64,000 bases of DNA. It comes from an uncultured Bifidobacteriaceae bacterium. Its GTDB lineage: Bacteria; Verrucomicrobiota; Verrucomicrobiia; Limisphaerales; UBA11358. How positions within the stretch are numbered: position 1 is the stretch's first letter; each line of letters opens with the position of its first letter. The notes beneath the pieces are model-generated. The model searched no databases, was not told where the DNA came from, and saw only the letters and a program-made list of their open reading frames with translations. Below are positions 1 through 64,000 of the stretch, in pieces. The translations under genes were made by a program, and so were the position numbers. The stretch is taken from positions 7 to 64,006 of the forward strand of contig CAYVGC010000002.1 in the NCBI GenBank assembly GCA_964449815.1, given 5' to 3'.

Positions 1-803
1 TTCGGGTTGTGCAGGAAGGCGAGCAGCAGTTCCATCGGGCAGTTGCCCGCGCCACGGCCGAGGCCGGCCATCGTCGCATCGAGAAAATTTGCGCCTTCGA
101 TGATGCCGTCAATGGTGTTGGCGAACGCGAGCTGCATGTTGTTGTGCATGTGGACGCCCACTTCCTTGCCGGACGGCCTGCAGTAGCCGAGATATTTTTT
201 CACCAGCGCGTGAACCCGCTCGCTGTAGAACGCGCCGAAGCTGTCCACGACGTAAATCGCCTTCGCCTCGGACTTCACGAGCATTTCCAGGCCCTCGTTC
301 AATTCGCGGTCGGGAATCGTCGAGGCGGCCATGAGGTTCACCGTCGTTTCATAGCCCTTGTCGTGCGCGTCTTTGACCATGTCCAGCGCGGTGGGAATCT
401 GGTGGATGTAGGTGGCCACGCGGATCATGTCCAGCACGGAATCCTTCTTCGGCAAAATGTCTTCCTTGTAATCGCAGCGTTCGGCGTCGGCCATGACGCA
501 CAATTTCAAACTGTTTTTTTTATTGTCGCCGACGATGCGGCGCAGGGTTTCCTCGGTGCAGTATTTCCAGTCGCCATGTTCGCCGGCCTTGATGTTTTTG
601 CGCGACGCCTTGTAGCCGAGTTCCATGTAATCCACGCCGGCGGCGAGGCAGGTGTCATAAACCATCTTCACGATCTTGTCCTCGAAATGGTGGTTGTTCA
701 TCAGGCCGCCGTCGCGGATGGTGCAGTCCACGACCTTGATTTCGGGGCGGAAGGAGATCCAGCGGCTGGTGGCGTTGTCTTTGGCGGGTTTGGCGGCTTT
801 CAT
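1..803 (-). CDS. HMGL-like aldolase / pyruvate carboxyltransferase-domain protein, C-terminus beyond window edge
   Basis: Absent from the ORF track because there is no stop in the window. My reverse translation from ATG 803-801 reads MKAAKPAKDNATSRWISFRPEIKVVDCTIRDGGLMNNHHFED...GVHMHNNMQLAFANT...GLGRGAGNCPMELL. The DCTIRDGG and HxH metal motifs fit HMGL-like TIM-barrel aldolases. The 9..812 + ORF is its antisense shadow. Confidence 0.75.
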   Translation of the reverse strand, partial: MKAAKPAKDNATSRWISFRPEIKVVDCTIRDGGLMNNHHFEDKIVKMVYDTCLAAGVDYMELGYKASRKNIKAGEHGDWKYCTEETLRRIVGDNKKNSLKLCVMADAERCDYKEDILPKKDSVLDMIRVATYIHQIPTALDMVKDAHDKGYETTVNLMAASTIPDRELNEGLEMLVKSEAKAIYVVDSFGAFYSERVHALVKKYLGYCRPSGKEVGVHMHNNMQLAFANTIDGIIEGANFLDATMAGLGRGAGNCPMELLLAFLHNP

Positions 804-881
804 ATTTGTTGAAACTGTGTTGTTCACGGCTAACACTTATTATTCCTGAAAGCCTCCGGAAATGGACAGAACAAAATGGTG

Positions 882-1904
882 CTATTTCGGGACGAGCGCC
901 TGTGCCAGCGCGGCCAAAACCTGTTCCGGCGAAATCTCTCCGAGGCAATGGCGTGCAGCGGTGCAGACCGCCGAATTGCCGGCGCAGCCGCAAACGCCGC
1001 CGGCCAAAACCTGGTGGCGTCCGCCCACCGGCGCCCAGCGCGCGGGCGAAGTCGGTCCGAAAAGCGAAATGGTCGGCACGCCCAGTCCGGCGGCGAAATG
1101 CAGCGGCCCGGTGTCGCCGGAAATAAAAACTCCGGCCCGCGCCAGCACGGCGAGCAACAGCGGCAGCTCGGAAATCTGCGGCAAAATCACCGCCTCCGGC
1201 GCGAGTTCCGTTAAGCCGGCCATCAGCGCCGCCTCGCGTTCGCCGCGCGCGGTGGTGAAGACGACGCGCCGTCCGTCCGCCGTGGCCAGCCGGTGAAATT
1301 CCGCCCAGTGCGTGAGCGGCCATTCTTTTTTCTGCTGGCTCGACGCGACATGGCAGATAACGGCGCGTTCGTCCGGCAGGATTTTTCTGGCGGCGTCGGC
1401 AAGCGTGGCATCGGCGCGGATTTCCGGCTCCATTGAAGCTGGCAATGGAATCTGCCAGCCGGACAGAAGCCGGGCGAGCCGCGCAGACTCGTGCGGGAGA
1501 TTTTTTCCTGTCGCGACGCGCTGGTTGAAACAAAATTGCCGGCCCCAAAAACCGCCGCGCTCCGCCCAGCCGAGCCGTTTTTTTGCTCCAATTAAAAAAC
1601 TCAAAATCGCGCCGCGGTCGTTGCTGGCAAAATCCACCGAGCGGTCAAAATGCTCGCGGCGCAGCGCGCGGATGACCGGCCAGGTCTCGCGCAGGCTCGC
1701 GCTCCCGCGCCGGCGCGGCATGGCCCAGACCTGCGTCAGCCACGGCAGATGCTGGAACAGCGGCGCGATTTCCGCCGGGACAAGCAGATGGAGTTCGGCC
1801 TGTGGAAAATATCCGCGCAGCGCCCGGAGCGCGGGCGTCATCAGCACGGCGTCGCCGAAGTATTTGAACTGCAGCGCGAGAATTTTTTCAAGCCGGGCGC
1901 TCAC
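882..1904 (-). CDS. glycosyltransferase family 9 (LPS heptosyltransferase-like)
   Basis: 340-aa ORF. N-terminal ILALQFKYFGDAVLMTPALRAL and C-terminal GDTGPLHFAAGLGVPTISLFGPT are typical of the GT9 family. The GTG start overlaps the stop of the upstream ABC exporter gene. Confidence 0.8.
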   Translation of the reverse strand: MSARLEKILALQFKYFGDAVLMTPALRALRGYFPQAELHLLVPAEIAPLFQHLPWLTQVWAMPRRRGSASLRETWPVIRALRREHFDRSVDFASNDRGAILSFLIGAKKRLGWAERGGFWGRQFCFNQRVATGKNLPHESARLARLLSGWQIPLPASMEPEIRADATLADAARKILPDERAVICHVASSQQKKEWPLTHWAEFHRLATADGRRVVFTTARGEREAALMAGLTELAPEAVILPQISELPLLLAVLARAGVFISGDTGPLHFAAGLGVPTISLFGPTSPARWAPVGGRHQVLAGGVCGCAGNSAVCTAARHCLGEISPEQVLAALAQALVPK

Positions 1905-3706
1905 GACTCAAACTGCAGTTCGTAAAGCTTCTGGTAGATGCCGCCGCGCCGCACAAGTTCGTCGTGCGTGCCGGTCTCGACAATTTTCCCCTGGTCCAGA
2001 ACCACAATCACATCGGCGTGCAGAATCGTCGAAAGCCGGTGCGCAATGCAGATGGTCGTGCGGCCTTTCATCAGTTCGTCGAGCGCCGACTGCACGGCCC
2101 GTTCGGATTCCGTGTCGAGCGCGCTGGTGGCCTCATCCAAAACCAGGATCGGCGCGTTCTTCAAAACGGCGCGGGCGATGGCGAGGCGCTGGCGCTGGCC
2201 GCCGGAAAGCGAGACGCCTTTTTCGCCGATGACGGCATCAAAACCTTCCGGTTTTTGCGTGATGAATTCATAGGCGGAGGCGTGCCTGGCGGCGGCGATG
2301 ATTTCGTCGTTCGTCGCGCCGAGGCGGCCCAGTTCGATGTTCCGGCGGATGGTGTCGTTGAACAGGATGTTTTCCTGCGCGACGACGGCGATCTGGTTGC
2401 GCAGGTCGCGCGTGGAAACTTCACGCAAATCCACGCCGCCGATTTTGATCGCGCCGCGCACGGGGTCGTAGAAGCGGAGCAGCAGATTGGCCAATGTGGT
2501 CTTGCCGGAGCCGCTGGCGCCGACGAGCGCGACGAGCTGGCCGGCCTTGACGGTGAGATTGATGTTCCGCAGCACGGGTTTTTCGTCGTAGTTGAAATCG
2601 AGGTGATCAAAGACGATGTCGGCCTGGTCCGCGTGGAGCATTTTGGGCGCGGCCGGTTCGGGCACGGAATTTTTCGTGGCGAGCAGCTCGAAGACGCGTT
2701 CGCTGGCGGCGCGGGCCTGGGTGAGCTGGTTGTGCAGCCGCGTCAGGTTTTTCATCGGCGCATACATGTAGAAAATGCTGCCGGCAAGCTGGATGAAATC
2801 GCCCGGATTGGGATGCGCCTTCGCCAGGTAAATCATGTAAAGCAGCGCGAGCGCCACGCCGAAGGAGGCGAGAAAGTCAATGAGCGGGCTGGTGATTTCG
2901 CTGGCGCGGACGATGCGCATGTAATTGCCGATGGATTTGCGCGCCGTCTGGCGGAACTCGTCGGTGACGACGTCTTCGAGATTATAGGCCTTGATGACCC
3001 GCTGGCCGGAGAAGGTTTCGCTCATCACCTGCATGAGATCGGCGCTCTGGCTCTGCATTTCACGGCTGGCGCGGCGGATTTTGCGGCTGTAAATGGCCAG
3101 CGGAACCATGCAGAGCGGCAGCACCACCAGCGAAATAAGCGTCATCATCGGCTGCCGCCAGAGCAGATAGCCGAGAATGCCGAGGAGGACCACCGGGTCG
3201 CGAACGATGACCGAGGTGGCGTTGCTGATGACGTTTTGCAGCGTGCCGGTGTCGTTCATGATGCGCGAGATGAGCTCGCCGCTGCGGCTTTGGCTGAAAA
3301 AACCGGCGGACAGGCCCAGGAGGTGGCTGAACAATTTCGTCCGCAGATCGGTGATGGCGCGGATGGCCACCCATTGCAGGCAATAGGTGTTCAGGTAGCC
3401 GACGATTTTGGACAGCAGCATGACCAGCGGAATGGTTGCCACCAGCAGCACCACGGCCCAGAAATGCTCGTGCAAACCGCTGCCCATGCCGGCATGGGCG
3501 CGATCCAGCCACGGTTGAACCAGATCCGGCACGCCGCTGATGGGCTTGCTGTTCGGCGACTGAAACACCACGTAAGAAACCACCGTGATGGCAACCATCA
3601 GCAGCGAGGCCGTGAGACCGGCCAAAATGCCGGTGAATACGCCGAGGAACAGCCGCACCCGGTAGGGCCGGGCGAATTGCCAGAGCCGGTTGAGAAAAGC
3701 AATCAT
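1901..3706 (-). CDS. msbA: ABC transporter permease/ATPase, MsbA-like lipid exporter
   Basis: Six-TM exporter domain followed by Walker A GASGSGKTT, signature LSGGQRQR and Walker B ILVLDEATSALD. I place the start at ATG 3706 (MIAFLNRLWQFARPY) rather than the ORF-track start at 3808. Confidence 0.8.
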   Translation of the reverse strand: MIAFLNRLWQFARPYRVRLFLGVFTGILAGLTASLLMVAITVVSYVVFQSPNSKPISGVPDLVQPWLDRAHAGMGSGLHEHFWAVVLLVATIPLVMLLSKIVGYLNTYCLQWVAIRAITDLRTKLFSHLLGLSAGFFSQSRSGELISRIMNDTGTLQNVISNATSVIVRDPVVLLGILGYLLWRQPMMTLISLVVLPLCMVPLAIYSRKIRRASREMQSQSADLMQVMSETFSGQRVIKAYNLEDVVTDEFRQTARKSIGNYMRIVRASEITSPLIDFLASFGVALALLYMIYLAKAHPNPGDFIQLAGSIFYMYAPMKNLTRLHNQLTQARAASERVFELLATKNSVPEPAAPKMLHADQADIVFDHLDFNYDEKPVLRNINLTVKAGQLVALVGASGSGKTTLANLLLRFYDPVRGAIKIGGVDLREVSTRDLRNQIAVVAQENILFNDTIRRNIELGRLGATNDEIIAAARHASAYEFITQKPEGFDAVIGEKGVSLSGGQRQRLAIARAVLKNAPILVLDEATSALDTESERAVQSALDELMKGRTTICIAHRLSTILHADVIVVLDQGKIVETGTHDELVRRGGIYQKLYELQFES

Positions 3707-4163
3707 GCTTCCCCCATTTTGACGAAGCGGACGCAAAGCGAAAGTTTTTGTTTTGGCCGGACACGAGCCGTCCCGCCAAGGTTCCGGCAATGTCGAAAGG
3801 CCGGACATCCTGAAGATCGTTCAAAACGGCAGGACGGGGTGAAACCGGCAATGACCGTTTCGGAGAAATTCCAGGCTGCGCCGGAAGTCTGGCGGGCTGG
3901 CGCGGAAAATGAACCGGCGGGCGGCAAAATGCATGAGGCTGGCTGTGAAACATCCCCGGAGCGGAGCGGCGGACCCCGGAGCCTGACGGCCGCCACCCGG
4001 GCCGGCCCGCTCCGCCCCCGGGCGGGGAGCAAAATGTCCGGGGCCGCTGCTGTCCGACTCCGGGCGGGGAGCGTCCCCACCCCGGCGGGTTCGCCGCCAG
4101 CCCGAGGCTTTTCCCGCCGACCCCGGTTGTTTTCACTCCGCTCCGGGGATATTTCCGAAAATC

Positions 4164-4181
4164 CCCCGGAAATTTCCGGGG
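4164..4181. promoter_or_regulatory. 18-bp perfect palindrome CCCCGGAAATTTCCGGGG, candidate operator
   Basis: Read directly from the sequence. Further TTCCG/CCGGAA half-sites lie at 4142-4160. The site is about 230 nt upstream of the 4408 gene in a ~600-bp noncoding stretch. Confidence 0.3.
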
Positions 4182-4407
4182 ATGCTTGGAAAATTTTTGT
4201 CATTTCTTTTACATATCTTGCCCATGCCCAGGCTACTAATGACTGATTTTCAATCACTTGTGAGTTTTCAAGATGCCAGTCCTGAAAAATAATAATTTCC
4301 TGCGGCGGGCCGCTGGTAGTAAAACGCCTTATCCCCGCCCGAAATGGAGGGCGGCGGACCAATCAAAAATCGGAAACATCAGAAAGAGAAAGTGAGCAAA
4401 GCAAAGT

Positions 4408-5019
4408 ATGGCAGACTATGTTCCAACCACGGACGGCGGACTGAAAAAATGGCTCGTCAACCTCAAAACCGACCTCCCCGACCTGGTCACTCAACTGGAA
4501 ATCACCCCCGCGCGGCTGACCAACATCACCGGCTGGTGTGACGCGCTCATCGCGGCCATGGACGCGGCGGAAAAGGCGAAAACCGACTGGCTGGCCGCCT
4601 CGCAAACCAAGCAAACCCAGATGACCACCAGCCTCGCCGGCCTGCGCGGCGAAGTGGCCAAATGGAAGGTGGCCGACGGCATGACCGACGCCATCGCCGC
4701 CGAGTTGCAGATTGTCGGCGGCGGCACGCCGTTCAATCCCGAAACCTACCAGGCGCAGATCACCGCGCAGGCCTTCAGCGGCTATGTGCGCTTCAAGTTC
4801 AGGAAGCTCGGCGCGGACGGCATCAACCTCTACACGCGCATCAAGGGCACGACCGGCTGGAAATTCGTCTCGCGCGACACCAACTCGCCCTACGACGACC
4901 ACACGCCGCTGGCCGTGGCCGGGCAGTCCGAGGTGCGGGAATACCAGGCGTTCGGCGTGCTGAACGATGAACAGATCGGCCTGGGCAGCGACATTGTCAG
5001 CGTGACCTTTGCCGGTTGA
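4408..5019 (+). CDS. hypothetical protein: helical N-terminal half, beta-rich FN3/Ig-like C-terminal half
   Basis: 203-aa ORF with ordinary codon usage, a purine-rich stretch (gagaaagtgagc) upstream of the ATG, and an intrinsic terminator downstream. I recognise no family. Confidence 0.6.
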   Translation: MADYVPTTDGGLKKWLVNLKTDLPDLVTQLEITPARLTNITGWCDALIAAMDAAEKAKTDWLAASQTKQTQMTTSLAGLRGEVAKWKVADGMTDAIAAELQIVGGGTPFNPETYQAQITAQAFSGYVRFKFRKLGADGINLYTRIKGTTGWKFVSRDTNSPYDDHTPLAVAGQSEVREYQAFGVLNDEQIGLGSDIVSVTFAG

Positions 5020-5042
5020 AAAAATCCGCAGACGTCAACAAC

Positions 5043-5077
5043 CCTCCGGCCTTCAAGCAGCCGGGGGGCTTTTTCTT
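5043..5077 (+). terminator. intrinsic terminator hairpin plus T-tract
   Basis: cctccggc-cttcaagca-gccgggggg followed by ctttttctt, 24 nt after the 4408..5019 stop. Confidence 0.6.
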
Positions 5078-5291
5078 GCGATAAATCGTTGGTGACGTCG
5101 AGAGGAGTCTCCGCCGGCAAATTTGAAAATTGGAATTTGCAACGAGTGTCACCCCAACTCCAGCAACATGAGTGGCAACATGCCGGGAAACAGCCGCGAG
5201 AGGCAGGGCCGGGCGAACTGCCAGAGTTGCCGCGGAAAGATGACGCTTGGCTTGTGTTCATCCTAGAGTAAAATGATGTTGGTTGCCGGCC

Positions 5292-6218
5292 ATGAGTCTT
5301 TCTGCCCAACAAAAAACTCCGCTCATCAGCGTAGTGATCCCATTGTATAATCACGCTGCTTATGTGGAGGAATGTCTTGATTCCATTCGTGATGAAGACT
5401 GGCCACGCTTGGAGTTGTTGGTTTTGAATGATGGTTCCAATGACGATTCCTTTGTCCGGCTGCAAGCCTGGGTGGCCCGGCATGGCGCACGTTTTGAAAA
5501 TGTATGGATTGCGAGCCAAACCAACCAGGGCATTTGCAAAACCTTAAACAGGTTGATTGCCGCAGCCAAAGGTGATTTTCTGGTCATCATTGCCAGTGAC
5601 GACACGCTGGTGCGCGGCGGAATTCGCGCGCGATTCGAGCACTTGCAGAGACATCCAGAGCAGCTTGCGGTTTTTGGCAAAGTTGAACTCATCGGCGATG
5701 TTGGAAAAACCATGGCGAAAATTAAGAAATCGCACATGAACGGTCTCCGGGCTTGGCGGCATCCGCATTTGCTGGAGAGGAATCTGCTCTTGAACTGGAG
5801 TTTGGCCGGGCCAATTCTCATGTGTCGCCGGCAGGCGTTTGATGAAAAGACCGGGGTTGGCCTTTACGATGGCAACCTGGCCTACGAAGATTTGGACATG
5901 TATTTGCGCTTTCTATCCCGGCACGTCCTGGGTTTTGTCGAGCAAACGGTTGGCAGTTACCGCATTCACGGAAAAAATTTTTGCCGGGACAAGAATCGTT
6001 GTCCGCCCAAGGATGAATCCTACCGCATCTTTGCCAGGCACAAGGATCATTTTCATGGCCTGAACCGCTGGCTGGTCACCCTGCTAATGTGGAAAAGTGA
6101 ACGGGGGCTTTATGAACGCCCGCACCTGCGCCATGTTTTCGCCCGCCAAACCATTTCGGTCTGGCGAAGAGTGCATCACCTGCACCTCGCCTTCCGAACC
6201 TTGTTCTGCGCGGATTGA
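5292..6218 (+). CDS. glycosyltransferase family 2
   Basis: LISVVIPLYNHAAYVEECLDSI...LVLNDGSNDDS and a later SDD motif fit GT2. ATG 5292 is chosen over TTG 5283. The gene is visibly more AT-rich than its neighbours. Confidence 0.8.
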   Translation: MSLSAQQKTPLISVVIPLYNHAAYVEECLDSIRDEDWPRLELLVLNDGSNDDSFVRLQAWVARHGARFENVWIASQTNQGICKTLNRLIAAAKGDFLVIIASDDTLVRGGIRARFEHLQRHPEQLAVFGKVELIGDVGKTMAKIKKSHMNGLRAWRHPHLLERNLLLNWSLAGPILMCRRQAFDEKTGVGLYDGNLAYEDLDMYLRFLSRHVLGFVEQTVGSYRIHGKNFCRDKNRCPPKDESYRIFARHKDHFHGLNRWLVTLLMWKSERGLYERPHLRHVFARQTISVWRRVHHLHLAFRTLFCAD

Positions 6219-6370
6219 AGTTCACCGTTCACGCCGTTAGCTTGGCCTTGCTGCCCCGGAACCGGCGGGTTAAACTCGCTGACGATGCCTGATTCAGCTC
6301 GAAATTCGCTGTGAATGTTTGGATTTATGAAGGCGACGGGGACCGAAGTGAAATTTAAACTTTGATTCAA

Positions 6371-7213
6371 ATGATTCTGCCAACTGACTCGGTCAAAGCC
6401 AAGGTCGCCATCGTGATCCCGGTCTTCAACCAGCTTCATTACACCCGCACCTGCTTGGACAGCCTGCACCGCGCCGGGGTGACGGATGCGCAAGTCATCA
6501 TCGTCAACAACGCCTCCACCGACGGCACCAAGGAGTTTCTGGCCACGCGCCCGGGAATCTGCGCCATTCACAATGAGGCCAATCGCGGCTGCGGCTTTGC
6601 GTGGAGTCAAGGCTCCCGAGCCTCTCAGGCCACTTGGACCATTGTCGCCAACAACGACATTCTTGTGCCGCCCGGCTGCCTTGAGGGGCTGGTGCATTTT
6701 GCCGAGGAGGAAAATATTGACGTGGCCAGTCCGGCGATGTGCGAGGGCGAGGCGGATTACGACTGGCCCGCCTACGCGGCGGAGTTCATGCGCGTCATGG
6801 CGCCGGCCAGCCGCCATGCCGTCGCTTCCGGCTCCTTTTTCATGGTGCACCGGAGGGTTTTTGACGCCGTCGGATTTTTTGATGATGACCCGAAACTTGG
6901 CGGTTACGAGGACGACGAGTTTTTCCGCCGCGCCCGCCGCGCCGGCTTCCGGCTGGCCATCACCGGTCAGGCTTATTACCATCATTTCGGCGGCACCACC
7001 CAGAAAAGCATCAAGGCCAGCTTAAACCAGCCGAACATGAGCCTTGGCGACCGGACTTATTATCGAAAAAAAACCGGGCAGACCTGGCCCAAGCGAAAAT
7101 GGAATCAAGTGAAACAGGCCGTTCGGGTGAACTGGTGGAAAAATTCAGAGCGGCTCCGCTACGGCCACACCCTCCATGAAAAACGCATTGCCGGAAAGTG
7201 GCTTTACTGCTGA
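6371..7213 (+). CDS. glycosyltransferase family 2
   Basis: KVAIVIPVFNQLHYTRTCLDSL...IIVNNASTDGT is a GT2 N-terminal signature. ATG 6371 is chosen over TTG 6362. Confidence 0.8.
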   Translation: MILPTDSVKAKVAIVIPVFNQLHYTRTCLDSLHRAGVTDAQVIIVNNASTDGTKEFLATRPGICAIHNEANRGCGFAWSQGSRASQATWTIVANNDILVPPGCLEGLVHFAEEENIDVASPAMCEGEADYDWPAYAAEFMRVMAPASRHAVASGSFFMVHRRVFDAVGFFDDDPKLGGYEDDEFFRRARRAGFRLAITGQAYYHHFGGTTQKSIKASLNQPNMSLGDRTYYRKKTGQTWPKRKWNQVKQAVRVNWWKNSERLRYGHTLHEKRIAGKWLYC

Positions 7214-7223
7214 CATTTTGCTG

Positions 7224-8021
7224 ATGAAAAACAGCAGCCCCCTGCCTATTTCCGTCTGCCTGGTCGCCGGCAACGAAGCCCATCGCATTGTGCGCACCTT
7301 GGAAAGCGTGCAGGGCTGGACGAGTGAAATCATTCTCGCCATTGATGACAAAGTCACCGATGGCACGGATAAAATTGCCGGCGCGTTTGGTGCAAAAGTT
7401 TTCAGCCAGCCGTGGTGCGGCCATGCGGCGCATCGCAATTTTGCATCAGCGCAAGCCACGCAGCCTTGGCTGCTGGCGATTGATGCCGACGAGGTGGTTT
7501 CCGAAAAATTGCGCGTTGAAATCAACGCCGCCTTTCAAAACGGCGTGGAGCAGTCCTTGCCGGCCGCCTTCAGTTTTCCGCGCCTGTCTTATTTCGGCGG
7601 ACGCTGGATCCGTCACGGCAACTGGTATCCCGACCGCAAGGTTCGCCTCTGGCGCAAGGAAGCTGGAAAATGGGAAGGCGATCCGCACGAAAAACTGGTT
7701 TTGCAGGGCAGCGTGATTCCGCTGCGCGCCGATTTGTTCCATTACAGCAACGAAAACATTGACCAGTTGCTCGGCAAGATCAGCGTGGTCAGCACCATTT
7801 TTGTCCGCCAGTGCCGGGCGCGGCAACGCCACACCGGCTGGACCGATCTGGCCGTCCGCCCGTTCTGGAAATTTTTCCGCGCCTACATTCTCCGGCGCGG
7901 ATTTCTGGACGGCTGGCCCGGCTATTTCATCGCGTGGATGGACGCCTTTTCCACCGTCACCCGCTACGCCAAGGTGATTGAAGCCGGACAGGAGACAACC
8001 AAACCTAAACCTGCTGTTTGA
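7224..8021 (+). CDS. glycosyltransferase family 2 (LPS-core WaaE/KdtX-like)
   Basis: PISVCLVAGNEAHRIVRTLESV...LAIDDKVTDGT...LAIDADE. The start could instead be ATG 7176, which would overlap the previous gene by 38 nt. Confidence 0.75.
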   Translation: MKNSSPLPISVCLVAGNEAHRIVRTLESVQGWTSEIILAIDDKVTDGTDKIAGAFGAKVFSQPWCGHAAHRNFASAQATQPWLLAIDADEVVSEKLRVEINAAFQNGVEQSLPAAFSFPRLSYFGGRWIRHGNWYPDRKVRLWRKEAGKWEGDPHEKLVLQGSVIPLRADLFHYSNENIDQLLGKISVVSTIFVRQCRARQRHTGWTDLAVRPFWKFFRAYILRRGFLDGWPGYFIAWMDAFSTVTRYAKVIEAGQETTKPKPAV

Positions 8022-8800
8022 AAATCTCGCTCGTCATCAGCACCTACAATCAGCCGGACGCACTGGCCAAGACGCTGCGCGGTTTCGCGCGCCAGTCGCG
8101 CTGGCCGGATGAAGTGCTGCTGTCCGACGACGGTTCGGGGGACGTGACGCGCGAAATCGTCAAACAATTTGCCGCCCATTCGCCCGTGTCCGTCCAGCAC
8201 ATCTGGCAGCCACACAACGGTTTCCGTAAAACGATCATCCTGAACCAAACAGTCGCCGCCGCATCCGGCGATTATCTGATTTTCACCGATGCGGATTGCG
8301 TGCCACATCCGCAATTTGTCGCCGACCACGCCACGCTCGCCGAAAAACACTTCTGGGTGCAGGGCCGGCGCTGCTTTGTGCGCGAAAAATTTGTCCCAGA
8401 TTTCACGGCTGAAAAAATTCCAGCCTGGAGCTGGATGCTGGCCGGCAAAATCACCGGCGCGGCCAAGGGCGTGCGCTGGCCGTTCGCCATCGTCCGCCGC
8501 GACACCAAACAGCGCGGCATCATCGGCTGCAACATGGCCTTCTGGCGCGAGGACATCCTGGCCGTCAATGGCTTCGACGAGGATTACACAGGGTGGGGCA
8601 CCGGCGAAGATTCCGACCTCGGGACGCGGCTTTATCATTTGGGCCGGCGGCGCAAATTCGTTTATGGCCGCGCCATCACTTTTCATCTAAACCATCCACC
8701 GGCACCACGCGACCACCATGCTGCCAGTCTCGCACGGCTGGCCGAAACCATCGCCAGCGGCAAAATCCGCTGCGAACACGGCCTCAACCGGCATTTATAA
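8018..8800 (+). CDS. glycosyltransferase family 2
   Basis: MKISLVISTYNQPDALAKTLRGF...LLSDDGSGD...FTDADC. The TTG start overlaps the preceding stop. Confidence 0.8.
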   Translation: MKISLVISTYNQPDALAKTLRGFARQSRWPDEVLLSDDGSGDVTREIVKQFAAHSPVSVQHIWQPHNGFRKTIILNQTVAAASGDYLIFTDADCVPHPQFVADHATLAEKHFWVQGRRCFVREKFVPDFTAEKIPAWSWMLAGKITGAAKGVRWPFAIVRRDTKQRGIIGCNMAFWREDILAVNGFDEDYTGWGTGEDSDLGTRLYHLGRRRKFVYGRAITFHLNHPPAPRDHHAASLARLAETIASGKIRCEHGLNRHL

Positions 8801-8804
8801 ACCG

Positions 8805-9797
8805 ATGGAAAACATTTTAGTCATCCGCCTGAAATCCATCGGCGACGTCGTTTTCACCCTGCCCGCCGTCGGTGCGCTGCGTGAAAATTTTCCCGCCGCC
8901 AAAATCACGTTTCTCACCTCGAAGGAAAACGTGCCGCTGCTGCAAGGTTTCCGCGAGGTGAACGAGGTCATTGCGCTGGACCGCGCCGTGTTCCGCGGCG
9001 GCAATCCGCTGAAAGTTATTCCGGAATTTTTCAGCCTGCTCCGCCGGCTGCGCGCCGGGAAATTTTCCCTCGTGGTGGATTTCCAGGGTTTCGGCGAGAC
9101 CGCGTGGCTGGCGCGTCTCACCGGCGCGACACAGCGTTGGGGCAGTGTTTACGGTCCCGGCCGCCGATGGGCCTATTCACGCGGTTTGACCCGGCAGGAA
9201 AAAATTCATCCCGCCGAGTGGAACTTGCAGTTGCTGGCGGAATGCGGCGTCGAAGCCAGTGCGGTAAAAAATGAATTTTTACTGCCCGCCGATGCCTTGG
9301 CCGCCGCACGGGATTTTTTCGCGGAAAATAAACTGGAGGTCAGCCGTCCGACGCTGATCATCCAGCCGTTCACCAGCACGGCGCAAAAAAACTGGCCGCA
9401 GGAAAATTTTCTGGCCGTGGCCCGGCACTGGCGGGAACGCGGCGTGCAGGTGGTTTTCGTCGGCGGACCGGTGGATTGCCAACCATTGGATCCGGCCAAA
9501 GCCAAAAAGTTTCTCGTGGCAACCGGCCTGCCGCTGCTTGTTTCGGCCGGACTTGTTCAACTGGCCACGCTCACGCTCGGCGGCGACAGCGGCCTCGGAC
9601 ACCTCGCCGTGGCGCAGGGCAGACGCGTCGTGATGCTGATGATGCACAAAAATCCAGGCGCCTGCGTGCCGTTTCAACATCCCGGATGGGCGGTCGTGCC
9701 GAAAAATGAAGGCCGGATCAGCGAGATTACCGTGGAAACTGTGCTCGCCGAGACCGGCAAAATTTTTAATCCACCGGCTGGTAATGTTTCTTGTTGA
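8805..9797 (+). CDS. glycosyltransferase family 9 (heptosyltransferase-like)
   Basis: MENILVIRLKSIGDVVFTLPAV...GGDSGLGHLAVAQGRRVVML. ATG 8805 is chosen instead of the ORF-track start at 8718. Confidence 0.8.
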   Translation: MENILVIRLKSIGDVVFTLPAVGALRENFPAAKITFLTSKENVPLLQGFREVNEVIALDRAVFRGGNPLKVIPEFFSLLRRLRAGKFSLVVDFQGFGETAWLARLTGATQRWGSVYGPGRRWAYSRGLTRQEKIHPAEWNLQLLAECGVEASAVKNEFLLPADALAAARDFFAENKLEVSRPTLIIQPFTSTAQKNWPQENFLAVARHWRERGVQVVFVGGPVDCQPLDPAKAKKFLVATGLPLLVSAGLVQLATLTLGGDSGLGHLAVAQGRRVVMLMMHKNPGACVPFQHPGWAVVPKNEGRISEITVETVLAETGKIFNPPAGNVSC

Positions 9798-10641
9798 ACT
9801 TGAGGCCGAATTTATTTTCCAACCACAGCATCCGCCGGTGTTTTTTTTCGCGCGAAGTCAGTTGGTGGTCCGGGTCGGCCTGAAAGATTCCTTCCGCCGC
9901 CGGCAGCCAGTCTTGAACAACTTTGGGATGCGTGCCGGAAAACAATTTTAACACCGCCGCGTCAATTTGGGAATAATCCACCTTTGCCGCCGGGGCGTTT
10001 TCCCAATACTTGTGCGTCGCGCCCGCCTTCAAATTCATCTGCGCCTCGCTGCGCACCCAGCCGTAGTGGTAAATCGTCGCGCCGGTGTGCGCCGCGCGCG
10101 GGTGGCGGGACTCTTTGTGGCTGACGACGACGTTGAAAAACAGCGATTCGCTGGACCAGGCCGGAATGGTGTTGCGGATGATGCGCACCTCGCTGCGATA
10201 CCAGCCGGGCGACCACGCGATGGTGTTCCTGTTTCCGTAAAAATGCAGGTAGTCAAACGCCAGCGCCTCGACGCGCTCGTCGTCCAGATATCGCTCCATC
10301 GCGGCGCGGATTTTCGGCAGGTCATTTTCGTGCAGCACCTCGTCGGCTTCGAGGTAAAACGCCCAGTCGCCGGTGCAGTTGAACAGCGCGATGGATTTCT
10401 GCTGGCCGAACACAAAGCCCTTCACCGAATAATCGCTGCGGAGGCGTTCGTTCCATTGCGTGGGGATGATGCGGATTTTCGGGTCGCCGATCTCGCGCAG
10501 CATTTTTTCCGTGTCGTCGTCGCACGGACCGAGCGCGATGACGAATTCATCCACGAGCGGCAGAATGGAGCGGATGGACGCGACGAACGGATAACCGAGC
10601 CGCTGGCCGTTGCGCAAAAAGGTGAACCCGCTGACTTTCAT
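9766..10641 (-). CDS. glycosyltransferase family 2-like protein
   Basis: MKVSGFTFLRNGQRLGYPFVASIRSILPLVDEFVIALGPCDDDT...YLEADEV matches a GT2-annotated family as I recall it. Confidence 0.7.
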   Translation of the reverse strand: MKVSGFTFLRNGQRLGYPFVASIRSILPLVDEFVIALGPCDDDTEKMLREIGDPKIRIIPTQWNERLRSDYSVKGFVFGQQKSIALFNCTGDWAFYLEADEVLHENDLPKIRAAMERYLDDERVEALAFDYLHFYGNRNTIAWSPGWYRSEVRIIRNTIPAWSSESLFFNVVVSHKESRHPRAAHTGATIYHYGWVRSEAQMNLKAGATHKYWENAPAAKVDYSQIDAAVLKLFSGTHPKVVQDWLPAAEGIFQADPDHQLTSREKKHRRMLWLENKFGLKFNKKHYQPVD

Positions 10642-10665
10642 GCGGTGATGCTAACGCGCCGCCGC

Positions 10666-10962
10666 TTAATCGCCGAACAATTTTTTCAAGCGTTCGCGCG
10701 CGGCGGCCTCGCGGGCATTCTTCACTTCCTTCGGCACCCACTTGCGGCGGGCGAATTCAAAATACTCGCAGAAGTTGCCGGCGGCCTTTTCCAGCACCGG
10801 CTCGGCCCGGCGTTCGCGGCACTGCTGCGCCACGCGCGGGTCGTAGCTGGCGCAGTTCAGGCACACGCGCAGATCGGCGCGGCATTTCATGCAGACTTCG
10901 CCGCGGCCGGGCTGGCCGTCCAGCGTCCACGGCTCGCCGCAGTTGTGGCAATGACGGGTCAT
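10666..10962 (-). CDS. small Cys-rich (zinc-ribbon-like) hypothetical protein
   Basis: 98 aa with CxxC pairs at C5/C8, C24/C27 and C34/C37, plus C48 and C64. The C-terminus is basic. Confidence 0.55.
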   Translation of the reverse strand: MTRHCHNCGEPWTLDGQPGRGEVCMKCRADLRVCLNCASYDPRVAQQCRERRAEPVLEKAAGNFCEYFEFARRKWVPKEVKNAREAAARERLKKLFGD

Positions 10963-11088
10963 TTGCGATTTACAATTTGCGGTTTGAGATTTGCGATTTC
11001 AACACAATTTCGGTTGCGGGTTGCAGGCTGAAAGTTGCAAGTTGAGCGCGGTCTTCACAGGCAAGACCTGCAACCTTTAACTTTTGAC

Positions 11089-11688
11089 ATGAAACTCGGA
11101 ATCTTCGGCGGCTCGTTTGACCCGGTCCATCTCGGCCACCTGCTGGTCGCGCAGGCGGCGGTTGAGGAACTCGGACTTGACCGGCTGTTTTTCGTTCCGG
11201 CGGCGCAATCGCCGTTCAAACCGGACAGCCGGCCCGCGCCCGCGCCCGCCCGCCTGCAACTGCTCCGGCTCGCGCTCGCGGGCCGGGCCAATTGCGAGAT
11301 TGACGACCAGGAAATCCGGCGCGGCGGCGTTTCCTACACCATTGACACGCTGCGCGACTACGCGAAAAGATTTCCCGAAGCGAAATTGTTTTGCCTCATC
11401 GGCGCGGATCACGCGGCCGAACTCAACGGGTGGCGGGAGCCGGACGAACTGGCGCGGCTGGCGGAGTTCGTCGTGATCCCGCGTCCCGGCGGCGCGACGG
11501 CGGTTTTCCCGCCGCCGTTTCGCGGGCGGAGGCTGCGCGGTTTTCCGTTCGGGGTGTCGTCATCGGAAATCCGGGCGCGGGTGAAAGCCGGTTTGCCGAT
11601 TGGCAACCTGGTTCCGACGGCGGTCGCCGAAGCGATCCGCAACGGGCAGCTTTACGTTGAGAAAACACCGCCGGGGCTGAAGCCTTGA
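11089..11688 (+). CDS. nadD: nicotinate-nucleotide adenylyltransferase
   Basis: MKLGIFGGSFDPVHLGHL (the (H/T)xGH nucleotidyltransferase motif), followed by rsfS as in many bacteria. ATG 11089 is chosen within the longer track ORF. Confidence 0.9.
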   Translation: MKLGIFGGSFDPVHLGHLLVAQAAVEELGLDRLFFVPAAQSPFKPDSRPAPAPARLQLLRLALAGRANCEIDDQEIRRGGVSYTIDTLRDYAKRFPEAKLFCLIGADHAAELNGWREPDELARLAEFVVIPRPGGATAVFPPPFRGRRLRGFPFGVSSSEIRARVKAGLPIGNLVPTAVAEAIRNGQLYVEKTPPGLKP

Positions 11689-11737
11689 AATTATCCGTGT
11701 TCTCCGCGTCCGGTTGTGGTTTAATTCCTCCGCAAAT

Positions 11738-12109
11738 ATGGATTCAAAAAAACTGGCGCGGCTTTGCCGCGATCTGGCGGACAATAAAAAGGCGGAAAAC
11801 CTCGCCGTGCTCGACGTGCGCAAGCTGTCGTCGGTGACGGATTATTTTGTCATCGCCACCGGCACCAGCCAGCCGCACCTGCGCGCCATCGTGGAGGAAA
11901 TCACCGGCAAGCTGCGCGATGAACATGATTTGCGCCCGTCGCGCACGGACGGCCTGGCGTCCGGCTCCTGGGTGGTGCTGGATTATTTCGACGTGATCGT
12001 CCACGTCATGCACACGGAGACGCGCAAACACTACGACCTTGAAGGCCTGTGGGGCGATGCGAGACAGCTCAAGCCGGCGAAGCCACGAAAGAAAAAATCA
12101 GCGGCGTGA
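11738..12109 (+). CDS. rsfS: ribosome silencing factor RsfS
   Basis: DYFVIATGTSQPHLRAI...WVVLDYFDVIVHVM is the iojap/RsfS pattern. ATG 11738 is chosen. Confidence 0.9.
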   Translation: MDSKKLARLCRDLADNKKAENLAVLDVRKLSSVTDYFVIATGTSQPHLRAIVEEITGKLRDEHDLRPSRTDGLASGSWVVLDYFDVIVHVMHTETRKHYDLEGLWGDARQLKPAKPRKKKSAA

Positions 12110-12184
12110 TCTCCGGGCTTGAATTTGCAAATTGACCATTTTTATTGCGGTTGCTAGGCTTTACTTCCGTTCGGAACGGTTTTT

Positions 12185-12658
12185 ATGCGACACACCATTT
12201 CAGTTTTAGTCGAGAACAAGTTCGGCGTGCTTACGCGCGTGGCCGGGCTGTTCAGCGGGCGCGGCTACAACATTGACTCGCTCAACGTCGCGCCGACGCA
12301 CGACGCCACCAGCTCGCGCATGACCATTGTGACGCACGGCGACGAGGCCACGGTGGAGCAGATTCTCAAACAGCTCAACAAGCTGCCGGACGTGCTGAAG
12401 GTCCAGGATTTCACCGAGGGAGAATATGTGGACCGCGAACTGGTGCTGGTGAAGGTCGGCGTGGATTCCAAGTCGCGCGCCGAGGTGATGCAGATCGCGG
12501 ACATTTTTCGCGCCAAAATCGTGGATGTGCAGCCCAGGTCGCTCACCATCGAGATCACCGGCACCGACAGCAAGGTGGAAAAATTCCTCGACCTGATGAA
12601 GACGTTCGGCGTCCAGGAAATCACCCGCACCGGCAAGGCCGCCATGCCGCGCAAATAA
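12185..12658 (+). CDS. ilvN: acetolactate synthase small (regulatory) subunit
   Basis: [33 protein letters not shown] is the ACT-domain start typical of IlvN/IlvH, and the gene sits directly upstream of ilvC. Confidence 0.9.
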
Positions 12659-12681
12659 TTTTTAACCGGCAAAATAAATTT

Positions 12682-13704
12682 ATGTCAAAAGTCTATACCG
12701 ACAAGGACGCCGACCTCGGCGTGCTGAAAAACAAAACACTGGCGGTTCTCGGCTTCGGCTCGCAGGGCCACGCCCACGCGCTCAACCTCAAGGACAGCGG
12801 CTGCAAGGTCATCATCGGCCTTTACGAAGGCAGCAAGTCCATCCCCGTCGCCAAGGAAAAAGGTTTCAAGGTCGTCACCACCGCCGAAGCCGTGAAGCAG
12901 GCCGACGTGATTTTCGTCTCGCTGCCGGACACCAAGCAGCCGGCGGTTTATGAAAAGGACATCGCGCCGAACTTGACGCCCGGCAAGACGCTGCTCTTCG
13001 CGCACGGCTTCGCGATCCATTTCAAAACGATTGTTCCGCCGAAAAACGTGAACGTCGTCATGGTCGCGCCGAAAGGCCCCGGCCACACCGTCCGCAGCCA
13101 ATACGTGGAAGGCAAGGGCGTGCCGTGCCTCATCGCCGTCTATCAAAACCCCGGCAAGGACGCGAAAAAAATCGCGCTCGCCTGGGCCAAGGGCATCGGC
13201 GGCACCCGCGCCGGCGTCCTCGAAACGAATTTCAAGGAGGAGACCGAAACCGATTTGTTCGGCGAACAGACCGTGCTTTGCGGCGGCGCGAGCGCGCTGG
13301 TGCAGGCCGGGTTTGAAACGCTGGTCGAAGCCGGTTACGCGCCCGAAATGGCCTACTTTGAATGTCTGCATGAACTCAAGCTCATCGCCGACCTGATGAA
13401 CGAGGCGGGCATCAGCGGCATGAGGTTCTCGATTTCCGAGACCGCCAAATGGGGCGACGTCAGCGTCGGCCCGAAGATCATTGACGCCGGCGTGAAGCAA
13501 CGCATGAAGGCCGCGCTCAAGGACATCCAGTCCGGCAAGTTCGCGAAGGAATGGGTCGCCGAATACAAGGGCGGCTACAAACGCTACAACGCGCTGCTTA
13601 AAAAAGGCGAACAGCACCCGATTGAAAAAACCGGCGCCAAACTCCGCGCGATGATGCCGTGGATGAAGAAGCATTCCATCAAGGGCGCGCAGGCCGCTTA
13701 TTGA
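12682..13704 (+). CDS. ilvC: ketol-acid reductoisomerase
   Basis: [18 protein letters not shown] Rossmann motif. The 340-aa length and overall sequence are those of class I KARI. Confidence 0.95.
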
Positions 13705-13743
13705 TTTCAGATTGGCAATTTTTGATTGCCGATTGAAAGACAA

Positions 13744-13769
13744 AAGCCGCCGGAGCAATCCGGCGGCTT
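13744..13769. terminator. bidirectional terminator hairpin between convergent ilvC and argJ
   Basis: Perfect 11-bp stem aagccgccgga / tccggcggctt with loop gcaa. It is flanked by an A-run on the left and T-rich sequence on the right. Confidence 0.65.
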
Positions 13770-13787
13770 GCTTGCTTTCGCGAACAA

Positions 13788-15125
13788 TCAACCTCCCTGC
13801 TTCGTCGGATCGCCCACGTCACCCTTGTTGAAGTCCACATATGCCTCGGTCAGATCGGCGGCATACATCACTGCATCCGCTTTGCCGAGGTTCAGGTGGA
13901 TGTGCAGTTCAAATTCCTGCGGTGCGACGGCGGCGCACAATTGTTTGAACGTCGCCGGCGTCGGCTGGCCGCGCTTGAGACTCCAGAGAATTTTCTTGCC
14001 GCCCGGCGCGCTGTAACCGATGTCAATTTTCTCCTCCGCCACCTTCGCGGCGGAATAACCGATCGCATCAATGATCCGGCCCCAGTTCGGATCGCCGCCG
14101 TGCCAGCTCGTCTTTACCAGCGGACTGTTCGCCACCGCGCGCGCGGCGGCATCAGCGTCTTGAATCGTCTTCGCGCCGTTCACGCGCACGGTCACGATGC
14201 GGTGAACGCCCTCGCCATCACGGACAATTTTCTTCGCGAGTTCTAGGCAGACGTGGTTGAGCGCAGCTTGGAAAACTTTGAATTCCGGGCTGTTGGTGCC
14301 GAACCTTTTGTTTTTCGCCAGCCCGTTCGCCAGCACCAAAACCGTGTCGTTCGTGCTCATGTCGCCGTCCACGGTGATGCGGTTGAAGCTGTTCGCCACG
14401 GCCTCATTCAAAGCCGTCTGCAAAACTTTTGCGTCCACGGCGGCATCCGTCGTGATGAAGCCCAGCATCGTCGCGTGAAGTCCGCCGTGCGGCAGCATGG
14501 CCGGACGCGCGCCCGTCGGCGACATTCCCGGCTGAATCATGCCCGCGCCCTTGCACATGCCGCCAATGCGGACGGTTTTGCCGCCAAGCTTGAATTCCAC
14601 CGCGATCTGCTTCGGTTTCGTATCACTGGTCATGATTGCCTCGACCGCGTGGTCGGCATGTTCAATGGTTGAACCGAGCAACGTCGCAGCTTCAATGATG
14701 CCTGCGCGGACATTGTCCATCGGCATCGTCACGCCGATGCGCCCGGTCGAGCCGACCAGCACCGAGCCTGCTGGCAAATTCAGCGCACGCTCGGCGAAGG
14801 AAACCATTTCGCGCGCGTCGGCCAGGCCTCGTCTGCCGGTGCAGGCATTGGCGTTGCCGGAATTGACGACGACGGCCTGCGCCGTTCCTTTTTTCATGCG
14901 CTCCACGCAAATTTTCACCGGCGCGGCGCAGACCTGGTTCGTCGTGAACATGCCGGCGACGGTCGCGGGCGTTTCGGAAACGATGAGCGCGAGGTCGCGC
15001 TTCTGGCCTTTGTTGGAGCCTTTGCCGGTGCCGAGTTTTTTGATGTCGCAGAACCCGCCGCCGGCCAGGAAGCCCTGCGGCGCAACGACGGAACCGGAAA
15101 CTTCTTTGAATGTTTTTTTACTCAT
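13788..15125 (-). CDS. argJ: bifunctional glutamate N-acetyltransferase / amino-acid acetyltransferase
   Basis: 445 aa with an ArgJ autoprocessing-site context (GLHATMLGFITTDA) and overall ArgJ-like sequence. Confidence 0.93.
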   Translation of the reverse strand: MSKKTFKEVSGSVVAPQGFLAGGGFCDIKKLGTGKGSNKGQKRDLALIVSETPATVAGMFTTNQVCAAPVKICVERMKKGTAQAVVVNSGNANACTGRRGLADAREMVSFAERALNLPAGSVLVGSTGRIGVTMPMDNVRAGIIEAATLLGSTIEHADHAVEAIMTSDTKPKQIAVEFKLGGKTVRIGGMCKGAGMIQPGMSPTGARPAMLPHGGLHATMLGFITTDAAVDAKVLQTALNEAVANSFNRITVDGDMSTNDTVLVLANGLAKNKRFGTNSPEFKVFQAALNHVCLELAKKIVRDGEGVHRIVTVRVNGAKTIQDADAAARAVANSPLVKTSWHGGDPNWGRIIDAIGYSAAKVAEEKIDIGYSAPGGKKILWSLKRGQPTPATFKQLCAAVAPQEFELHIHLNLGKADAVMYAADLTEAYVDFNKGDVGDPTKQGG

Positions 15126-15161
15126 GACTGAAGGTGAATTTGCGCAAGCCGCGGCTGGTTT

Positions 15162-15977
15162 TCAAATCTTAACCGCGTCAATTTCCAGCCGCACCATGCG
15201 GACGTGGACGTTCCCGGCCGCATCCGGCGGATGTTTTGCGAGGTAGCGCTGCGTGACGGCGGCGATGAATTCCTCGCGGACATTTTCCGGCACACGCTGG
15301 GTGAACGGCAGCCACGTCGCGCGCAGCCACGTCGCAAAACCTTTCGCGCCGGCGTAAGCCGCGTCTTTGGGCGCAAGTTTGACCGCGTTGATTTTGAAGC
15401 CAAAACGCGGCAGCCATTTTTCATAGTTGCCTGGCGCGTGGAAGAAATACGGCATCGGCATCCGGCGGAAAAACTCGCGCCAGCGCTGCCGCCGCATTTC
15501 CGGCCGCAGCGCGAGAAACACGTCGTGCGCGTTGCCTTTGCCGCCGCAGGAAACGACCAGCCGGCCGCCCGGTTTCAAAACCGCAGCCGCGCCACGCAAA
15601 ATCGCCTCGTGATCGTCCACCCAATGCCAGGCGGCATTGGAAAAAACAAAATCGAACCGGCGCGCGAATTTGATTTCACGCGCGTCCATGATTTGAAATG
15701 CGAGGTTCGGGAATTTTTCCGGCGGAAAGGTCTTTTGCGCGAACTCGATCATCTGCGACGAAGCGTCCACCCCGGTGGCCAGGCCGCGCGGCAGACTGCG
15801 CGCGATTTCCGCCGTCACCTTGCCGTCGCCGCAGCCGACGTCCAAAACGTGTTCGTCACCGCGCAGGTTGAGTTTGGCGATGAGCTCGCGCGCCCAGGTC
15901 TGCTGCACGACGGAATTGGCGGCGTAATCCGCCGCGTTCCATTTCGCCGGTTGGAGATTTTTTGGCGGCACGCTCAC
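15162..15977 (-). CDS. class I SAM-dependent methyltransferase (trans-aconitate methyltransferase-like)
   Basis: VLDVGCGDGKVT SAM-binding motif I. The GTG start overlaps the argC stop. The gene lies between argC and argJ. Confidence 0.75.
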   Translation of the reverse strand: MSVPPKNLQPAKWNAADYAANSVVQQTWARELIAKLNLRGDEHVLDVGCGDGKVTAEIARSLPRGLATGVDASSQMIEFAQKTFPPEKFPNLAFQIMDAREIKFARRFDFVFSNAAWHWVDDHEAILRGAAAVLKPGGRLVVSCGGKGNAHDVFLALRPEMRRQRWREFFRRMPMPYFFHAPGNYEKWLPRFGFKINAVKLAPKDAAYAGAKGFATWLRATWLPFTQRVPENVREEFIAAVTQRYLAKHPPDAAGNVHVRMVRLEIDAVKI

Positions 15978-17035
15978 ACCAGGCCCGCCGTTTCCGGCCA
16001 GCCGCAGATGAGGTTCATGCTTTGCACGGCCTGGCCGCTGGCGCCTTTGACAATGTTGTCCTCGGCGCTCATGACGATTAGCCGGCCGGTGCGCGGGTCA
16101 AGCCGCCAGGCGATTTCGCAGACGTTGGTGCCGACGACATTTTTCGTGTCGGGCAAAGCTTTTCCTTCCAGCAAACGAACGAACGGCTCGTTCGCATAAG
16201 CCGATTGGTAACACGCGGAAATTTTCTCCGCGAGCTTGGCCGCACCGGCAGCGTCGTTGAAATGTTCCGCTGGTGTGAGATAAAGCGTCGTCAAAATACC
16301 GCGATTCACCGGAATCAAATGCGGCGTAAATTGAATCGTCACTTTGGTTCCAGCGGCAAAAGAAAGTTGTTCCTCAATCTCGGACAAATGCCGGTGTTTC
16401 GGCACGCCGTAAGGGCGCACGCTTTCGTTGCATTCGCAAAATAGATAATCCACCTCGGCCTTCCGGCCCGCGCCGCTGACGCCGCTCAAGGAATCGGCGA
16501 TGATGCCGGCGGACTTGATGAGTCCGGCTTTGAGCAGCGGAATCACCGGCAGCAAAATGCTCGTCGGATAACAGCCGGGCGAGGCGATGAGCAAAGATTT
16601 TTTGATCTCGTCGCGGTAAATTTCCGGCAGGCCATAGACGGATTTTTTCAACAAGTCCGGAGCCGGGTGATCATGCGCGTAAAAGTCTTTGTAAATTTCC
16701 GCGCTTTTGAGCCGGAAGTCAGCGCTCAAATCAATGACCACGCAGCCAGCATTGAGCAGCGGCACCGCAAATTCGGCGGCGACGCCGTGCGGCAGCGCGA
16801 GGAAAACGACATCGGCCTGCTTCGCGAGCAATTCGGCATTGGGCTCGACGAAGCGGAGCGTCCTGGATTTCGGATGGCTGGCGAATTTTGGGAAAACCTG
16901 CGCGAGCGTCTGGCCCGCGTTCTGGCGCGAGGTGACGGCGACGAGTTCCGCGTGCGGATGGCTGAGGAGCAACTGCACGAGAACTTCGCCGGAATAACCG
17001 GACGCGCCGACGATGGCGACTTTTTTCGTTTTCAT
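15974..17035 (-). CDS. argC: N-acetyl-gamma-glutamyl-phosphate reductase
   Basis: MKTKKVAIVGASGYSGEVLVQLL and the active-site region ASPGCYPTS. ATG 17035 is chosen, because the first 82 codons of the track ORF run through repeat DNA. Confidence 0.93.
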   Translation of the reverse strand: MKTKKVAIVGASGYSGEVLVQLLLSHPHAELVAVTSRQNAGQTLAQVFPKFASHPKSRTLRFVEPNAELLAKQADVVFLALPHGVAAEFAVPLLNAGCVVIDLSADFRLKSAEIYKDFYAHDHPAPDLLKKSVYGLPEIYRDEIKKSLLIASPGCYPTSILLPVIPLLKAGLIKSAGIIADSLSGVSGAGRKAEVDYLFCECNESVRPYGVPKHRHLSEIEEQLSFAAGTKVTIQFTPHLIPVNRGILTTLYLTPAEHFNDAAGAAKLAEKISACYQSAYANEPFVRLLEGKALPDTKNVVGTNVCEIAWRLDPRTGRLIVMSAEDNIVKGASGQAVQSMNLICGWPETAGLV

Positions 17036-17163
17036 TTTCAAAAATTTTAACCGCGAAAAACACGAACCACACGATAATTTGCACAAAGTCAGGAGCCGCG
17101 TTCCGGCACTCAATTGGAATTGTCCTGCTTTCGCGTCATTCGTGCGTTCCGTGGTTTCCAAAG

Positions 17164-17194
17164 CAAAAAACCCGCCGGCATGAGCCAGCGGGCT
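17164..17194 (-). terminator. intrinsic terminator after rpsI
   Basis: On the minus strand: agcccgc-tggctcatgcc-ggcggg followed by ttttttg. Confidence 0.6.
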
Positions 17195-17213
17195 TGGAAA
17201 CTCTTTCGCTCGG

Positions 17214-17615
17214 TCAACGCTTCGAGAACTGGAAGCGTTTGCGGGCACCGGGCTGGCCGTATTTCTTGCGCTCGCGTTCACGCGGGTCGCGCGTGAGGAA
17301 ACCTTCCGCCTTCAGTGCGGGGCGGAGGTTGGCGTCGAACTTTAAAAGCGCGCGGGAAATCCCGTGCCGGGTCGCCCCGGCCTGGCCGTTCGGGCCGCCG
17401 CCGGTGACATTCACGCGCACATCAAGCTTGTCCGCCGTGCCGGTGACGGTCAACGGCTGCGACACGGTCGCCCGCTGGGTTTCAAGCGGGAAATAAGCAT
17501 CAAACGCGCGGCCGTTGACGGTGATCTTGCCGCTGCCGGTGGCGAGACGGACGCGGGCAACGGCGGTCTTGCGCCGGCCGGTGCCGAGGAATTCGTTGGT
17601 GGTTTTCGTGGCCAT
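17214..17615 (-). CDS. rpsI: 30S ribosomal protein S9
   Basis: [20 protein letters not shown]...[18 protein letters not shown] is the canonical S9 C-terminus. Confidence 0.97.
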
Positions 17616-17623
17616 AGCAAAAA

Positions 17624-18058
17624 TTATTTAGCGGGTGCGAGCACGGCGGGCTGTTGCGCGCCGTGGTCGTGTTTCGGACCTTTGAACACTTTCAGTTTCG
17701 TGAGCAGCACGCGGCCGAGGCGGTTTTTGGGAATCATGCCTTTGACGGCGCGCTCAATGAGCATCTCGGGATGCTTCGCGCGAAGCTGCTCAACGGTGGT
17801 GTATTTTTCGCCGCCCTTCCAGCCGGAATAGGTCATGTATTCCTTGGCCTTCTCTTTTTTGCCGGTCACACGGACTTTCTCGGCGTTGACGACAATGACA
17901 AAATCGCCGGCGTCGAGGTGCGGCGTATAAACGGGCTTGTTCTTGCCGCGCAAAATATCGGCGACCTGCACGGCCAGACGGCCAAGAACCGCGCCGTCGG
18001 CATCAATAACATGCCACTTGCGCTGGTCCAGATTCACTTTCGGCAAATGCGTTTTCAT
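17624..18058 (-). CDS. rplM: 50S ribosomal protein L13
   Basis: [34 protein letters not shown] is canonical L13. ATG 18058 is chosen over TTG 18070. Confidence 0.96.
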
Positions 18059-18207
18059 TTCAAAATCCAATCAAAAGGGACGCGGAATCTATCAAACCGA
18101 CGGGCGAAGTCAACACGCGATTTGATTTAATTTGCTTTGGGCTTTGCCGCCGCCGGTAAAAATTTGAGGTCTCGGTCGCGATGTCGGTTCGCCGCAAGTG
18201 TTTTCTT

Positions 18208-19743
18208 TCACCAATCCGTTTCCTGGTAGTCCTTCAGGAATTTTCCCCAGACGTGCTCGCCGGTGTTGAAGCCGGAAATGATCGGGTCCACGATGCGCGC
18301 CGCGCCGTCCACGATGTCCAGCGGCGGATGGAAGCTGTGCTCCTGCTCCTTGCGCGCGGCGATCTGCACCGGGTCCTCGTCCGTCACCCAGCCGGTGTCC
18401 ACGGCGTTCATGTGGATGCCGTCGGCGTGGTAATCCGCCGCCGCCGTGCGCGTCATCATGTTGAGCGCGGCCTTGGCCATGTTCGTGTGCGGATGCCGCG
18501 TGGTCTTGAACTTCCGGTAAAACTGCCCCTCCACCGCCGAGACGTTGACGATGTGCTTGTCGCGCTCCGGCGTGCGGAGCATGAGCGGCTTGAGCCGGGC
18601 GTTGAGGATGAACGGCGCGATGGCGTTGACCAGCTCCACCTCCAGCAGCTCCACCGTCGGCACTTCCGCCATCAGCAGCCGCCAGGAATTGCGCTCGCGC
18701 AAATCCACCTGCTGCAAATCCTGGTCGAGCTGGCCCTGCGGAAACAGCGCCTTCTGCGCCTCGAGTTCGTCCGGCAGCATGGGAATCTGCGACAGCTCCG
18801 CGGCGTGCGTCAGCCCGGCGACGGTGGACATCCGCTTGGTCGCCACTGCCGCGTCGCCTTCCGGCAGCAGGTGGTAGCCGCGCAGCCCCTCGTAGGTGCC
18901 GAGCAGCCGCGCCGCTTCCGGCGGCAGGTCATGCAACGACCCGTTCTCGCGTTCCATCATGTGCTCGTAAAAATCCGGCGGCCGCCGCACGGTCTGGCAG
19001 GCGTTGTTGATGATGAAATCCAGCCGCGACCGCGTGGCCAGCAGATGCCGGCAGAACGCCTCCACGCTGGGCGTGTGGCGCAGGTCGAGCCCGAAAATTT
19101 CCAGCCGGTGGCCCCAGTCCTGGAAATCCGGTTCCGCCGCGTAGCGCAGCGCCGAATCGCGCGGAAAGCGCGTGCAGACGATGAGCTGCGCCCCGGCGCG
19201 GAGCAGCTTGATGCCGGCCTGATAGCCGATTTTCACGCGCCCGCCGGTGAGCAGCGCCACGCGGCCGCGCAAATCCGCCGTCTCGGTGCGCTTGCGGAAA
19301 TTCAGCTCCGCGCACGCCGGGCAAAGCTGATCGTAAAAATGATGGATCTTCGTGTAATCCTGTTTGCAGATGTAGCAATTCTGCGGCTCGAGGACTTCGC
19401 GGAAATCGGGATTGTCGGTGACCTCGTGCTGCTGGAAATTCAGCGGCGGAAACACGTTCGGCGTGGTGAAAACTTTTTCGCGGCGCAGCTTGCGAATGCC
19501 GGTCTCGTTGAGCTTGGACTGGTCCTGGCCGATCTTCTCGGCCTTGCGCTGCTTGGCGCTGGCTTTCACCAGGCGGCGGCGCTGGGCCACGTCCGGGCAA
19601 TAGATGTCGCCGGCCGCCTTGAGCAGCCGGGTGCGCTCCTCGATGGACAGCCCGGCGAGCAGCGCCCGGTTGGCCGCCGCTTTTTCAAGAATCTCGGCGG
19701 CAGCTTTCAGCTGCGCGGACAAAGTTTTTGTATCAACGGACAT
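18208..19743 (-). CDS. atypical SDR-family oxidoreductase with ~150-aa N-terminal extension containing a CxxC..CxxC zinc-ribbon
   Basis: Rossmann motif [13 protein letters not shown] and an NNA motif (FIINNACQ). The N-terminal region has CYICKQDY...[10 protein letters not shown]. Confidence 0.7.
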
Positions 19744-19841
19744 TTAATTTGGCCGCGCAGAATAGCAGGCATTGCGCTGGCGGGCGAATGAAAACCATGC
19801 AACAACGAACCAATAAGAACTCAATGCACAAGATTTCTGGA

Positions 19842-19887
19842 TCAAATTTCTTCCTTCGTGTCTTGGTGCCTTTGTGGTTAAACTTTT
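19842..19887 (+). repeat. 45-nt leader/intergenic element, copy A
   Basis: tcaaatttcttccttcgtgtcttggtgcctttgtggttaaacttt. It differs at one position (g/a) from the copy at 22289..22333. Confidence 0.9.
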
Positions 19888-19919
19888 TCATATCCGCCAC
19901 AAAACTGACCCATAACTTT

Positions 19920-21947
19920 ATGAAACGCCTTGCTTCAGTCCTGTTCGCAGCCTTGCTGGCCTCGACCACGTCCGCTTTCAGTGCCGAGTCAACGAATTCG
20001 GTGCTGACTTACGTTGACCTGGTTCAGCGCCTCACCGATCTTGAACATCTGGCCACGCTGCCGGTGCCGGGCGAAAAGACCGCGCAGTTTTCGAGCTATG
20101 ACCGCGCGAGCCGTTACGACGAACAAACTGGCAAATACGTCCACTGGGATGCGAACGGCGACAACGACGGCATCATCCGCAAGGAAGACGGCAAATCCGT
20201 GCTTGCGGAAATGGACGGCCCTGGCTGCCTCTGGCGCATCTGGTCCGCCGCACCGAAGCAGGGCCACGTCCGCATTTATCTCGACGGCGACACCAATCCT
20301 GCGGTGGATTTGCCGTTCGCGGACTATTTTTCCGGCAAAGAAGCTCCGTTCACGCGGCCCGCGATCGTCAACATCGTTTCCCAGGGCTGCAACAATTACA
20401 CGCCGATTCCGTTTCAAAAATCCTGCAAAATCGTCGCCGACGCGGATTGGGGCGCGTATTACCATTTCGGCTACACGACGTTTCCCAAAGGCACGCAGGT
20501 GCCGACCTTCAAGCGGGAATTGTCGCCGGCGGACAACGCCGGGCTCGACGAGGCGGATAAAATTTTAAGCCATTGCGGTCCGCGCGAATTTCCCAACGGC
20601 CAGCGCGCCAGCGTCGAGGGAATGCTCGCCGGTCACGGCAGTTCGGGAACCGAGCCGGACGGCGCGGGTGCGATCACTGGCATCCGCGTTCGCTTCGATC
20701 CGCCGCTCACGCCGGCTGACCGCGATCTGCTCCGCGAAATCTCGCTTCAGATTCAGTGGGATGGCGAAGGTTCGCCGTCGGTGTGGTCGCCGCTCGGCGA
20801 TTTTTTCGGCACCGCGCCGGGCGCGAACGTGTATCGCTCGCTGCCGTGCGGCTACACGGAGGACGGCTGGTTTTACGCGAACTGGTTCATGCCGTTCACC
20901 AACGGCGCGAAAATTCACTTCGTCAACGAAGGTTCGAACAACCACAAACTCAAATACGAAATCTACCGCCAGGAAATCAAAGGCGATCTTACGCGCTACG
21001 CCCGCTTCCACGCCAAGTGGCATCGCGACGAGTTTTTGCCGACGGAACCGGAGCGGCAGATTGACTGGCCGCTGCTCAAGACCACCGGCGCGGGACGTTT
21101 CGTCGGCGTGATGCTGCACGTTTGGAACCCGCGCGGCGGCTGGTGGGGCGAGGGCGACGAAAAATTTTTCGTGGACGGCGAAAAATTTCCCTCCACCTTC
21201 GGCACCGGTTCCGAGGATTATTTCGGCTATGCCTGGGGCAGTCCGGCGCTGTTTCAAAATGCCTTCCATAACCAGACCCACAACGACGGCGACAGCAAGG
21301 GCCACATCTCGGTCAACCGCTGGCACATCTCCGACCAGGTTCCGTTTGAAAAACAATTCGAGGGCGACATCGAAAAATATTTCCCGAATGAACGCCCGAC
21401 GCGCTACGCCGCGACGGTTTTCTGGTATCTCGCCCCCGACGGCGATGATCCGTATTCGCCCGTGCCAGTCGCGGAACGCACCAATTATTTCGCGGCACCG
21501 GCCGCCAGAAAAATTCCCGGTGTCATCGAAGGCGAGCAGTTGAAAATCCTTTCCCAGACCGGCGGCCATCCGCAGGAGCAGGACATGACCGGCTGGGGCG
21601 AGCAATGGAGCAATGACGCCCAGCTCTGGTGGACCGAGGCCAAGCCCGGCGACAAGCTGGAACTCGCGCTCCCGGTGGCCAAAGCCGGCAAATACCAGTT
21701 GCTCGCACAGCTTACCAAGGCCGTGGATTACGGCATCGTGCAGCTCTCGCTCGACGGCGAAAAACTGGGCGAGCCAATTGATCTTTTCCACGATGGCGTC
21801 ATCGCCACCGGCGAACTTGATCTGGGCGCACATGAACTTTCGGCGGGCGATCACACACTCGCGGTCGCAATCACCGGCGCAAATCCCGCTGCGGTGAAGA
21901 GTTTCATGTTCGGGCTGGATTACGTAAAGCTGGTGGAGGCGAAATAG
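19920..21947 (+). CDS. DUF2961 / glycoside hydrolase family 172-like protein with signal peptide and C-terminal beta-sandwich extension
   Basis: Signal peptide MKRLASVLFAALLASTTSAFSA, then GPGCLWRIWSAAP...IYLDG and the overall DUF2961 pattern. ATG 19920 is chosen. Confidence 0.75.
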   Translation: MKRLASVLFAALLASTTSAFSAESTNSVLTYVDLVQRLTDLEHLATLPVPGEKTAQFSSYDRASRYDEQTGKYVHWDANGDNDGIIRKEDGKSVLAEMDGPGCLWRIWSAAPKQGHVRIYLDGDTNPAVDLPFADYFSGKEAPFTRPAIVNIVSQGCNNYTPIPFQKSCKIVADADWGAYYHFGYTTFPKGTQVPTFKRELSPADNAGLDEADKILSHCGPREFPNGQRASVEGMLAGHGSSGTEPDGAGAITGIRVRFDPPLTPADRDLLREISLQIQWDGEGSPSVWSPLGDFFGTAPGANVYRSLPCGYTEDGWFYANWFMPFTNGAKIHFVNEGSNNHKLKYEIYRQEIKGDLTRYARFHAKWHRDEFLPTEPERQIDWPLLKTTGAGRFVGVMLHVWNPRGGWWGEGDEKFFVDGEKFPSTFGTGSEDYFGYAWGSPALFQNAFHNQTHNDGDSKGHISVNRWHISDQVPFEKQFEGDIEKYFPNERPTRYAATVFWYLAPDGDDPYSPVPVAERTNYFAAPAARKIPGVIEGEQLKILSQTGGHPQEQDMTGWGEQWSNDAQLWWTEAKPGDKLELALPVAKAGKYQLLAQLTKAVDYGIVQLSLDGEKLGEPIDLFHDGVIATGELDLGAHELSAGDHTLAVAITGANPAAVKSFMFGLDYVKLVEAK

Positions 21948-22288
21948 GCCGGGCTGGTGCCGTCATGGCCGCGCCGGTTGGAGCCTCTCTACGGCGCGCC
22001 GGAACCATCCCACCCCGCGTCCGAGCCGTTCGTTCCCCCGTCCGAGCGACTTGGACGTGCGTCTGGATGGCCTGGGCGCGCGTCCGGGTCGCTTGGACCT
22101 GCGTCCGAAGAGCGTCGTCTGGTCAAAAAAACGAGGAAAACCAGGAAAATTGACCCCAAACGCGGTTTCCAAGCCCAAAACAGCCCCGTGCCAGACGACC
22201 GTGGTCAAAAAACGACAGTTGGTGGTGGGACGACTCCCGCCGGCCGCCGAATCTGGCACCACCAAGACACCAAGACCAGGTTTTCGCG

Positions 22289-22333
22289 TCAAATTTCTTC
22301 CTTCATGTCTTGGTGCCTTTGTGGTTAAACTTT
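22289..22333 (+). repeat. 45-nt leader/intergenic element, copy B
   Basis: Ends 5 nt before the thrS N-fragment ATG. Matches copy A at 44 of 45 positions in my hand alignment. Confidence 0.9.
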
Positions 22334-22338
22334 CCCCC

Positions 22339-23340
22339 ATGTCCGCTGAACAAGAGAATCAACCGCCGCCCGCGCCGCTCAACCCGGAACGTAAAACTTT
22401 GGACGACCGCGCCAAGATGACCGAGCTGGAACGCATCCGGCATTCCGCCGCGCACGTCATGGCCACCGCCATCCTGAGGCTGTGGCCCGACGCGCAATTC
22501 GCCGCCGGGCCGCCGGTCGAAAATGGATTTTATTACGACGTGGACCTGAAGCACCGCATCTCGCCGGAGGATTTCCCCGCCATCGAGGCCGAGATGAAAA
22601 AGGAAATCAAGGCCAACCACACCTTCGAGAAAATCACCGTCACGCGCGAGCAGGCGCTCAAGGACGCGCAAAACGGCCGGCTGGCCGCGCTTGCCGAGCG
22701 GCCCGGCAGCCCCAGCAAGTTCAAGATTGGCAACCTCGAAGCCATTCCCGACGGCGAGCCGATCACCTATTTCAAGAGTGGTGATTTCGTGGACCTCTGC
22801 GCCGGGCCGCATGTGATGCGCACCGGCAACATCGGCGCGTTCAAGCTCACGAGCGTGGCCAGCGCATATTACAAGGGCGACGAGCGCAACCCGCAGCTCC
22901 AGCGCATCTACGGCACGGCGTTCAAGAACAAGACCCCGCTCGACGAGTATTTCAAGATGATCGAGGAGGCCAGGCGCCGCGACCATCGCAAGATTGGCGC
23001 GGAGATGGGGCTGTTCGCGATTGACACCGAATACGTCGGGCCGGGCCTGCCGCTCTGGCTGCCCAAAGGCACCGCCATCGTCGAGGAACTGGAAAAGCTG
23101 GCGAAGGAAACGGAATTCGCCGCCGGCTACGTGCGCGTGAAAACGCCGCACATCGCGCGGGAGAAAATGTATTTAACCTCCGGTCACTTGCCGGTGCTTT
23201 ACGCGGAGTCAATGTATCCGCCGATGAAAATGGATGAACATCGCGAGGAACGGGAAAAATTGGAAAGGCGCATCGCCGAACTGGAAAGGCAACTGCTGGA
23301 ATATGCAAAGAAAATTTCCGAACGCAAGTCCGGCGGCTGA
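22339..23340 (+). CDS. thrS: threonyl-tRNA synthetase, N-terminal fragment (editing-domain remnant plus first part of class II core)
   Basis: HSAAHVMATAIL (editing-domain HxxxH), RRDHRKIG, and VKTPHIAREKMYLTSGHLPVLYAESMYPPM aligning with E. coli [26 protein letters not shown]. It then has a 38-aa charged helical tail and a stop. ATG 22339 is chosen. Confidence 0.85.
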   Translation: MSAEQENQPPPAPLNPERKTLDDRAKMTELERIRHSAAHVMATAILRLWPDAQFAAGPPVENGFYYDVDLKHRISPEDFPAIEAEMKKEIKANHTFEKITVTREQALKDAQNGRLAALAERPGSPSKFKIGNLEAIPDGEPITYFKSGDFVDLCAGPHVMRTGNIGAFKLTSVASAYYKGDERNPQLQRIYGTAFKNKTPLDEYFKMIEEARRRDHRKIGAEMGLFAIDTEYVGPGLPLWLPKGTAIVEELEKLAKETEFAAGYVRVKTPHIAREKMYLTSGHLPVLYAESMYPPMKMDEHREEREKLERRIAELERQLLEYAKKISERKSGG

Positions 23341-23380
23341 TTTTTGGAATGGCTGATTCCCCAAAACCCGCTATATTGTT

Positions 23381-23794
23381 ATGAAAGTGAATCCAGACAT
23401 TCGATGGAAACAGCGGTTTGAGAATTACGAAAAAGCCTTGCTGCTGCTTCGTGAAGCGATGGCCGACATCGAAAATCTTTCCGACCTGGAAAAAGAAGGA
23501 GCCGTCCAACGATTTGAGTTCACGGTCGAACTGGCGTGGAAAACATTGAAAGATTATCTGGAAAACAGCGGAGTCGCGCTGGCTCAAATCACTCCCAAGA
23601 ACGTCGTGAAACAGGCGTTCAGCGCCAAAATCATCCGCGACGGCCAGTTGTGGATTGACATGCTCGACTGCCGCAATCTCATGTCGCACAACTACGACGA
23701 AAAAATTCTCAATCAGACCGTTCACAAAATGTCCGGGTTTTTGCCCGCGCTGAACGAGCTGCATGATTTTCTGAAAAAGCGGGGCGCGTTATGA
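23381..23794 (+). CDS. HEPN-domain toxin (HI0074-type nucleotidyltransferase substrate-binding protein)
   Basis: GAVQRFEFTVELAWKTLKDYL and the Rx4H motif RNLMSH. It overlaps the partner gene by ATGA. Confidence 0.85.
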   Translation: MKVNPDIRWKQRFENYEKALLLLREAMADIENLSDLEKEGAVQRFEFTVELAWKTLKDYLENSGVALAQITPKNVVKQAFSAKIIRDGQLWIDMLDCRNLMSHNYDEKILNQTVHKMSGFLPALNELHDFLKKRGAL

Positions 23795-24123
23795 ATTCCT
23801 TTGGACTGACTGATTCCGAACAGGAAATGATCCGCGCGGTTTTGCGTCGGCACGCTGAAGTGATGGAGACAAAAATTTTCGGCTCGCGCGCCAAAGGTAA
23901 TTTCCAGCCCAGTTCCGACATTGACCTCGCGCTTTGGGGAAACCTGTCCGTTTCGGCAATTGCCATGATTGCCGGCGAACTGGACGAATTACCGCTGCCC
24001 TACACGTTTGACGTGCAAGCCTACGATGCCATTCACCACCAGCCATTACGCGAACACATTGACCGGGTCGGGAAAATTTTCTACTCGCAAGTCGGCAGCG
24101 AACCGGTAATTGCCAAACGGTAA
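23791..24123 (+). CDS. MNT-type nucleotidyltransferase antitoxin
   Basis: GSRAKGNFQPSSDIDLAL is the minimal nucleotidyltransferase GS..D.D motif. Confidence 0.85.
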   Translation: MNSFGLTDSEQEMIRAVLRRHAEVMETKIFGSRAKGNFQPSSDIDLALWGNLSVSAIAMIAGELDELPLPYTFDVQAYDAIHHQPLREHIDRVGKIFYSQVGSEPVIAKR

Positions 24124-24390
24124 TTGCCGGATTCAAACTGCCGGTCGCCAGATTCAAATTGACGATTGCCGGATTGAATCTGCCGGTTGGGAAATGGCTT
24201 TCGTCGGTCAACTTATTGCTTCTGTCAGTTGCCGGATGACAATGTGCTGTCGAATTATGACCATGTGCGGTTGCCGGATGGCATCTGCCGGTCGCCAGAT
24301 GGCTTCGTGCTGTTGACTTTTGACCATGTGCGGTCGGTTTATGGCCGCTGTCGGTTGACTTTTCGCCATTGCCGGTCAAAGGACGCCTTT
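24105..24390. repeat. degenerate 21-bp tandem array, about 13 units
   Basis: Units in register from 24139: tgccggtcgccagattcaaat, tgacgattgccggattgaatc, tgccggttgggaaatggcttt, cgtcggtcaacttattgcttc, tgtcagttgccggatgacaat, gtgctgtcgaattatgaccat, gtgcggttgccggatggcatc, tgccggtcgccagatggcttc, gtgctgttgacttttgaccat, gtgcggtcggtttatggccgc, tgtcggttgacttttcgccat, tgccggtcaaaggacgccttt. Confidence 0.85.
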
Positions 24391-24513
24391 TTTCCAAGGG
24401 TTTATGCCGATGCGATTCCAAAAAAGCCCGAAATTATCAATGCCAGCCCTGCCGCCGCCCCTAAAATATGAAGTTGCGGCGTGCGGAAATGAATCCGCGC
24501 TCCGCAACTCAAA

Positions 24514-24897
24514 ATGAACACGAAACAACAAAACAAGCTGGCCATGTATCTGGCCGTCAAAGCTGTGCTCGATTCCAATAACTCCGTATGGCAATCGTTG
24601 CAGGCTTTTGCGGATGGATACACGGACTTCAGCGGTCATGTCACCCAAATCCAGACCTTGGGGCTTTCCCAAGTGACGGATTCCACCGGCATCGCGCAGG
24701 ACAAAAAAGCGTCCAAGGCGGCGATGGCAACGGCAGCGCAGCAAATCAGTGCGGCGGTTCACGCCTACGCTGTCAAAAACAAGAACAACACGCTGGCCAA
24801 CGAAACCGATTTTACCGTTTCCGATTTGACCGGCGAACGCGACGCGGATGCCATCAAGGATTGCAGGTATTGCGCGCAATTGTATGAAAGGTCGTAG
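24514..24897 (+). CDS. hypothetical protein, probably 3'-truncated
   Basis: 127-aa ORF. After about residue 117 (near 24864) it runs into the antisense of the SNF2 fragment, so the last ~10 codons look like read-through. Confidence 0.4.
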   Translation: MNTKQQNKLAMYLAVKAVLDSNNSVWQSLQAFADGYTDFSGHVTQIQTLGLSQVTDSTGIAQDKKASKAAMATAAQQISAAVHAYAVKNKNNTLANETDFTVSDLTGERDADAIKDCRYCAQLYERS

Positions 24898-25664
24898 TAA
24901 ATGGCGTGATGGCAGGTTTTGTGAAGCGAAATGGATTCGGCGCACGCACCGGGATTGGCAATCAACACGTCCAAGCCGCTTGCCGTGTCCTTGAATCGGT
25001 TAATCAACCGCTCCCGCGTCTCGCCCTGCTGAACCGATGTTTGCTCGACAGGGGTTTCGCCATAAAGCAATTCGCAATTCACCTTCAATTTTTGGAAATG
25101 TTTTTGGATGAGCTTCAGCGCGCCGATGAAATTGCACCACACCACCACTTTTTCGTTGCGGCCAAGAATTCGCGAAACGAGTCTTTCCAACTGCAAAACC
25201 TTTGCGGGCGTTTCTAGTTGATCGTAAGTGCGGATGATTTCATAAAGCTCGCTCGCCTTGGCAACATCTATGTCGCAATCATCGAGCGGCTTGGTTAACA
25301 GGCCAACATAGGCGCTACATTGGCGCAAACGCAGGATTCGCGCGCGACGCAGCCGCGTCAGCACTTCGGCGTTTTTTGAATAATCAAACTTCGCGTTATT
25401 TCGAATCCGCAGCGTGATCGCGTCATAAACAAACTGCTCATGCTCGTTCATCGGCGTGATGATTGGCGGATGGAAAACAGGCTGCGTCAAACCGAGGTCT
25501 GCTTTCGTCACGCGATAAAACATCGGGCCGACAGTGTGTTTGAGGATTTGCTGTGCGCTTCCAATGTCGCCTTTTTGTTCGGCCACTTGAATTCTGATTC
25601 GATTTTCTGCGCCGATGGGATCACTTGCGGGCCAAAGGAACTCAAAAAGGTTATTTTGGATCAA
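24858..25664 (-). pseudogene. SNF2-family helicase fragment, missing the N-terminal ATPase lobe and the extreme C-terminus
   Basis: LFEFLWP..., the helicase C-lobe KVVVWCNFIGALKLIQKHF...ELLYGETPVEQ...RFKD...VLIANPGACAESISLHKTCHHAIYYDLSYNCAQYLQS. Homology stops before the expected DRxHRxGQ motif. No Walker A/DExH region is present. Confidence 0.7.
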
Positions 25665-26518
25665 AAAAGCGTCTGGCGGTCCAGCTTTGCAAAAAGCTTC
25701 CGCCTCATTCTGCTTGGGTTGAGGCGTTTTGCGGCTCTGCCGCGCTGACGTTTGCCAAAAAACCAGCGCCCGTTGAAGTCATCAACGATCTCGACTGCGA
25801 AATCATAAATTTTTTCGAGCAACTCCGGGACAATGAAAAGCGGCTTTGTCGCGCAATCGCACTGACGCCCTACGCGCGGAAGGAATTAGACCTCGCCAGA
25901 AAACCGCAGCGGAAAGCGACCAAACTCGAACGCGCTCGGCGCTTTCTGGTTTCGTCCATGATGGCAATCAATGGAGTTTTCGGCAAAGAGCGCGGCGGCT
26001 TTTCCTATTCCGATTCGTATGTGCGCAGCGGGCGGGAAGCGCGCGTAAATCGGTGGTATAATCTTCCAAAACGAATTTCCAAATTCGTTGAGCGCTTGCG
26101 GGGTGTCCGCGTTGAAAACAAAGATGCCCGCAAGCTGCTCAAGCAATTTGCAGATAAGCCGGCGGCGCTCATTTATTTGGACCCACCGTATTTTGCGGAC
26201 AGAACAAACGGCTACAACCACGATGCAAACGACCTGAAATTCCACCGCGAGCTTTTGCGGCTGGCCAACCGCGCCCGCTGCATGATTTTCATCAGCGGAT
26301 ACCAAAATACGCTTTACCGGAAAATGCTGACCACAAAAAAAGGCTGGCACACCAAAACAATCAAGGCTACGACACGAGATTCATCCGGCAAGACCCATGA
26401 GCGAACGGAAGTTGTTTGGATGAACAAACATTTTTTGAAGGCGCAAAAGTCAGGAAAAATTCCCGTTCGACTCTCCAAAAGGGAAACAAAATTAAACAAG
26501 GTCAATCCGACTCGCTGA
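25625..26518 (+). CDS. Dam-like (D12 class) N6-adenine DNA methyltransferase
   Basis: YFGSKKRLA...WVEAFCGSAAL (SAM motif) and the catalytic DPPY (IYLDPPYF). There is no in-frame ATG. The only candidate starts are TTG 25625 and CTG 25607, after a stop at 25595. Confidence 0.75.
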   Translation: MRAKGTQKGYFGSKKRLAVQLCKKLPPHSAWVEAFCGSAALTFAKKPAPVEVINDLDCEIINFFEQLRDNEKRLCRAIALTPYARKELDLARKPQRKATKLERARRFLVSSMMAINGVFGKERGGFSYSDSYVRSGREARVNRWYNLPKRISKFVERLRGVRVENKDARKLLKQFADKPAALIYLDPPYFADRTNGYNHDANDLKFHRELLRLANRARCMIFISGYQNTLYRKMLTTKKGWHTKTIKATTRDSSGKTHERTEVVWMNKHFLKAQKSGKIPVRLSKRETKLNKVNPTR

Positions 26519-26538
26519 CTTTCTGCTCCTCACCCCGG

Positions 26539-26575
26539 CCCTCTCCTCGTTCGGCGAGGAGAGGGAGAATTATTT
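26539..26575 (+). terminator. hairpin (perfect 11-bp stem) plus T-rich tail downstream of the methylase gene
   Basis: ccctctcctcg-ttcgg-cgaggagaggg followed by agaattatttt. It could equally be a REP-like palindromic repeat. Confidence 0.45.
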
Positions 26576-26771
26576 TGTGGGACGATTTCCCAGGGTATTC
26601 GCTGCGCTCAAACCCTGGGCTGATTTCCGCAGAGCCTTCAGCGCAGTCGAAGCTCGGCCTGCCATTCAATTCGCGCGGATTCGTGGAATTCGTGTCGCGT
26701 CTTTGCGCCTCCGCGTCTTTGCGTTGAAAAATTGAATTTCTTTTGCGCGGCAGAACGGTATTTTGATTGCG

Positions 26772-26888
26772 ATGTCTGACCTCACGAAAGCCGGGCAGTT
26801 CAATCTGGTTGAAGACGCCGTCATTCAACGCAAAGGCGCGGAGTCGCGAAGGGCAGGCGCGGGCAAATATCCTTTGGTTTCAAACTGA
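26772..26888 (+). pseudogene. 38-codon ORF duplicating the first ~17 codons of the thrS C-fragment
   Basis: MSDLTKAGQFNLVEDAV... compared with MHELTKTEQFTLVEDAV... at 27690. I count 41 identities in the first 50 nt by hand. Similarity is lost afterwards and a stop follows at 26886. Confidence 0.6.
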
Positions 26889-26907
26889 AAAGAAGTATTT
26901 TAACGGC

Positions 26908-27165
26908 ATGAAAGCGATGCAAATAGAATATCCTGAATCTTGGACGGCTTCGGCAGGTTCAAGTCCCGAACGCTTTGAAAACGAGGCGCGCATGGCGCTG
27001 GCGATGAAGCTGTTTGAGATGGGGCGGCTGACCAGCGGCCAGGCGGCGCAACTGGCCGGAGTTTCCCGCATGGCTTTTCTTTTCAACTGTCCGCAATGGA
27101 ACGTGCCCGCCGTGAATTGGGACGCCGCCGAGCTTGCCGCCGAGTTCAAGCCGATCCCCTCGTGA
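26908..27165 (+). CDS. UPF0175-family antitoxin
   Basis: ALAMKLFEMGRLTSGQAAQLAGVSRMAFL is the UPF0175 pattern. Its stop overlaps the GTG start of the PIN partner. Confidence 0.8.
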   Translation: MKAMQIEYPESWTASAGSSPERFENEARMALAMKLFEMGRLTSGQAAQLAGVSRMAFLFNCPQWNVPAVNWDAAELAAEFKPIPS

Positions 27166-27650
27166 GCCGGATTATCTGCAATTCAGGGCCGTTGATTGCG
27201 CTCGGCATCCTTGCCCGGCTGGACATCCTGAAATCCCTGTTTGACGAGGTGCTCGTTCCCGAAGCCGTTCAGAAGGAAATCGAGCAGGGCGGAATAAAAT
27301 TATCGGGCCTGGAGGATTTCCGGCGCGCAAATTGGATTCGGATTGTGGCGCTCAAGGAAAAGCGCGACGAACTGCTGGAGTCGCTGCTGGACATCGGCGA
27401 AGCGGCGGTCATCAGCCTTGCGCGCGAGCAAAAGGCGTTGCTGGTGCTGATTGACGAACGCAAGGCGCGCAAAGTCGCACGCGATATTTACGGCCTGCAA
27501 CCCATCGGCACGGCGCGCATTCTGGTCGAGGCCAAACGGAAGAATTTACTGCCGGGCATCGCCTCTCAATTTCAAAAACTCCGGCAGGAAGGTTATTGGA
27601 TTCACGATACAATTGTCGAAACCGCCTTGCGTGAAGCCGGAGAGATTTGA
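27162..27650 (+). CDS. DUF3368-type PIN-like nuclease toxin
   Basis: ICNSGPLIALGILARLDILKSLFDEVLVPEAVQKEI is typical of DUF3368/PIN partners of UPF0175. GTG 27162 is chosen. Confidence 0.8.
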   Translation: MSRIICNSGPLIALGILARLDILKSLFDEVLVPEAVQKEIEQGGIKLSGLEDFRRANWIRIVALKEKRDELLESLLDIGEAAVISLAREQKALLVLIDERKARKVARDIYGLQPIGTARILVEAKRKNLLPGIASQFQKLRQEGYWIHDTIVETALREAGEI

Positions 27651-27689
27651 ATTTTCTTCGTGGTTCACAGGCGTTAAGATTTTTCCTCA

Positions 27690-28799
27690 ATGCACGAACT
27701 CACGAAAACCGAACAGTTCACTTTGGTTGAAGACGCCGTTAAAACCGGCATTGCGCCGGCGGAAATTGCCGCCGCGTTCAACGAGTTGACCGCGCTGCGC
27801 CAGGAATTGAAAAAACTTGGCGAGCCGGAAAGTTATTACCTCAAAGCGATGAACTGCCCGCATCATCACCGCATTTTTGCGGCGGAACCGCGCAGTTACC
27901 GCGATCTGCCGTTGCGGCTGGCCGAATACGGCACCTGCTACCGCTACGAGCAGTCGGGCGAATTGTTCGGCCTCATGCGCGTCCGCTCGCTCAACATGAA
28001 CGACGCGCACATCTATTGCACGCCGGAGCAGTTCGCCGCCGAGTTCAACGCCGTCAACGAAATGTATCTGAAGTATTTCAAGATTTTCGGCATCGAGAAA
28101 TACGTCATGCGCTTCAGCACGCACGACCCGTCGCGCCTGACCGGCGACAACGCCAAGTTCGTCAACGAGCCGGAATTGTGGAAGCAGACGGAAGACCTGG
28201 TCCGCAAGGTCTTGATTGATTCGAAGATTCCCTACGTGGAGGTGCCGAACGAGGCGGCGTTTTACGGGCCGAAGATTGACGTGCAGGTCTGGAGCGTCAT
28301 CGGCCGCGAATTCACGCTGGCGACCAACCAGGTGGACTTCGCCGTGCCGCGCCGGTTCGGCCTGGTCTATCGCGACAAGGACAACACGGACAAGACGCCG
28401 CTGTGCATCCATCGCGCGCCGCTCGGCACGCACGAGCGGTTCATCGGCTTCCTCATCGAGCATTACGCCGGCAACTTCCCGCTCTGGCTCGCGCCGGAGC
28501 AGGTGCGCGTGATGACCATCGGCGAGGAGGAGCCGCTGGTGAATTACGCCAAGGCCATCGTGAATGAATTGCGCGCGAATTTCGTCCGCTGCGAATCGGA
28601 TTTTTCGTCGAACAAAATCAACGGGAAAATTCAGGAAGCGGAGCAGGCGAAAGTCCACACGATGCTCGTCATCGGCGGCCGCGACATGGACGCCGGGAAT
28701 GTTTCCGTCCGCCTGCACGGCAAGGGCAACATCGGCGCGAAGCCGAAGGGCGAAGTGGTTGCGGAGATTCTGGCGAAGATCAAAGAGCGGCGCATCTGA
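27690..28799 (+). CDS. thrS: threonyl-tRNA synthetase, C-terminal fragment (zinc site, motifs 2 and 3, anticodon-binding domain)
   Basis: A 46-aa helical head is followed by ESYYLKAMNCPHHHRIF...RSYRDLPLRLAEYGTCYRYEQSGEL...RVRSLNMNDAHIYC...FYGPKIDV...IHRAPLGTHERFIGFLIEHYAGNFPLWLAP. This is colinear with E. coli ThrRS from YCIKPMNCPGH onward. Confidence 0.85.
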   Translation: MHELTKTEQFTLVEDAVKTGIAPAEIAAAFNELTALRQELKKLGEPESYYLKAMNCPHHHRIFAAEPRSYRDLPLRLAEYGTCYRYEQSGELFGLMRVRSLNMNDAHIYCTPEQFAAEFNAVNEMYLKYFKIFGIEKYVMRFSTHDPSRLTGDNAKFVNEPELWKQTEDLVRKVLIDSKIPYVEVPNEAAFYGPKIDVQVWSVIGREFTLATNQVDFAVPRRFGLVYRDKDNTDKTPLCIHRAPLGTHERFIGFLIEHYAGNFPLWLAPEQVRVMTIGEEEPLVNYAKAIVNELRANFVRCESDFSSNKINGKIQEAEQAKVHTMLVIGGRDMDAGNVSVRLHGKGNIGAKPKGEVVAEILAKIKERRI

Positions 28800-28851
28800 A
28801 CGGCGCTGTTTTCCGGCGCTGCTGCGGATGAAGAGTTGAAATAAATTGCGG

Positions 28852-30147
28852 ATGTCCATGCGTGTGAAGCTTGCCTTTCAATTTTTCGCCGGGCTGCTGC
28901 TCGCAACCTCGTCGCCGGCGCAGGATTTTTTGAGCGGCGCGGACCTTTCGCTGTTGCAGTTCTTCGAGGACCGCGGCATCAGCTACCAGTCCAACGGCGT
29001 GACGCAGGACGCCATCGTCCTGCTGAAAAATCGTGGCATCAACTGCGTGCGGCTGCGGCTGTTCACCAGCAGCGCGGCGCAGGCGCAGGCTGATCCCTAC
29101 GATTACACCAACAACCTTGCCTACACGCTGCCGCTGGCGGCGCGCGTGAAAAGCGCGGGGTTGAAGCTGCTGCTGGATTATCATTTCTCGGACACCTGGG
29201 CGGACCCGGCGCATCAGGCGAAACCGGCGGCGTGGGCGAATCTGTCCTCCGCACAGTTGCCGGCACAGCTTCGCAGTTATTGCAGCAACACCATCGCCGC
29301 GCTCGTCGCGGCGGGCGCGGCGCCGGATTACGTCCAAATCGGCAACGAGATTACCAGCGGCCTGCTGTGGACGGACGGAGAAGTGGGCGGCGCGTATGAA
29401 AATACCAATCAATGGTCGCAGCTCGGCCAGTTGATGAAAGCCGCGATTCAAGGCGTGAAGGACGCAGCGGGCACGACGCCGCCAAAATTCATCGTCCACC
29501 TGGATCGTGGCGGCGACTGGGTGACGACGCAGTGGTTTTTCGATTCGCTCAACGCGCAGTCCGTTCCTTTCGACATTATCGGGCAGAGCTATTATCCGTT
29601 CTGGCAAGGCAGCCTGGATGATTTGCGGAACTGCCTGACGAACACGGTGCAGCGCTACAACAAACCCGTCATCGTGGCGGAAACCGGTTTTCCGTTTGCC
29701 AATTCCACAAACCTGGCTGGCTTTCCCGCGACGACCAATGGACAGGTGAATTTCGTCGGCGCGCTGGCGCAGATTGTGAAAGGACTGCCGGGCCAGAAGG
29801 GCCTGGGAATTTTTTGGTGGGGCGCGGAATACCAGACTTTGAACGGCTACAACCTCGCTGGGTTCGACCAGCGTTCACTTTTCGGTCCGGGCGGCAACAT
29901 GCTGCCGGCGGCGGACGCGCTGGGACAATTGTCCGCGCCCGTGGTGATGAGGGCGCGGCGGACGAACAGCAGCCTGCAGTTGTGCTGGCCGTTGAGCGGC
30001 GCGGGCATGGCGCTGCAGACTGCCACGAATCTGGCATCCGCAAACTGGCAGTCCGACACCGGGCCGGTTCAAAACACGAACGCCGTTTTCAGCGTTCGCC
30101 TGCCGCTGGATGCCGGCGCGCAATTTTACCGGCTGAAATCAAATTGA
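28852..30147 (+). CDS. arabinogalactan endo-beta-1,4-galactanase (GH53) with C-terminal extra domain
   Basis: Signal peptide, then GADLSLLQFFEDRGISY...NCVRLRLF...LDYHFSDTWADP...VQIGNEITSGLLW, which is the GH53 pattern. Confidence 0.8.
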   Translation: MSMRVKLAFQFFAGLLLATSSPAQDFLSGADLSLLQFFEDRGISYQSNGVTQDAIVLLKNRGINCVRLRLFTSSAAQAQADPYDYTNNLAYTLPLAARVKSAGLKLLLDYHFSDTWADPAHQAKPAAWANLSSAQLPAQLRSYCSNTIAALVAAGAAPDYVQIGNEITSGLLWTDGEVGGAYENTNQWSQLGQLMKAAIQGVKDAAGTTPPKFIVHLDRGGDWVTTQWFFDSLNAQSVPFDIIGQSYYPFWQGSLDDLRNCLTNTVQRYNKPVIVAETGFPFANSTNLAGFPATTNGQVNFVGALAQIVKGLPGQKGLGIFWWGAEYQTLNGYNLAGFDQRSLFGPGGNMLPAADALGQLSAPVVMRARRTNSSLQLCWPLSGAGMALQTATNLASANWQSDTGPVQNTNAVFSVRLPLDAGAQFYRLKSN

Positions 30148-30320
30148 GGCGCTGTTTCATTCCGCATCGGGAAAAATGCTCGTCATCGGGCGCGTGCGAC
30201 GGGAAGCCAGAAAGGTTTTCATGCCCGCATCGCCGCGGGCCGTTTCAAAATTCAATTGAGACGGCCCGTATAGCTGGTAGCATTTCCCTTGGACGGCAGT
30301 TTTTCCCCGACAGCCAAAAA

Positions 30321-31124
30321 ATGGATACAATCGAAACTTTGATTCCCGAAGACAGCGGTTCCGCCCCGGCGCTGGAGCCGATGGCCATGGTGGCGCTGGA
30401 CGCGGGCCGGATGCTGATGGAAGCCGGCGCAAGTGCGAACGGCGTGGACGAGATCGTGGCGAAGTTCGCACGCGGCCTCGGCGCGGACCGGGTGGATTTG
30501 CGCATCGGCTACGCGTCGCTGGCCATCACCATCGGCATCGGTCCGAACGGCATCACGCGGATGCGCGAGGTGGGGCATCTCGGCGTGAACCAGCGGCTGG
30601 ACCAGGAATTATGGCGGCTGGCGGACCGGGTGTCGCGCGGCGAACTGACCACCGAGCAGGCGCGCGCGGGGCTCACGCGGCTCGCGACCAAGACGCCGCG
30701 CCACTCCGCCTGGGTGATGGCGGTGGCGGTGGGGCTGGCGTGCGCGGCGTTCGGAAGATTGCTGGGCGTGGACTGGCTGGGCACCGGGCCGGTGTTTCTC
30801 GCGGCCGGCCTCGGACAGTTTGTCCGGCGCGAACTGCTCAAGCGCCATGTGAATGTCTTCATTTGCGCCACGCTGGTTTCGTTTCTAAGCTCGCTGCTCG
30901 GCGGCTTCGGCGCGCGCTGGGCGGGCAGCGGAAAGATTGACATGGCGATGATCGCCTCGATTTTGCTGCTCGTTCCCGGCATTCCTTCGGTGAACGCGCA
31001 AAACGACATTCTGGAGGGCCATCCCACGCTGGGCAGTGCGCGGGCGGTGACGGTGGCGGTGATTTTAATTTTTGCCGCGGCCGGCCTCTGGTTCGGCCAG
31101 GCGCTGCTGGCCGGCTGGCATTAA
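30321..31124 (+). CDS. threonine/serine exporter family protein (ThrE / YjjP-like, DUF1212)
   Basis: AGRMLMEAGASANGVDEIV...RIGYASLAITIG, then TM segments. ATG 30321 is chosen within the longer track ORF. Confidence 0.75.
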   Translation: MDTIETLIPEDSGSAPALEPMAMVALDAGRMLMEAGASANGVDEIVAKFARGLGADRVDLRIGYASLAITIGIGPNGITRMREVGHLGVNQRLDQELWRLADRVSRGELTTEQARAGLTRLATKTPRHSAWVMAVAVGLACAAFGRLLGVDWLGTGPVFLAAGLGQFVRRELLKRHVNVFICATLVSFLSSLLGGFGARWAGSGKIDMAMIASILLLVPGIPSVNAQNDILEGHPTLGSARAVTVAVILIFAAAGLWFGQALLAGWH

Positions 31125-31131
31125 ATCAAAC

Positions 31132-31596
31132 ATGAATTTTTCCTTTCTCCTGCATCAGACGATTTGCGGCGCGATTGCGGCGGCGGGCTTCGGCGTGCTG
31201 TTCAACATCGGTTTCCGCTCGCTGCCATGGTGCGCGGCCAGCGGCGCGGTGGCGCTGGCCGTGCGCACTTATTGTCTGGCGCAGGGCTGGAACCTGGAAG
31301 CGGCGTCCTTCGCCGCCGCGCTCACGGTGGGTGCCGCCGTGCAGGTGCTGCGGGCGCGCACGGACATTTCGCAGAACGCGCTGGACGTGACTGGCTGCAT
31401 CCCGATGGTGCCCGGCAGTTTTGCGGCCAAGGCCATTCTCGGCATGTTCGCGCTCACTTCGAGCAGCACCACGGACGCCTCCGAAACGCTCATCACCGCC
31501 GTCCAGTTCGCCCTGCGCGTGACGTTCACCATCGGGGCTATCGGCACCGGCCTGGCCATCCCCACGCTGCTGCTGCGGGTGCGGGTGACCCGCTGA
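31132..31596 (+). CDS. threonine/serine exporter small subunit (YjjB-like, DUF3815)
   Basis: Polytopic 154-aa protein (GAIAAAGFGVLFNIGFRSL...IPMVPG) immediately downstream of the DUF1212 partner. Confidence 0.7.
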   Translation: MNFSFLLHQTICGAIAAAGFGVLFNIGFRSLPWCAASGAVALAVRTYCLAQGWNLEAASFAAALTVGAAVQVLRARTDISQNALDVTGCIPMVPGSFAAKAILGMFALTSSSTTDASETLITAVQFALRVTFTIGAIGTGLAIPTLLLRVRVTR

Positions 31597-31761
31597 ACGG
31601 GCAAAGGCCAGCCCAGCCGGGCCGGGTGACAGGCGTTGCGGGAGCTGCGACGGACCATGCGGGGAAAAGCCGGTGCCGGCGGCGGTGCCGTCCACCAGCA
31701 CGAAATCCCAGATGAATTTTTTGTCATCCGCCGGATTTTTCTGGCAATCCGTTTGCCGACG

Positions 31762-32787
31762 ATGGATAAACAAGGCATGAAAGCATTTTTTCTGGCGGCA
31801 AGCCTGCTCACCCTCGGTGCGGCCTTGGTGTGCGCGGACGAACCTTACCAGTTCATCAAGGGAATTCCCGTCAGCGGCGACGGCGGCTGGGACTATCTCT
31901 CGGTGGATTCGGCGGCGCAGCGGCTATATGTCTCGCACGGCACGGAGGTTGTCGTGATTGATCTGGCGAAGGATGCGGTGTGCGGCGAAATCACCAACAC
32001 GCCCGGCGTCCACGGCCTCGCGCCCGCTCCGGAACTCGGACGCGGCATGGCCACCTGCGGCCGCGAAAACAAGGCCGCCATCGTGGACCTGAAAACTTTG
32101 GAAACCATCGCCAGGGTGGACACCGGCGCCAATCCCGACGGCATGCTTTACGAACCGGGCCGGCAGGAGTTTTACACCTTCAACGGCCGCGGCGGCTCCG
32201 CCACGGTGATTGATGCAAAGACCGCCAAGGTGATCGCCACGATCCCGCTCGGCGGCAAGCCGGAATTCGCCCAGGCCGATCCCAAGGCCGGTCTGGTGTT
32301 CGACAATCTGGAAGACAAGAGCGAACTCATCGCGATTGACACGAAGAAGCATGAAGTCGTCAGCCGCTGGCCGATTGCGCCCGGCGAAGAGGCGAGCGGC
32401 CTGGCGTTCGACGGAAAAAATCACCGCCTGTTTCTCGGCTGCGGCAACAAGCTGATGGCGATGGTGGACAGCACCAGCGGCAAGGTGCTCGCCACGGTGC
32501 CCATTGGCGGCGGCGTGGACGCGAACGCGTTTGATCCGGGAACGCAGCTCGCCTTCGCCTCCTGCGGTGACGGCACCACGACGATTGCCCACGAAGACGG
32601 GGATGCCTTGACGGTGGTGCAAACTTTGCAAACCGAGCGTGGCGCGCGGACGATGACGATTGATCCGGCGACGCACAAAATTTATCTGGCTTCGGCGAAA
32701 TTTGAAGCGCCGGCGGCAGGCCAGCGTCGCGGACGCATGGCGCCGGGCACCTTCAAAATTCTGGTCTATGGCCTGGTCGCCAAATAA
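31762..32787 (+). CDS. YncE/YVTN-type beta-propeller repeat protein, secreted
   Basis: Signal peptide, then repeated blade motifs (RLYVSHG, ...IDL.T...I..V..G..P.G). ATG 31762 or 31777. Confidence 0.7.
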   Translation: MDKQGMKAFFLAASLLTLGAALVCADEPYQFIKGIPVSGDGGWDYLSVDSAAQRLYVSHGTEVVVIDLAKDAVCGEITNTPGVHGLAPAPELGRGMATCGRENKAAIVDLKTLETIARVDTGANPDGMLYEPGRQEFYTFNGRGGSATVIDAKTAKVIATIPLGGKPEFAQADPKAGLVFDNLEDKSELIAIDTKKHEVVSRWPIAPGEEASGLAFDGKNHRLFLGCGNKLMAMVDSTSGKVLATVPIGGGVDANAFDPGTQLAFASCGDGTTTIAHEDGDALTVVQTLQTERGARTMTIDPATHKIYLASAKFEAPAAGQRRGRMAPGTFKILVYGLVAK

Positions 32788-32796
32788 ACCGGCCAC

Positions 32797-34227
32797 GTGA
32801 CTGCCAGCCTGAAAATTTGGCCGCTGCTGGGGGGAATCATTGCCGGCGCGGGCTGCGCGCATTTTGAGCCGCAGCCGCTTTTGCCCGCGCAAACCGCCGC
32901 GCAGTTTGACGCGCGCCGGCTCGACGATCCCGGCCTGGAAAAATTTCTCGCCCAAAACCTCGGCCACGCGCTGCCTGGCTGGCCGCTGGAGCAGTGGGAT
33001 TTGAATTCGCTCACGCTCGCCGCGTTTTATTTTCACCCCGGCCTCGAAGTCGCCCGCGCGCAATGGCGCGTCGCGCAGGCCGGCGCGCTGACGGCGGGGG
33101 CGCGGCCGAACCCGTCCGTGTCCGTGTCGCCCGGCTACGACACGCAGATTCCCGGCAACTACAGTCCGTGGCTCATTCCGGCGACGTTTGACGTGCCCGT
33201 GGAAACCGCCGGCAAGCGCGGCAAGCGTGTCGCCGAGGCCGAGAAGGCCGCCGAGTCCGCGCGCTGGAGTTTTGTTTCGGTCGCGTGGCAGATTCGCAGC
33301 GGCGTGCGCGCGAGCCTGCTGGATTTCAGCCTGGCCGGCCGCCGCGCCGAACTGCTGCAAAAACAGTTCGCCGCGCAGACGGAAATTGCAAGGCAGTTGC
33401 AGCAGCGCCTGGACGCCGGGGCCATTTCCCGGCCGGAACTCACCGTTGCGCAGATCGCGCAGAACCGGTCGCAGCTTGATTTGTCCGCCGCGCAGGCCAG
33501 ACGCGCCGAGGCGCGATCGCGGCTGGCGGAAGCGCTCGGCGTCAGCCTCGCCGCGCTGGACGGCATGAACCTGGAATTTGATTTTTCCGCGAACGTGCCG
33601 GACGCCTTGACTGCGGCAGGCGCGCGCGATGCCGCGTTGCGCGGGCGCGCGGACATTCTTGGCGCGCTGGCGGATTATGCGGCGGCGGAGGCCGGCCTGC
33701 GGCTGCAAGTTGCCAAACAATTTCCCGATCTGCATCTCGGCCCCGGTTACGCCTGGAACAACGGCAACGCCGGCGACAACGAATGGATTCTGGGCGCCAC
33801 GCTTGAACTGCCGGTCCTGGATCAAAATCAGGGGCCGATTGCCGAAGCCGAAGCGCGGCGCAAGCTGGCCGCCGCGAAATTCACCGCGTTGCAGGCGCAG
33901 GTCATCGGCGCGATTGACCGCGCGGCCGCCGGCCTGGCAGCGGCGCGCAAGCAATTGCAGGCCGGAGCCCCGGTGCTCGCCGCCGCCGAGCGGCAGCAAA
34001 AATCCGTGGCCGCGCAGGTGCGGGCCGGGTCGGCGGAACGGCTCGATTTGTCCAGCGCGGAAATTGAATTGAATTCCGTCCGGCTTGCCCGGCTCGACGG
34101 CGAGGCGCAACTGCAATCCGCCGTCGGTGCGCTGGAAGATGCGCTGCAAAGTCCGGCGGATTCGCTCGCCGCCACCATCCAAAGAATCTCCTCTGAAAAT
34201 CCAAAAGGAAAGGCATCGCAACCATGA
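32797..34227 (+). CDS. TolC-family outer membrane factor lipoprotein (CzcC-like)
   Basis: Lipobox IIAGAGC. Duplicated coiled OMF repeats. First gene of a three-gene RND operon. Confidence 0.8.
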   Translation: MTASLKIWPLLGGIIAGAGCAHFEPQPLLPAQTAAQFDARRLDDPGLEKFLAQNLGHALPGWPLEQWDLNSLTLAAFYFHPGLEVARAQWRVAQAGALTAGARPNPSVSVSPGYDTQIPGNYSPWLIPATFDVPVETAGKRGKRVAEAEKAAESARWSFVSVAWQIRSGVRASLLDFSLAGRRAELLQKQFAAQTEIARQLQQRLDAGAISRPELTVAQIAQNRSQLDLSAAQARRAEARSRLAEALGVSLAALDGMNLEFDFSANVPDALTAAGARDAALRGRADILGALADYAAAEAGLRLQVAKQFPDLHLGPGYAWNNGNAGDNEWILGATLELPVLDQNQGPIAEAEARRKLAAAKFTALQAQVIGAIDRAAAGLAAARKQLQAGAPVLAAAERQQKSVAAQVRAGSAERLDLSSAEIELNSVRLARLDGEAQLQSAVGALEDALQSPADSLAATIQRISSENPKGKASQP

Positions 34228-35243
34228 AGGCGGCAAATCCGTTTATTTCCGTGCTGGCGATAATTATTTCAGCCGCCATGCTGCCGGGCTGTTCCAAACC
34301 TGCCGGTGACATGACCGCCGCCGCGCCGGAAAAAGCCGGGGCGCAAACCAGGGCCGGCGTGACGGTTGACGCCGCGACGCAGGAACGCCTCGGATTGCAA
34401 ACCGAGACGCCCGCGCCGGCGCAGTGGCAGCCGGAAATGAAAGTTTATGGCCGCGTGCTTGATCCCGCGCCGCTGCTGGATGCGTCCATGGAACTGGGCC
34501 GCGCCGAAATCGCCTGCGACCGTTCGCTGCGGGAGCTTGAGCGCGCGAAACAGTTGAGGGCGGACAACAACATTTCCGACCGCGCATTTCAGGACGCCGC
34601 AACAACTCATTCGCAAAACCGTGCGGCGGCAGAAGCCGTGCTGTTCAAAGTTCAAACCGGCTGGGGCCGGAAAATCGCCGGGATGCTGGGATCCATCGAG
34701 GTTCCGCCCGGCACGCAACGGCAGCCGGACAAATTTCTGGAGGGGCTGCGCGATTCCACGGCGTTGATCCGCGTTGATTTGCCGGCGGGTGAGCGTCTGG
34801 AAGATCAGGGGCAGACCGCGCGCATCATTTCCCTGGCGGAAAACACCACGCCGGTCACGGCGACGTGTTTCGACCTGTTGCCGGTGATGGACCCGCAAAC
34901 GCAGCAGCAGGGGATCTTGTTTTCTGCCGGACAGCCGCCAACCAGCCGCCTCACGCCGGGGGAAGCCGTGACGGCTTTCATCAAAACTCCGGGCAAGCCG
35001 TTCAGCGGCGTGGTGGTGCCGGCCGGCGCGGTGTTGCGGCACGCGGGCAAAGGCTGGGTTTATGTGCAGACGGAGACGAACCAATTTGTGCGGACGGAAA
35101 TTCCGCTCGACCGGCCGGCGGACAACGGCTGGTTTGTTTCGGAAAATTTGTCGGCGACCAACCGCGTCGTGGTGACCGGCGCGCAGACCGTTTTGTCCGC
35201 CGAACTGAGCGGCGGCGGTTTTAACACGGGCCAACGCGATTAG
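34224..35243 (+). CDS. RND efflux periplasmic adaptor (membrane fusion protein)
   Basis: Lipobox-like N-terminus (LPGCS), an alpha-hairpin region and beta-barrel C-terminus. Overlaps the OMF stop and precedes the RND pump gene. Confidence 0.75.
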   Translation: MKAANPFISVLAIIISAAMLPGCSKPAGDMTAAAPEKAGAQTRAGVTVDAATQERLGLQTETPAPAQWQPEMKVYGRVLDPAPLLDASMELGRAEIACDRSLRELERAKQLRADNNISDRAFQDAATTHSQNRAAAEAVLFKVQTGWGRKIAGMLGSIEVPPGTQRQPDKFLEGLRDSTALIRVDLPAGERLEDQGQTARIISLAENTTPVTATCFDLLPVMDPQTQQQGILFSAGQPPTSRLTPGEAVTAFIKTPGKPFSGVVVPAGAVLRHAGKGWVYVQTETNQFVRTEIPLDRPADNGWFVSENLSATNRVVVTGAQTVLSAELSGGGFNTGQRD

Positions 35244-35246
35244 AAA

Positions 35247-38200
35247 ATGCTCCGGCGACTCGTTGAACTTTCCCTGGGCGCGCGCGGCGTGGTCATCACG
35301 CTGGCGGTCGGCTTCATTTGCTACGGGCTGTTTGTCACGACGCACGCGAAGCTCGACGTGTTTCCTGAATTTGTCCAGCCGCAGGCCACGGTGCAGACCG
35401 AAGCGCCCGGCCTTGCGCCGGAACAGGTCGAGGCTCTCGTCACGCGCCCGGTCGAAAATGCGTTGAACGGCGCGGGTGATCTGGATTCCATCCGCTCAGA
35501 ATCCATTCAAGGTCTCTCGGTTGTCACGGCGGTTTTCAAGGAAGGCACAGACATCCACATCGCCCGGCAAATGCTCACGGAACGGCTGGCGCAGCTTGGC
35601 GGCGATCTGCCCGCCGGCGTGCAGTCGCCGAAAATGGAGCCGCTCACGTCCTCGACGATGGACCTGCTGAAATTCGGGCTGACCTCGGATAAAATTTCGT
35701 CGATGGCGCTGCGGACGTTCGCCGACTGGACGGTTCGCCCGCGACTGCTCTCCGTTCCCGGCGTGGCGGCGGTGAAAACTTTTGGCGGCGAAGTCAAACA
35801 GTTGCAAATTCAGATCAAGCCCGACCGGCTGCTCGCGTTTGGCATTTCCGTGCAGGAGGTTTCGAGCGCGGCGGGCGCGGCGACGGGCGTGCGCGGCGCG
35901 GGCTTTGTCGAGACGCCGGCGCAACGGCTCGTGCTCCAGACCGAAGGCCAGTCGCTCACGGCGATGCAGCTCGGCGAGGTCGTGGTGACACAGCGCGACG
36001 GGCGCAGCATCCGCCTGAAAGACGTGGCGAATGTCATCGAAGGCGCGGAGCCAAAATTCGGCGACGCGCTCATCAATGGCAAACCCGGCGTGCTGATGAC
36101 CACGGCCAGCCAATACGGCGCGAACACGATGGAAGTCACGCGCGGCGTCGAGGCCGCGCTGGAGGAATTGAAGCCGGTGTTCGCGGCGGAGGGCGTCGAA
36201 TACACGCCCGCGCTGCACCGGCCGGCGACGTTCATTGAAATCGCGATTCACAACATGAAAGCGTCGCTGCTGCTCGGCGCCGCGCTGGTGGCCATCGTGC
36301 TGTTTTTGTTTTTGCTCGATTTGCGGACGGCGCTGATTTCCTTCACGGCGATTCCGCTGTCGCTGCTCGCGGCGGTCGTCGTGCTGGACCATTTTGGCGT
36401 GACGCTGAACACGATGACGCTTGGCGGACTCACTGCCGTGCTCGGCGTGGTCGTGGACGACGCGATCATCACCGTGGAAAATATTTTGCGCCGGCTGCGG
36501 GAAAATCTCACGCTCACGCCGCCGCGTCCGCCGTTCAACGTCGTGCTGGAGGCCACGCTCGAAGTGCGGAATTCGGTGGTGTATGCGACGTTCGTCGTGG
36601 CGATGGTGTTTGTGCCGGTGCTGACGATGAGCGGCCTGCAGGGCCGTTTTTTTGCGCCGCTCGGCGTCGCCTTCATCCTCGCCAATCTGGCGTCGCTGGT
36701 GGTCGCGCTCACCGTCACGCCGGCGCTCTGCTTTGCGCTGCTCGCGCGCAACCGGCCGCGCGAAGAGCCGGTTTATCTGCGCAAATTAAAATCGCTTCAC
36801 CGCCGCGCGCTGGAAAAACTCAGCAGCCGGCCAAAGACGATTGTTGCCGTCGCGCTGGTTTTGTTCATCGCGGCGCTGGCGACGCTGCCGTTTTTTGGCG
36901 GCGAATTTCTGCCGGATTTCCGCGAAGGCCATTTTGTCATCGGTCTTACCATGGCACCGGGGACGTCGCTGCCGGAGATGAAACGGCTCGGCGCGCAGAT
37001 TTCCGCGGAGCTGCTGAAGATTCCGCAGATCAAAAGCGTCGAGGAGCAGATTGGCCGCGCAGAAGGCGGTGAAGACACCTGGGGCTCGCATCGCGGCGAA
37101 ATGCACGTGGAACTGAAGCCGACGGCGGGTGAAGACCAGGAAAAAGTGCAGGACGCGATCCGCGACACGCTGGCGAAATTTCCCGGCATCGAAACCGAAG
37201 TGCTGACGTTCCTCGGCGACCGAATCGGGGAAACGATCTCCGGCGAAACCGCGCAGGTCGTGGTGAACATTTTCGGCGACGATCTCGACGTGCTGGATGA
37301 AAAGGCGGACGAAGTTGCGGCGGTGCTGAACCAAGTTCCCGGCGCGGCGGACGTGCAGGTTTCCGCGCCGCCGGGCGCGCCGCGCGTGATGATCCGCCTG
37401 CGGCCCGACCGGCTGACGCAATTTGGCTTCCGTCCGCTGGAAGTGCTCGAAGCCGTCCGCACCGCGTATCAAGGCGACGTCGTCGCGCAAACTTACGAAG
37501 GGGAAAAAGTTTTCGAAGTGGCCGTGATCCTGGAACCGTCCGCGCGGCGGCAGCCGGAAAGCATCGGCGACCTGCTCATCAGCAATCCGGCGGGCGCGCG
37601 GATGCCGTTGAAGCAACTGGCCGACGTTTTTCTGACGACGGGGCGCTACGCGATTTTGCACGACGGCGCGCGGCGACGGCAGACCATCACCTGCAATCCG
37701 GCGGGACGCGACGTTGCATCGTTTGTGGCCGACGCGCAGAAGCAAATCAACAACCAGGTTAAATTTCCGCCGGGCGTGTATGCCGAGTTCAGCGGCGCGG
37801 CGCAAGAACAAAAACAGGCGCAGACGGAATTGCTCCTGCACTCGCTCGCGGCGGCGGCGGGAATCATTTTGCTGCTGGCGGTCGTTTTCCGCAAGGCGAA
37901 CCATCTGCTGCTCGTGCTGGCGAACCTGCCGTTCGCGCTGGTCGGCGGTGTGCTGGCGATTTTCCTCGTCAGCTGTTTTGGCAAGGGCCAGGGCTCGCTT
38001 TCACTGGGCACACTTGTCGGTTTCGTCACGCTGTTCGGCATCACGATGCGCAATTCCATCATGATGATTTCGCATTTCGAGCATCTGGTGAACGAAGAAG
38101 GCCGGCCCTGGGGGGCCGAAACCGCCTTGCGCGGCGCGACGGAGCGGCTCATCCCGATCTTGATGACCGCGATGGTCACCGCGCTCGGCCTGCTGCCGCT

Positions 38201-38363
38201 GGCGCTGGGCAGCGGCGAGGCCGGGCGCGAAATTGAAGGGCCGATGGCGATTGTGATTCTTGGCGGGCTGGTGACTTCGACCGCGCTGAACCTGCTCGTG
38301 CTGCCGACGCTGGCGCTGCGCTTTGGAAAATTCAACCAGGCTTCAGGACGGCGCGAGCGATAA
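35247..38363 (+). CDS. CusA/CzcA-family heavy-metal RND efflux pump
   Basis: 1038 aa with 12-TM RND architecture. MLRRLVELSLGARGVVITLAVGFICYG... and conserved TM4 region LGGLTAVLGVVVDDAIITVENI. Confidence 0.9.
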   Translation: MLRRLVELSLGARGVVITLAVGFICYGLFVTTHAKLDVFPEFVQPQATVQTEAPGLAPEQVEALVTRPVENALNGAGDLDSIRSESIQGLSVVTAVFKEGTDIHIARQMLTERLAQLGGDLPAGVQSPKMEPLTSSTMDLLKFGLTSDKISSMALRTFADWTVRPRLLSVPGVAAVKTFGGEVKQLQIQIKPDRLLAFGISVQEVSSAAGAATGVRGAGFVETPAQRLVLQTEGQSLTAMQLGEVVVTQRDGRSIRLKDVANVIEGAEPKFGDALINGKPGVLMTTASQYGANTMEVTRGVEAALEELKPVFAAEGVEYTPALHRPATFIEIAIHNMKASLLLGAALVAIVLFLFLLDLRTALISFTAIPLSLLAAVVVLDHFGVTLNTMTLGGLTAVLGVVVDDAIITVENILRRLRENLTLTPPRPPFNVVLEATLEVRNSVVYATFVVAMVFVPVLTMSGLQGRFFAPLGVAFILANLASLVVALTVTPALCFALLARNRPREEPVYLRKLKSLHRRALEKLSSRPKTIVAVALVLFIAALATLPFFGGEFLPDFREGHFVIGLTMAPGTSLPEMKRLGAQISAELLKIPQIKSVEEQIGRAEGGEDTWGSHRGEMHVELKPTAGEDQEKVQDAIRDTLAKFPGIETEVLTFLGDRIGETISGETAQVVVNIFGDDLDVLDEKADEVAAVLNQVPGAADVQVSAPPGAPRVMIRLRPDRLTQFGFRPLEVLEAVRTAYQGDVVAQTYEGEKVFEVAVILEPSARRQPESIGDLLISNPAGARMPLKQLADVFLTTGRYAILHDGARRRQTITCNPAGRDVASFVADAQKQINNQVKFPPGVYAEFSGAAQEQKQAQTELLLHSLAAAAGIILLLAVVFRKANHLLLVLANLPFALVGGVLAIFLVSCFGKGQGSLSLGTLVGFVTLFGITMRNSIMMISHFEHLVNEEGRPWGAETALRGATERLIPILMTAMVTALGLLPLALGSGEAGREIEGPMAIVILGGLVTSTALNLLVLPTLALRFGKFNQASGRRER

Positions 38364-38414
38364 ATCATTGATTCGGTTGAATCCCGCCGCCGTTTTTGGT
38401 TAAATTTCAAAACT

Positions 38415-39146
38415 ATGGGACGCCAATGGCTGCATGCCAAACGATTGGTCGCCGGCCTCAAAAAAGGCCGGACGACCGGCAAACTTGTTCGTGAAATCTC
38501 CGTCGCCGCCAAAATGGGCGGGGCTGATCCTGACGCGAACCCGCGCCTGTTCGCCGCCGTCGAAAAGGCGAAGAAAGAAAGCGTGACGAAGGACGCCATC
38601 CAGCGCGCCATCCACAAGGGCGCCGGCATCGGCGAGGAAAAACTCGTCATGGATCACGTCGTGTATGAAGGCCGCGCGCCGCACAACGTGCCCGTCATCG
38701 TCGAGGTTTATACCGACAACGTGAACCGCACCGCGCCGGAAATCCGCGTGCTCTTCAAAAAGGGCCAGCTCGCCACGACCGGCAGCAATAAATTTCTTTT
38801 TGATCACGTTGGCCTGGTCGAGGCGCATCATCCCGACGCGAACATTGACCGCGAGGCGGCGGCGATTGAAGCCGGCGCGAACGAGGTGGAAGCGCTCACG
38901 CACGAACAAAACGATGATATTCCTGAAGGCGCCGCCGGCGCAAAGTTCATTTGCGAACGCACGGCCGTGGCGGCCGTTTCCAAATGGCTGGCGGCGAACG
39001 GCTGGACCGTCGTGACGAGTGAAATCGGTTATGTGCCCAAACAATTTCCCGAACTGACCGAGGCGCAGCAGAACGAGGTCGGCGAATTTCTCCACGCGCT
39101 CGACGAACACGACGACGTGCATCGCGTCTGGGCGGCCGTGAAGTAA
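38415..39146 (+). CDS. yebC: YebC/PmpR-family transcriptional regulator
   Basis: KRLVAGLKKGRTTGKLVREISVAAKMGGADPDANPRL is the family signature. Confidence 0.9.
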   Translation: MGRQWLHAKRLVAGLKKGRTTGKLVREISVAAKMGGADPDANPRLFAAVEKAKKESVTKDAIQRAIHKGAGIGEEKLVMDHVVYEGRAPHNVPVIVEVYTDNVNRTAPEIRVLFKKGQLATTGSNKFLFDHVGLVEAHHPDANIDREAAAIEAGANEVEALTHEQNDDIPEGAAGAKFICERTAVAAVSKWLAANGWTVVTSEIGYVPKQFPELTEAQQNEVGEFLHALDEHDDVHRVWAAVK

Positions 39147-39164
39147 AGTTTTCCAAACAAAAAA

Positions 39165-39203
39165 TTGCCGCGCTGGATTTTCCCAACGCGGCGATTTGCT
39201 TTT
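39165..39203. terminator. hairpin plus T-tract between convergent genes
   Basis: ttgccgcg...cgcggcga followed by tttgctttt. Confidence 0.45.
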
Positions 39204-39214
39204 GGAAGGGAAAC

Positions 39215-39796
39215 TTATTTCGCGCCCTGATCAATCCATGCGCGAATCAAACCAACCTGCTCGGCGGTCAGCGGCTTGGGCGGCGGACCCAGCGGGCGCA
39301 GACGCGATTGAAAACTGGCGGGCCCGTTCGTTCCGTCGGGGCCACCGGGGCCATGATCGCCTTCGCCACCCATCGGTGACGGGCCGCCAGCTTCCGGTCC
39401 GCCAGGTCCGCCGGGACCACCCTGCGGCGGCATGGTCGGAGCGTTGGTGCCCTGCGGACCGCGCGAGCCACGCGGTCTGGGCGGCATGGCGGTTTCCGGA
39501 TCAAGCTGCGAAACGGCTTTGACGATCAGGCTGTTGGCGCTGTCGCCGGCGGTGAGAACCGGCCCGTGCTTGGCGCCTTTCAAAACCCCTTCGAGCGTGT
39601 CGAGGCGGAGCTGCGCCTTGGGATGCTCCGCGCCGTGGCAGCGCCCGCAGGCTGCCTTGAGCAGCGGCCCGATGTCCTTGTCAAAAGTGACCCCGGTGAC
39701 GGTGGCGGCCGGCGGCAGCCTGCTCCAGTCCACCGGCGCGGCGGACAGGCGCGCGGCCGCAATTCCGGCGGCGGCGAAGATAAGTGCAAATTTCAT
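39215..39796 (-). CDS. secreted protein with Planctomycete-type cytochrome c (PSCyt1-like) motif and a Gly/Pro-rich insert
   Basis: Signal peptide, CGRCHG heme-binding-type motif, then PPQGGPGGPGGPEAGGPSPMGGEGDHGPGGPDG, and a C-terminal LTAEQVGLIRAWIDQGA. Confidence 0.65.
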   Translation of the reverse strand: MKFALIFAAAGIAAARLSAAPVDWSRLPPAATVTGVTFDKDIGPLLKAACGRCHGAEHPKAQLRLDTLEGVLKGAKHGPVLTAGDSANSLIVKAVSQLDPETAMPPRPRGSRGPQGTNAPTMPPQGGPGGPGGPEAGGPSPMGGEGDHGPGGPDGTNGPASFQSRLRPLGPPPKPLTAEQVGLIRAWIDQGAK

Positions 39797-39862
39797 TGTG
39801 AATTGGTTTGGTTAATCCAGGCAAAAAATTTGCAGCAGGCCGCCGGCAAAGGCGAGTTTTTT

Positions 39863-42800
39863 TTATTCGTCGCCGCCGGAGCCGTTGGCGCCGTTTTTCC
39901 TTTCCCAACTGCGGCGCTGGCGCTCCGGCAGGCTGGTGTCCACGCGGGCGTAATAAGTTTTTTCGCCGAACTGCAGGTTCACCGCCTGTTCGAGTTCCAG
40001 CGACGGCGTGACGCCGAAATGCTTGTGGGCGCCGACAAAAACGGTCGCGCCTTCGGGCCGCATGAAACAGAGGAACAGCGGGCATTTGCCGGGATGCGCG
40101 GCCACGAGTTCCTGGACGCGGTCCAGGTCTGCCGGCTTCAGGTGCGCGGTGTTCAGGCGGAGATGAACCTGTTTGGTGTATTTCTTCGCGGCCTCGGCCA
40201 GCGGCATGATGTCCTGCGGAAAAATCTTCGGCTTGTCCTCGCCGGTGCTGACTTCACCAACGACCAGAATGGCCGTGTTCGCTTCCAGCAGCGGCCGGAA
40301 TTTGTCATAGTCGTTCATCACCAGCAACTGCACCGAGCCTTCCAGATCTTCGAGCGTCACCATGGAATACGGCTTGCCGGATTTTTTGGAGGTGCCGTGC
40401 GTGACCGCCGCGATCATGCCGCCGATGCGCGTCAGGCTGCGGTTCGGCAGCTCGGCAAGCTTCGCGGTGGTGATGAGCGAGAATTTGTCCAGCAGCGGCG
40501 CGAGCGGTGTGAGCGGATGACCGGTGACGTAGAAGCCGAGCAGCTCCTTTTCGTGCGCGAGCAGTTCGTGCTGCGGCCATTCGGGCAGATTGCTGATGGC
40601 TTCCGGCATGGGCGGCGCTTTTTCCTCCAGCGCGCCGAAGAGCGAGGTCTGGCCTTTTTGCTTGTCGGACAAAATGCTCGCCGCGCGGGCGAGCGTGCGC
40701 TCGATTTGCGCGAACAGCGTCGCCCGCGTCTGGCCGAAGCAATCGCACGCGCCGGTTTTGACGAGCGCTTCGAGCGTTTTCCGGCCCACCGAGCGGCCGT
40801 CCACGCGCTCGCACAATTCGGAAAGCGTTTTGAATTTTCCGCCTTCATTTCGCGCCTTCAAAATCGCCTCGACCGCCGCCTCGCCGACGCCCTTGATGGC
40901 GGCGAGTCCGAAGCGGATGCCGTGGCTGCCGGTCGCCGGGGCAAAATACATCTGGCTCTCGTTCACGTCCGGGCCGAGCACCTCGATGCCGAAACTGCGC
41001 GCCTCGGCGATGTATTGCGCGAGCTTGTCGGTGTCGGCCATGTCGTTGGTCATCATGGCGCAGAAAAATTCCACCGGATGATTCGCCTTCAAATACGCGG
41101 TCTGATATGCGACGACGGCGTAGGCGGCGGCGTGCGACTTGTTGAAGCCGTAGCCGGCGAATTTCTGGAGCAGGTCGAAAATATCGTTGGCCTTGCCGGC
41201 GGAAATCTTGTTGGTCGCGGCGCAGCCCTTGATGAATTTCTCCCGCTGCTTCTGCATTTTTTCCACGTCCTTCTTGCCCATCGCGCGGCGGAGCACGTCG
41301 GCGGCGCCGAGCGTGAAGCCCGCCAGCACCTGCGTGGCCTGCATCACCTGTTCCTGGTAAATCAGGATGCCGTAGGTTTCCCGGGTGATCGGTTCGAGCA
41401 GCGGATGCTCGTATTCGATCTTCACCTCGCCGTGGCGGCGTTTGATAAAATCGGGAATCAGGTCCATCGGGCCGGGCCGGTAGAGCGCCACGAGCGCCGT
41501 GATGTGCTCGATGGAGCTGATCTGGAACTTGCGGCACAAATCGCGCATCCCGCCGGATTCCAACTGGAACACGCCGAGCGTTTCCGCGCGGTTCAGCAGG
41601 TCGTAGGTTTTCTTGTCGTCGAGCGGCAGGCGGTCAATGTCAATTTCCACCCCCTCCGTGCGCCGGACCATTTCGCAGGTGTTGCGGATGACGGTCAGCG
41701 TTTTCAGGCCGAGAAAATCCATCTTCAGCAGGCCGAGTTCGCCGACCGGGCCCATCGCGTATTGCGTGACGAGCGTGCCGCTGTCGTCCAGTTTCAGCGG
41801 CAGCAAATTCACCAGTGGCTCCGGGCCGATGACGACACCGGCGGCGTGGACGCTGGCGTTGCGCGTGAGGTCTTCGAGGATCAGCGCCGTGTCAATCAGC
41901 TCGCGCGTGACTTCCTCGTTGTCGTATGCCTCCTTCAATTCCGGCACCTGCTTGAGCGCCTTCGTCAAATCCATTTTCAATTCGGCGGGAATCAATTTGG
42001 CCAGCCGGTCGCCCTCGCCGTAGCTCAAACCCATCACGCGGCCCACGTCGCGCACCACGCTTTTCGCGCCCATCGTGCCGAAGGTGATGATTTGCGCCAC
42101 GGCGTCGCGCCCGTATTTTTCGCGGACATATTCAATGACGTCCGCGCGCCGGTCGTCGGCGAAATCAATGTCAATATCCGGAGGATTGACGCGTTCGGGA
42201 TTCAGGAACCGCTCGAACAGCAGGCCGTAGCGGATCGGGTCCACGTTCGCGATTTCCAGCAGGTAGGTGACGATGGAGCCGGCGGCGCTGCCGCGCGCCA
42301 CGCAGGAAATTCCCTTTTCGCGCCCGTGCCGGATGAAATCCGCCACGATGAGAAAATAGGAGATAAACCCCGTCTTCTCGATGACCTTCAGTTCGAGCTG
42401 CAACCGGTCAATGACCGCCTTGAGCGCGGCGGCAACTTCGGGATCGCCGAACGAAAAGTTTTTCCCCTCCGCCGCCTTGAACGTCGGCAGCCGCTTCGGA
42501 TCGTCAATGCCCGTGACGACAAATTCCTTTCCCTCCGCCGTCGCGTGGATGGTGTAACGGCGGAACAGGCCTTCCGCCACCTGCCGGCGCAGACAGCCTT
42601 CGCGCGTGAAATGTTCCGGCGGATTGAAAACCGGGTAATGCAGCTCGCCAAACTTGATCTCCAGATTGCATTTCTCCGCGACCTCCAGCGTGTTTTTCAC
42701 CGCCTCCGGCACCTCGGCGAAGCGCGCCTTCATCTCCTCGGCGCTGCGCAGATAAAACTGCTCCGGCACATAGCCCGCGCTCATCCGCTTCGGATCGCTC

Positions 42801-43495
42801 AGCATCGTCTGTGTGCCGATGCAAACCAGGCAGTCGTGCGCATGCGAGTGGCTTTTCTCGATGTAATGCACATCATTCGTCGCGACGGGCTTCAGGCCGA
42901 ATTCCTTCGCCCACGCGATCAAATGCCGGTTGACCTTGGCCTGTTCGGGAATGCCATGATTTTGCAGTTCGAGGAAAAAATTCTCCGCGCCGAGCGTCTG
43001 CTTGAACCAGTCCACCGCGTCGCGCGCCTGGTCCAACTGGTCTTTCATGATCCAGTCGGGAATCTCGCTGGCGAGACAGCCGGACATGGCGATCAACCCT
43101 TCGCTGTGTTTCGCCAAAAGTTCCTTGTCAATGCGCGGCTTGTAATAATACCCGTCGAGGTGCGCGATGGTGGTGAGCTTGATGAGATTTTTATAGCCCA
43201 CCTCGTTTTTGGCGAGCAAACCGAGGTGGTGATATTTCTCGCCGTTGCTGGTTTTGCGTTCCAGCCGCGAACCCGGCGCCACATAAACCTCGCAGCCGAT
43301 GATGGGCTTGATGCCCTTCGCCCGCGCGGCCTGGTAAAAATCAATCGCGCCATACATTGCGCCGTGGTCGGTGATGGCCAGCGCGGGGAACTTCAGCTCG
43401 TGCGCCTTTTCGATGAGCTTGTCCACACGGCACGCGCCATCGAGCAGCGAATACTCGGTGTGCAAATGCAAATGGACAAAATCGGCGTGCGACAT
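39863..43495 (-). CDS. dnaE: DNA polymerase III alpha subunit
   Basis: PHP domain start FVHLHLHTEYSLLDGA. 1210 aa, colinear with DnaE, including the OB-fold region. Confidence 0.97.
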   Translation of the reverse strand: MSHADFVHLHLHTEYSLLDGACRVDKLIEKAHELKFPALAITDHGAMYGAIDFYQAARAKGIKPIIGCEVYVAPGSRLERKTSNGEKYHHLGLLAKNEVGYKNLIKLTTIAHLDGYYYKPRIDKELLAKHSEGLIAMSGCLASEIPDWIMKDQLDQARDAVDWFKQTLGAENFFLELQNHGIPEQAKVNRHLIAWAKEFGLKPVATNDVHYIEKSHSHAHDCLVCIGTQTMLSDPKRMSAGYVPEQFYLRSAEEMKARFAEVPEAVKNTLEVAEKCNLEIKFGELHYPVFNPPEHFTREGCLRRQVAEGLFRRYTIHATAEGKEFVVTGIDDPKRLPTFKAAEGKNFSFGDPEVAAALKAVIDRLQLELKVIEKTGFISYFLIVADFIRHGREKGISCVARGSAAGSIVTYLLEIANVDPIRYGLLFERFLNPERVNPPDIDIDFADDRRADVIEYVREKYGRDAVAQIITFGTMGAKSVVRDVGRVMGLSYGEGDRLAKLIPAELKMDLTKALKQVPELKEAYDNEEVTRELIDTALILEDLTRNASVHAAGVVIGPEPLVNLLPLKLDDSGTLVTQYAMGPVGELGLLKMDFLGLKTLTVIRNTCEMVRRTEGVEIDIDRLPLDDKKTYDLLNRAETLGVFQLESGGMRDLCRKFQISSIEHITALVALYRPGPMDLIPDFIKRRHGEVKIEYEHPLLEPITRETYGILIYQEQVMQATQVLAGFTLGAADVLRRAMGKKDVEKMQKQREKFIKGCAATNKISAGKANDIFDLLQKFAGYGFNKSHAAAYAVVAYQTAYLKANHPVEFFCAMMTNDMADTDKLAQYIAEARSFGIEVLGPDVNESQMYFAPATGSHGIRFGLAAIKGVGEAAVEAILKARNEGGKFKTLSELCERVDGRSVGRKTLEALVKTGACDCFGQTRATLFAQIERTLARAASILSDKQKGQTSLFGALEEKAPPMPEAISNLPEWPQHELLAHEKELLGFYVTGHPLTPLAPLLDKFSLITTAKLAELPNRSLTRIGGMIAAVTHGTSKKSGKPYSMVTLEDLEGSVQLLVMNDYDKFRPLLEANTAILVVGEVSTGEDKPKIFPQDIMPLAEAAKKYTKQVHLRLNTAHLKPADLDRVQELVAAHPGKCPLFLCFMRPEGATVFVGAHKHFGVTPSLELEQAVNLQFGEKTYYARVDTSLPERQRRSWERKNGANGSGGDE

Positions 43496-43645
43496 GGCGA
43501 CAAGTTACCGCCCGCGATGGCATTGGCGCAAGGCGGGGATGTTCCCAGGCGCGATTTCAATCCAACGAATGCAAATCCGGTTTCCGCCGCCTCCCGTTTT
43601 CCACGCATTGCCAGTTACGTTGTTTCGGTTTAGCCTCGCGCGCGT

Positions 43646-45172
43646 ATGGCTTTTGATTCCTTCCGCGATTTCGTCAACGCCCTCGACAAGGCGGGCGAGC
43701 TCAAACGCATTTCCTCGCCCGTCGCCACCGAACTCGAAATCACCGAGATCGCCGACCGCGAAATGAAATCGCCCGGCGGCGGCAAGGCGCTGCTGTTCGA
43801 GCAGCCCACCATCGCCGGCGTCGTCTCGCCGTTTCCCGTGGCCATCAACACGCTCGGCTCGCACAAGCGCATGGCCATGAGCATGGGCGCGGAGTCCGTG
43901 GACGAAGTCGCAAACGAACTCGGCGCGCTGATGAAAGCCAAGCCGCCGACGAGTTTCAAGGAAGCCATCAAGCTGCTCGCGCTCGCGCTGGATTTGCGCC
44001 ATGCGAAACCGAAGACGGTGAAGAGCGGTTCCTGCAAAGATATCATTCAAAAATTCGACGCGCCTGCTTCCTCAAAAAGCTGGCCGCCCGCGCCGGATTG
44101 GCAGAAAGGCACTTCGCCCACGCCACCGACGCTCGCAAATCTTCCAATATTAAAATGCTGGCCGCTCGACGGCGGGCGTTTCATCACGCTGCCGTGCGTC
44201 GTCACGCGCGACCCGGACACCGGCGAGCGCAATCTCGGCATGTATCGCATCCAGATTTACGACGACAAAACCACCGGCATGCACTGGCAGTTGCAGAAAG
44301 TCGCCGCGCGCCATGGCCGTCGTTACTACGAGAAGGGCGAGCGGATGCCCGTCGCCATTTTCATCGGCGGCGACCCGATGTTTCCCTTCGCCGCGACCGC
44401 GCCGCTGCCGGATGGATTGGATGAATTTCTGCTCGCCGGTTATCTCCGCAAAAAATCCGTCGAGATGATTAAGTGCGAGACCAACGACCTCGAAGTTCCC
44501 GCCAACGCCGATTTTGTCATCGAAGGTTACATTGATCCAACCGAGCCGTTGCGCGACGAAGGGCCGTTCGGCGATCACACCGGCTATTACACGCTGCCCG
44601 AACCGTATCCGGTTTTTCATGTCACCGCAATCACGCATCGCAAGGACGCGGTGTATCCGGCGACGATTGTCGGCATTCCGCCGATGGAGGATTTTTACAT
44701 CGGCGGCGCGAGCGTGAAATTATTTTTGCCGATCTTCAAAATGAATTTCCCCGAGATCGTGGACATCGCGCTGCCGGCGGAAGGCGTGTTCCACAACCTC
44801 GTGTTCGTCAGCATCAAGAAGACCTACCCGATGCAGGCCTACAAGATCATGCACGGCCTCTGGGGCATGGGGCAGATGATGTTCACGAAATACATCGTGG
44901 TGGTGGACGCCGGCGTGAACGTCCACAACACCAGCGAAGTGCTGTTCCATCTCACCGCCAACACCGATCCGCAGCGCGACAGCATCTTCACCAAAGGCCC
45001 GTCCGACGTGCTCGACCACGCGACGAGCGAAATCGCCAGCGGCAGCAAGCTGGGCATTGACGCGACGAAGAAAATTGCCGGCGAAGGTTTCAAACGCGCG
45101 TGGCCGCCACTGATTAAGATGGATGAAAGCGTGAAGGCGAGGGTAGAAAAGTTTTTCAACTATTCGATTTAA
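43646..45172 (+). CDS. UbiD-family decarboxylase (menaquinone/ubiquinone biosynthesis type)
   Basis: FRDFVNALDKAGELKRISSPV...ALLFEQP...GMYRIQIYD...GPFGDHTGYY is the UbiD pattern. Confidence 0.85.
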   Translation: MAFDSFRDFVNALDKAGELKRISSPVATELEITEIADREMKSPGGGKALLFEQPTIAGVVSPFPVAINTLGSHKRMAMSMGAESVDEVANELGALMKAKPPTSFKEAIKLLALALDLRHAKPKTVKSGSCKDIIQKFDAPASSKSWPPAPDWQKGTSPTPPTLANLPILKCWPLDGGRFITLPCVVTRDPDTGERNLGMYRIQIYDDKTTGMHWQLQKVAARHGRRYYEKGERMPVAIFIGGDPMFPFAATAPLPDGLDEFLLAGYLRKKSVEMIKCETNDLEVPANADFVIEGYIDPTEPLRDEGPFGDHTGYYTLPEPYPVFHVTAITHRKDAVYPATIVGIPPMEDFYIGGASVKLFLPIFKMNFPEIVDIALPAEGVFHNLVFVSIKKTYPMQAYKIMHGLWGMGQMMFTKYIVVVDAGVNVHNTSEVLFHLTANTDPQRDSIFTKGPSDVLDHATSEIASGSKLGIDATKKIAGEGFKRAWPPLIKMDESVKARVEKFFNYSI

Positions 45173-45238
45173 CATACAAATTTTCGTTCCTCGGTGTCTT
45201 TATATAGAGAAAACTCAATTGCCATTTAATGAATTAAA

Positions 45239-46216
45239 ATGAAACGACACCTTGCCTTCGCCGTCATCGCCGCTGCATTTATTCTGCCCCTTCGCGCTTC
45301 TGAAATTCGCGTCAGCTTGCTAAACGACGCTGCCGTGCTGAATGAAACCGCAGAACTGTTGCTCCAGAACGGCAGTTCATCTGAGTCGGTTGAAGCCTTT
45401 CGGAAAGCGGTCCACTTCCATAAAACCGAATTGTTTGATACGTCCAAGTTCCCCAAAAAGGCGGGTGGGTTTTACTATTTCAAGAATGTGGACGAGTTGA
45501 ACAAGGCGATTCCTGACCCGTTTTGCAAGAACACCACCACGAACGATCTGGCGTATAACTCGCTCGAGTGTCTGGATGTTGTGGTTCTTCTGACCAAAGA
45601 CGCAGGCGCAAAGGCATCACAACTTCAAGATGATTTTGCAACCAAGAATTTTGCCAAACAGAAAAATCGTGGAAGCAAAGAGAACCCTGATTACGTCATC
45701 AATCCCGTGACTTCGTATTCGTTCTACCAAAATGGACGCACATTGCTATATCCGACTAACGGCTACACTTGGATTACCGGATTGACCAGAACTGTAGGTG
45801 AAGTGGATTTGGCCGTAAGCCTGAAAGGGGAGCGGCTGCTTCCGGGAAAGTTTGAAGACACCGACCCGGCAATCCGAAAACTTTTTGCCATCTGGAACAC
45901 GCTTCGCAAAAAGGACGGCCTGACATTTCCTAAAAAAATTAAAATTGTCTCCTGCGGTTATATTCCGATGCGTTTCCAGTATTGGGGAATTGATCATGTG
46001 GCCATCTTCATAAAAAACCACGGGAAGCTTGTCTATCTGGAAAAAAACGGGGTGAGCGGGCCATTTCTGCGTGTTGATTTCAATGACGAAAAAGAACTTG
46101 GCGAGTTCGTTGCCAACAAACTGTTGCCAGAATCGCGAAACCCAAAGGAAATCAATTTCGGCGCGCCGGTTTTTGTTTCAATCAATGATCGGTTGATCCG
46201 TATTGAGCGTCCGTAG
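45239..46216 (+). CDS. secreted hypothetical protein, possibly DUF4300-like
   Basis: Signal peptide MKRHLAFAVIAAAFILPLRA. Visibly AT-richer than both flanks. From memory only, there is a loose resemblance to DUF4300 (the NSLECLDVV and GIDHVAIFIKNHGKLVYLEKNG segments). Confidence 0.5.
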   Translation: MKRHLAFAVIAAAFILPLRASEIRVSLLNDAAVLNETAELLLQNGSSSESVEAFRKAVHFHKTELFDTSKFPKKAGGFYYFKNVDELNKAIPDPFCKNTTTNDLAYNSLECLDVVVLLTKDAGAKASQLQDDFATKNFAKQKNRGSKENPDYVINPVTSYSFYQNGRTLLYPTNGYTWITGLTRTVGEVDLAVSLKGERLLPGKFEDTDPAIRKLFAIWNTLRKKDGLTFPKKIKIVSCGYIPMRFQYWGIDHVAIFIKNHGKLVYLEKNGVSGPFLRVDFNDEKELGEFVANKLLPESRNPKEINFGAPVFVSINDRLIRIERP

Positions 46217-46250
46217 TTCAACACCAACTCGATTGCGGCCAGAGTTACGC

Positions 46251-47804
46251 TCACGAACCGGGCGGCGGCGGGAATTCCAGCCCGAATTTTTTCGCCATCT
46301 CCATCCCGCGCGGGATGTCCTGCGGTGGGTGCGGGTCTTGGCAGACGGCCATCATCGTGCCATCCGGGAATCCCAACGGGATTCTGGCCCAAGCCGCCGG
46401 TGAGGATTGCGAGGCGAATATGACATTGGCGAGAACATGTGTAGTGACCGACTGCGGAATGATCTCGGAAGTGAACTTATGGCCGGCCACGCTTATGGTG
46501 CCGAGGTTGGACAAGTTTTCGCCCGGTGAGGTCCGATAACGGGTCACGCAAGCCGGCAGTCCGCTGAACGCGCTCAAGTCACAAGCCAGGTTGTAACTGT
46601 TGGTGCTGTTGTTGACCGTCACGATCACCAGCGCGTGGCTGGCTGGATTGTAAGCGGCCAGAGAGTTGTTGTCGCCGATGTTGATGATTTGAAAGCCGGG
46701 CCGGATGAATTCGCTGAACTGGCCCATGACATAAAACTTCTTGTTGATGACGTAACTGGTGTTGCCGCCGCCATTGAGCGCATTTCTGAGCATGCCCCAG
46801 CCGCCGGCGGTGTCCACGAACTGCCAGTAAACCCAGGCGCGGACCCGGGTGCCGGTGAGGTCGTCGCGGATGCGCCGGGCCATGGTCATGCCGCTGGCGT
46901 CGCCATCGCCGTATTCGGAAACCCACGCGGGCTTGCGCAGGGTGGCGGCGAGCTTGCGAAAGCCGGCCGGGTTGTTCGCGCCGTAGGTGTGGCTCGCGAT
47001 CACCGACACGCTGCCGGCGGCGGAGCCGTAGGCGTTGATTGAATTGAGGGTGTCCTGCTCATCGTTGTCCTCGGAAGCATCAATGCCGGCGGCGAGGTTT
47101 TGAGAATTCAAGGCGGTGCGCAGGTCGCTGACGACGCGCGCCTGCTGGTCCGCACTGATGTGGCAGCCTTCCTGCGAGCCGCCGCAAACCCACCAGGACG
47201 CGGTCGGCTCATTGACCGGCGTGACAAGGTCAAACTTGATGCCGTCCAGCACGGTCAGATTGCTGACCACGGTGGCGAGATAGATGGCAAAGGCATTTTC
47301 ATAACCGGTTTGCAGATTGTTGCTGGTGCCGTTCGTCGAACCCGTGACGCTGCCGCTGACGGTCATCCACCACGGCGGCGAGTTGGCGAAAGCGACCACC
47401 TGATTTGCCCCGAGCGCCACGGCCTGTTTCAAAATCCAGCGCTGGTTGGCATCGGCGTTCCAGTTCCACACGCCGTTGGCTGGCTCAAAGCCGGGCATTC
47501 GCGCACGGTATTGCATCGTGTTGACAATGTCCGGATTCTCGCCGCCGCCGATGTTGTAGCGGACCACATTTAATTTAAGCTGGCTGAATGCCATGCTGGC
47601 ATAGGTCGTGCGGTTGGCATATCCACCGACAACATTCCCCCACCACGCAAGGGAAGTGCCCCAGCCCTGGAAATTGTCAACCAGCACGAGACCGGGGTTC
47701 ACGACGGCGGTGGTTTGGGACAGGCCAGTCTGGACCAACCCCGCCAGGCCGGCTGTTAGTGCCAGATAAAAGAAGCGGCCCAGGCTTATTTTGGCAGTTT
47801 TCAT
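46251..47804 (-). CDS. glycoside hydrolase family 30 (beta-1,6-galactanase/glucanase-like)
   Basis: Signal peptide, FQGWGTSLAWWGN, VNEP, and WVSEYG as the second catalytic Glu context. Confidence 0.75.
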   Translation of the reverse strand: MKTAKISLGRFFYLALTAGLAGLVQTGLSQTTAVVNPGLVLVDNFQGWGTSLAWWGNVVGGYANRTTYASMAFSQLKLNVVRYNIGGGENPDIVNTMQYRARMPGFEPANGVWNWNADANQRWILKQAVALGANQVVAFANSPPWWMTVSGSVTGSTNGTSNNLQTGYENAFAIYLATVVSNLTVLDGIKFDLVTPVNEPTASWWVCGGSQEGCHISADQQARVVSDLRTALNSQNLAAGIDASEDNDEQDTLNSINAYGSAAGSVSVIASHTYGANNPAGFRKLAATLRKPAWVSEYGDGDASGMTMARRIRDDLTGTRVRAWVYWQFVDTAGGWGMLRNALNGGGNTSYVINKKFYVMGQFSEFIRPGFQIINIGDNNSLAAYNPASHALVIVTVNNSTNSYNLACDLSAFSGLPACVTRYRTSPGENLSNLGTISVAGHKFTSEIIPQSVTTHVLANVIFASQSSPAAWARIPLGFPDGTMMAVCQDPHPPQDIPRGMEMAKKFGLEFPPPPGS

Positions 47805-48056
47805 TCAACACTTGTCACCATTGTCTCCGGCCGGTTTGCATTGATGGACATTACAATTATTGCATTCATAAATCCACCCCGTAATGGGCGATTCTGCCGG
47901 CGACACACAAAAACGACCGCGCCAGAATTATGCTTCGTTTTGCCGTTTGGGGTAGGCGAACCATCCTTGGTCGGCAGGGTTCGCGCCTGGCTGTGTTCAG
48001 ACGAAACCGCCCGCCGCCCGATGTTTTTTTGAAAGCAACGGACAGTCCTGAATGCC

Positions 48057-48086
48057 AAACGACCGCAGCGTCGGCTGCGGTCGTTT
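48057..48086. terminator. perfect 12-bp hairpin downstream of the DUF1559 gene
   Basis: aaacgaccgcag-cgtcgg-ctgcggtcgttt, 20 nt beyond the stop at 48106. Confidence 0.6.
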
Positions 48087-48105
48087 GTTGCGAGCTTGGT
48101 TGAAA

Positions 48106-48972
48106 CTATTGGGATGGATCAAGCTGTGAGGCGGCGGCACTGAAAGCCCAAGTAGGGACGTTGTCGCCTTCCGTGCCATCGTGCGACAGATCGTCGTTGT
48201 TCCACCGCCGCCGCCAGGTGCTGTCGGTTGGGCTTACGGGACCGCCATTATTCGGAGTCACCCGCTTGGTGGTTTCAACGTGAGCATCGGCGAAGAGAAA
48301 ATCAATGCTGTAGTTATGCCGGTTGGAGGGCCATTGGGTGTGGCCAAAATCTTCGGCGGTGGGATCGAGGTTGGCCGAGAACGCATTGGCAAGCAGGCCT
48401 GCGACTTCGGATGATTTTACATCGCCCATGGCAATCATATCGGACGGTCTTCTGATGTTGCTGTCTTTAACCGGACCATGATAAAAATTATTGTTATTGT
48501 TTACGTCACCGCCCAAGCCAAGCTGCGGGGTGTGTTGCAGATACAATCCCCAATCGTTGTAACCAATTGAAAACCGTGATGACGGCGTGACCGTCCAAGC
48601 ACTATAAACGTTGTCTTCGCCGTTACCGCCGAGGGTGTGGTTATTATTGGTATCCCACATGGCATCTGCAAATGCAGCCGGACAAGAAAAAGCATTCCGA
48701 TTCTTTCCCATCAAAGAATAAAGCCGGGTCATCCACACATAGCAATTGGGGGGCGCATAATCTCCCGGATATTGCTGGAAATCGCCCAAATACATCACCA
48801 GCGCAAGGCCAAGCTCTTTGTTGTTGTTCATGCACGAGGCCTGCTTGGCCTTGGCCTTGGCCCTGGCCAGCGCCGGCAGCAGCATGGCCGCCAGAATGGC
48901 GATGATGGCGATGACCACCAGCAGCTCAATCAGCGTGAAGGCGTTTTTGCCTGAATTGTTTTTAAGCTTCAT
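48106..48972 (-). CDS. prepilin-type N-terminal cleavage/methylation domain protein, DUF1559 (H-X9-DG) family
   Basis: [29 protein letters not shown] and C-terminal [16 protein letters not shown]. Confidence 0.85.
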
Positions 48973-48993
48973 TGGGAAATGTTTGAGGATGGA

Positions 48994-49368
48994 TTAACGG
49001 GTTTTGGATTTTCGGTCGTTCAGCACCGCCTGGATGGCGGCGGGGTCGTTTTTTTCGGCGGCCTTCATCAAACGCTCGCCAAAGGCGTCGTGTTCCGCGT
49101 TGAGCGCCTGTGTCTGTGCGTCGCTCAAAATCATTTTCTGGAGGCCGGCCAGCGAAGCTTCGGCCGTCACATAGTCATTGGCCTTGTCGGCGGCCAGGGC
49201 CTTGTCCCAGGCCTGCTTGACCTCCGGCGGGGCGCTGTCAAAAGCGCTGCTTTGAGCCGGGGTGATCGTGGCGGTCTTCTGGCCGCAGCCGGCAACCAGC
49301 AGCACCGCGCCGGCGAGGCAGGCGGCGGGCCAGGCCGGGGTGAAAATCTTTGATGTAAACTTTTTCAT
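48994..49368 (-). CDS. small lipoprotein, hypothetical
   Basis: Lipobox LLVAGC followed by a helical Ala/Lys-rich body. ATG 49368 is chosen over GTG 49383. Confidence 0.55.
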   Translation of the reverse strand: MKKFTSKIFTPAWPAACLAGAVLLVAGCGQKTATITPAQSSAFDSAPPEVKQAWDKALAADKANDYVTAEASLAGLQKMILSDAQTQALNAEHDAFGERLMKAAEKNDPAAIQAVLNDRKSKTR

Positions 49369-49485
49369 TTTATGTTTTGTCACGGCCGGTAAAATTGAAC
49401 TGACGGGCCGGCCCTGACGTCAAGTGGTCATTGGTTGTTGAATCTGGTTGACTTGTTTTATGATTAACCAGGTTGGCCGAAACGT

Positions 49486-49548
49486 CATGTGGCATGAAAT
49501 GGCCACAAGCCTTGCCCGCCCGGTGCTGTGGCCGATTCATGCCACATG
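49486..49548. promoter_or_regulatory. long imperfect palindrome in a divergent promoter region
   Basis: catgtggcatgaa-at-ggccaca ... tgtggcc-ga-ttcatgccacatg, with 20 paired positions and a 19-nt loop. Confidence 0.35.
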
Positions 49549-49691
49549 CCGGCCTTGGGCGTCCTGGCTATTCTTCTGGTCTCACATTGGACCAGCACCG
49601 GCGGTGATGTGTCGAATGCCAGTCTGAAGCGGGATTTATCCGAACCCCAATCAGCCGGCAAACCAGAGCAGCAAATTTGCAACCGAACTTT

Positions 49692-52238
49692 ATGAAAAAA
49701 ATCATCCTGTTGGCCACGGCAGGTCTCGTGGCTTTAACCAGCGTCGCGCAATCGTTCCGTCCGCCGGCCGTGCCGCTGGTGACGTTCGATCCCTACCTGA
49801 GCATCTGGTCGTGCGCCGACCGGCTCACGGATCGCAACACCCAGCACTGGACGAAGCATGAACATTCCCTGGTGAGCCTGATCCGGGTGGACGGCCAGGT
49901 TTTCCGGCTCATGGGCGATGATCCGACCAACGTGCCGCCGCTGCCGCAAGCGAACCTGACGGTCACGCCGACGCGCAGCATTTACGAGTTTGAAGGCGCG
50001 AATGTCCACGTCACGCTGACTTTCATGACCCCGGCGTTGCCGCAGGATTTGGACGCGCTGTCATTGCCGCTGAACTTCATCACCTGGCAGGTCAGTTCGG
50101 TGGACGGCAAGAACCACGCCGTCTCGCTTTACGACAGCACCAGCTCGGAACTCGTGGTCAACCGGACCAGTGAGAAAGTGGATTGGGCGCGGGAAAAAGC
50201 GGGCAGGCTGACCGCGTTGCGCGTCGGCACCGTGGAACAGCCGGTGGTGGGTTCCGCCGGCGACGACCACCGCATCAACTGGGGTTATGCCTACGCCGCC
50301 GCGCCCGCCGGCCAGGCCAGCGCCGCGATCGGCGCGGATGAAACTTTGATCAGCGCGTTTCTGGCTGACGGCCGGTTGCCTGCGCAGGACGACCCGGCGA
50401 TGCCGCGCGCGGTGAATGATGAACAGCCCGTGATGGCCTTTGTTTTTGATCTCGGCAGCGTGTCCGCCGCGCCGGTGACGCGGCAGGTGATCGTCGCCTA
50501 CGACGAAATCGTGGCGATCAAGTATTTTGGCAAAAAGCTGCTGCCGTATTGGAAGCGCAATGGCGCGACGGCAACCGGGATGCTGCAAAAGGCGTCGCGC
50601 GAATATCCGCAGCTCGCGCAACGCTGCGCCAAATTCGATGCGGACCTGACCGCCGATGCGACGAAAGCCGGTGGTGCAAAATACGCGCAGATATGCGCCC
50701 TGGCTTACCGCCAATGTGTCGCTGCGTGCGGCCTCGCCGCCGATGCGAACAAGCAGCCGCTGTTTTTCACCAAGGAAAACACCAGCAACGGCGACATCGG
50801 CACGGTGGACGTGTTTTTCCCGATGGACCCGCAATGGGTTTTGCTGAGCCCCACCTTGGCGAAAGCCACGCTGGTGCCGATTTTGAGTTACGCGAACTCG
50901 TGGCACTGGAAATTTCCGAACGCGCCGCATGATCTCGGCACCTATCCGATTGCGCGCGGCACGGACGACGGTGGCGAAGGCATGCCGGTTGAGGAGAGCG
51001 GCAACATGCTGATTCTGTGCGACGCGGTTTCGCAAATCACCGGCGATTCAACCTGGCTGACGCCGTGGTGGCCGAAGCTGACGCAGTGGGCAAAATATCT
51101 GGAGCAATACGGCCTTGATCCCGAAGAACAACTTTGCACGGACGATTTCATGGGCCATCTCGCGCACAACGCAAATCTGTCGGTAAAGGCCATTCTCGGT
51201 CTGGCGGCCTACGGCGATCTTTGCAAAATGCGCGGCGACCAGGAAAACGCGGAGAAGTATGCGCAGCTCGCAAAAGTGGACGCGGCGCATTGGGTGAAAG
51301 TGGCCGCCGATGGCGATCATTTCCGGCTCGCTTTCGACAAGCCGAACACTTGGAGCCAGAAATATAATCTGGTCTGGGATCGCATTCTCGGACTGGATGT
51401 TTTCCCGCCGTCCGTGGCGCAGATGGAAGTGGCGCATTATAAAAAAGTTATGCAGCGCTACGGCTTGCCGCTGGATTCGCGCACGCATTTGACGAAGAGC
51501 GACTGGTCAGTCTGGAGCGCTTCGCTGGCCGACAACCAGGCCGATTTTGAAGCGATCATTTCGCCGATGTATGATTACCTCAACGCCACCACCGCGCGTT
51601 CGCCGTTCATGGACTCCTATGTGACCGACGATGTTCACAGCGACGGCATGCACGCGCGCCCGGTCATCGGCGGCGTGTTCATCAAAATGCTCACTGACCG
51701 TGCGATTTGGAAAAAGTGGGCCAGCGCCGACAAGACGAAAGCCGGCAACTGGGCGCCGCTGCCGGAATTGCCGAAAGTCACCGAGGTCATTCCCACGGCG
51801 AAGACCGCGCCGGCCAAATGGCGTTACACCACGCAGAAACCGGCGGCGAACTGGACCGCGCCGGACTTTAATGCCAGCGCCTGGTCAGAAGGACTGTCCA
51901 GCTTCGCCACGGCCGGCACGCCCGGTGCCGTTCGGAACACGGAATGGCACACGGACGACATCTGGCTGCGGCGCGAAGTCACCCTGCCGGAAAAAACTTA
52001 CTCCGACCTCCAGTTCTACGCGGCGCACGATGAAGACGTGGAGATTTACGTCAACGGAATCCTCGCCTCGTCGGAACCCGGTTTTACTTCCAGCTATGTG
52101 CCCCTGGACATCCGGCCGGCGGCGCTGGCGCTGCTCAAACCCGGCGCAACGGTCCTGGTGGCCGTGCATTGCCATCAGACTGAAGGCGGACAAAACATTG
52201 ACGTCGGCCTGGTGAGCGTCGAGGAAGCGAAGAAGTAA
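49692..52238 (+). CDS. glutaminase-A-like (DUF4964/DUF5127/DUF4965/DUF1793) putative glycoside hydrolase with C-terminal galactose-binding-like domain
   Basis: Signal peptide, then FRPPAVPLVTFDPYLSIWSCADRLTDRNTQHWT, the typical family N-terminus. 848 aa. Confidence 0.7.
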   Translation: MKKIILLATAGLVALTSVAQSFRPPAVPLVTFDPYLSIWSCADRLTDRNTQHWTKHEHSLVSLIRVDGQVFRLMGDDPTNVPPLPQANLTVTPTRSIYEFEGANVHVTLTFMTPALPQDLDALSLPLNFITWQVSSVDGKNHAVSLYDSTSSELVVNRTSEKVDWAREKAGRLTALRVGTVEQPVVGSAGDDHRINWGYAYAAAPAGQASAAIGADETLISAFLADGRLPAQDDPAMPRAVNDEQPVMAFVFDLGSVSAAPVTRQVIVAYDEIVAIKYFGKKLLPYWKRNGATATGMLQKASREYPQLAQRCAKFDADLTADATKAGGAKYAQICALAYRQCVAACGLAADANKQPLFFTKENTSNGDIGTVDVFFPMDPQWVLLSPTLAKATLVPILSYANSWHWKFPNAPHDLGTYPIARGTDDGGEGMPVEESGNMLILCDAVSQITGDSTWLTPWWPKLTQWAKYLEQYGLDPEEQLCTDDFMGHLAHNANLSVKAILGLAAYGDLCKMRGDQENAEKYAQLAKVDAAHWVKVAADGDHFRLAFDKPNTWSQKYNLVWDRILGLDVFPPSVAQMEVAHYKKVMQRYGLPLDSRTHLTKSDWSVWSASLADNQADFEAIISPMYDYLNATTARSPFMDSYVTDDVHSDGMHARPVIGGVFIKMLTDRAIWKKWASADKTKAGNWAPLPELPKVTEVIPTAKTAPAKWRYTTQKPAANWTAPDFNASAWSEGLSSFATAGTPGAVRNTEWHTDDIWLRREVTLPEKTYSDLQFYAAHDEDVEIYVNGILASSEPGFTSSYVPLDIRPAALALLKPGATVLVAVHCHQTEGGQNIDVGLVSVEEAKK

Positions 52239-52405
52239 ATTCCGGTCAAAGCGTGTCCTGCATTCACAGCAACGGGCGGTTTGCGTTGGCGCAAACCGCC
52301 TTTTCCACATCTGCTTCAAAATTTTCTGGCGGAAAGGATTCCGCACCAGGCCCGGTCCTCAAAACCGGAATAGACAAAGCCGCTGATGTCATTAGTATAA
52401 TTCCA

Positions 52406-54472
52406 ATGAAATCCTCGCATCCCATTCTCGCAAGTTCTGGAGTTCGTTCACTGAGCGGCAAGTTCACGAAAATTTTAACCTGCCTGCGAACGAGATTGTT
52501 GTTCGCGGCATGGTTGATTTTTGCCGTATTGCCAGCGGCCGGAGCCGCCGCAGAACATCCCTTTCTTCACCCGCTGTTTTGCGATCATGCCGTGCTGCAG
52601 CGCGGTGTGGCCGTGCCGGTCTGGGGCTGGAGCCAGCCGGGATCAAAAGTGGAGGTGACCTTCGCCGGACAAAACCGGACGGCCGTGGCCGACTCAGCCG
52701 GAAAGTGGCTGGTGAAACTCAAATCCATGCCCGCCTCGTCCGCGCCGCGAACCTTGTCGGTCACCAATGCGACAACGCATGAATCGGCGGTGATCAACGA
52801 CGTGCTCATCGGCGACGTGTGGCTGTGTTCCGGGCAGTCGAACATGGAAATGGGCGTGATGGTCTGCAATGCGACGAATGACATTGCCACCGCCAATTTT
52901 CCACAGATTCGTTTGCTGACGGTGCCCCGGTGCATCGCCACGGCGCCGGTGGAAACGACGACCTGCCGCTGGCTGCCGTGCAGCCCAGATAATATCAAAC
53001 AAGGATTGTGGGGCGGCTTTTCGGCGGCGGGATTTTTTTTCGGCCGTGAATTGAATCGTGAACTGGATGTTCCCATCGGCCTCATCCACAGTTCCTGGGG
53101 CGGCACCGTGGCCGAAGCCTGGACCAGCGCGGAAGGACTTGCGCCGCTGGGCGATTTCAACGAAGCAATCAAAAACATGCGCGACAGCGCGAACGGCGCC
53201 CCCAAGGCTGATTACCTGGAGGTTTATGAAACGTGGTGCCGGCAAAAAGATCCCGGCACACAACAAGGCTGGGCGAAGGGAACGGGCGTGGACGCCGCGT
53301 GGAAATCCGTGCAAATGCCCCAGCCTTTCCAGCAAGCCGGACTGCCGGGATTTAATGGCATGGTTTGGTTCCAGCGGGAATTTGATTTGCCGGCGGACTG
53401 GGCCGGCAAGGATTTGAAGCTCGATCTTGGTCCGGTAGATGATTTTGACACGACGTGGATCAACGGCGTGAAAGTGGGTCAGATGAACCGTTACGATCTT
53501 TTCCGCTCTTACACGGTTCCGGCGGGCGCACTGAAGCCGGGCAAAAACGTCCTCACCATTCGCGTGATGGACACAGGCGGCATCGGCGGACTCACCGCGC
53601 AGCCGGACCAGATGAAGCTCGCACCGGTGGGCGACCAGCAGACCGCGCCCATTTCGTTGGCGGGCATCTGGCAGATGCGCGACTCGGCTCCGCTGGCGCG
53701 ATTGGGTTCGCCGCCGCCGCCGCCGGATGAAAATAATCCCAACGTCGTGACCGTGCTTTACAACGGCATGATCGCGCCGTTGCTGCCGTTTGCGATCAAA
53801 GGCGCAATCTGGTATCAGGGCGAATCAAACGCCGACCGCGCCGGACAATATCGCCGCCTGCTGCCGGCGATGATCGGTGACTGGCGGGCACGATTCGGCG
53901 TCGGCGATTTTCCTTTTTACATTGTGCAGCTCGCCGCGTTTCAAGCGACCAATGCCGAGCCGCGCGAAAACAGTTGGGCAGAATTGCGCGAGGCCCAGGC
54001 GCTGACCGCGAAGAATGTTCCTAATTGCGGGCTGGCGCTGGCCATTGACATTGGCAATGCTGCGGACATTCATCCGAAGAACAAACAGGAGGTCGGACGC
54101 CGGCTGGCACTGAATGCGCTGGCGAAAACTTACGGGAAGAAGGTTGAATATTCGGGACCTTGGTATCGTTCCATGAAGGTGGACGGTGACAAGATTCGAC
54201 TGAGTTTCGACCATGTGGACGGCGGCCTCGTTGCCAGAGATGGAAAACTTGCCGGTTTTGCCATCGCTGGTGAGGATCATAAATTCGTCTGGGCTGACGC
54301 GGTGATTGATGGCCAGACCATTGTCGTGTCATCGCCGGACGTTTCCCAGCCGGCGGCCGTGCGCTATGCGTGGGACATCAACCCGGTCTGCAATCTTTAC
54401 AACCAGGCGGGCCTGCCGGCGGTGCCGTTCCGCACCGACAACTGGCCGATGATCACCGAAAAATCAAAGTAG
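52406..54472 (+). CDS. sialate O-acetylesterase-like (SASA/SGNH-type) carbohydrate esterase
   Basis: LFCDHAVLQRG..VWGW...GDVWLCSGQSNME and FAIKGAIWYQGESN. ATG 52406 is chosen within the longer track ORF. Confidence 0.8.
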   Translation: MKSSHPILASSGVRSLSGKFTKILTCLRTRLLFAAWLIFAVLPAAGAAAEHPFLHPLFCDHAVLQRGVAVPVWGWSQPGSKVEVTFAGQNRTAVADSAGKWLVKLKSMPASSAPRTLSVTNATTHESAVINDVLIGDVWLCSGQSNMEMGVMVCNATNDIATANFPQIRLLTVPRCIATAPVETTTCRWLPCSPDNIKQGLWGGFSAAGFFFGRELNRELDVPIGLIHSSWGGTVAEAWTSAEGLAPLGDFNEAIKNMRDSANGAPKADYLEVYETWCRQKDPGTQQGWAKGTGVDAAWKSVQMPQPFQQAGLPGFNGMVWFQREFDLPADWAGKDLKLDLGPVDDFDTTWINGVKVGQMNRYDLFRSYTVPAGALKPGKNVLTIRVMDTGGIGGLTAQPDQMKLAPVGDQQTAPISLAGIWQMRDSAPLARLGSPPPPPDENNPNVVTVLYNGMIAPLLPFAIKGAIWYQGESNADRAGQYRRLLPAMIGDWRARFGVGDFPFYIVQLAAFQATNAEPRENSWAELREAQALTAKNVPNCGLALAIDIGNAADIHPKNKQEVGRRLALNALAKTYGKKVEYSGPWYRSMKVDGDKIRLSFDHVDGGLVARDGKLAGFAIAGEDHKFVWADAVIDGQTIVVSSPDVSQPAAVRYAWDINPVCNLYNQAGLPAVPFRTDNWPMITEKSK

Positions 54473-54481
54473 CGAACGCGT

Positions 54482-56698
54482 GTGAGTTTACAACCAGGCA
54501 TCATTCGAAACAAGCTGGCAGTAATCCTTCCCTGGCTGGTTCTGCCTGCCGTGCTCGGAATGGGTTCGCGGTTGGTCGCAGCCGGCGCGGAAGATCCTTT
54601 TTCAACCGACCCGGATCAGGTTTTGGAACGCACCTGTTTTCAAACCGGCGCGCCGTGGAGTGAAAAATCCAATCTACGTTCCGACGTGGCCATCGTTTAC
54701 GGCATTGATGCAAAATTGCCGGACCGCATCGCGACCTGGCGCGAGCATGGCTATCGCATCCACGTCATGACCGGCGTGTCGTGGGGCAATTATCAGGATT
54801 ATCTCTACGGCCGTTTCGACGGCATCAATCACGAGGACGAGGCGCAGACCGTGAGCGACGGGCGGAAAAGCAGTCACGGCGGCGATGTTTATTACCTGTG
54901 TCCGGGGACGAACTACGGAAAATTTCTCTGCGTCGGCGTGCAGCGCGCTCTCGATGCTGGCGCGGAGGCGATCCATCTCGAAGAACCGGAATTCTGGGTG
55001 AACTCAGGCTACTCGGAAGGATTCAAGCGCGAGTGGCATGCTTTTTACGGCGACGATTGGCAGCCGCCGCACAGTTCCGCCGATGCGCAGTGGCGGGCGT
55101 CAAAGCTGAAATATTTTCTTTACCGCCGCGCGTTGCAGCAGGTCTTCGATTATGTGCAGGCTTACAATCAACGCACCGGGCGGCACGTTCATTGTTATGT
55201 CCCGACGCACAGCCTGCTCAACTACGCCTCCTGGAAGATCGTCAGCCCGGAATCCAGTCTCGCGCAGCTCAACGGCTGCGACGGCTATATCGCGCAGGTC
55301 TGGACCGGCACGTCGCGCACACCGAATGTTTATCGCGGCCAACTCAAGGAGCGGACGTTTGAAACCGCGTTTCTGGAATACGGCGCGATGCAAAATCTCG
55401 TGCGCGCCACGGGCCGCAACGTCTGGTATTTGAACGATCCGATCGAGGACAATCCCAATCACGACTGGAATGATTACCAGCGCAACTGGGAATCCACGCT
55501 CACCGCCTCGCTGCTGCAGCCCGAAGTCTGGCATTTTGAAGTCGCGCCCTGGCCGGAGCGCATTTTCAACGGCCGCTATCCCAAATCCGCGCCGCTTGAA
55601 GATCGCAAACCGATTCCGCCCGGTTACGCCACGGAATTGCAGACCGTGATGAATTCGCTCAACGATTTGAAGCAGGAGCGCGTCGCGTGGGATTGTGGCA
55701 CGACGGGTATCGGCGTGATGATCGGCGATTCACTGATGTTCGAGCGCGGCGACCCCGCACCGAGCGATGAGCACCTGAGCCACATTTACGGACTGGCGAT
55801 GCCCTTGCTGAAGCACGGGATTCCCGTTGAGCCGGTGCAACTGGAAAATGTGACCGTGCCGCATTATCTCGACAGCTTCGAGGTTTTGCTCATGACGTAT
55901 CAGGGAATGAAACCGCTGACGCCGGAAGTTCACGCGCCGATTGCCGGCTGGGTCCGGCGCGGCGGCGTGCTCGTTTTCTGCGATGATGATTCGGACGTTT
56001 TCAATTCCGTGCCTGAATGGTGGAACAACGATAGAAATAAATTTTCCACACCGCGCGAACCTCTCTTTGCGCAGCTTGGTTTCAATCAGACGAACGCCCC
56101 CGCTGCGGACGAAACCGCATGGCAGTTTGGCGAAGGCAAAGTCATCTGGCTGCGCAAAAATCCCGCGCAGCTCGCCCGCAGCGCGGACGGCGCCGGCCAG
56201 GTTGTTGCCGTCGTTGAGGAGGCGGCGAAATCCGCAAAGCTGAAATGGCGTGAAACCAATTCGCTCCTGCTGCGGCGCGGACCTTACATCATCGCCGCCG
56301 GGCTGGATGAATCCATCGCCGGCGAGCCGAAAGTGCTGCAAGGCCGTTTCATCAATTTGTTTGATCCCAGCTTGCGCGTGCTGGACAGCGTGAAGCTGGC
56401 GCCGGGCAGCCGCTACTTTCTGCGCGACCTCGACTTGGCACGCGCGGGCAAACCGCAACTGCTCGCCTCCGCGTGCAAGGCGTTGGCCGTCGGGCAGCCG
56501 GACCAGATTTTGTCTTTTTTGGTTGAAGGTGTGGTGCAAACGCCGGCTGTGATGCTGTTCCGCACATCGTATCCGCCGAAATCTGTCACGCTGGACGGGC
56601 AGCCGGTTGAGCAGACCGATTTCTCAAAAAAAGATGGATTATTGTGGCTTCATTTCGTCAATGAAGCGAAGCCGCGAACCGTGACGCTTCAGTTCTGA
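54482..56698 (+). CDS. secreted hypothetical protein (738 aa), unclassified, inside a CAZyme cluster
   Basis: GTG start and a signal-peptide-like N-terminus. I recognise no family. See the finding at these coordinates for the architecture argument. Confidence 0.6.
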   Translation: MSLQPGIIRNKLAVILPWLVLPAVLGMGSRLVAAGAEDPFSTDPDQVLERTCFQTGAPWSEKSNLRSDVAIVYGIDAKLPDRIATWREHGYRIHVMTGVSWGNYQDYLYGRFDGINHEDEAQTVSDGRKSSHGGDVYYLCPGTNYGKFLCVGVQRALDAGAEAIHLEEPEFWVNSGYSEGFKREWHAFYGDDWQPPHSSADAQWRASKLKYFLYRRALQQVFDYVQAYNQRTGRHVHCYVPTHSLLNYASWKIVSPESSLAQLNGCDGYIAQVWTGTSRTPNVYRGQLKERTFETAFLEYGAMQNLVRATGRNVWYLNDPIEDNPNHDWNDYQRNWESTLTASLLQPEVWHFEVAPWPERIFNGRYPKSAPLEDRKPIPPGYATELQTVMNSLNDLKQERVAWDCGTTGIGVMIGDSLMFERGDPAPSDEHLSHIYGLAMPLLKHGIPVEPVQLENVTVPHYLDSFEVLLMTYQGMKPLTPEVHAPIAGWVRRGGVLVFCDDDSDVFNSVPEWWNNDRNKFSTPREPLFAQLGFNQTNAPAADETAWQFGEGKVIWLRKNPAQLARSADGAGQVVAVVEEAAKSAKLKWRETNSLLLRRGPYIIAAGLDESIAGEPKVLQGRFINLFDPSLRVLDSVKLAPGSRYFLRDLDLARAGKPQLLASACKALAVGQPDQILSFLVEGVVQTPAVMLFRTSYPPKSVTLDGQPVEQTDFSKKDGLLWLHFVNEAKPRTVTLQF

Positions 56699-56705
56699 AA
56701 ATTCT

Positions 56706-58337
56706 ATGGTTTTACCTCTGCTGACTTCACAACATTGGGCCGCGCGATTTTGCCGGAGTAATTTTCAAACCGGCGCGCTGCTCATTGCGGGTTTGATCTG
56801 GTTCGGCCAGGCTTCGACCGCGACCGCGCAGGTGTTTTACCAGAATCCAGTGATTGTCGGCGATCACCCCGATCCGTCCATCATCCGCGTCGGCAAAGAT
56901 TTTTGGGCCACCTGCACTTCCTCCGAGTGGGGGCCGCAATTTCCGCTGCTTCATTCCACCGATTTGGTCAACTGGGAATTGACCGGCTCCGTTTTCCCGC
57001 ATCGCCCGGCCTGGGCCGTGGGAAATTTTTGGGCGCCGGAAATTTCCGAATTCAAAGGCCGCTACGCCGTCTATTACGTCGGCCGCAAGCGCGGCGGCCC
57101 GCTGACCGTGGCGGTGGCGACCGCCGACAAGCCGGGCGGCCCTTATATTGATCGCGGGCCGCTCGTGGGGCAGGACGATGGCTCGATTGATCCGGCTCCG
57201 GCGACGGACGAAAATGGCGTCCGTTATTTGATCTGGAAAGAAGACGGAAATAGTCGCGGCCAGCCAACGCCCATTTGGGCGCAATCGCTCAACGACGATG
57301 GAACCAAGCTGGCCGGTGAGCCGCACGAACTGATTCGCAACGATGCCGCCTCCTGGGAGGGCGGCGTGGTGGAAGGCCCGTTCATTCTTAGGCGCAACGG
57401 CTGGTTTTACCTGTTTTACTCCGGCAACGGCTGTTGCGGCACCGGCTGCAGCTATGCGCTGGGCGTCGCCCGCGCGCATTCGCTGCTCGGGCCGTGGGAG
57501 AAGAATCCGGCGAACCCCATTCTCGCCGGCAATGAAACGTGGAAATGTCCCGGCCACGGCAGCATTGTTCAAGACGCCCAGGGACGCTACTGGTTTTTGT
57601 ATCACGCCTACTCGACCGGCGGATCGGTCTTCACCGGCCGTGAAGGCATGCTGGATGAGGTCAAGTTTGGCCCCGACAACTGGCCGACCATCAATAATGG
57701 CAATGGCCCCAGCACGACGGCGGTTTCACCTTTTGGCGCGGTCCAGTTGAAGACCGGTGCCAGTTATTCCGATGATTTCACCGGCGACGAGTTGCAAAAA
57801 GGCTGGCAATGGCCGCAAGGCCGCGAGCCGCTTCATCGTCTGGACCACGGGCGGTTGCTGCTGGGCGTCAATGGCCAGGGAACAAATTTTCTGGCCGCGA
57901 CCCTGGCCCGTCCGACCACCACAGCAGATTATGTCGCCACCACCATCATTGAAACCAGGCTGCTTAAACCGGGGAGCACCGCCGGTCTCTGCGCCTTGGG
58001 AGATTCGGAAAATGCGATGGGCGCTGTGTTCTGTGATGGCAGCATCATCACTTGGCGGCGGGACAAAGGCGAGACTCGACAGCTCGCGCGGCAGCCGGCG
58101 CCTGACGCGCCAAAACTTTACTTGAAATTAACCGCGCGTCACGGTTATCACTTTCAACTGGCCGTCAGCGCGGATGGTGAGAAATGGATGCCGTGTGGAG
58201 ATTCTGCTGACGCGAAGGATCTGCCGCCGTGGGATCGCAGCGTGCGCGTGGCGCTGACCGTCGGCGGCGCTGCCGGGGCGGAAGGAACTTTTGATTCGTT
58301 TTCGATCAAACTGCTGGAGCCGGGGCTGGCCAAATAA
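56706..58337 (+). CDS. glycoside hydrolase family 43 with C-terminal beta-sandwich domain
   Basis: YQNPVIVGDHPDPSIIRVGKDFW...FWAPEI...GSIDPAPATDENG...VEGP is the GH43 five-bladed propeller pattern. Confidence 0.85.
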   Translation: MVLPLLTSQHWAARFCRSNFQTGALLIAGLIWFGQASTATAQVFYQNPVIVGDHPDPSIIRVGKDFWATCTSSEWGPQFPLLHSTDLVNWELTGSVFPHRPAWAVGNFWAPEISEFKGRYAVYYVGRKRGGPLTVAVATADKPGGPYIDRGPLVGQDDGSIDPAPATDENGVRYLIWKEDGNSRGQPTPIWAQSLNDDGTKLAGEPHELIRNDAASWEGGVVEGPFILRRNGWFYLFYSGNGCCGTGCSYALGVARAHSLLGPWEKNPANPILAGNETWKCPGHGSIVQDAQGRYWFLYHAYSTGGSVFTGREGMLDEVKFGPDNWPTINNGNGPSTTAVSPFGAVQLKTGASYSDDFTGDELQKGWQWPQGREPLHRLDHGRLLLGVNGQGTNFLAATLARPTTTADYVATTIIETRLLKPGSTAGLCALGDSENAMGAVFCDGSIITWRRDKGETRQLARQPAPDAPKLYLKLTARHGYHFQLAVSADGEKWMPCGDSADAKDLPPWDRSVRVALTVGGAAGAEGTFDSFSIKLLEPGLAK

Positions 58338-58540
58338 ATTGATGAAAAGGACCGTTTCCTTTTTCGTCGCGCTGGCATTTTTTCCTGGCGCTGCCGGTGC
58401 ATTTGCGGAAGGCGCGTCCGCCCATTCGGAAGTTCGGTTCAAATGGGCGTGAACACGCGGAGCCGTGAAATTACCCTGCAGCGGCAGTCTGCGGCCCGGA
58501 ATGCCGGTCGTCACGCGCATGGGCAGCGGGAAATTTATCG

Positions 58541-58689
58541 CGGGCTGTGAAATCGTGGGTTCGCTTCAAGAGAAGCGGATTTTGCCCTTGGAGCCTTCGG
58601 CTCGAACCTTGTCCTCGACTGCAAAAAAGCCTGTGGTTCTTGCGTCAAACCGTGGTCATTACTCATCGAACCGTCTCCGTGTGGTGGAA
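58541..58689 (+). pseudogene. ~150-nt remnant of the 3' end of a serine recombinase gene
   Basis: Inverted copy of 63603..63757. A 97-nt core has 2 mismatches, followed by a 17/18-nt divergent patch that shifts the frame, then 21 identical nt. No upstream recombinase coding sequence is present. Confidence 0.7.
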
Positions 58690-58764
58690 TGGTGCGCGGT
58701 GGAGGTTTCGAACCTCCGACCCCTACCGTGTCAAGGTAATGCTCTACCACTGAGCTAACCGCGC
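58690..58764 (-). tRNA. tRNA-Val (anticodon GAC)
   Basis: GCGCGGT TA GCTC AGTGGTA GAGC A TTACC TTGACAC GGTAG GGGTC GGAGG TTCGAAA CCTCC ACCGCGC A CCA. Cloverleaf folded by hand, encoded CCA present. Confidence 0.9.
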
Positions 58765-59173
58765 AACCCGCATCAACATCCATCAACCGACTGGATTTGA
58801 ACGTCAAATCTAAAGTCTCCCAAAAACAGTCCGGCGGCGCAATCCGATTTTAAGCAGCGATGTTAGAGCCTGTCTGAGAACTCCTCTATTGTCGTGGCGG
58901 CAGCCATCTTGGCTGCTAGTGACGCGGCTTCTAGCCGCGAGTTTGGCCGGGAACTGGCGGCAGGATGCCGCCTTCACCGGCAGGCTGGAAGCCCGCCCCC
59001 ACATTTTCAGACAGGCTCTTAGACAAAATGTTAGACACTGCGGTAATCCAACCATATGGCAATGGTTGGCCATCAGATATGGGTGCTGGCTTTCTGACGG
59101 CCATCGGCCAATCGTCCTGTCCGCCATTTTCCGCTGCTTGCATTTCATCGCCCCCGCTTTAGCTTGAGCAGGC

Positions 59174-60544
59174 GTGAAACGATTCGCATCCATGATCCTG
59201 CTGCTGTCGCTGCCGGGGCTGCGGCTGCCAGCGGAGCGCATCAATCAGGAGGGGCGCATCCTTGGCACGCTGCCGGGGGTGACGCATCCCATTTTGTTCA
59301 ACACCACGAATGCGGACGCCGTGGTTGCAGCGATGCAGATTTTCCCGGTGACGAACCCGTGGAACGAATGTATTTCCAACCGGCCCGTGCTGGTGAATTC
59401 AGACGCCATGATCGCGCAGATCATGACGAACCTTTCATCCAACCACCGCGCGCTGGTCGTGGAATACGAAATGAATTTTGTGCTGGTGCCGGACAACCAG
59501 CCGCGCTTGCCGATTGATTTCTTCAATTATGCGGATGAATCCGATTTGGACGGCGGGGCTTCACCATATGGCCTGTATCCAATACCGGCGAACCTGCCCA
59601 TCGAGACATGGCCTTCGCAGACGGGCACGCAGACGCTGGCGCAGTGGCAGACGAACAACGACGGCAGCGACCGGCACGCCGTCATGGTTGTGCCGGAGGC
59701 GGGTTTCATCTGGGAAACGTGGGAGACGATGCTGGTCGGCACAAATTGGGAGGCGTCAAACGGCGCGAAGTTTAATCTGAACACCAACGCTCTGCGGCCC
59801 GCAGGCTGGACTTCGGGCGACGCGGCGGGCTTCCCGATGTTCCCGGCGCTGGTGCGTTACGACGAGGCGGAGCGCGGCATGGTGGAGCACGCCTGCCGGC
59901 TGGTCGTGGCCAAAACGCGCTACAACCAATATCTTTATCCTGCGACGCATTATGCCGCGCCCGCCAACAACACCAGCACGAACCTGCCCGCGATGGGCCA
60001 GCGGCTGCGGCTGAAGTCGGCCTTCGTCATTCCAGCCAACTTCACGACGGAGGAAAAGGCGGTGGTGCTGGGGTTGAAAAAATATGGCGCAATGGTGGCG
60101 GACAACGGCGGCGTGTTTTCCATTTCGGTGACGCCGGACGACCGCTGGCCGACAAATTGTTTCAATGATTTGACCAGCATCAGCATCACAAACTTTGAGG
60201 CCGTCCAGACGACGGGAGCGAATGAAGGGCCGCGTTCGGCGGGTGCGCCGATGGCGAACGCGGGGCCGGACCAGACCGTGAGGTTCGGTCAGGTGGCGCG
60301 ACTGGCGGGTGTGGTGAATTTCTCAAATTCGCCGCCGGCAATCCGATGGAAAACTTGTTCCGGGCCGGGCGCAGTCACGTTCGGCAACGCCATGCAGACA
60401 AACACGACGGCAATTTTCAGCGCGCCGGGAAGCTACACGCTGGAATTGAGCGCGGATGACGGGGTTCATGCGGTGGCGTATGACGCCATGTTCATCACGG
60501 TGACGAACGCCATCAATGTGGCAATCCACGCCCACCGGCAATAA
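59174..60544 (+). CDS. secreted hypothetical protein, apparently frameshifted near its 3' end
   Basis: GTG start and a signal-peptide-like N-terminus. The reading frame continues in the +1 frame at 60516..60704. Confidence 0.55.
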   Translation: MKRFASMILLLSLPGLRLPAERINQEGRILGTLPGVTHPILFNTTNADAVVAAMQIFPVTNPWNECISNRPVLVNSDAMIAQIMTNLSSNHRALVVEYEMNFVLVPDNQPRLPIDFFNYADESDLDGGASPYGLYPIPANLPIETWPSQTGTQTLAQWQTNNDGSDRHAVMVVPEAGFIWETWETMLVGTNWEASNGAKFNLNTNALRPAGWTSGDAAGFPMFPALVRYDEAERGMVEHACRLVVAKTRYNQYLYPATHYAAPANNTSTNLPAMGQRLRLKSAFVIPANFTTEEKAVVLGLKKYGAMVADNGGVFSISVTPDDRWPTNCFNDLTSISITNFEAVQTTGANEGPRSAGAPMANAGPDQTVRFGQVARLAGVVNFSNSPPAIRWKTCSGPGAVTFGNAMQTNTTAIFSAPGSYTLELSADDGVHAVAYDAMFITVTNAINVAIHAHRQ

Positions 60545-60545
60545 T

Positions 60546-60704
60546 GTGAACGTGAGCTGGACCGGCGGCGTGGCACCCTACATCGTGGAAAGATCCGGTG
60601 CGCTGCCGCCAACTTCATGGCGTGACATCGCGACGCCGAGCGGTAACAGCACGAATCTTCCCATTACCAACGCGACCGGTTTTTTCCGCGTGCAAGGACG
60701 TTAG
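60546..60704 (+). pseudogene. detached C-terminal segment of the preceding gene
   Basis: NVNVSWTGGVAPYIVERSGALPPTSWRDI...TNATGFFRVQGR looks like the usual C-terminal beta domain of large secreted PVC proteins. It is in a different frame from 59174..60544. Confidence 0.5.
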
Positions 60705-61471
60705 CCTTTGCGTCCCAAAATAATCAGGGTGCGGACGGGAAGGCGAAACTCGTTGTTTTCAGATCGTATGCCCAGCCCCGCCAGATGCTCTTGGGGCGCT
60801 GCCGCCAGCCGCGCCCGGATTTTCGCCTGCGCTTCAGGTGGGGTGCTTCCGATCTCACACCAGCGCCGGACGGTCAATCCGTCGGACATTTCCGTCAGCC
60901 CGGATTCCAACGCCTCAATTTTGAGGCCGCTCGCCTCAAAAAATTTCCGCCAGCGGATGGCAGTGTGGCTGCGGACATGCGTTGGGTCATGCAGCCTTTC
61001 GATTTCGTGGTTCAAGTCATCAAGAGCCGGGTTTTCGTTGCCTTCCAAATCAATCACGGCCACAACGCCTCCGCCCTTTGCCAGCCGGGCCATTTCTTTT
61101 ACGGCCTTGGCGACATCTGGAAAATGATGCGGGGCCAGCCGCGAAACGACGGCATCGAAGGAGTTGCCCGGGAACGGCACGGCTTCGGCATGGGCGTGAA
61201 CCGGTTCCACTTTCACTCCCCGTGCCTGCGCCAGTTGCTCAAACTGCCGGAGCATGTTGGGGGCGGCGTCAACGCCGACAATCCGGGCGGCTTTGCCCGC
61301 GAAAGACAAAGCCAGATGACCGGGACCGCAAGCCACGTCGCAGACCGAGGCGGGCGGATGCCGCCGCAGCAGTTCGTGCAGCCGCCGAATCGTGGGGCTG
61401 TTGGCATGAACTTCACTCGTGGCGTATTGGCCGGCAATGGCATCAAAATGTTCTGGCGCGGACGTGGTCAT
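60701..61471 (-). CDS. class I SAM-dependent methyltransferase (Methyltransf_11-like)
   Basis: VCDVACGPGHLAL motif I and VVSRLAPHHF. Confidence 0.8.
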   Translation of the reverse strand: MTTSAPEHFDAIAGQYATSEVHANSPTIRRLHELLRRHPPASVCDVACGPGHLALSFAGKAARIVGVDAAPNMLRQFEQLAQARGVKVEPVHAHAEAVPFPGNSFDAVVSRLAPHHFPDVAKAVKEMARLAKGGGVVAVIDLEGNENPALDDLNHEIERLHDPTHVRSHTAIRWRKFFEASGLKIEALESGLTEMSDGLTVRRWCEIGSTPPEAQAKIRARLAAAPQEHLAGLGIRSENNEFRLPVRTLIILGRKG

Positions 61472-62025
61472 ATCAATGACTTTTCAAGATGAAAATTTTA
61501 ATCTTCCGCTCGGGCGCGTCAACCCCGGGACGCGCTAAAGATGGACGCCGTAAGTTTTCTCAAATCAATTGGCAGGGCGGCATCACGTTGTTCGCTTTGG
61601 GCTTCGTGGTGAGGACCAAAGCGGAATTTCCGCCATCTGCCAGCTTGTAATGCCGTGCAGCATCCGCCGGCGTCCCTCCCGGTCATGTGACTTTTGATGA
61701 CCGGTTCTTTTGTCCTCGCTTTGTCGGAAGCAATAAAAACCGAAAGTCCAAAAGTGGACCGATGGTTCTCATCTTGCGCGTCGTTGGGAAAGCCACTGCG
61801 CGCGGGCGGAAGCGGCGGCAAACGCGGACGACGATGCCGTGGTGCATCGAAGAACAGCTCGACAAGCTGCCGTCAGTTTATACGCGAGCGGTGCATCAGG
61901 CCAAGCGCCAACCGGTAATCGGCGCGTTTGCCATATCCATGGCGGCGGGATAGGATGAAGTGTGGCGCGCTGATCCTTCGGAAATTTTCGCTTTGCAATC
62001 GCCCGCGCCGGGGTAAAGTCCGGTT

Positions 62026-62586
62026 GTGAACGTGCGCAACAAACTGCTTTTCGCCGCCGGGTTGCTGGCCGGATTTCTCACGGCCAGCCACGCGGAAAAT
62101 CCCTCAACCAACGGAGTCACCATGAAACTTGACCTCACCACCACCGCATTTGTCGAAGGCCAGCCGATTCCCCGGCGGCACGCGTTCGATGACCAGAATC
62201 TGTCGCCCGATCTGCACTGGTCGGGTGTGCCGCCCGCCACAAAGAGCCTCGCGTTGATTTGCGACGACCCCGATGCGCCGATGGGCATCTGGGTGCATTG
62301 GGTGATCTACGACTTGCCGCCGGACATCACCGGCCTGGCTGAAGACGTGCCGAAATCACCGGAGCTGGCCAGCGGCGCGAAGCAGGGCTTGAATGATTAC
62401 AAGCGCCTCGGCTATGGCGGGCCGTGTCCGCCGCCCGGCAAAGCGCACCGCTATTTTTTCAAGCTCTACGCGCTCGACGCCAAGCCGGATCTCAAGCCCG
62501 GCCTCACAAAAAAGGATTTGCTCAAGGCGATGGACGGTCACGTCATCGCCGAAGGCCAGTTGATGGGAACGTATCAACGGAAATAA
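62026..62586 (+). CDS. YbhB/YbcL-family (PEBP/Raf kinase inhibitor-like) protein, secreted
   Basis: CDDPDAP...WVHWVIYD...GYGGPCPPPGKAHRYFFKLYALD is the PEBP signature. Confidence 0.9.
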   Translation: MNVRNKLLFAAGLLAGFLTASHAENPSTNGVTMKLDLTTTAFVEGQPIPRRHAFDDQNLSPDLHWSGVPPATKSLALICDDPDAPMGIWVHWVIYDLPPDITGLAEDVPKSPELASGAKQGLNDYKRLGYGGPCPPPGKAHRYFFKLYALDAKPDLKPGLTKKDLLKAMDGHVIAEGQLMGTYQRK

Positions 62587-62627
62587 CAACATTGGACCTC
62601 CATTGACCGGCCCGGAGGACAGCGACC

Positions 62628-63227
62628 TTGACCGCCGACAATCCAGCCGCCTTTCTGCGCCTGTTCATCGCCCTCGCCGTCCCGCCGGATGTGCGGCAGG
62701 AAATTGGACGCGCGCAAGGCCAGTTGCGGCGCAACTCCCCGCCGGGAGCCATCCGTTGGACGCGACCGGAACAGTTTCATGTCACATTGAAGTTTCTCGG
62801 CGACGTGCCATCGGCGCAGGTTGCGGCGCTGGAAGCAGCCGTGGCCAAGGTGTGTGTTGGATTCAAAGTTATGAAACTTTCCGCCCACGGCATCGGCTTT
62901 TTCCCCGGTGCGCAGCCGCCGCGCGTGCTCTGGGCGGGGGTGGACGACCTCAGCGGACAACTGGCGGAACTGCACTGGCAGATGGATGCAGCGGTGCGGC
63001 CATTCGCCCCGGCAGAGCGGCTGGAAAGATTTACCGGCCACATCACATTGGGCCGGTTCAAACCGGGGCATCACGCAGCCACGCCAAATTTGCTGGCCCG
63101 CGCCACGGTGCTTCGCGACCGTCACTTTGGCGACTGGCAGGCCGGGGCAGCGGAAATTGTCCGCAGCGAACTTACCGCCGCCGGGGTCATGCACGCGCCG
63201 CTGGCATTGTGTCCGCTGACGGAATAA
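62628..63227 (+). CDS. thpR: RNA 2',3'-cyclic phosphodiesterase (2H phosphoesterase, LigT/ThpR)
   Basis: Two HxT/S motifs, HVTLKFLG and HITLGRF. TTG start. Confidence 0.85.
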   Translation: MTADNPAAFLRLFIALAVPPDVRQEIGRAQGQLRRNSPPGAIRWTRPEQFHVTLKFLGDVPSAQVAALEAAVAKVCVGFKVMKLSAHGIGFFPGAQPPRVLWAGVDDLSGQLAELHWQMDAAVRPFAPAERLERFTGHITLGRFKPGHHAATPNLLARATVLRDRHFGDWQAGAAEIVRSELTAAGVMHAPLALCPLTE

Positions 63228-63527
63228 AATTTTTGCGCGGGCGAATTCGAATTGCAAACGGTCATGAACCGAGGCTGATACTCTTCGTGATCCAAGGTCA
63301 CATCATGTCTAAAGAGTGTTCTTTGCGCTTGCCAGCCCATTTTTTTATCCCATAGTAAGTTTCGTTGACGCCATGCCGATGAAGACCGCAACCTTTGAGA
63401 TTCTGGCAGGCAATGGCCTTGTGCTGGGCGATTATTGATTTTTTCATGCTTCCATTATGAGGAGGGTGACAGAGCGGGGTGCCAACAAGAACTGGCAGTT
63501 TCGATATATTGCATAAGCAATTTTTCA

Positions 63528-63602
63528 GGGCGCTTGGCGCAGTGGTAGCGCTGCTCCTTTACACGGAGAAGGTCGCAGGTTCGAATCCTGCAGTGCCCAC
63601 CA
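63528..63602 (+). tRNA. tRNA-Val (anticodon TAC)
   Basis: GGGCGCT TG GCGC AGTGGTA GCGC T GCTCC TTTACAC GGAGA AGGTC GCAGG TTCGAAT CCTGC AGTGCCC A CCA. Folded by hand, with one G-A mismatch at the top of the anticodon stem. Confidence 0.85.
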
Positions 63603-64000
63603 TTCCACCACACGGAGACGGTTCGATGAGTAGTGACCACGGTTTGACGCAAGAACCACGGGCTTTTTTGCAGTCGAGGACAAGGTTCGAGCCGAACACT
63701 TGTTGGGCGAGAACCCGCTTCTCTTGAAGCGAACCTGAAATCGCGATTTCACCCGCGTTTCTAGCGGTTAAAATCCAATTTTGGAACGGTTCGAGCCAAA
63801 CTTTTGGGTTGCCCGAAAGTGCCTTGATTTGTTCCTCCAACGTCTTTTTGCGGCTCATCAATTTGGCTTTCTCCGTCGTGAACGTCTCTCGTTCAATCAA
63901 GCCGTCCAACAGCGAGTCCAACAGCCGTTGAAGGCGTTGGCTGATTTTTTCGATCTCCGCGCGCTTTTGGGCGGCAACCAGTTCGGCGGATTGGGCGTTC
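63559..64000 (-). CDS. serine recombinase family protein, C-terminal part only (N-terminus beyond window)
   Basis: My translation from the window edge reads NAQSAELVAAQKRAEIEKISQRLQRLLDSLLDGLIERETFTTEKAKLMSRKKTLEEQIKAL...WLEPFQNWILTARNAGEIA...LQEKRVLAQQVFGSNLVLDCKKA. This is the coiled-coil and tail typical of large serine recombinases as I recall them. The last ~15 codons read antisense through the tRNA, so the true stop is uncertain. Confidence 0.65.
   Translation of the reverse strand, partial: NAQSAELVAAQKRAEIEKISQRLQRLLDSLLDGLIERETFTTEKAKLMSRKKTLEEQIKALSGNPKVWLEPFQNWILTARNAGEIAISGSLQEKRVLAQQVFGSNLVLDCKKARGSCVKPWSLLIEPSPCGGMVGTAGFEPATFSV

Follow-up and report, generated by a model that had tools for sequence, protein, structure and literature searches.

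The occurrence of a threonyl-tRNA synthetase (ThrRS) gene in two separate pieces raises the question whether a synthetase divided within its catalytic core can still constitute a functional enzyme, or whether the pieces are the remains of a gene that has been replaced. In the window, the 64,000-nucleotide stretch of DNA analysed here, thrS is encoded by two open reading frames (ORFs) on the same strand, separated by 4349 bp (Table 1). The N-fragment begins at an ATG within a frame that is open from position 22051 and terminates in SMYPPMKMDEHREEREKLERRIAELERQLLEYAKKISERKSGG before its stop codon, while the C-fragment opens with MHELTKTEQFTLVEDAV and closes with GEPESYYLKAMNCPHHH. Pfam comparison identified a tRNA_SAD domain in the former, and tRNA-synt_2b and HGTP_anticodon domains in the latter. 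Against the NCBIfam thrS model TIGR00418 (565 positions; cutoff: 383.65), the N-fragment covers positions 1-256 (220.8 bits) and the C-fragment positions 255-562 (338.1 bits), such that the two fragments are exact complements. The original prediction of a break in the catalytic core, with its coordinates and junction peptides, is borne out by these ORF, Pfam and TIGR00418 results. Furthermore, the N-fragment shares 85-92% identity with contiguous relatives, and the catalytic and zinc motifs of the split halves are the same as those in contiguous relatives. Alignment to solved ThrRS structures maps the break to residues ~324-327 of the Staphylococcus aureus protein (1NYQ) and ~322/323 of that of Escherichia coli (1QF6), a hairpin turn only a few residues long, in agreement with the predicted proximity of the flanking conserved blocks in E. 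coli ThrRS.

Table 1. Features of the divided thrS locus and of the island between its halves (positions in the window)
Feature	Position	Strand	Remarks
N-fragment leader	22258-22338	+	Inverted repeat 22258-22276 / 22307-22325, then GGTTAAACTTTCCCCC, then ATG
thrS N-fragment	22339-23340	+	333 aa; editing domain (HxxxH, tRNA_SAD), class II motif 1, first strand of hairpin
N-tail	23227-23340	+	KMDEHREEREKLERRIAELERQLLEYAKKISERKSGG and stop; helix 1 of split three-helix module
HEPN-type toxin candidate (HI0074 / NTase_sub_bind)	23381-23794	+	Family searches
MNT-type nucleotidyltransferase (Polbeta / MntA-like antitoxin)	23791-24123	+	Family searches; PDC-S09
Degenerate 21-bp repeat array	~24121-24361	none	Families D1/D2; Tandem Repeats Finder core 24126-24187, period 21
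Orphan ORF	24514-24897	+	127 aa; truncated relative to 232-aa homolog
SNF2-type helicase fragment	24765-25664	-	Helicase_C only (C-terminal half); weak ZorD/DrmD-like matches
Dam-family (D12) N6-adenine DNA methyltransferase	25625-26518	+	MTase_II match, 8e-46
Strong terminator-like hairpin	26539-26565	+	3' of methylase gene
28-nt inverted repeat	26701-26728 / 26824-26851	none	Encloses pseudo-copy of C-fragment leader and head
UPF0175 antitoxin-like protein	26908-27165	+	PADLOC PDC-S70
DUF3368 PIN-like protein	27096-27650	+	PADLOC PDC-S70, 5e-40
C-fragment leader	27635-27689	+	~55 nt; conserved in alignment of 8 split loci
thrS C-fragment	27690-28799	+	369 aa; head, Zn-binding strand MNCPHHH, motifs 2 and 3, anticodon-binding domain
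C-fragment head	27690-27833		Helices 2-3

The tail of the N-fragment and the head of the C-fragment, taken together, align over their full length with the contiguous loop of a related locus, L097 (37% identity; E: 3e-16), with the sole gap at the break, and also align to the contiguous loop of L062. On the basis of this end-to-end alignment, both peptides are ancestral, which settles in favour of ancestry the earlier question whether they had been derived from the insert. The tail sequence displays hydrophobic residues at a spacing of 3-4, and AF2 predicts three helices (302-331, 339-351 and 357-375; pLDDT: 85-93). Three confident helices were likewise predicted for the isolated module (pTM: 0.55), the full-length model is poor (mean pLDDT: 58.7), and a Foldseek search yielded no significant match. 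Since the tail and head align with a contiguous loop in relatives, the split directly follows helix 1 in a three-helix insertion of ancestral origin, which occupies the tip of the β-hairpin joining class II motif 1 to the zinc-binding strand. The original prediction of a lineage-specific helical insertion was correct; in detail, the AF2 models give a module of three helices with the cut behind the first, and not the tip of a two-helix hairpin.

The same break is present in nine to ten of 80 species-representative Limisphaerales genomes, with contiguous thrS in 69/80. The halves lie 3.5-4.9 kb apart in six of the split-bearing genomes (L002, L013, L032, L053, L064 and L080). L009 carries its C-fragment in the opposite orientation, no C-fragment was found within 10 kb downstream in L004, and the L073 locus, and probably also that of L019, terminates within the tail. 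Approximately 18 further split-type loci were recovered from metagenomes and four more, on contigs of 85-787 kb, through protein look-ups. Among the best 120 matches to the C-fragment, at least 60 clusters are stand-alone proteins of 362-384 aa, encoded on contigs of up to 787 kb. The consensus of the tail, MDEHR..R...RIAELEKQL..AKK followed by the stop codon, is conserved across 18 split loci, and that of the head, an ATG followed by ..VE.AVK.G.AP...AAFNEL.ALR.ELKKLGEPES-YYLKAMNCPHHH, across 25 loci; neither the stop codon nor the ATG shifts position between loci. Alignment to related Verrucomicrobiota, a check proposed with the original prediction, therefore revealed both that the split is common to relatives and that a contiguous insertion exists at the same position. 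On a ThrRS core tree the split loci are polyphyletic; this counts against the two-gene reading proposed below, and recombination or repeated replacement must be invoked to account for it.

Purifying selection acts on both halves as well as on the junction peptides. Among the split loci, dN/dS values are 0.09-0.23 for the N core, 0.08-0.29 for the C core and 0.05-0.45 for the tail and head, in comparisons spanning dS values of 0.14-1.2, and the median for the junction-proximal core is 0.095 in split-split and 0.061 in contiguous-contiguous pairs. No frameshift or stop interrupts either half in the split loci examined, save for one indel in L161, which is attributed to a sequencing error, the contig naming suggesting long reads. 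Related leaders with CTTTG(C/T)G repeats and TTAAA precede thrS in many relatives, and the N-fragment leader, for which an Rfam search gave zero family matches, represents a putative functional element. The C-fragment leader contains a -10-like TAAGAT ~9 nt upstream of the ATG and may act as a promoter, as judged from its sequence; a strict sigma-70 scan did not call a promoter ahead of the C-fragment. It had been described as a degenerate copy of the N-fragment leader, and the two starts do have the pattern GTTAA[A/G].T..(9-10 nt)ATG in common and both lack a Shine-Dalgarno sequence, but the conserved C-fragment leader is a separate element.

The island between the halves has a GC content of 0.48-0.53, compared to about 0.59-0.63 in the flanks, and family and repeat searches confirmed the cargo originally listed there, namely the HEPN/MNT pair, repeats, orphan gene, SNF2 piece, methylase, palindromes and UPF0175/PIN pair. 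The orphan ORF, for which family searches gave no family, is 90.6% identical to positions 1863-2212 of L091, where an array related to the 21-bp repeats is also found, and its full-length homolog is located at 678-1376 of L084. The PDC-S70 alignment of the DUF3368 protein begins at residue ~24-26, and its true start is probably near 27165. The pseudo-copy within the 28-nt inverted repeat comprises the C-fragment leader and the first 17 codons of the head (ATG at 26772; MSDLTKAGQFNLVEDAV), with two matches observed versus zero expected, and L032 also carries a second copy of the head.

The N-fragment, HEPN and MNT genes are collinear with those of L086 over 1687 nt (80% DNA identity), and thrS itself is equally diverged, from which it follows that the split arrangement is old. 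Similar collinear blocks are found between L013 and L087, L064 and L092, and L009 and L091. HEPN also adjoins the N-fragment in L162, and HEPN/MNT is its immediate neighbour in three diverged lineages. The cargo varies by locus, including HEPN/MNT, restriction-modification, OLD nuclease, HicAB and PDC-S70 genes. The L161 locus shares 93.5% (N) and 96.9% (C) DNA identity with the halves in the window, yet its island is wholly different, with homology stopping exactly at the N-fragment stop codon and restarting 20 nt before the C-fragment ATG. The boundaries of the island are the N-fragment stop codon on the left and a point 20-55 nt before the C-fragment ATG on the right.

We consider it likely that the locus encodes a naturally split, two-gene ThrRS, most probably functional by non-covalent assembly, and that the gap represents a defence-island hotspot. 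A Limisphaerales ancestor would have possessed a ThrRS with a lineage-specific insertion of ~80 residues, forming three helices at the tip of the β-hairpin that leads from motif 1 to the zinc-binding strand. The linker after helix 1 would then have received foreign DNA, possibly the HEPN/MNT toxin-antitoxin pair, whereupon the upstream part (editing domain, motif 1 and helix 1) would have gained a stop codon and the downstream part (helices 2-3, zinc site, motifs 2 and 3 and anticodon-binding domain) a promoter-like leader and an ATG. The two polypeptides would reassemble with helix 1 packed onto helices 2-3, and the hairpin strands would pair in the catalytic sheet to give an (N.C)2 enzyme. 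Flanked by extremely conserved coding sequence, the gap has become a hotspot for the gain, exchange and loss of defence genes, among them toxin-antitoxin and restriction-modification systems.

A dead or sub-functionalised gene is an unlikely alternative, whereby an intact thrS paralog elsewhere would leave the halves as relics, or the N-fragment as a free-standing editing factor of the kind found in Crenarchaeota. Replacement by an intact copy, or co-residence with one, does occur: in L090 an N-fragment and head relics adjoin a complete contiguous thrS, and head relics lie immediately 5' of contiguous thrS in L066, L082 and L003. However, the redundant C-fragment of L090 has decayed to 65 codons, the expected fate of such a half, and comparable decay affects neither the window nor any other split locus examined. 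There, both halves rather than the N-fragment alone are intact (dN/dS about 0.1 at dS of up to about 1), the C-fragment is conserved together with its ATG and leader, and selection also acts on junction helices that would be purposeless in isolated fragments. Weak evidence against a paralog is that no second thrS was found elsewhere in the window and that no split-bearing MAG is listed twice among the top 80 loci.

Restoration of a contiguous ThrRS in cis or trans, by an excisable element, an intron or a split intein, is far less probable still. There are precedents for elements of several kb that first interrupt a gene and are subsequently excised from it (skin/sigK, nifD element). The fractured genes described by Dassa et al. 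2009 (PMC2677866) are likewise housekeeping genes in two parts with selfish DNA between the halves, in that account an endonuclease gene, and are rejoined by protein trans-splicing through split inteins; in the split ThrRS, however, neither intein motifs or domains nor Cys/Ser...HN-Cys/Ser/Thr junction residues were found. Family searches of the island in the window detected no recombinase, a repeat search no direct repeat connecting the end of the tail with the beginning of the head, and Rfam neither an intron nor another RNA family. The conserved stop and ATG, and the displaced C-fragments of L009 and L004, also argue against such healing and for a functional two-piece ThrRS, the first of the two readings originally offered without a preference, which the shared split and purifying selection likewise favour. 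Misplacement of foreign sequence in a contiguous thrS during assembly or binning would fit the low GC content of the island and the failure to find the exact proteins of the window in the protein collection searched. It is nevertheless exceedingly improbable, as independently produced assemblies, drawn from many projects and in some cases with contigs of 0.4-4.6 Mb, agree in their stop, start, tail and head, while the N-fragment-to-HEPN junction recurs in L086 and L162 and the leader-to-head junction in L002, L009 and L161.

Among known divided synthetases, the α/β LeuRS of Aquifex aeolicus is a naturally split class I enzyme, the activity of which needs non-covalent association of both chains. 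As in the split ThrRS, for which such assembly is proposed, an essential synthetase is produced from two genes, and a lineage-specific insertion within the catalytic domain is the site of the break. LeuRS is, however, a different enzyme, not known to have a conserved helical module at the break or a variable island between the halves, while the ThrRS break falls between class II motifs 1 and 2; the Aquifex-type split is known in essentially a single lineage. The AlaRS of Nanoarchaeum equitans is a class II synthetase encoded by two unlinked ORFs that must assemble, but it is split outside the catalytic core in a reduced archaeal genome with no known role for mobile or defence cargo, whereas among free-living bacteria of the soil the ThrRS split is a polymorphic trait. 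Crenarchaeal ThrRS-cat and ThrRS-ed, separate paralogs comprising an intact catalytic protein and an editing domain, similarly share the functions of the same enzyme family over two proteins; in the split ThrRS, by contrast, the cut runs through the catalytic core itself and leaves the editing domain joined to motif 1. Defence islands and integration hotspots carry highly variable cargo between conserved core genes, and the ThrRS gap resembles them in its variable restriction-modification, toxin-antitoxin, OLD and candidate PDC genes, its invariant flanks and the differences between close relatives, but differs in that both flanks are halves of one essential gene. The gene for an essential enzyme has been cut in its catalytic core, dozens of related Verrucomicrobia from soil retain the same cut under selection, and the gap between the ThrRS halves collects toxin-antitoxin and anti-phage genes.

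The threonyl-tRNA synthetase (ThrRS) gene, thrS, is represented in the window by two ORFs on the same strand, a 333-aa N-fragment with its own start and stop codons and a 369-aa C-fragment located 4,349 bp downstream, whose terminal peptides are exactly those quoted in the original prediction. The N-fragment carries the editing (second additional) domain (tRNA_SAD; Pfam e-value: 6.8e-15), with the HSAAHVMA and CAGPH peptides (HxxxH and CxxxH motifs) retained in the homolog alignment, as well as class II motif 1 (VKTPHIA). The C-fragment contains the remainder of the class II core, including MNCPHHH with the Zn ligands (sought as the Cys of MNCPxH and two His), YRYEQSG...RVRSLNMNDAH and HRAPLGTHERF, and matches tRNA-synt_2b (Pfam e-value: 3.3e-41) and the HGTP anticodon-binding domain (PF03129; e-value: 7.6e-13). 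Against the NCBIfam thrS equivalog TIGR00418 (565 positions), the N-fragment covers positions 1-256 and the C-fragment positions 255-562, and the halves are therefore exact complements of one ThrRS. Neither polypeptide alone attains the whole-protein cutoff (383.65 bits), which is exceeded only by the sum of their scores (220.8 and 338.1 bits). The break corresponds to residues 324-327, approximately, of Staphylococcus aureus ThrRS (1NYQ; between FPPMQLDE and TESMVLRPMNCPHH) and about 322/323 of the Escherichia coli enzyme (1QF6), a β-hairpin turn in the solved ThrRS structures, and both alignments agree with the motif and Zn-ligand assignments. As such, motif 1 and the editing domain lie upstream of the break, while the zinc-binding Cys strand, motifs 2 and 3 and the anticodon-binding domain lie downstream.

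The split recurs in relatives of the organism, with the same tail (the C-terminal helix of the N-fragment), stop codon, ATG and head (the start of the C-fragment) present in species-representative genomes and metagenome loci. The distance between two anchor peptides, SMFPPM and YYLKAMNCPHHH, was measured in 80 species-representative Limisphaerales genome loci, across which these loop flanks are 85-100% identical. Eleven loci are not contiguous at the break site. The anchors are 3.5-4.9 kb apart in L002, L013, L032, L053, L064 and L080, while in L009 the C-fragment is inverted, about 5.4 kb downstream of the N part, an inversion having made the halves convergent genes. The C part is absent from the whole 16-kb locus of L004, where the downstream genes are housekeeping genes (BrkB, ComM-type Mg-chelatase, GT2), and L073 and probably L019 end within the tail. 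The L009 locus (MFD06435.bin.2.9) lies on the 4.64-Mb contig CAWDIX010000002.1 and L002 (MFD03044.bin.1.108) on CAWBKH010000002.1, and MAG names point to peat and soil sites (SPRUCE, palsa/bog and MFD samples). With the C-fragment inverted in L009 and unlinked in L004, it must be transcribed independently in these genomes. In every non-contiguous locus named here the N ORF extends 31-40 codons (MDEH R..R...RIAELE[KR]QL..[YH]AKK...) before its stop, and the C ORFs of split loci begin with an ATG followed by a conserved 47-residue head; in the window, the 37-aa tail and the 48-aa head are both helical. A metagenome scan with the head peptide recovered about 18 further split-type loci, both halves being on one contig in seven. 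Furthermore, a protein search with the whole C-fragment identified stand-alone C-fragments of 362-384 aa in at least 60 clusters among the best 120 matches, on contigs of up to 787 kb, and all four such loci inspected showed an N-fragment, a 2.6-4.3 kb island and a C-fragment in this order. Two ORFs, each with its own stop or start, are present in the window, and a single contig carries both halves in 18 other loci.

Contiguous ThrRS proteins of Verrucomicrobiia MAGs, most of 620-714 aa, are the nearest homologs of the joined halves (79-86% identity at full coverage), and in their alignment the stretch between SMFPPM and YYLKAMNCPHHH has neither sequence nor length in common and its flanks are near-invariant. 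In 65/80 genome loci thrS is contiguous, with loops of 13-127 residues belonging to several unrelated sequence families, mutually unalignable and mostly charged and helical. The four remaining loci (L044, L007, L005 and L008) harbor an in-frame insertion of 216-260 residues at the same site, comprising a RayT/Y1-transposase domain between REP-like peptides (GSAGVPPAVSGVAPETS). In-frame insertions in the ThrRS loop are likewise observed in proteins P0019, P0028, P0058, P0061 and P0087, and P0057 carries just one REP-like peptide there. The inserted domain is complete (RayT/IS200-like Y1; PF01797; HUH motif HVHLL), and the insertion looks like a REPtron translated within an essential enzyme.

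Whether the tail and head were ancestral had been left undecided in the original prediction. A contiguous helical insertion is present at the break position in relatives: tail and head, joined together, can be aligned over their entire length with the loop of the contiguous L097 ThrRS (37% identity; e-value: 3e-16), the sole gap being five residues exactly at the break. A weaker alignment was obtained with the L062 loop, and the same end motifs occur in the loops of L030, L046, L060 and P0012. Both alignments indicate that the tail and head are ancestral. An AlphaFold2 model of the two halves joined in sequence, for which 51 close homologs were used, was poor as a whole (pLDDT 58.7) and usable only in the junction region, with a predicted helix at residues 302-331 (tail) and two at 339-351 and 357-375 (head; pLDDT 85-93). 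Three helices were again predicted in a single-sequence fold of the isolated module (pTM 0.55), and hydrophobic residues recur at a spacing of 3-4 in all three. Ancestry and predicted helices together therefore locate the break in the linker that follows the first helix (helix 1) of an insertion with three helices, and we infer that helix 1 may pack on helices 2-3. Foldseek retrieved no significant structural match to the isolated module from the PDB (best e-value: 2.1), and no named fold is claimed.

Nei-Gojobori dN/dS ratios among seven split loci (dS 0.14 to about 1.2) were 0.09-0.23 for the N core, 0.05-0.45 for tail plus head (72 codons) and 0.08-0.29 for the C core, showing that purifying selection maintains both pieces, including tail plus head, after the split. 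In the junction-proximal core the median ratio is 0.095 for split-split and 0.061 for contiguous-contiguous pairs, and constraint is thus of the same order. Among the split loci examined no disrupted halves were found, save one indel in L161. The latter is a single frameshift near RPGNP/SKFKIGN in the otherwise intact N-fragment of this closest relative; it is likely a sequencing indel rather than decay, and the name of the contig points to long-read data.

Of the explanations considered for these features, a functional two-piece ThrRS has the best support, and we consider it probable. The halves might instead be relics in a genome with an intact thrS paralog elsewhere. An intact contiguous thrS does occur beside split relics in L090, where the C-fragment is down to 65 codons. 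Such decay would be the expected fate of a redundant half, and the C-fragment of the window differs in this respect. No second thrS is found within the 64-kb window. We regard the relic reading as unlikely. The recurrence of the same split anatomy in many loci excludes a private recent pseudogene, and an assembly artefact is essentially excluded on the same grounds.

Healing of thrS in cis or in trans is also essentially excluded. An excisable element of the skin or nifD-element type was rejected, as the island lacks a recombinase and no repeat links positions 23340 and 27690; furthermore, inverted and unlinked halves occur at other loci. A gene fractured by a split intein was likewise rejected, given that no intein/Hint domains are present and that the 37-aa tail and 48-aa head are helical and devoid of nucleophile/HN junction motifs.

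Every cargo item listed in the original prediction was found in the window island, which has a GC content of about 0.48-0.53, against about 0.59-0.63 in its flanks. Among relatives, conserved flanks enclose variable, defence-enriched cargo between the halves, as in a defence island or hotspot. The window and L086 are collinear over 1,687 nt across the N-fragment, HEPN and MNT genes, with 80% identity, matching that of thrS; HEPN/MNT is likewise the neighbour in L162, and similar collinear blocks are shared by L013/L087, L064/L092 and L009/L091. Some island neighbours are thus as old as the split. Island turnover can also be fast: the L161 locus shares 93.5% (N) and 96.9% (C) identity with the window and no island sequence, homology running precisely to the N stop codon (23340) and restarting at 27670, 20 nt ahead of the C ATG. 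An integrase-borne element was considered as the origin of the window island; the latter is without an integrase, and the IS481-like transposase match in L002 is weak.

Features of the split thrS loci and their relatives. L001-L080 are species-representative Limisphaerales genome loci and higher L numbers metagenome or look-up loci; window coordinates are positions in the window.
Locus	Position	Feature
Window	22258-22338	CTTTG(C/T)G + TTAAA motif
L001, L006, L009, L013, L030, L064		CTTTG(C/T)G + TTAAA motif in N leader
Window	22339-23340	thrS N-fragment
Window	27690-28799	thrS C-fragment
Window	24121-24897	21-bp degenerate array, then orphan gene
L091	1505-2212	21-bp degenerate array, then orphan gene
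L084	299-1376	21-bp degenerate array, then orphan gene
Window	26701-26728	Left arm of 28-nt inverted repeat before pseudo-head, formed by CTTTG(C/T)G/TTAAA motif
Window	26729-26822	Pseudo-copy (leader + 17 head codons) between 28-nt inverted repeats; flanks UPF0175/DUF3368 pair
Window island		HI0074-type HEPN/MNT pair; degenerate 21-bp array; orphan ORF; SNF2 fragment (Helicase_C only); Dam-family methylase; hairpins and inverted repeats; UPF0175/DUF3368 pair (both members match PADLOC candidate system PDC-S70)
L002		Cargo: OLD-family nuclease, IS481-like gene
L013, L087		Cargo: two N6_N4 methylases
L032		Cargo: Mrr, Vsr, DUF3800
L053, L085		Cargo: C5 methylases
L084		Cargo: BstXI restriction-modification
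L064		Cargo: HicA, DUF7309
L009		Cargo: HepT, UvrD fragment, Y1 transposase fragment
L162		Cargo: Ser/Thr kinase-TPR protein
L009	10000-16600	Region of inverted C-fragment
L009	16555-15446	C-fragment, opposite strand; adjoins Y1-transposase fragment
L009	15017-15319	Y1-transposase fragment
L005	10867-11591	In-frame transposase-domain insertion
L007	10873-11573	In-frame transposase-domain insertion
L008	10849-11630	In-frame transposase-domain insertion
L044	10840-11489	In-frame transposase-domain insertion
L066	23-211	Relic: C-leader + head + ~17 core codons
L082	1140-1334	Relic, as L066
L090	3306-3500	Relic, as L066
L003	8072-8134	Relic, as L066
L090	1-219, 974-1168, 1750-1947	In-island pseudo-copies of N-fragment end
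L086	8907-9014	In-island pseudo-copy of N-fragment end
L105	3158-9918	thrS 3'-end pseudo-copy series
L097	11888-16154	thrS 3'-end pseudo-copy series
L129	10663-17573	thrS 3'-end pseudo-copy series
L137	7642-8028	thrS 3'-end pseudo-copy series
L147	10622-14482	thrS 3'-end pseudo-copy series
L156	11713-12826	thrS 3'-end pseudo-copy series
L088	13311-17545	thrS 3'-end pseudo-copy series
L107	700-3336	Palindrome
L161	5581-6537	N-fragment with single frameshift

Partial copies of thrS are a further component of these loci. A second head copy is found within the L032 island, as in that of the window, while the islands of L090 and L086 contain pseudo-copies of the N-fragment end, spanning its final ~66 codons together with the tail. 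Those of L090 all begin at the same residue (267/268), which points to repeated insertion, site-specific or driven by homology, at the 3' end of the N-fragment. Downstream of thrS, seven loci have tandem series of pseudo-copies corresponding to the 3' end of the gene (C-fragment residues about 246-368), a feature absent from the window. Integrative islands that target the 3' end of a gene and supply a new one classically leave such a footprint. The L107 palindrome consists of inverted partial copies, of the N 3' end and of the C-fragment, in facing orientation, and probably reflects either misassembly of the metagenome or a duplication with inversion at the locus. The array and orphan gene of the window recur in L091 and L084; the orphan ORF, truncated to 127 aa in the window versus 232 aa in L084, shares 90.6% identity with that of L091, above the 83-84% of thrS, and belongs to no family in Pfam, NCBIfam or PADLOC.

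In a neighbour-joining tree of the ThrRS cores, split loci are scattered among contiguous loci. The divergence of tail and head tracks that of the core, which argues against a recent spread of the split, and recent horizontal spread of the split allele as the sole explanation was rejected. Over the initial 420 nt of the C core, the closest relatives of the window are all split alleles (97-98% identity; contiguous alleles at most 95%), a clustering that fades with distance from the junction, and some recombination is therefore likely. Head relics are located directly upstream of contiguous thrS in L066, L082, L090 and L003. They lie 38-64 nt upstream of the complete gene and precede thrS genes with differing loops; in three loci the relic is truncated at an identical residue (~65). 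A protein search with an 81-aa head query returned short ORFs only, exposing a family of head-relic ORFs; the relic corresponds to a recurrent 65-72-aa hypothetical ORF (P0143-P0167). The simplest reading of this phylogeny would be that the split itself is old, that the junction region has been swapped by homologous exchange via the conserved flanks, and that contiguous alleles now and then replace split ones.

A leader common to both halves had been proposed and is partially supported. About 55 nt before the C-fragment ATG are conserved among split loci, homology being lost further upstream; this stretch includes a -10-like TAAGAT/TATTTT some 9 nt from the start codon. A comparable arrangement, GTTAAACT-(10 nt)-ATG, is seen in the N-fragment leader, and neither leader has a Shine-Dalgarno sequence. 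A strict sigma-70 and terminator scan flagged neither thrS start, its count not exceeding the shuffled expectation, and statements on promoters of the thrS halves draw on conservation only. Known introns, T-boxes and leaders are ruled out, as Rfam gave no family match in window positions 21500-29500 other than a chance miRNA match (e-value: 0.27). In many loci, the region ahead of thrS contains CTTTG(C/T)G repeats and then TTAAA, some 10-15 nt from the ATG; the motif also precedes the C-fragment leader in L083 and may constitute a promoter or operator common to both halves.

Split synthetases are a known kind of enzyme, although natural cases are rare, and the few known have informed ideas on the modular assembly of synthetases. 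A literature search on split ThrRS in Verrucomicrobia and split class II cores yielded nothing relevant, and the class II catalytic-core cut, the clade-conserved split helical module and the defence island in an essential gene are, to our knowledge, new. We lean slightly towards a fuller account, in which no fewer than 10% of Limisphaerales species would depend on the two-gene enzyme as their sole, obligate ThrRS. With its cut between motifs 1 and 2 of the class II core, the enzyme would be joined by a split three-helix module that arose from a lineage-specific insertion. Insertion of a HEPN/MNT toxin-antitoxin pair would have founded the break, and the gap would have served as a long-lived defence-island hotspot, passed between species via the ultra-conserved half-gene flanks. 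If true, we know of no earlier natural class II synthetase split within its catalytic core, nor of an earlier defence hotspot sited in an essential gene.

Annotation pipelines will call such halves partial genes or pseudogenes, leading to misjudged MAG completeness. Should the enzyme work as two chains, it would allow fragment complementation of the class II fold to be tested in a natural system and would supply a helical heterodimerisation module ready for use. A single clade contains three coexisting states, namely contiguous genes with loops of 13-127 aa, loops with an in-frame transposase domain and full splits, permitting a stepwise reconstruction of gene fission and possibly of re-fusion or replacement. 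The case further shows that defence and toxin-antitoxin genes can form an island inside an essential gene, which bears on the origin of such hotspots and the movement of islands between species.

Follow-up and report, generated by a model that had tools for sequence, protein, structure and literature searches.

The displaced start of a split thrS gene ahead of a toxin-antitoxin pair: a candidate recombination scar in a cassette hotspot of uncultured Verrucomicrobiota

In the stretch of 64,000 nucleotides analysed here (hereafter the window), which comes from the genome of an uncultured member of the Verrucomicrobiota, two imperfect copies of the start of a gene bracket a putative toxin-antitoxin (TA) pair located between the two halves of a split thrS (Table 1). 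The best explanation of these sequences is that the first copy would be a recombination scar, namely the abandoned original start of the C-terminal gene fragment (thrC), and one of many such scars in a cassette hotspot of the genus. Regarding its origin, homology-anchored recombination of chromosomal fragments, for instance the single crossover of a circular fragment, appears somewhat favored as the mechanism rather than integrase-mediated integration, with a probability of roughly 55%.

Table 1. Features of the split thrS locus (positions in the window)
Feature	Position	Strand	Basis or remark
thrS N-fragment (thrN)	22339..23340	+	ORF; Pfam tRNA_SAD; only thrS N-part in the genome
Terminator-like hairpin, 12-bp stem then T-run; after the methylase gene, upstream of copy 1	26539..26565	+	
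Left arm of the 28-nt inverted repeat	26701..26728	+	Repeat I1, family GCGTCTTTGCG...TTGAA/TTAAA, dispersed
Copy 1 leader, type I allele, promoter-like, TATTTTG 7 nt before ATG	26719..26771	+	Profile match; promoter function inferred
Copy 1, putative relic of the first 17 codons of thrC	26772..26821	+	Repeat search; decayed equivalents in G109, G136, G051
Spacer, locus-resident, 73 nt	26822..26894	+	Right arm of the inverted repeat at its start (26824-26851)
Mobile TA unit	26895..27653	+	Coordinates delimit the homology to copies in 9 other genomes
UPF0175 antitoxin	26908-27165	+	Pfam PF03683, E 7e-19
PIN-like DUF3368 toxin	27165-27650	+	Pfam PF11848, E 3.5e-9
Copy 2 leader, type III allele, truncated	27654..27689	+	Alignment to G156
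Copy 2, first 17 codons of functional thrC	27690..27739	+	In frame with the 369-aa ORF
thrS C-fragment (thrC), 369 aa	27690..28799	+	ORF; Pfam tRNA-synt_2b and anticodon-binding domain

The two copies, ATGs included, have 41 of 50 bases in common (41/51 in an alignment), as an earlier note on this DNA had counted by hand, and the repeat search recovered them as one family (D8) with 86% identity over 44 nt (26778-26821 versus 27696-27739). Their peptides are MSDLTKAGQFNLVEDAV and MHELTKTEQFTLVEDAV. Homology between them extends over ~105 nt (26719-26822 versus 27631-27739), being weaker in the ~50 nt upstream of the 50-mers, and this duplicated piece is now 60-86% identical between copies. At their right ends, both contain the same 16-nt stretch, TGGTTGAAGACGCCGT, which falls within the longer stretch of imperfect homology, in coding sequence that is itself conserved. 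A degenerate 41-mer matched copies 1 and 2 only, in the window (0 matches expected from 100 shuffles) as well as in the full 4.39-Mb assembly, and a profile made from the leader and head copies for the genome search gave two strong matches (E 2.6e-24 and 9e-23), the next best being at 0.005. A dispersed repeat, which the earlier note had envisaged as a finding that would overturn its reading, is thus ruled out: the 50-mer with its leader amounts to two copies in this genome, and only the flanking 28-nt arms are dispersed. A self-BLAST of the genome for similar duplications of gene ends returned 326 local repeat pairs, mostly paralogous domains and the integron.

The two copies have had different fates, as the earlier note had recognized from the letters alone: copy 1 opens a 38-codon dead-end ORF (26772-26888), and copy 2 opens thrC. 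Copy 2 is identical at 50/51 positions to its counterpart in the congener G156 and at 48/51 to that of G158, and, together with 27 nt of leader, it is orthologous to the working thrC starts of G156, G158 and G168. Its leader is truncated; 27663-27689 alone matches G156, and the TTGCCT box present further upstream in that genome is missing here. Judged from these alignments, copy 2 is the true start of thrC and an ordinary chromosomal allele of other species, and not the element-borne replacement that had been proposed. The sliding identity along thrC against G156, G071, G158 and G168 revealed no clear mosaic breakpoint, which speaks against the recombination reading.

Copy 1 resembles working thrC starts of other genomes. 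Its leader resembles those of functional thrC genes in G071, G020 and G029, its head matches those of G158 and G107 at 44-45/51, and in G071, the empty site that the earlier note had suggested looking for, a leader and head of the copy-1 type continue straight into thrC. In G156, G158, G168 and G178, the relic, the spacer that follows it and the TA pair are all missing. Relic and 73-nt spacer recur in four other genomes: the relic ORF is open for 36 codons in G005; in G109 it has suffered two deletions and reads ATG TCT GCC TAA, with a stop at codon 4; and in G136 and G051 the ATG is lost, frame-breaking indels have accumulated and the leader is close to the functional leader of G029 and G020. 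The leader is thus intact in these relatives despite the decay of the relic coding part. Moreover, the relic heads of the present genome (G000) and G005 each resemble working heads in other lineages, at 44-45/51 and 47/51. They agree with one another at 32/51, yet the spacer next to them is 82-88% identical to that of G109, G005, G136 and G051, in which two different TA pairs follow it, so that divergence jumps at the joint. The earlier note's interpretation stands in this respect: the target was duplicated, and while one of the two copies now serves the gene, the other is a dead 5' end that has been displaced.

The distribution of the spacer indicates that it is part of the locus and not of the cassette. 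UPF0175/PIN homologues were found in 9 other genomes, and the 8 copies situated away from thrS lack it; the mobile unit is accordingly narrower than the cassette borders first proposed, which had included the spacer (Table 1). A 1-nt indel in the spacer between G000 and G005 shows that it is not translated. The antitoxin and toxin genes, which overlap by 1 nt, form by adjacency and family matches a putative type II TA pair. In G109 this pair stands behind the spacer as it does here, and in G005, G136 and G051 a different pair (Pfam DUF433 and DUF5615) follows the same joint between head and spacer, meaning that the repeat does stand beside other cassettes, another point which the earlier note had proposed to verify. 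Transposition was discarded as an origin: the 28-nt inverted repeat encloses copy 1 itself and not the TA cassette, its arms belong to a dispersed family with copies elsewhere in the genome and at many loci in about 100 congeners (query positions 1-35 and 124-153), which speaks against a transposon or MITE, and an imperfect duplication of 50-105 nt does not fit a transposase-type target duplication.

With regard to expression, the TA genes and thrC probably form an operon driven from the retained copy 1 leader. No terminator-like hairpin separates copy 1 from thrC, and one lies upstream of copy 1, a layout that would make thrC dependent on upstream transcription; no further plus-strand terminator-like site was found between this hairpin and 28584. 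In G109, thrC begins 2 nt past the toxin stop, and in G005, G136 and G051 it begins 10 nt past it. The relic leader has probably been kept because the TA genes and thrC are now transcribed from it, thrC's own leader being truncated here and absent in G109 and G005. A simple scan of the leaders for a sigma-70 consensus did not find a promoter, and it is conservation and gene layout that suggest this promoter role.

The scar would not be an isolated case. About 20 of 149 congeners have thrS split alike with unrelated cargo in the gap, the cargo types across genomes including restriction-modification, toxin-antitoxin and methylase genes, and the helical tail that ends thrN (...MDEHREEREKLERRIAELERQLLEYAKKISERKSGG), followed by its stop, recurs in about 20 congeners. 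A search of the literature on split ThrRS in Verrucomicrobia found nothing relevant. In G000, G003, G005, G006, G017, G051, G109 and L118, cassettes are flanked by pieces of the head, the tail or the thrS 3' end, in many lengths. Among them are three displaced thrN tails in G051 (starting at residues 258, 292 and 276), two leader copies (A and B) and one tail copy in G006, a tail copy bracketing the cassette in G017 and G109, a leader copy cut at the ATG in L118, and thrS 3' fragments within an array of displaced ends in G003; G107 contains an orphan head of 21 codons. The arrangements in G051 and G006 support the serial growth of the insert that had been postulated. At the left insert border no matching repeat exists in this genome, in agreement with the earlier note, though relatives carry one.

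Taking these observations together, we infer an order of events in which the leader and head of copy 1 would have formed the working thrC start of the ancestral locus, as in G071 today. A chromosomal fragment from a relative, with a TA cassette just upstream of its own thrC start (the copy 2 allele, as in G156), would then have entered; conserved thrC sequence would have supplied the homology for recombination, and the other joint would have been illegitimate, after codon 17 of the resident head. The fragment would probably have integrated either in circular form, by a single crossover, or through homologous recombination at one side only, in both cases without a dedicated recombinase. The incoming copy would have become the gene start and would have stranded the displaced leader with its 17 codons, a dead end, further upstream. 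On the same platform, TA pairs would later have been exchanged (UPF0175/PIN here and in G109, DUF433/DUF5615 in G005, G136 and G051), and the coding part of the relic would decay as its leader is retained, probably transcribing the TA genes and thrC. Of note, the ~16 nt of identity between the copies today is short for a RecA-driven crossover, which requires later divergence or a different donor.

The earlier note had instead favored site-specific, integrase-type insertion. In such a scenario, a small TA element with a core in codons 12-17 of the thrC head, served by a recombinase encoded elsewhere, would have carried a replacement head, the two copies being attL and attR. The 16 identical bases at the right ends of both copies could be such a core, an empty site exists, and elsewhere in the genome there are over 20 tyrosine recombinase genes and one integron array. 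Moreover, the joint between GCCGTC and ATTCAACGC is exactly common to five genomes with two very different relic heads, and a second, independent joint (G051 d1) lies 1-2 nt from it. However, Pfam searches on all ORFs of the insert found no recombinase, as the earlier note had itself reported of integrases; PF00589, the tyrosine integrase family, had no match on this contig, and none within 30 kb of thrS in G000, G003, G027, G028 and G051, the nearest being 30 kb off (G051). The supposed element-borne arm is the normal allele of G156, and the spacer at the left end is foreign to the TA unit found elsewhere. The joints themselves vary. In relics that arose independently, the joint is at the ATG in L118, at codon 8 in G006, at codon 16-17 both in G051 d1 and in the G000 group, and at codon 21 in G107; four different residues (258, 276, 291 and 292) begin the displaced thrN tails; and the G051 d1 joint between head codon 16 and thrN residue 258 sits on a 7-nt microhomology, GCCGCCG. 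As for the integron, the thrS cassette borders have no attC (RYYYAAC ... GTTRRRY boxes), which excludes an integron cassette, and the real attC sites of the genome (C59 and C117; GCCTAAC...GTTAGGC) are unrelated to these borders in sequence. Site-specific integration is thus unlikely.

A local origin has also to be weighed, in which unequal crossing-over at microhomology would have duplicated the thrC 5' region in tandem, the TA pair being inserted afterwards and the copies diverging, with no foreign head involved. The head parts of copies 1 and 2 (41/51) are indeed closer to each other than copy 1 is to its positional equivalent in G005 (32/51), and the G051 joint at GCCGCCG is as expected if the entire segment between the two fragments had been duplicated in tandem. 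But the leaders of the two copies are different alleles, matching the working leaders of G071 and G156, respectively; copy 1 is nearer to the heads of G158 and G107 than to copy 2; and relic and spacer are also present in distant congeners whose thrC protein is only about 79% identical. We consider this origin doubtful as well. Rather improbable, in turn, is a broader proposal in which the thrS break would be a dedicated platform for cassette capture. The thrC leader with its first codons and the thrN tail would be preferred sites, with a favored cut near GCCGT made through a trans-acting recombinase or a structure-prone repeat, and defence and TA cargo would be stacked within an essential gene, where sharing an operon with the second half of that gene would protect it from loss. 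A preferred cutting site would also fit the five-genome joint and the nearby G051 d1 joint.

That copy 1 functions, as a leader peptide or upstream ORF, or as a decoy of the first helix of the C-fragment regulating the TA pair or ThrRS assembly, is very improbable: its ORF is open here and in G005, directly ahead of the TA genes and thrC, but the stop in G109, the lost ATG and broken frames in G136 and G051, and the change of the ORF tail by the 1-nt indel between G000 and G005 argue against it, as does Rfam, which gave no match at the locus at E up to 1 in 21500-29500, a chance microRNA hit aside, excluding a structured RNA. The source is a metagenome-assembled genome in 171 contigs with 4.3% estimated contamination, which would favor an artefact of assembly that stitched the thrC starts of two strains together in tandem. 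Such an artefact is nevertheless barely credible, since the succession of relic, spacer, TA pair and thrC is found in four independently assembled genomes.

Under homology-anchored recombination, the repeat would be a dated footprint of how small TA and restriction cassettes devoid of a mobility gene of their own enter a genome, using fragments of a highly conserved essential gene. It would also have coupled the second half of a split aminoacyl-tRNA synthetase to a TA pair lying ahead of it; an essential enzyme could in this way be expressed under TA autoregulation, and the cassette could become difficult to lose. About 20 congeners with the same split and different cargo offer a natural series in which to study how cassettes turn over through homologous and illegitimate recombination in uncultured Verrucomicrobiota.

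Among known systems, the locus is reminiscent of the Campbell-type integration of circular DNA by single crossover and of homology-facilitated illegitimate recombination (HFIR). In these, a segment of the target gene is found repeated, in direct orientation, on both sides of the foreign DNA, the length of the repeat varies from event to event, one end is homologous and the other illegitimate or microhomologous, and a dedicated recombinase is unnecessary. In E. coli, target duplications of 109-950 bp resulted when circular DNA bearing a portion of the target integrated by a single crossover (PMC3240628). Here, in contrast, the process is deduced from natural genomes, an essential gene that was split beforehand serves as the anchor, and the duplication is a short one of about 105 nt that has diverged. 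Islands and prophages inserted in the ends of genes or tRNA genes also displace the original end beyond the insert and provide a substitute that keeps the gene working, and their serial insertions leave arrays of displaced ends comparable to the G051 tails and the G003 3' fragments; in contrast, no integrase was found in the thrS loci or close to them, their joints do not share one fixed core, their replacement is an ordinary chromosomal allele and their cassettes measure only 0.5-2 kb. As in the defence and TA hotspots situated between conserved core genes (hotspot concept in PMC10121019), unrelated defence or TA cargo occupies one fixed position with conserved flanks in different genomes, but the thrS hotspot lies inside one essential gene, between its halves, and not between two genes. 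Finally, like integron cassettes, those of thrS are small, promoter-poor, often made of TA pairs and stacked behind a common upstream platform, whereas they lack attC and are bounded by sequence derived from thrS itself.

The two imperfect direct repeats that an earlier note had aligned by hand, copy 1 and copy 2, have been confirmed by a repeat search (86% identity over 44 nt), a degenerate 41-mer and a sequence profile. With the start codons included, they are identical at 41 of 50 positions. The 41-mer matched only these two sites, both in the window (0 matches in 100 shuffles) and over the entire 4.39-Mb assembly, while the profile, made from five copies of the leader (the promoter-like stretch) and head (the first thrC codons), gave E 2.6e-24 and 9e-23 for the same pair; no further match fell below 0.005. 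Since the profile matches extend across leader and head at both sites, the homology covers ~105 nt, i.e. a weakly similar leader of ~50 nt followed by the first 17 codons. As had been read initially, copy 1 opens an ORF of only 38 codons and copy 2 is the real start of thrC, the 369-aa C-fragment of a split thrS; a search for a second thrS in the same genome found none. A 28-nt inverted repeat, 89% complementary, exactly encloses copy 1 and its leader, both arms being members of a dispersed GCGTCTTTGCG family. Outside the window, the genome also carries a chromosomal integron cassette array with at least 15 + 8 attC sites (each ~100 nt, GCCTAAC...GTTAGGC, 85-98% alike) spaced by 300-1600 nt.

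Coordinates of the features discussed (window positions unless a genome and contig are named)
Feature	Location	Locus
Leader of thrN (N-fragment of thrS)	22270-22340	
Region of the ThrRS insertion	23209-23340, 27690-27850	
Terminator-like hairpin after methylase gene	26539-26565	
Inverted-repeat arms	26701-26728 / 26824-26851	
~105-nt shared stretch	26719-26822 vs 27631-27739	
Repeat-search match	26778-26821 vs 27696-27739	
Leader of copy 1	26729-26771	
Copy 1 (relic thrC start)	26772-26821	
Spacer, 73 nt	26822-26894	
Toxin-antitoxin (TA) unit, UPF0175/PIN	26895-27653	
Leader of copy 2	27651-27689	
Copy 2 (working thrC start)	27690-27739	
Orphan leader and head	G107:C54, 8030-8140	L089
HEPN deletion	G109:C12, ~1150-1175 of oriented copy	L085
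Convergent thrN and thrC	G158:C2:2972000-2981000	L101
thrS 3' fragment series	G003:C9:114-132 kb	L038, L039
thrS 3' fragment series	G028:C58; G027:C208; G039:C141; G029	
Integron array, own genome	C59:18016-25627, C117:126-3779	

Each copy has its own counterpart among congener genomes. Orthologs of copy 2, its 27 upstream nt included, serve as working thrC starts in G156 (50/51), G158 (48/51) and G168. The leader of copy 1 is a different allele: in G071 it precedes the thrC start in use, and G020 and G029 have a more distant form of it there. In G071, this leader and its head are continuous with thrC, and this genome is therefore an empty site of the kind that the earlier note had proposed to look for. 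Judged by thrC, the nearest relatives are G156, G158, G168 and G178 (91-97% nt), and all four lack relic, spacer and TA pair.

Among genomes with the insert, G109 has the same spacer and UPF0175/PIN pair, a copy 1 remnant (ATG TCT GCC TAA..) with two deletions, and 2 nt between toxin stop and thrC start. In G005, G136 and G051, the relic head meets a homologous spacer at the identical nucleotide (..CCGTC/ATTCAACGC..), beyond which lies another pair (Pfam DUF433 and DUF5615) with its toxin stop 10 nt before thrC. Indels occur in the relic of G136 and G051, where the ATG is gone, and in G005 the ORF tail is altered by a 1-nt indel; the relic is therefore not maintained as a protein. In contrast to this decayed coding part, the relic leader is still close to the functional leader of G029 and G020. 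The UPF0175/PIN copies found in nine other genomes, eight of them away from thrS and one (G024) just downstream of it, have only the TA unit in common with the window. Exchange thus concerns the TA genes, the spacer being part of the locus, and the borders formerly assigned to the cassette (26822-27689) do not hold. In G109, a precise deletion has removed HEPN except for its six initial codons, now fused to the start of MNT, which is thereby left without a partner.

Partial duplications of thrS ends repeatedly flank cassettes across genomes. In G017 and G109, the thrN tail recurs once after MNT, and G051 possesses three such extra copies, with first residues 258, 292 and 276, each having its own stop codon and downstream DNA. 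A PRiA4_ORF3 gene in G006 is surrounded by one copy of the tail and two of the leader, both of the latter truncated, and locus L118 contains a leader copy ending exactly at ATG. G107 carries an orphan copy-2-type leader with 21 head codons just upstream of an intact thrS whose loop insertion is different. Fragments of the thrS 3' end form series in several genomes, with as many as eight in G003; they start at residues 184-274, all end at the natural stop and lie between unrelated genes (e.g., large secreted proteins, a LysR regulator), with no integrase present. The serial growth of inserts, as proposed earlier, is upheld, the three displaced tails of G051 being an example.

Four features speak for a recombination in which ordinary chromosomal fragments were anchored by highly conserved thrS sequence: duplication ends vary, a recombinase is absent, the "incoming" copy turns out to be an ordinary allele, and one joint, in G051, links codon 16 of the head with residue 258 of thrN over a microhomology, the shared GCCGCCG. 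A copy-1-type allele would have acquired a fragment bearing the spacer, the TA genes and a copy-2-type thrC start, with the joint placed after codon 17 and the former start stranded. The earlier island-like reading thus stands for a duplication with replacement, but hardly for its mechanism. Indeed, site-specific, integrase-like integration appears improbable: no tyrosine integrase was found near thrS in five genomes checked, and copy 2 differs from the G156 allele at a single position. What speaks for it is one joint common to five genomes despite two very different relic heads (32/51), the adjoining spacer being 82-88% identical, unlike these heads, and another joint lying only 1-2 nt away. 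These facts sit awkwardly with fragment recombination; homologous exchange that later reached as far as the joint can account for them, although a preferred cutting site keeps some chance.

As no terminator-like hairpin was found from copy 1 to the thrC end (one follows the methylase gene), as the leader of copy 2 is reduced, without the upstream box that G156 has, and as the thrC leader is wholly missing in G109, G005, G136 and G051, the TA genes and thrC are most likely co-transcribed from the conserved relic leader or the spacer end, where a simple scan detected no sigma-70 promoter. The leaders of thrN and of both copies, and those upstream of UPF0175 in L105 and L107, have a common layout: a AATTTCTT-like box, ~20 nt, a TA..TTT box and an ATG within 6-10 nt. 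Shared as it is by unrelated genes, this layout suggests that the "leader-repeat family" said to precede both copies is a promoter type common to them and not a mobile repeat, one that would give very short 5' leaders or none.

More remarkable than the repeat itself is its wider setting, a split, hypervariable ThrRS whose gap holds cargo. The split, found in ~20 of 149 genomes of the genus, falls between the conserved blocks SMFPPM and YYLKAMNCP, where ThrRS of this order contain an insertion of 10 to ~100 residues, unalignable between congeners; this holds even where their flanks are 75-94% identical (loci L005-L032). Split thrN ends with a helical tail (MDEHRE..RIAELE..YAKK) and a stop, thrC begins with a head of the form ..EEF..VE.AVK.G.AP, and G027 and several Chthoniobacterales records have an unsplit thrS with a recognisably related insertion. 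Split-type heads and tails also occur in L128, L129 (Terrimicrobiaceae), L119, L118, L152 and L126, which record labels place in other orders of Verrucomicrobiota, meaning that the split allele, or else its insertion domain, is either widespread or transferred. The cargo differs between species and consists of unrelated genes: HEPN/MNT, a decayed helicase fragment with a methylase, and UPF0175/PIN in the window; PRiA4_ORF3, HEPN/MNT and other genes in G017; a methylase, an AccI-type endonuclease and a controller protein in G020; a compact methylase pair in G178. The halves are distant from each other in G136, G050 and G029, and in G158 they are convergent, separated by ~4.5 kb that include a PRiA4_ORF3 gene, and must therefore be expressed separately there.

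In E. coli, a single crossover with a circular molecule bearing part of its target produced a partial target duplication and not a deletion, and events that are homologous on one side and have an illegitimate joint on the other are known as well (PMC3240628). The repeat itself is a scar left by an event of known type, but at an unusual site.

Follow-up and report, generated by a model that had tools for sequence, protein, structure and literature searches.

Inverted repeat at two tRNA-Val genes: probable decayed attL-side ends of tRNA-targeting serine-integrase elements

The window, i.e., the whole stretch of 64,000 nucleotides that was analysed, carries near its right end an inverted repeat whose two arms start at the 3′ ends of two tRNA-Val genes. 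The analysis revealed that each arm is very probably (probability of about 0.85) the decayed tRNA-side end, on the attL side, of an integrative element with a large serine recombinase (LSR). In the window itself the feature is ordinary genomic debris and not a switch, with tRNA-Val(GAC) being the integration target (attB side) for the left remnant and tRNA-Val(TAC) that for the right one.

Arms, tRNA genes and recombinase remnants

The features identified in the window are given below, with the evidence in brackets.

58541-58595, plus strand: decayed continuation of the left remnant, ..GSLQEKRIL.. (alignment, three-frame translation)
58596-58694, plus strand: left arm, consisting of the core CACCA (final 5 nt of the tRNA) and the P′ arm (alignment, translation)
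58690-58764, minus strand: tRNA-Val(GAC), intact, CCA encoded (ARAGORN; Rfam tRNA, 68.5 bits)
58765-63527, no strand: bracketed host segment of 4.76 kb, outside both elements (Pfam)
63528-63602, plus strand: tRNA-Val(TAC), intact, CCA encoded (ARAGORN; Rfam tRNA, 66.3 bits)
63559-64000, minus strand: C-terminal LSR remnant (ORF listing; tblastn, aa 339-491 at 71%; family alignment)
63598-63696, plus strand: right arm, core CACCA and P′ arm (repeat search, alignment)

The repeat search placed the inverted arms at 58577-58762/63530-63715 and 58558-58581/63712-63735, and their similarity is far above chance expectation. Counted from the CCA, the arms are identical at 95 of 97 positions, and at 100 of 102 once the core is included, so the sequence-only reading was right that about 97 nt with two differences follow both tRNA-Val genes. 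The alignment also reproduced what it had described beyond this part, namely a divergent patch of 17 versus 18 nt, 21 identical nt and gapped similarity up to about 58541 and 63757. The arms are thus a mosaic, with 97% identity in the proximal part and about 68% in the distal part. The repeat does begin at the tRNA 3′ boundary, as had been proposed, and it represents the 3′ end of a serine recombinase gene, where this gene adjoins the att site.

Both arms carry truncated C-terminal recombinase remnants and no intact recombinase was found at the window locus; the truncations, like the anatomy of the elements, were observed directly. The left arm (58596-58694) codes for the final ~34 codons of the recombinase (FGSNLVLDCKKACGSCVKPWSLLIEPSPCGGMV), reading towards tRNA-Val(GAC). 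Its continuation at 58541-58595 contains the 17-nt patch, in which the loss of 1 nt shifts the frame, the 21-nt identical block and an indel-ridden tail, and the three-frame translation bears out the earlier view of the left arm as a frameshifted scar; about 50 recombinase codons are retained in all. The right remnant consists of a coiled-coil and the conserved tail WLEPFQNW..FGSNLVLDCKKARGSCVKPWS. Its frame, which lacks an own stop, runs on to 63559-63561, within tRNA-Val(TAC) read in antisense. It comprises about 150 codons, corresponding to about aa 339-491 of the family, i.e., just the part behind the zinc ribbon, for which there is no Pfam match in the window. Homology stops about 65 nt past the window, at C2:64071, where the remnant abuts a truncated IS630-type transposase remnant followed by ordinary host genes (frames, Pfam). 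The right-hand sequence had been taken for the C-terminus of a full serine recombinase gene running off the window; the assignment as C-terminal recombinase sequence stands, and the full gene does not, the remnant ending at C2:64071. Nor is there an island to the right of the window, as had been expected, because the IS630 stump cuts off the remnant. The right arm is the element-side half of the attachment site, overlapping the recombinase 3′ end, and its homologue in intact elements is the inverted-repeat arm next to the tRNA.

The 4.76-kb segment contains a MITE-like repeat, a frameshifted gene for a PKD-like secreted protein, and genes for a methyltransferase, a PEBP protein and LigT/ThpR, and Pfam confirmed the gene list given earlier for the segment (then put at 4.9 kb). 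The genes of this segment are scattered over different contigs in the 30 relatives compared.

Copies, relatives and attachment sites

A genome search of this 97%-complete MAG (171 contigs) obtained seven copies of the 97-mer, every one of them starting directly after the ..CACCA of a tRNA or tRNA fragment. The neighbours are two Val, two Lys and one Met tRNA genes, together with two tRNA fragments, and about five of the ~45 tRNA genes of the genome carry the sequence. The 97-mer is therefore not private to the window locus, and its occurrence behind many tRNAs, which the sequence-only reading had itself set against its interpretation, was encountered in this genome at five tRNA genes and two fragments. 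The copies diverge from one another by 9-30% (alignment).

On one other contig (C123), tRNA-Lys(CTT) is followed by the same arm and then by a near full-length LSR with two frameshifts, in which the domains Resolvase, Recombinase and Zn_ribbon_recom (PF00239, PF07508, PF13408) can be read through. This contig also has an internal inverted attP copy (8534-8619) with its conserved flank. Debris of a tyrosine integrase lies upstream of this tRNA-Lys gene. By tblastn, this copy is the sole near full-length one in the genome and no intact LSR of the family was found there; attR-type ends were likewise searched for in the whole genome and none was found. Since no intact element, attR-type end or intact LSR is left, the integration history at both tRNA-Val genes was deduced from relatives. 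As relatives possess both tRNA-Val genes without the arm, both insertions are lineage-specific. Stubs next to tRNA genes have been kept repeatedly, both in this genome and in two relatives (G011 and G013).

The same association was observed widely among homologous loci. In 70 of the 73 loci with enough flank, which come from Verrucomicrobiota, Patescibacteria and others, the LSR gene ends against a tRNA gene that is convergent with it, and the tRNAs that adjoin the homologous recombinase ends in these other genomes represent 16 amino-acid types. The three Pfam domains named above match the homologue P0044 and all 120 of 120 among the homologues listed, and the LSR has a weak but significant match to the C-terminal domain of the A118 integrase (4KIS/6DNW). 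In the family alignment (A1), homologues end with ..KPWSLLVExSxSGGMV and then read the antisense tRNA (..GFEPAT..) with variable ends, so that a stop-less frame running into the antisense tRNA is common to them and to the right arm of the window.

The att structure was observed directly in intact relatives; intact proteins of the family include those of G031 (OY760937) and L009. In G031, whose element is about 32 kb long, the core GCACCACT is common to attL, the internal inverted attP copy and attR. The same layout was found at L029, L037, L043 and L081, with cores of 3-6 nt (CTC, GCACC, CAC and AGCCAA). A second complete set was sought in G032 and G017, where either no far-end copy was present or the internal copy was degenerate. 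Most family loci have the internal inverted attP copy, giving long, mostly perfect inverted repeats that flank the LSR gene, including perfect repeats of 85-86 nt around intact LSR genes. An IS-like transposon, consisting of the LSR alone between terminal inverted repeats, was considered on finding these perfect repeats and was ruled out, the flank outside the upstream repeat being conserved across insertions at different tRNAs. The upstream repeat is the internal attP copy, because its outer flank is found again in inverted form where the element ends on the other side.

In most loci attL and the internal attP copy are identical from tRNA position 72 onwards, in step with the discriminator base (A, T or G), and the inverted repeat extends 3-9 nt into the tRNA. 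These comparisons place the crossover within tRNA positions 72-74, and the crossover dinucleotide is most likely N72-N73, which is CA here. The window contains no internal attP copy, the corresponding part of both elements being deleted, and attL is the only att side that survives in it. LSR coding sequence follows on the left arm, which marks this arm as an attL-type end and distinguishes it from an internal attP copy; an origin from recombination of an internal attP copy with a second tRNA was rejected, given that the arm does not run into an attP-type flank.

Formation of the repeat and alternative explanations

Based on these comparisons, elements of the family would recombine their attP with the extreme 3′ end of a tRNA gene, and at integration the tRNA body would be retained while the CCA and the downstream DNA would come from the element. 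The recombinase gene lies at the attL end of the element, convergent with the tRNA, with its final ~28 codons within the P′ arm, and its frame, having no stop of its own, continues into the antisense tRNA. Two elements, or two insertions from one lineage, probably entered tRNA-Val(TAC) and tRNA-Val(GAC), and later deletions, together with the IS630 insertion on the right, would then have removed all but the tRNA-adjacent piece; this order of events is the one we infer. The persistence of such stubs is plausible because deletions reaching the tRNA would be harmful. With the two tRNA-Val genes facing in opposite directions, outwards, their stubs flank the 4.76 kb as an inverted repeat. Both arms are decayed tRNA-side debris of elements. 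The combination of a near-identical proximal 97 nt with a divergent, allele-like distal part is best explained in one of two ways: one arm was converted by the other or underwent homologous exchange with it, or a newer element recombined with an older stub. The mosaic similarity in itself suggests that the arms recombined with each other.

The 4.76-kb segment with both tRNA-Val genes might flip at some frequency, either in a RecA-dependent manner through the 97-102-nt repeats or by a recombinase acting in trans, and the mosaic pattern, which shows past recombination of these arms or of their ancestors, speaks for this. The arms share 100 of 102 positions including the core, a length of identity that exceeds the usual minimum for homologous recombination, and an inversion would be nearly neutral because both tRNA genes and both junction sequences stay unchanged. 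However, the genome, without an intact LSR of the family, offers no cognate intact invertase that could act on the repeats, and the recombination of attL with attL is not a canonical reaction of serine integrases such as the phiC31- and Bxb1-type enzymes. The assembly shows one orientation only, and no regulatory logic is apparent in flipping, as either state keeps the same genes and tRNAs. We regard such flipping as unlikely. Site-specific invertibility, which the sequence-only reading had put forward for the segment, was not borne out, both arms being of the attL type and no intact family LSR being present; in addition, the orientation to the tRNA is one and the same in every intact relative. 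Programmed inversion is thus unsupported, and sporadic homologous inversion between the arms is possible.

A contig misjoined at the repeated arm, so that the arms do not bracket the segment in one molecule, would be a very improbable source of the arrangement. The arm is a seven-copy repeat within a MAG of 171 contigs, and Logan contigs from two other runs, 100% identical, end exactly 30 nt into the repeat. Identical DNA is present in the runs SRR6183662 and SRR6946416. However, the arms differ at two positions as well as distally, with the distal parts matching their own flanks, and the ThpR gene, which lies 400 nt from the right arm, was counted in identical form on at least four longer contigs (20-200 kb) by a protein look-up; the repeat of only ~100 nt can, moreover, be spanned by large-k assemblies.

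The least credible explanation, to which we give hardly any weight, is that the 97-mer is not element debris but a host sequence selected on tRNA genes (for instance as a terminator, as a small RNA, or as a trailer that may signal processing): the repeated retention of stubs at tRNAs here and in the two relatives, the far better preservation of the proximal than of the distal part and the fairly conserved third codon positions of the arm would fit it, but only about five of the ~45 tRNA genes carry the sequence, its copies differ by 9-30%, the same tRNA-Val genes lack it in relatives, and it codes for an almost invariant protein motif of a recombinase family with intact members, several of the conserved codons varying synonymously. 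A structured RNA or terminator in the 97-mer was rejected, as its folding is no better than that of shuffled sequence (z-scores of -0.8 and -0.9), no intrinsic terminator was predicted and the Rfam matches are the tRNAs only. In the codon-position test of protein versus DNA-level constraint, the arm showed no clear contrast to the upstream coding region, and since its third codon positions are fairly conserved, the arm might have a DNA-level role.

Relation to known systems and wider meaning

The family shares the Resolvase, Recombinase and Zn_ribbon_recom build with known large serine recombinases (A118/LI, phiC31, Bxb1, SPbeta SprA and CcrB), as well as short att sites with few shared core bases and an integrase gene adjoining attL. 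It differs from them in its target, tRNA positions 72-76 of many tRNA genes instead of one protein-coding or intergenic site, in the frame without a stop of its own and in the internal inverted attP copy of intact elements.

A similar layout is seen with DsiB of Dehalococcoides, a CcrB-like LSR of ~540 aa located at attL by the end of a tRNA-like gene (PMC3146451). The dsiB gene always overlaps attL, and its stop codon is supplied from beyond the island, by ssrA or by the adjoining island (McMurdie et al. 2011, PMC3146451), and the ssrA-specific islands form tandem arrays of islands and remnants (PMC3146451). Compared by description, these islands are set apart from the present family by a single tmRNA target with a direct repeat of 20 bp, entered in the T-loop and not at positions 72-74 of any tRNA, and by a second, small recombinase, DsiA, with no internal inverted attP reported (PMC3146451).

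Tyrosine-integrase islands at tRNA genes (Islander/Williams, PMC4383910) likewise have tRNA landing sites, an integrase next to the regenerated tRNA and accumulating remnants. Their recombinase is unrelated, and the stretch duplicated from the 3′ part of the tRNA is tens of bp long (PMC4383910), whereas the att sites of the present family share 3-8 bp of the tRNA. The Tycheposons of Prochlorococcus also sit at tRNA genes and are described mainly for tyrosine recombinases, with 27 of 937 carrying a large serine recombinase instead; the text consulted reports no CCA-end core, stop-less frame or mirrored attP, the comparison being one by description (bioRxiv 10.1101/2020.12.28.424599). A search for a published description of LSR elements at tRNA ends with a mirrored attP found none.

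In Hin/Gin-type segments, inverted repeats also bracket DNA, and in intact members of the family the repeats even bracket the recombinase gene. In the window, by contrast, the arms have no recombinase either within the segment that they flank or next to them, and they are attL-type ends of two separate insertions.

The stubs mark a tRNA-end-targeting serine-integrase family as active in free-living soil Verrucomicrobiota, one that moves between tRNA genes of many species of tRNA, with typical stubs remaining where it has been. Only tentatively do we propose that a widespread, apparently undescribed class of serine integrases in Verrucomicrobiota, Patescibacteria and others uses the universal tRNA acceptor end as attB, that the N72-N73 crossover lets one lineage enter any tRNA with a matching discriminator, that an inverted spare attP is always kept, and that the P′ stubs could be pads that are not inert, of which the window pair is one case. 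As homology or landing pads, the stubs at tRNA genes may drive recombination, inversions included, between tRNA loci. If the family is undescribed, it contradicts the working rule that tRNA genes are targeted by tyrosine integrases only, and island-finding software would miss such elements because that rule is built in. Its serine integrases would, in addition, come with an attB that is natural and universally present, namely the acceptor end of tRNAs, and one dinucleotide may determine the specificity. In the Verrucomicrobiota, the cargo of family elements reaches up to ~32 kb and is conjugative- or mobilizable-looking.

The inverted repeat and its copies in the source genome

The downstream flanks of the two tRNA-Val genes, read outward from the CCA, are one sequence in inverted orientation.

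58690-58764, minus strand, tRNA-Val(GAC)
63528-63602, plus strand, tRNA-Val(TAC)

A repeat search placed the inverted arms at 58577-58762 / 63530-63715 and 58558-58581 / 63712-63735 of the window, and in the arm-to-arm alignment 95 of 97 positions are identical, followed by a divergent patch of 17 versus 18 nt, 21 identical nt and gapped similarity as far as ~58541 / ~63757. The repeat is real, and the sequence-only reading had described it accurately from the CCA ends onward.

The source assembly (171 contigs, 4.39 Mb, 97% complete), in which the window lies on contig C2, contains seven copies of the arm by genome-wide search, and all seven, when aligned, begin immediately 3′ of ..CACCA, i.e., base 72, the discriminator A and CCA. 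Five of them adjoin called tRNAs (Val-TAC, Val-GAC, Lys-CTT, Met-CAT and a truncated Lys-TTT), one adjoins a Val-CAC-like 3′ fragment, and one is inverted, 1.9 kb away from the Lys-CTT copy. With copies at tRNA ends, tRNA fragments and the Lys-CTT locus, the 97-mer is a generic element downstream of many tRNAs, an outcome counted beforehand as speaking against the sequence-only reading. The copies at C86:19651-19732 and C1:280-372, on two other contigs, are joined to tRNA 3′ fragments instead of complete genes (Lys-TTT starting at the anticodon stem, and a Val-CAC-like T-arm plus acceptor); both fragments are preceded by the motif GTTCTGCGGTG and resemble displaced tRNA ends lying at the far edge of islands from a different family.

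A large serine recombinase family at tRNA 3′ ends

At tRNA-Lys(CTT) on contig C123 the arm forms the 3′ end of a gene that is nearly full-length, carries two frameshifts and on read-through encodes Resolvase, Recombinase and zinc-ribbon domains, the build of a large serine recombinase (LSR). This tRNA-Lys(CTT), which bears the LSR element 3′, is flanked on its 5′ side by a tyrosine integrase gene remnant (..HDCRHYFISN..; C123:5497-6231). Thousands of LSR homologues are present in the protein database; their names are just 'recombinase' or 'site-specific DNA recombinase', and many bear a Verrucomicrobiota or Limisphaerales label. A scan of one genome per species yielded 80 loci, which belong to Verrucomicrobiota, to many lineages of Patescibacteria (CPR), to Planctomycetes and to other groups. 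Downstream flank of 200 nt or more is available at 73 loci, and in 70 of these an opposite-strand tRNA gene abuts or overlaps the LSR 3′ end; the tRNAs cover 29 anticodons and 16 amino acids. In the protein alignment, conservation stops at ..KPWSLLVExSxSGG, and thereafter all the sequences read antisense tRNA of variable length (GFEPAT, GLEPAR, GIEPTCEAWKASVLPLNYAR), so the gene has no stop of its own. Other genomes carry C-terminal stubs at tRNA-Leu(TAG) and tRNA-Lys(TTT) (G011) and at tRNA-Lys(TTT) (G013), and an intact copy at tRNA-Gly(TCC) (G017).

Long inverted repeats (60-220 nt, in most cases 100% identical) flank the intact LSR genes; one spans the gene 3′ end to the tRNA and the other lies 100-400 nt upstream of the start codon. 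An IS-like unit, with the LSR between its inverted repeats, was rejected, since beyond the upstream repeat, on its outer side, insertions at different tRNAs share conserved DNA. On the complete Verrucomicrobial chromosome G031 (OY760937), this 198-nt outside flank plus 8 nt is repeated ~30 kb off, inverted and 100% identical. The sites there read tRNA-Leu..GCACCACT-P′ (attL), P-GCACCACT-P′ (internal copy) and P-GCACCACT-native trailer (attR), and the 8-nt core GCACCACT is all that they have in common. They bound a ~32-kb element that carries, among other cargo, a Replic_Relax protein, a primase, a DUF87/FtsK-like ATPase and a CsgG-like lipoprotein. This layout shows the upstream repeat to be an internal inverted copy of attP. 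The same nested layout was found in four further loci, two of them 2.1-2.2-kb elements almost without cargo (L029 and L037) and the others 7.1 kb (L043) and 5.6 kb (L081) long.

Att cores of the four loci
L029: CTC
L037: GCACC
L043: CAC
L081: AGCCAA

Identity between attL and the internal attP starts at tRNA position 72 in most loci, tracking a discriminator A, T or G, and identity between attR and attP reaches at least C74, which places the crossover within tRNA positions 72-74; in the simplest reading it would be the dinucleotide N72-N73, CA for the window's arms. Two metagenome contigs from one study (L009 and L010) agree completely in the recombinase unit, in tRNA-Val(CAC) and along 6 kb of flanking host DNA; 300 nt past the internal attP copy they differ, with FtsK/DUF87 and CsgG island genes versus ClpP/HU/CHAP phage-like genes. 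Either cargo was exchanged or the cassette border received a second element.

Origin and decay of the arms in the window

The right arm codes for LSR residues ~339-491, including a coiled-coil and the strongly conserved tail WLEPFQNW..FGSNLVLDCKKARGSCVKPWS, and its frame runs into the antisense tRNA like those of the homologues, terminating at 63559-63561 within tRNA-Val(TAC). The left arm retains the last 34 LSR codons with one amino-acid change and additionally ~15 codons upstream of a 1-nt deletion. The earlier idea of an att-adjacent recombinase scar was correct, the arms being the LSR 3′ end plus att arm at tRNA ends. The LSR homology of the right arm ends ~65 nt past the window, at C2:64071, where the frame is joined to the N-terminal third of a transposase.

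C2:64030-64620 (~64024-64614 in window coordinates), truncated transposase of the IS630 family (HTH_Tnp_IS630, then DDE_3 cut off after ~50 residues; the usual frameshift is present), fused in frame with the right-hand LSR remnant

Host regulatory genes come next, so the intact recombinase and island expected to the right of the window are absent, and this transposase remnant records how the right-hand element was cut. The remnants at C2:~64071 and on contig C3 of G011 (L123, ~3242), which sit at different tRNAs in two species, share one starting residue, PF(A/S)LRADWADEM, right behind the zinc ribbon and with unrelated DNA upstream; either this is a coincidence (~1 in 7 by our estimate) or breakage is favoured at this point.

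Each arm is an attL-type end (core CACCA, P′ arm and recombinase 3′ end), and the pair belongs to two insertions, one per tRNA-Val gene. Because the tRNA-Val genes diverge, the stubs face outward, and the inverted repeat they make encloses 4.76 kb of ordinary host DNA encoding a PKD-like secreted protein (frameshifted), a methyltransferase, PEBP and LigT/ThpR. Both tRNA-Val genes are present without the arm in relatives of the genus, and thus both insertions are lineage-specific. The tRNA-proximal piece would survive preferentially if selection opposes deletions reaching the tRNA. Over their first 80 nt the Val arms are 97% identical to each other and 73-91% identical to the other copies in the genome, while over the following ~65 nt they are 68% alike, below the right arm versus the Lys-CTT copy (87%). 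The patch carries allele-type codon changes (right VLAQQVF versus left approximately VLALEVF), including a double synonymous CTC to TTG. These features together make the left arm a mosaic, likely produced by gene conversion between the inverted arms or by homologous exchange of a newer right-arm-lineage element with an older stub. Derivation of the left arm from an internal attP copy is excluded, as it continues into recombinase coding sequence. In this window the feature is debris, and the LSR family behind the arms is the interesting part.

The arm is conserved largely as a near-invariant protein motif, several of whose conserved codons vary synonymously; the arm folds no better than shuffled controls and gave no terminator prediction and no Rfam match. 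Since its third codon positions are generally well conserved, a DNA-level role keeps a residual probability. Homologous recombination between the ~100-nt arms, 4.8 kb apart, could possibly invert the segment and would be nearly neutral. The proposal of an invertible segment was not supported: no intact LSR of this family was found in the source genome (97% complete, 171 contigs), and the intact relatives are in one orientation in every case. Two Logan contigs from other runs match at 100% and break off precisely 30 nt inside the repeat, as expected for a k=31 assembly. A reaction between two attL sites is not canonical for serine integrases, and nothing points to a programmed switch.

Published precedents and neighbouring features

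Among open-access papers, no published description of the tRNA-end LSR architecture was found, which is weak evidence of absence. The nearest precedent found is DsiB of Dehalococcoides, an LSR at the tmRNA gene 3′ end whose frame is likewise without its own stop; it uses a 20-bp repeat, inserts within the T-loop and acts together with a partner recombinase (PMC3146451). Tycheposons are also tRNA-gene elements, a minority of them with LSRs. The present analysis adds the Verrucomicrobial branch of the family, a finished chromosome with a full set of att sites, a core mapped by sequence comparison to tRNA positions 72-74 and the decay pattern in the window.

A MITE-like element 158 nt long, bounded by 16-nt terminal inverted repeats (AGAGCCTGTCTGAGAA / TTTTCAGACAGGCTCT), occupies 58865-59022, immediately upstream of tRNA-Val(GAC), and the genome holds one other copy (C130:517-674, 98.7% identical). 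The mini-ORF at 58343-58452, downstream of a GH43 gene, encodes a signal peptide only. In the relative G018 a full gene with a signal peptide begins at the matching position; the similarity is weak (38% over 21 aa, E 0.18), and the arrangement fits the earlier suggestion of a gene stump left by a deletion. The PKD-domain secreted-protein gene (59174-60704) is split by a frameshift near 60520-60545, which could be real or an assembly error; relatives such as G011 (contig C1) align straight across this point.
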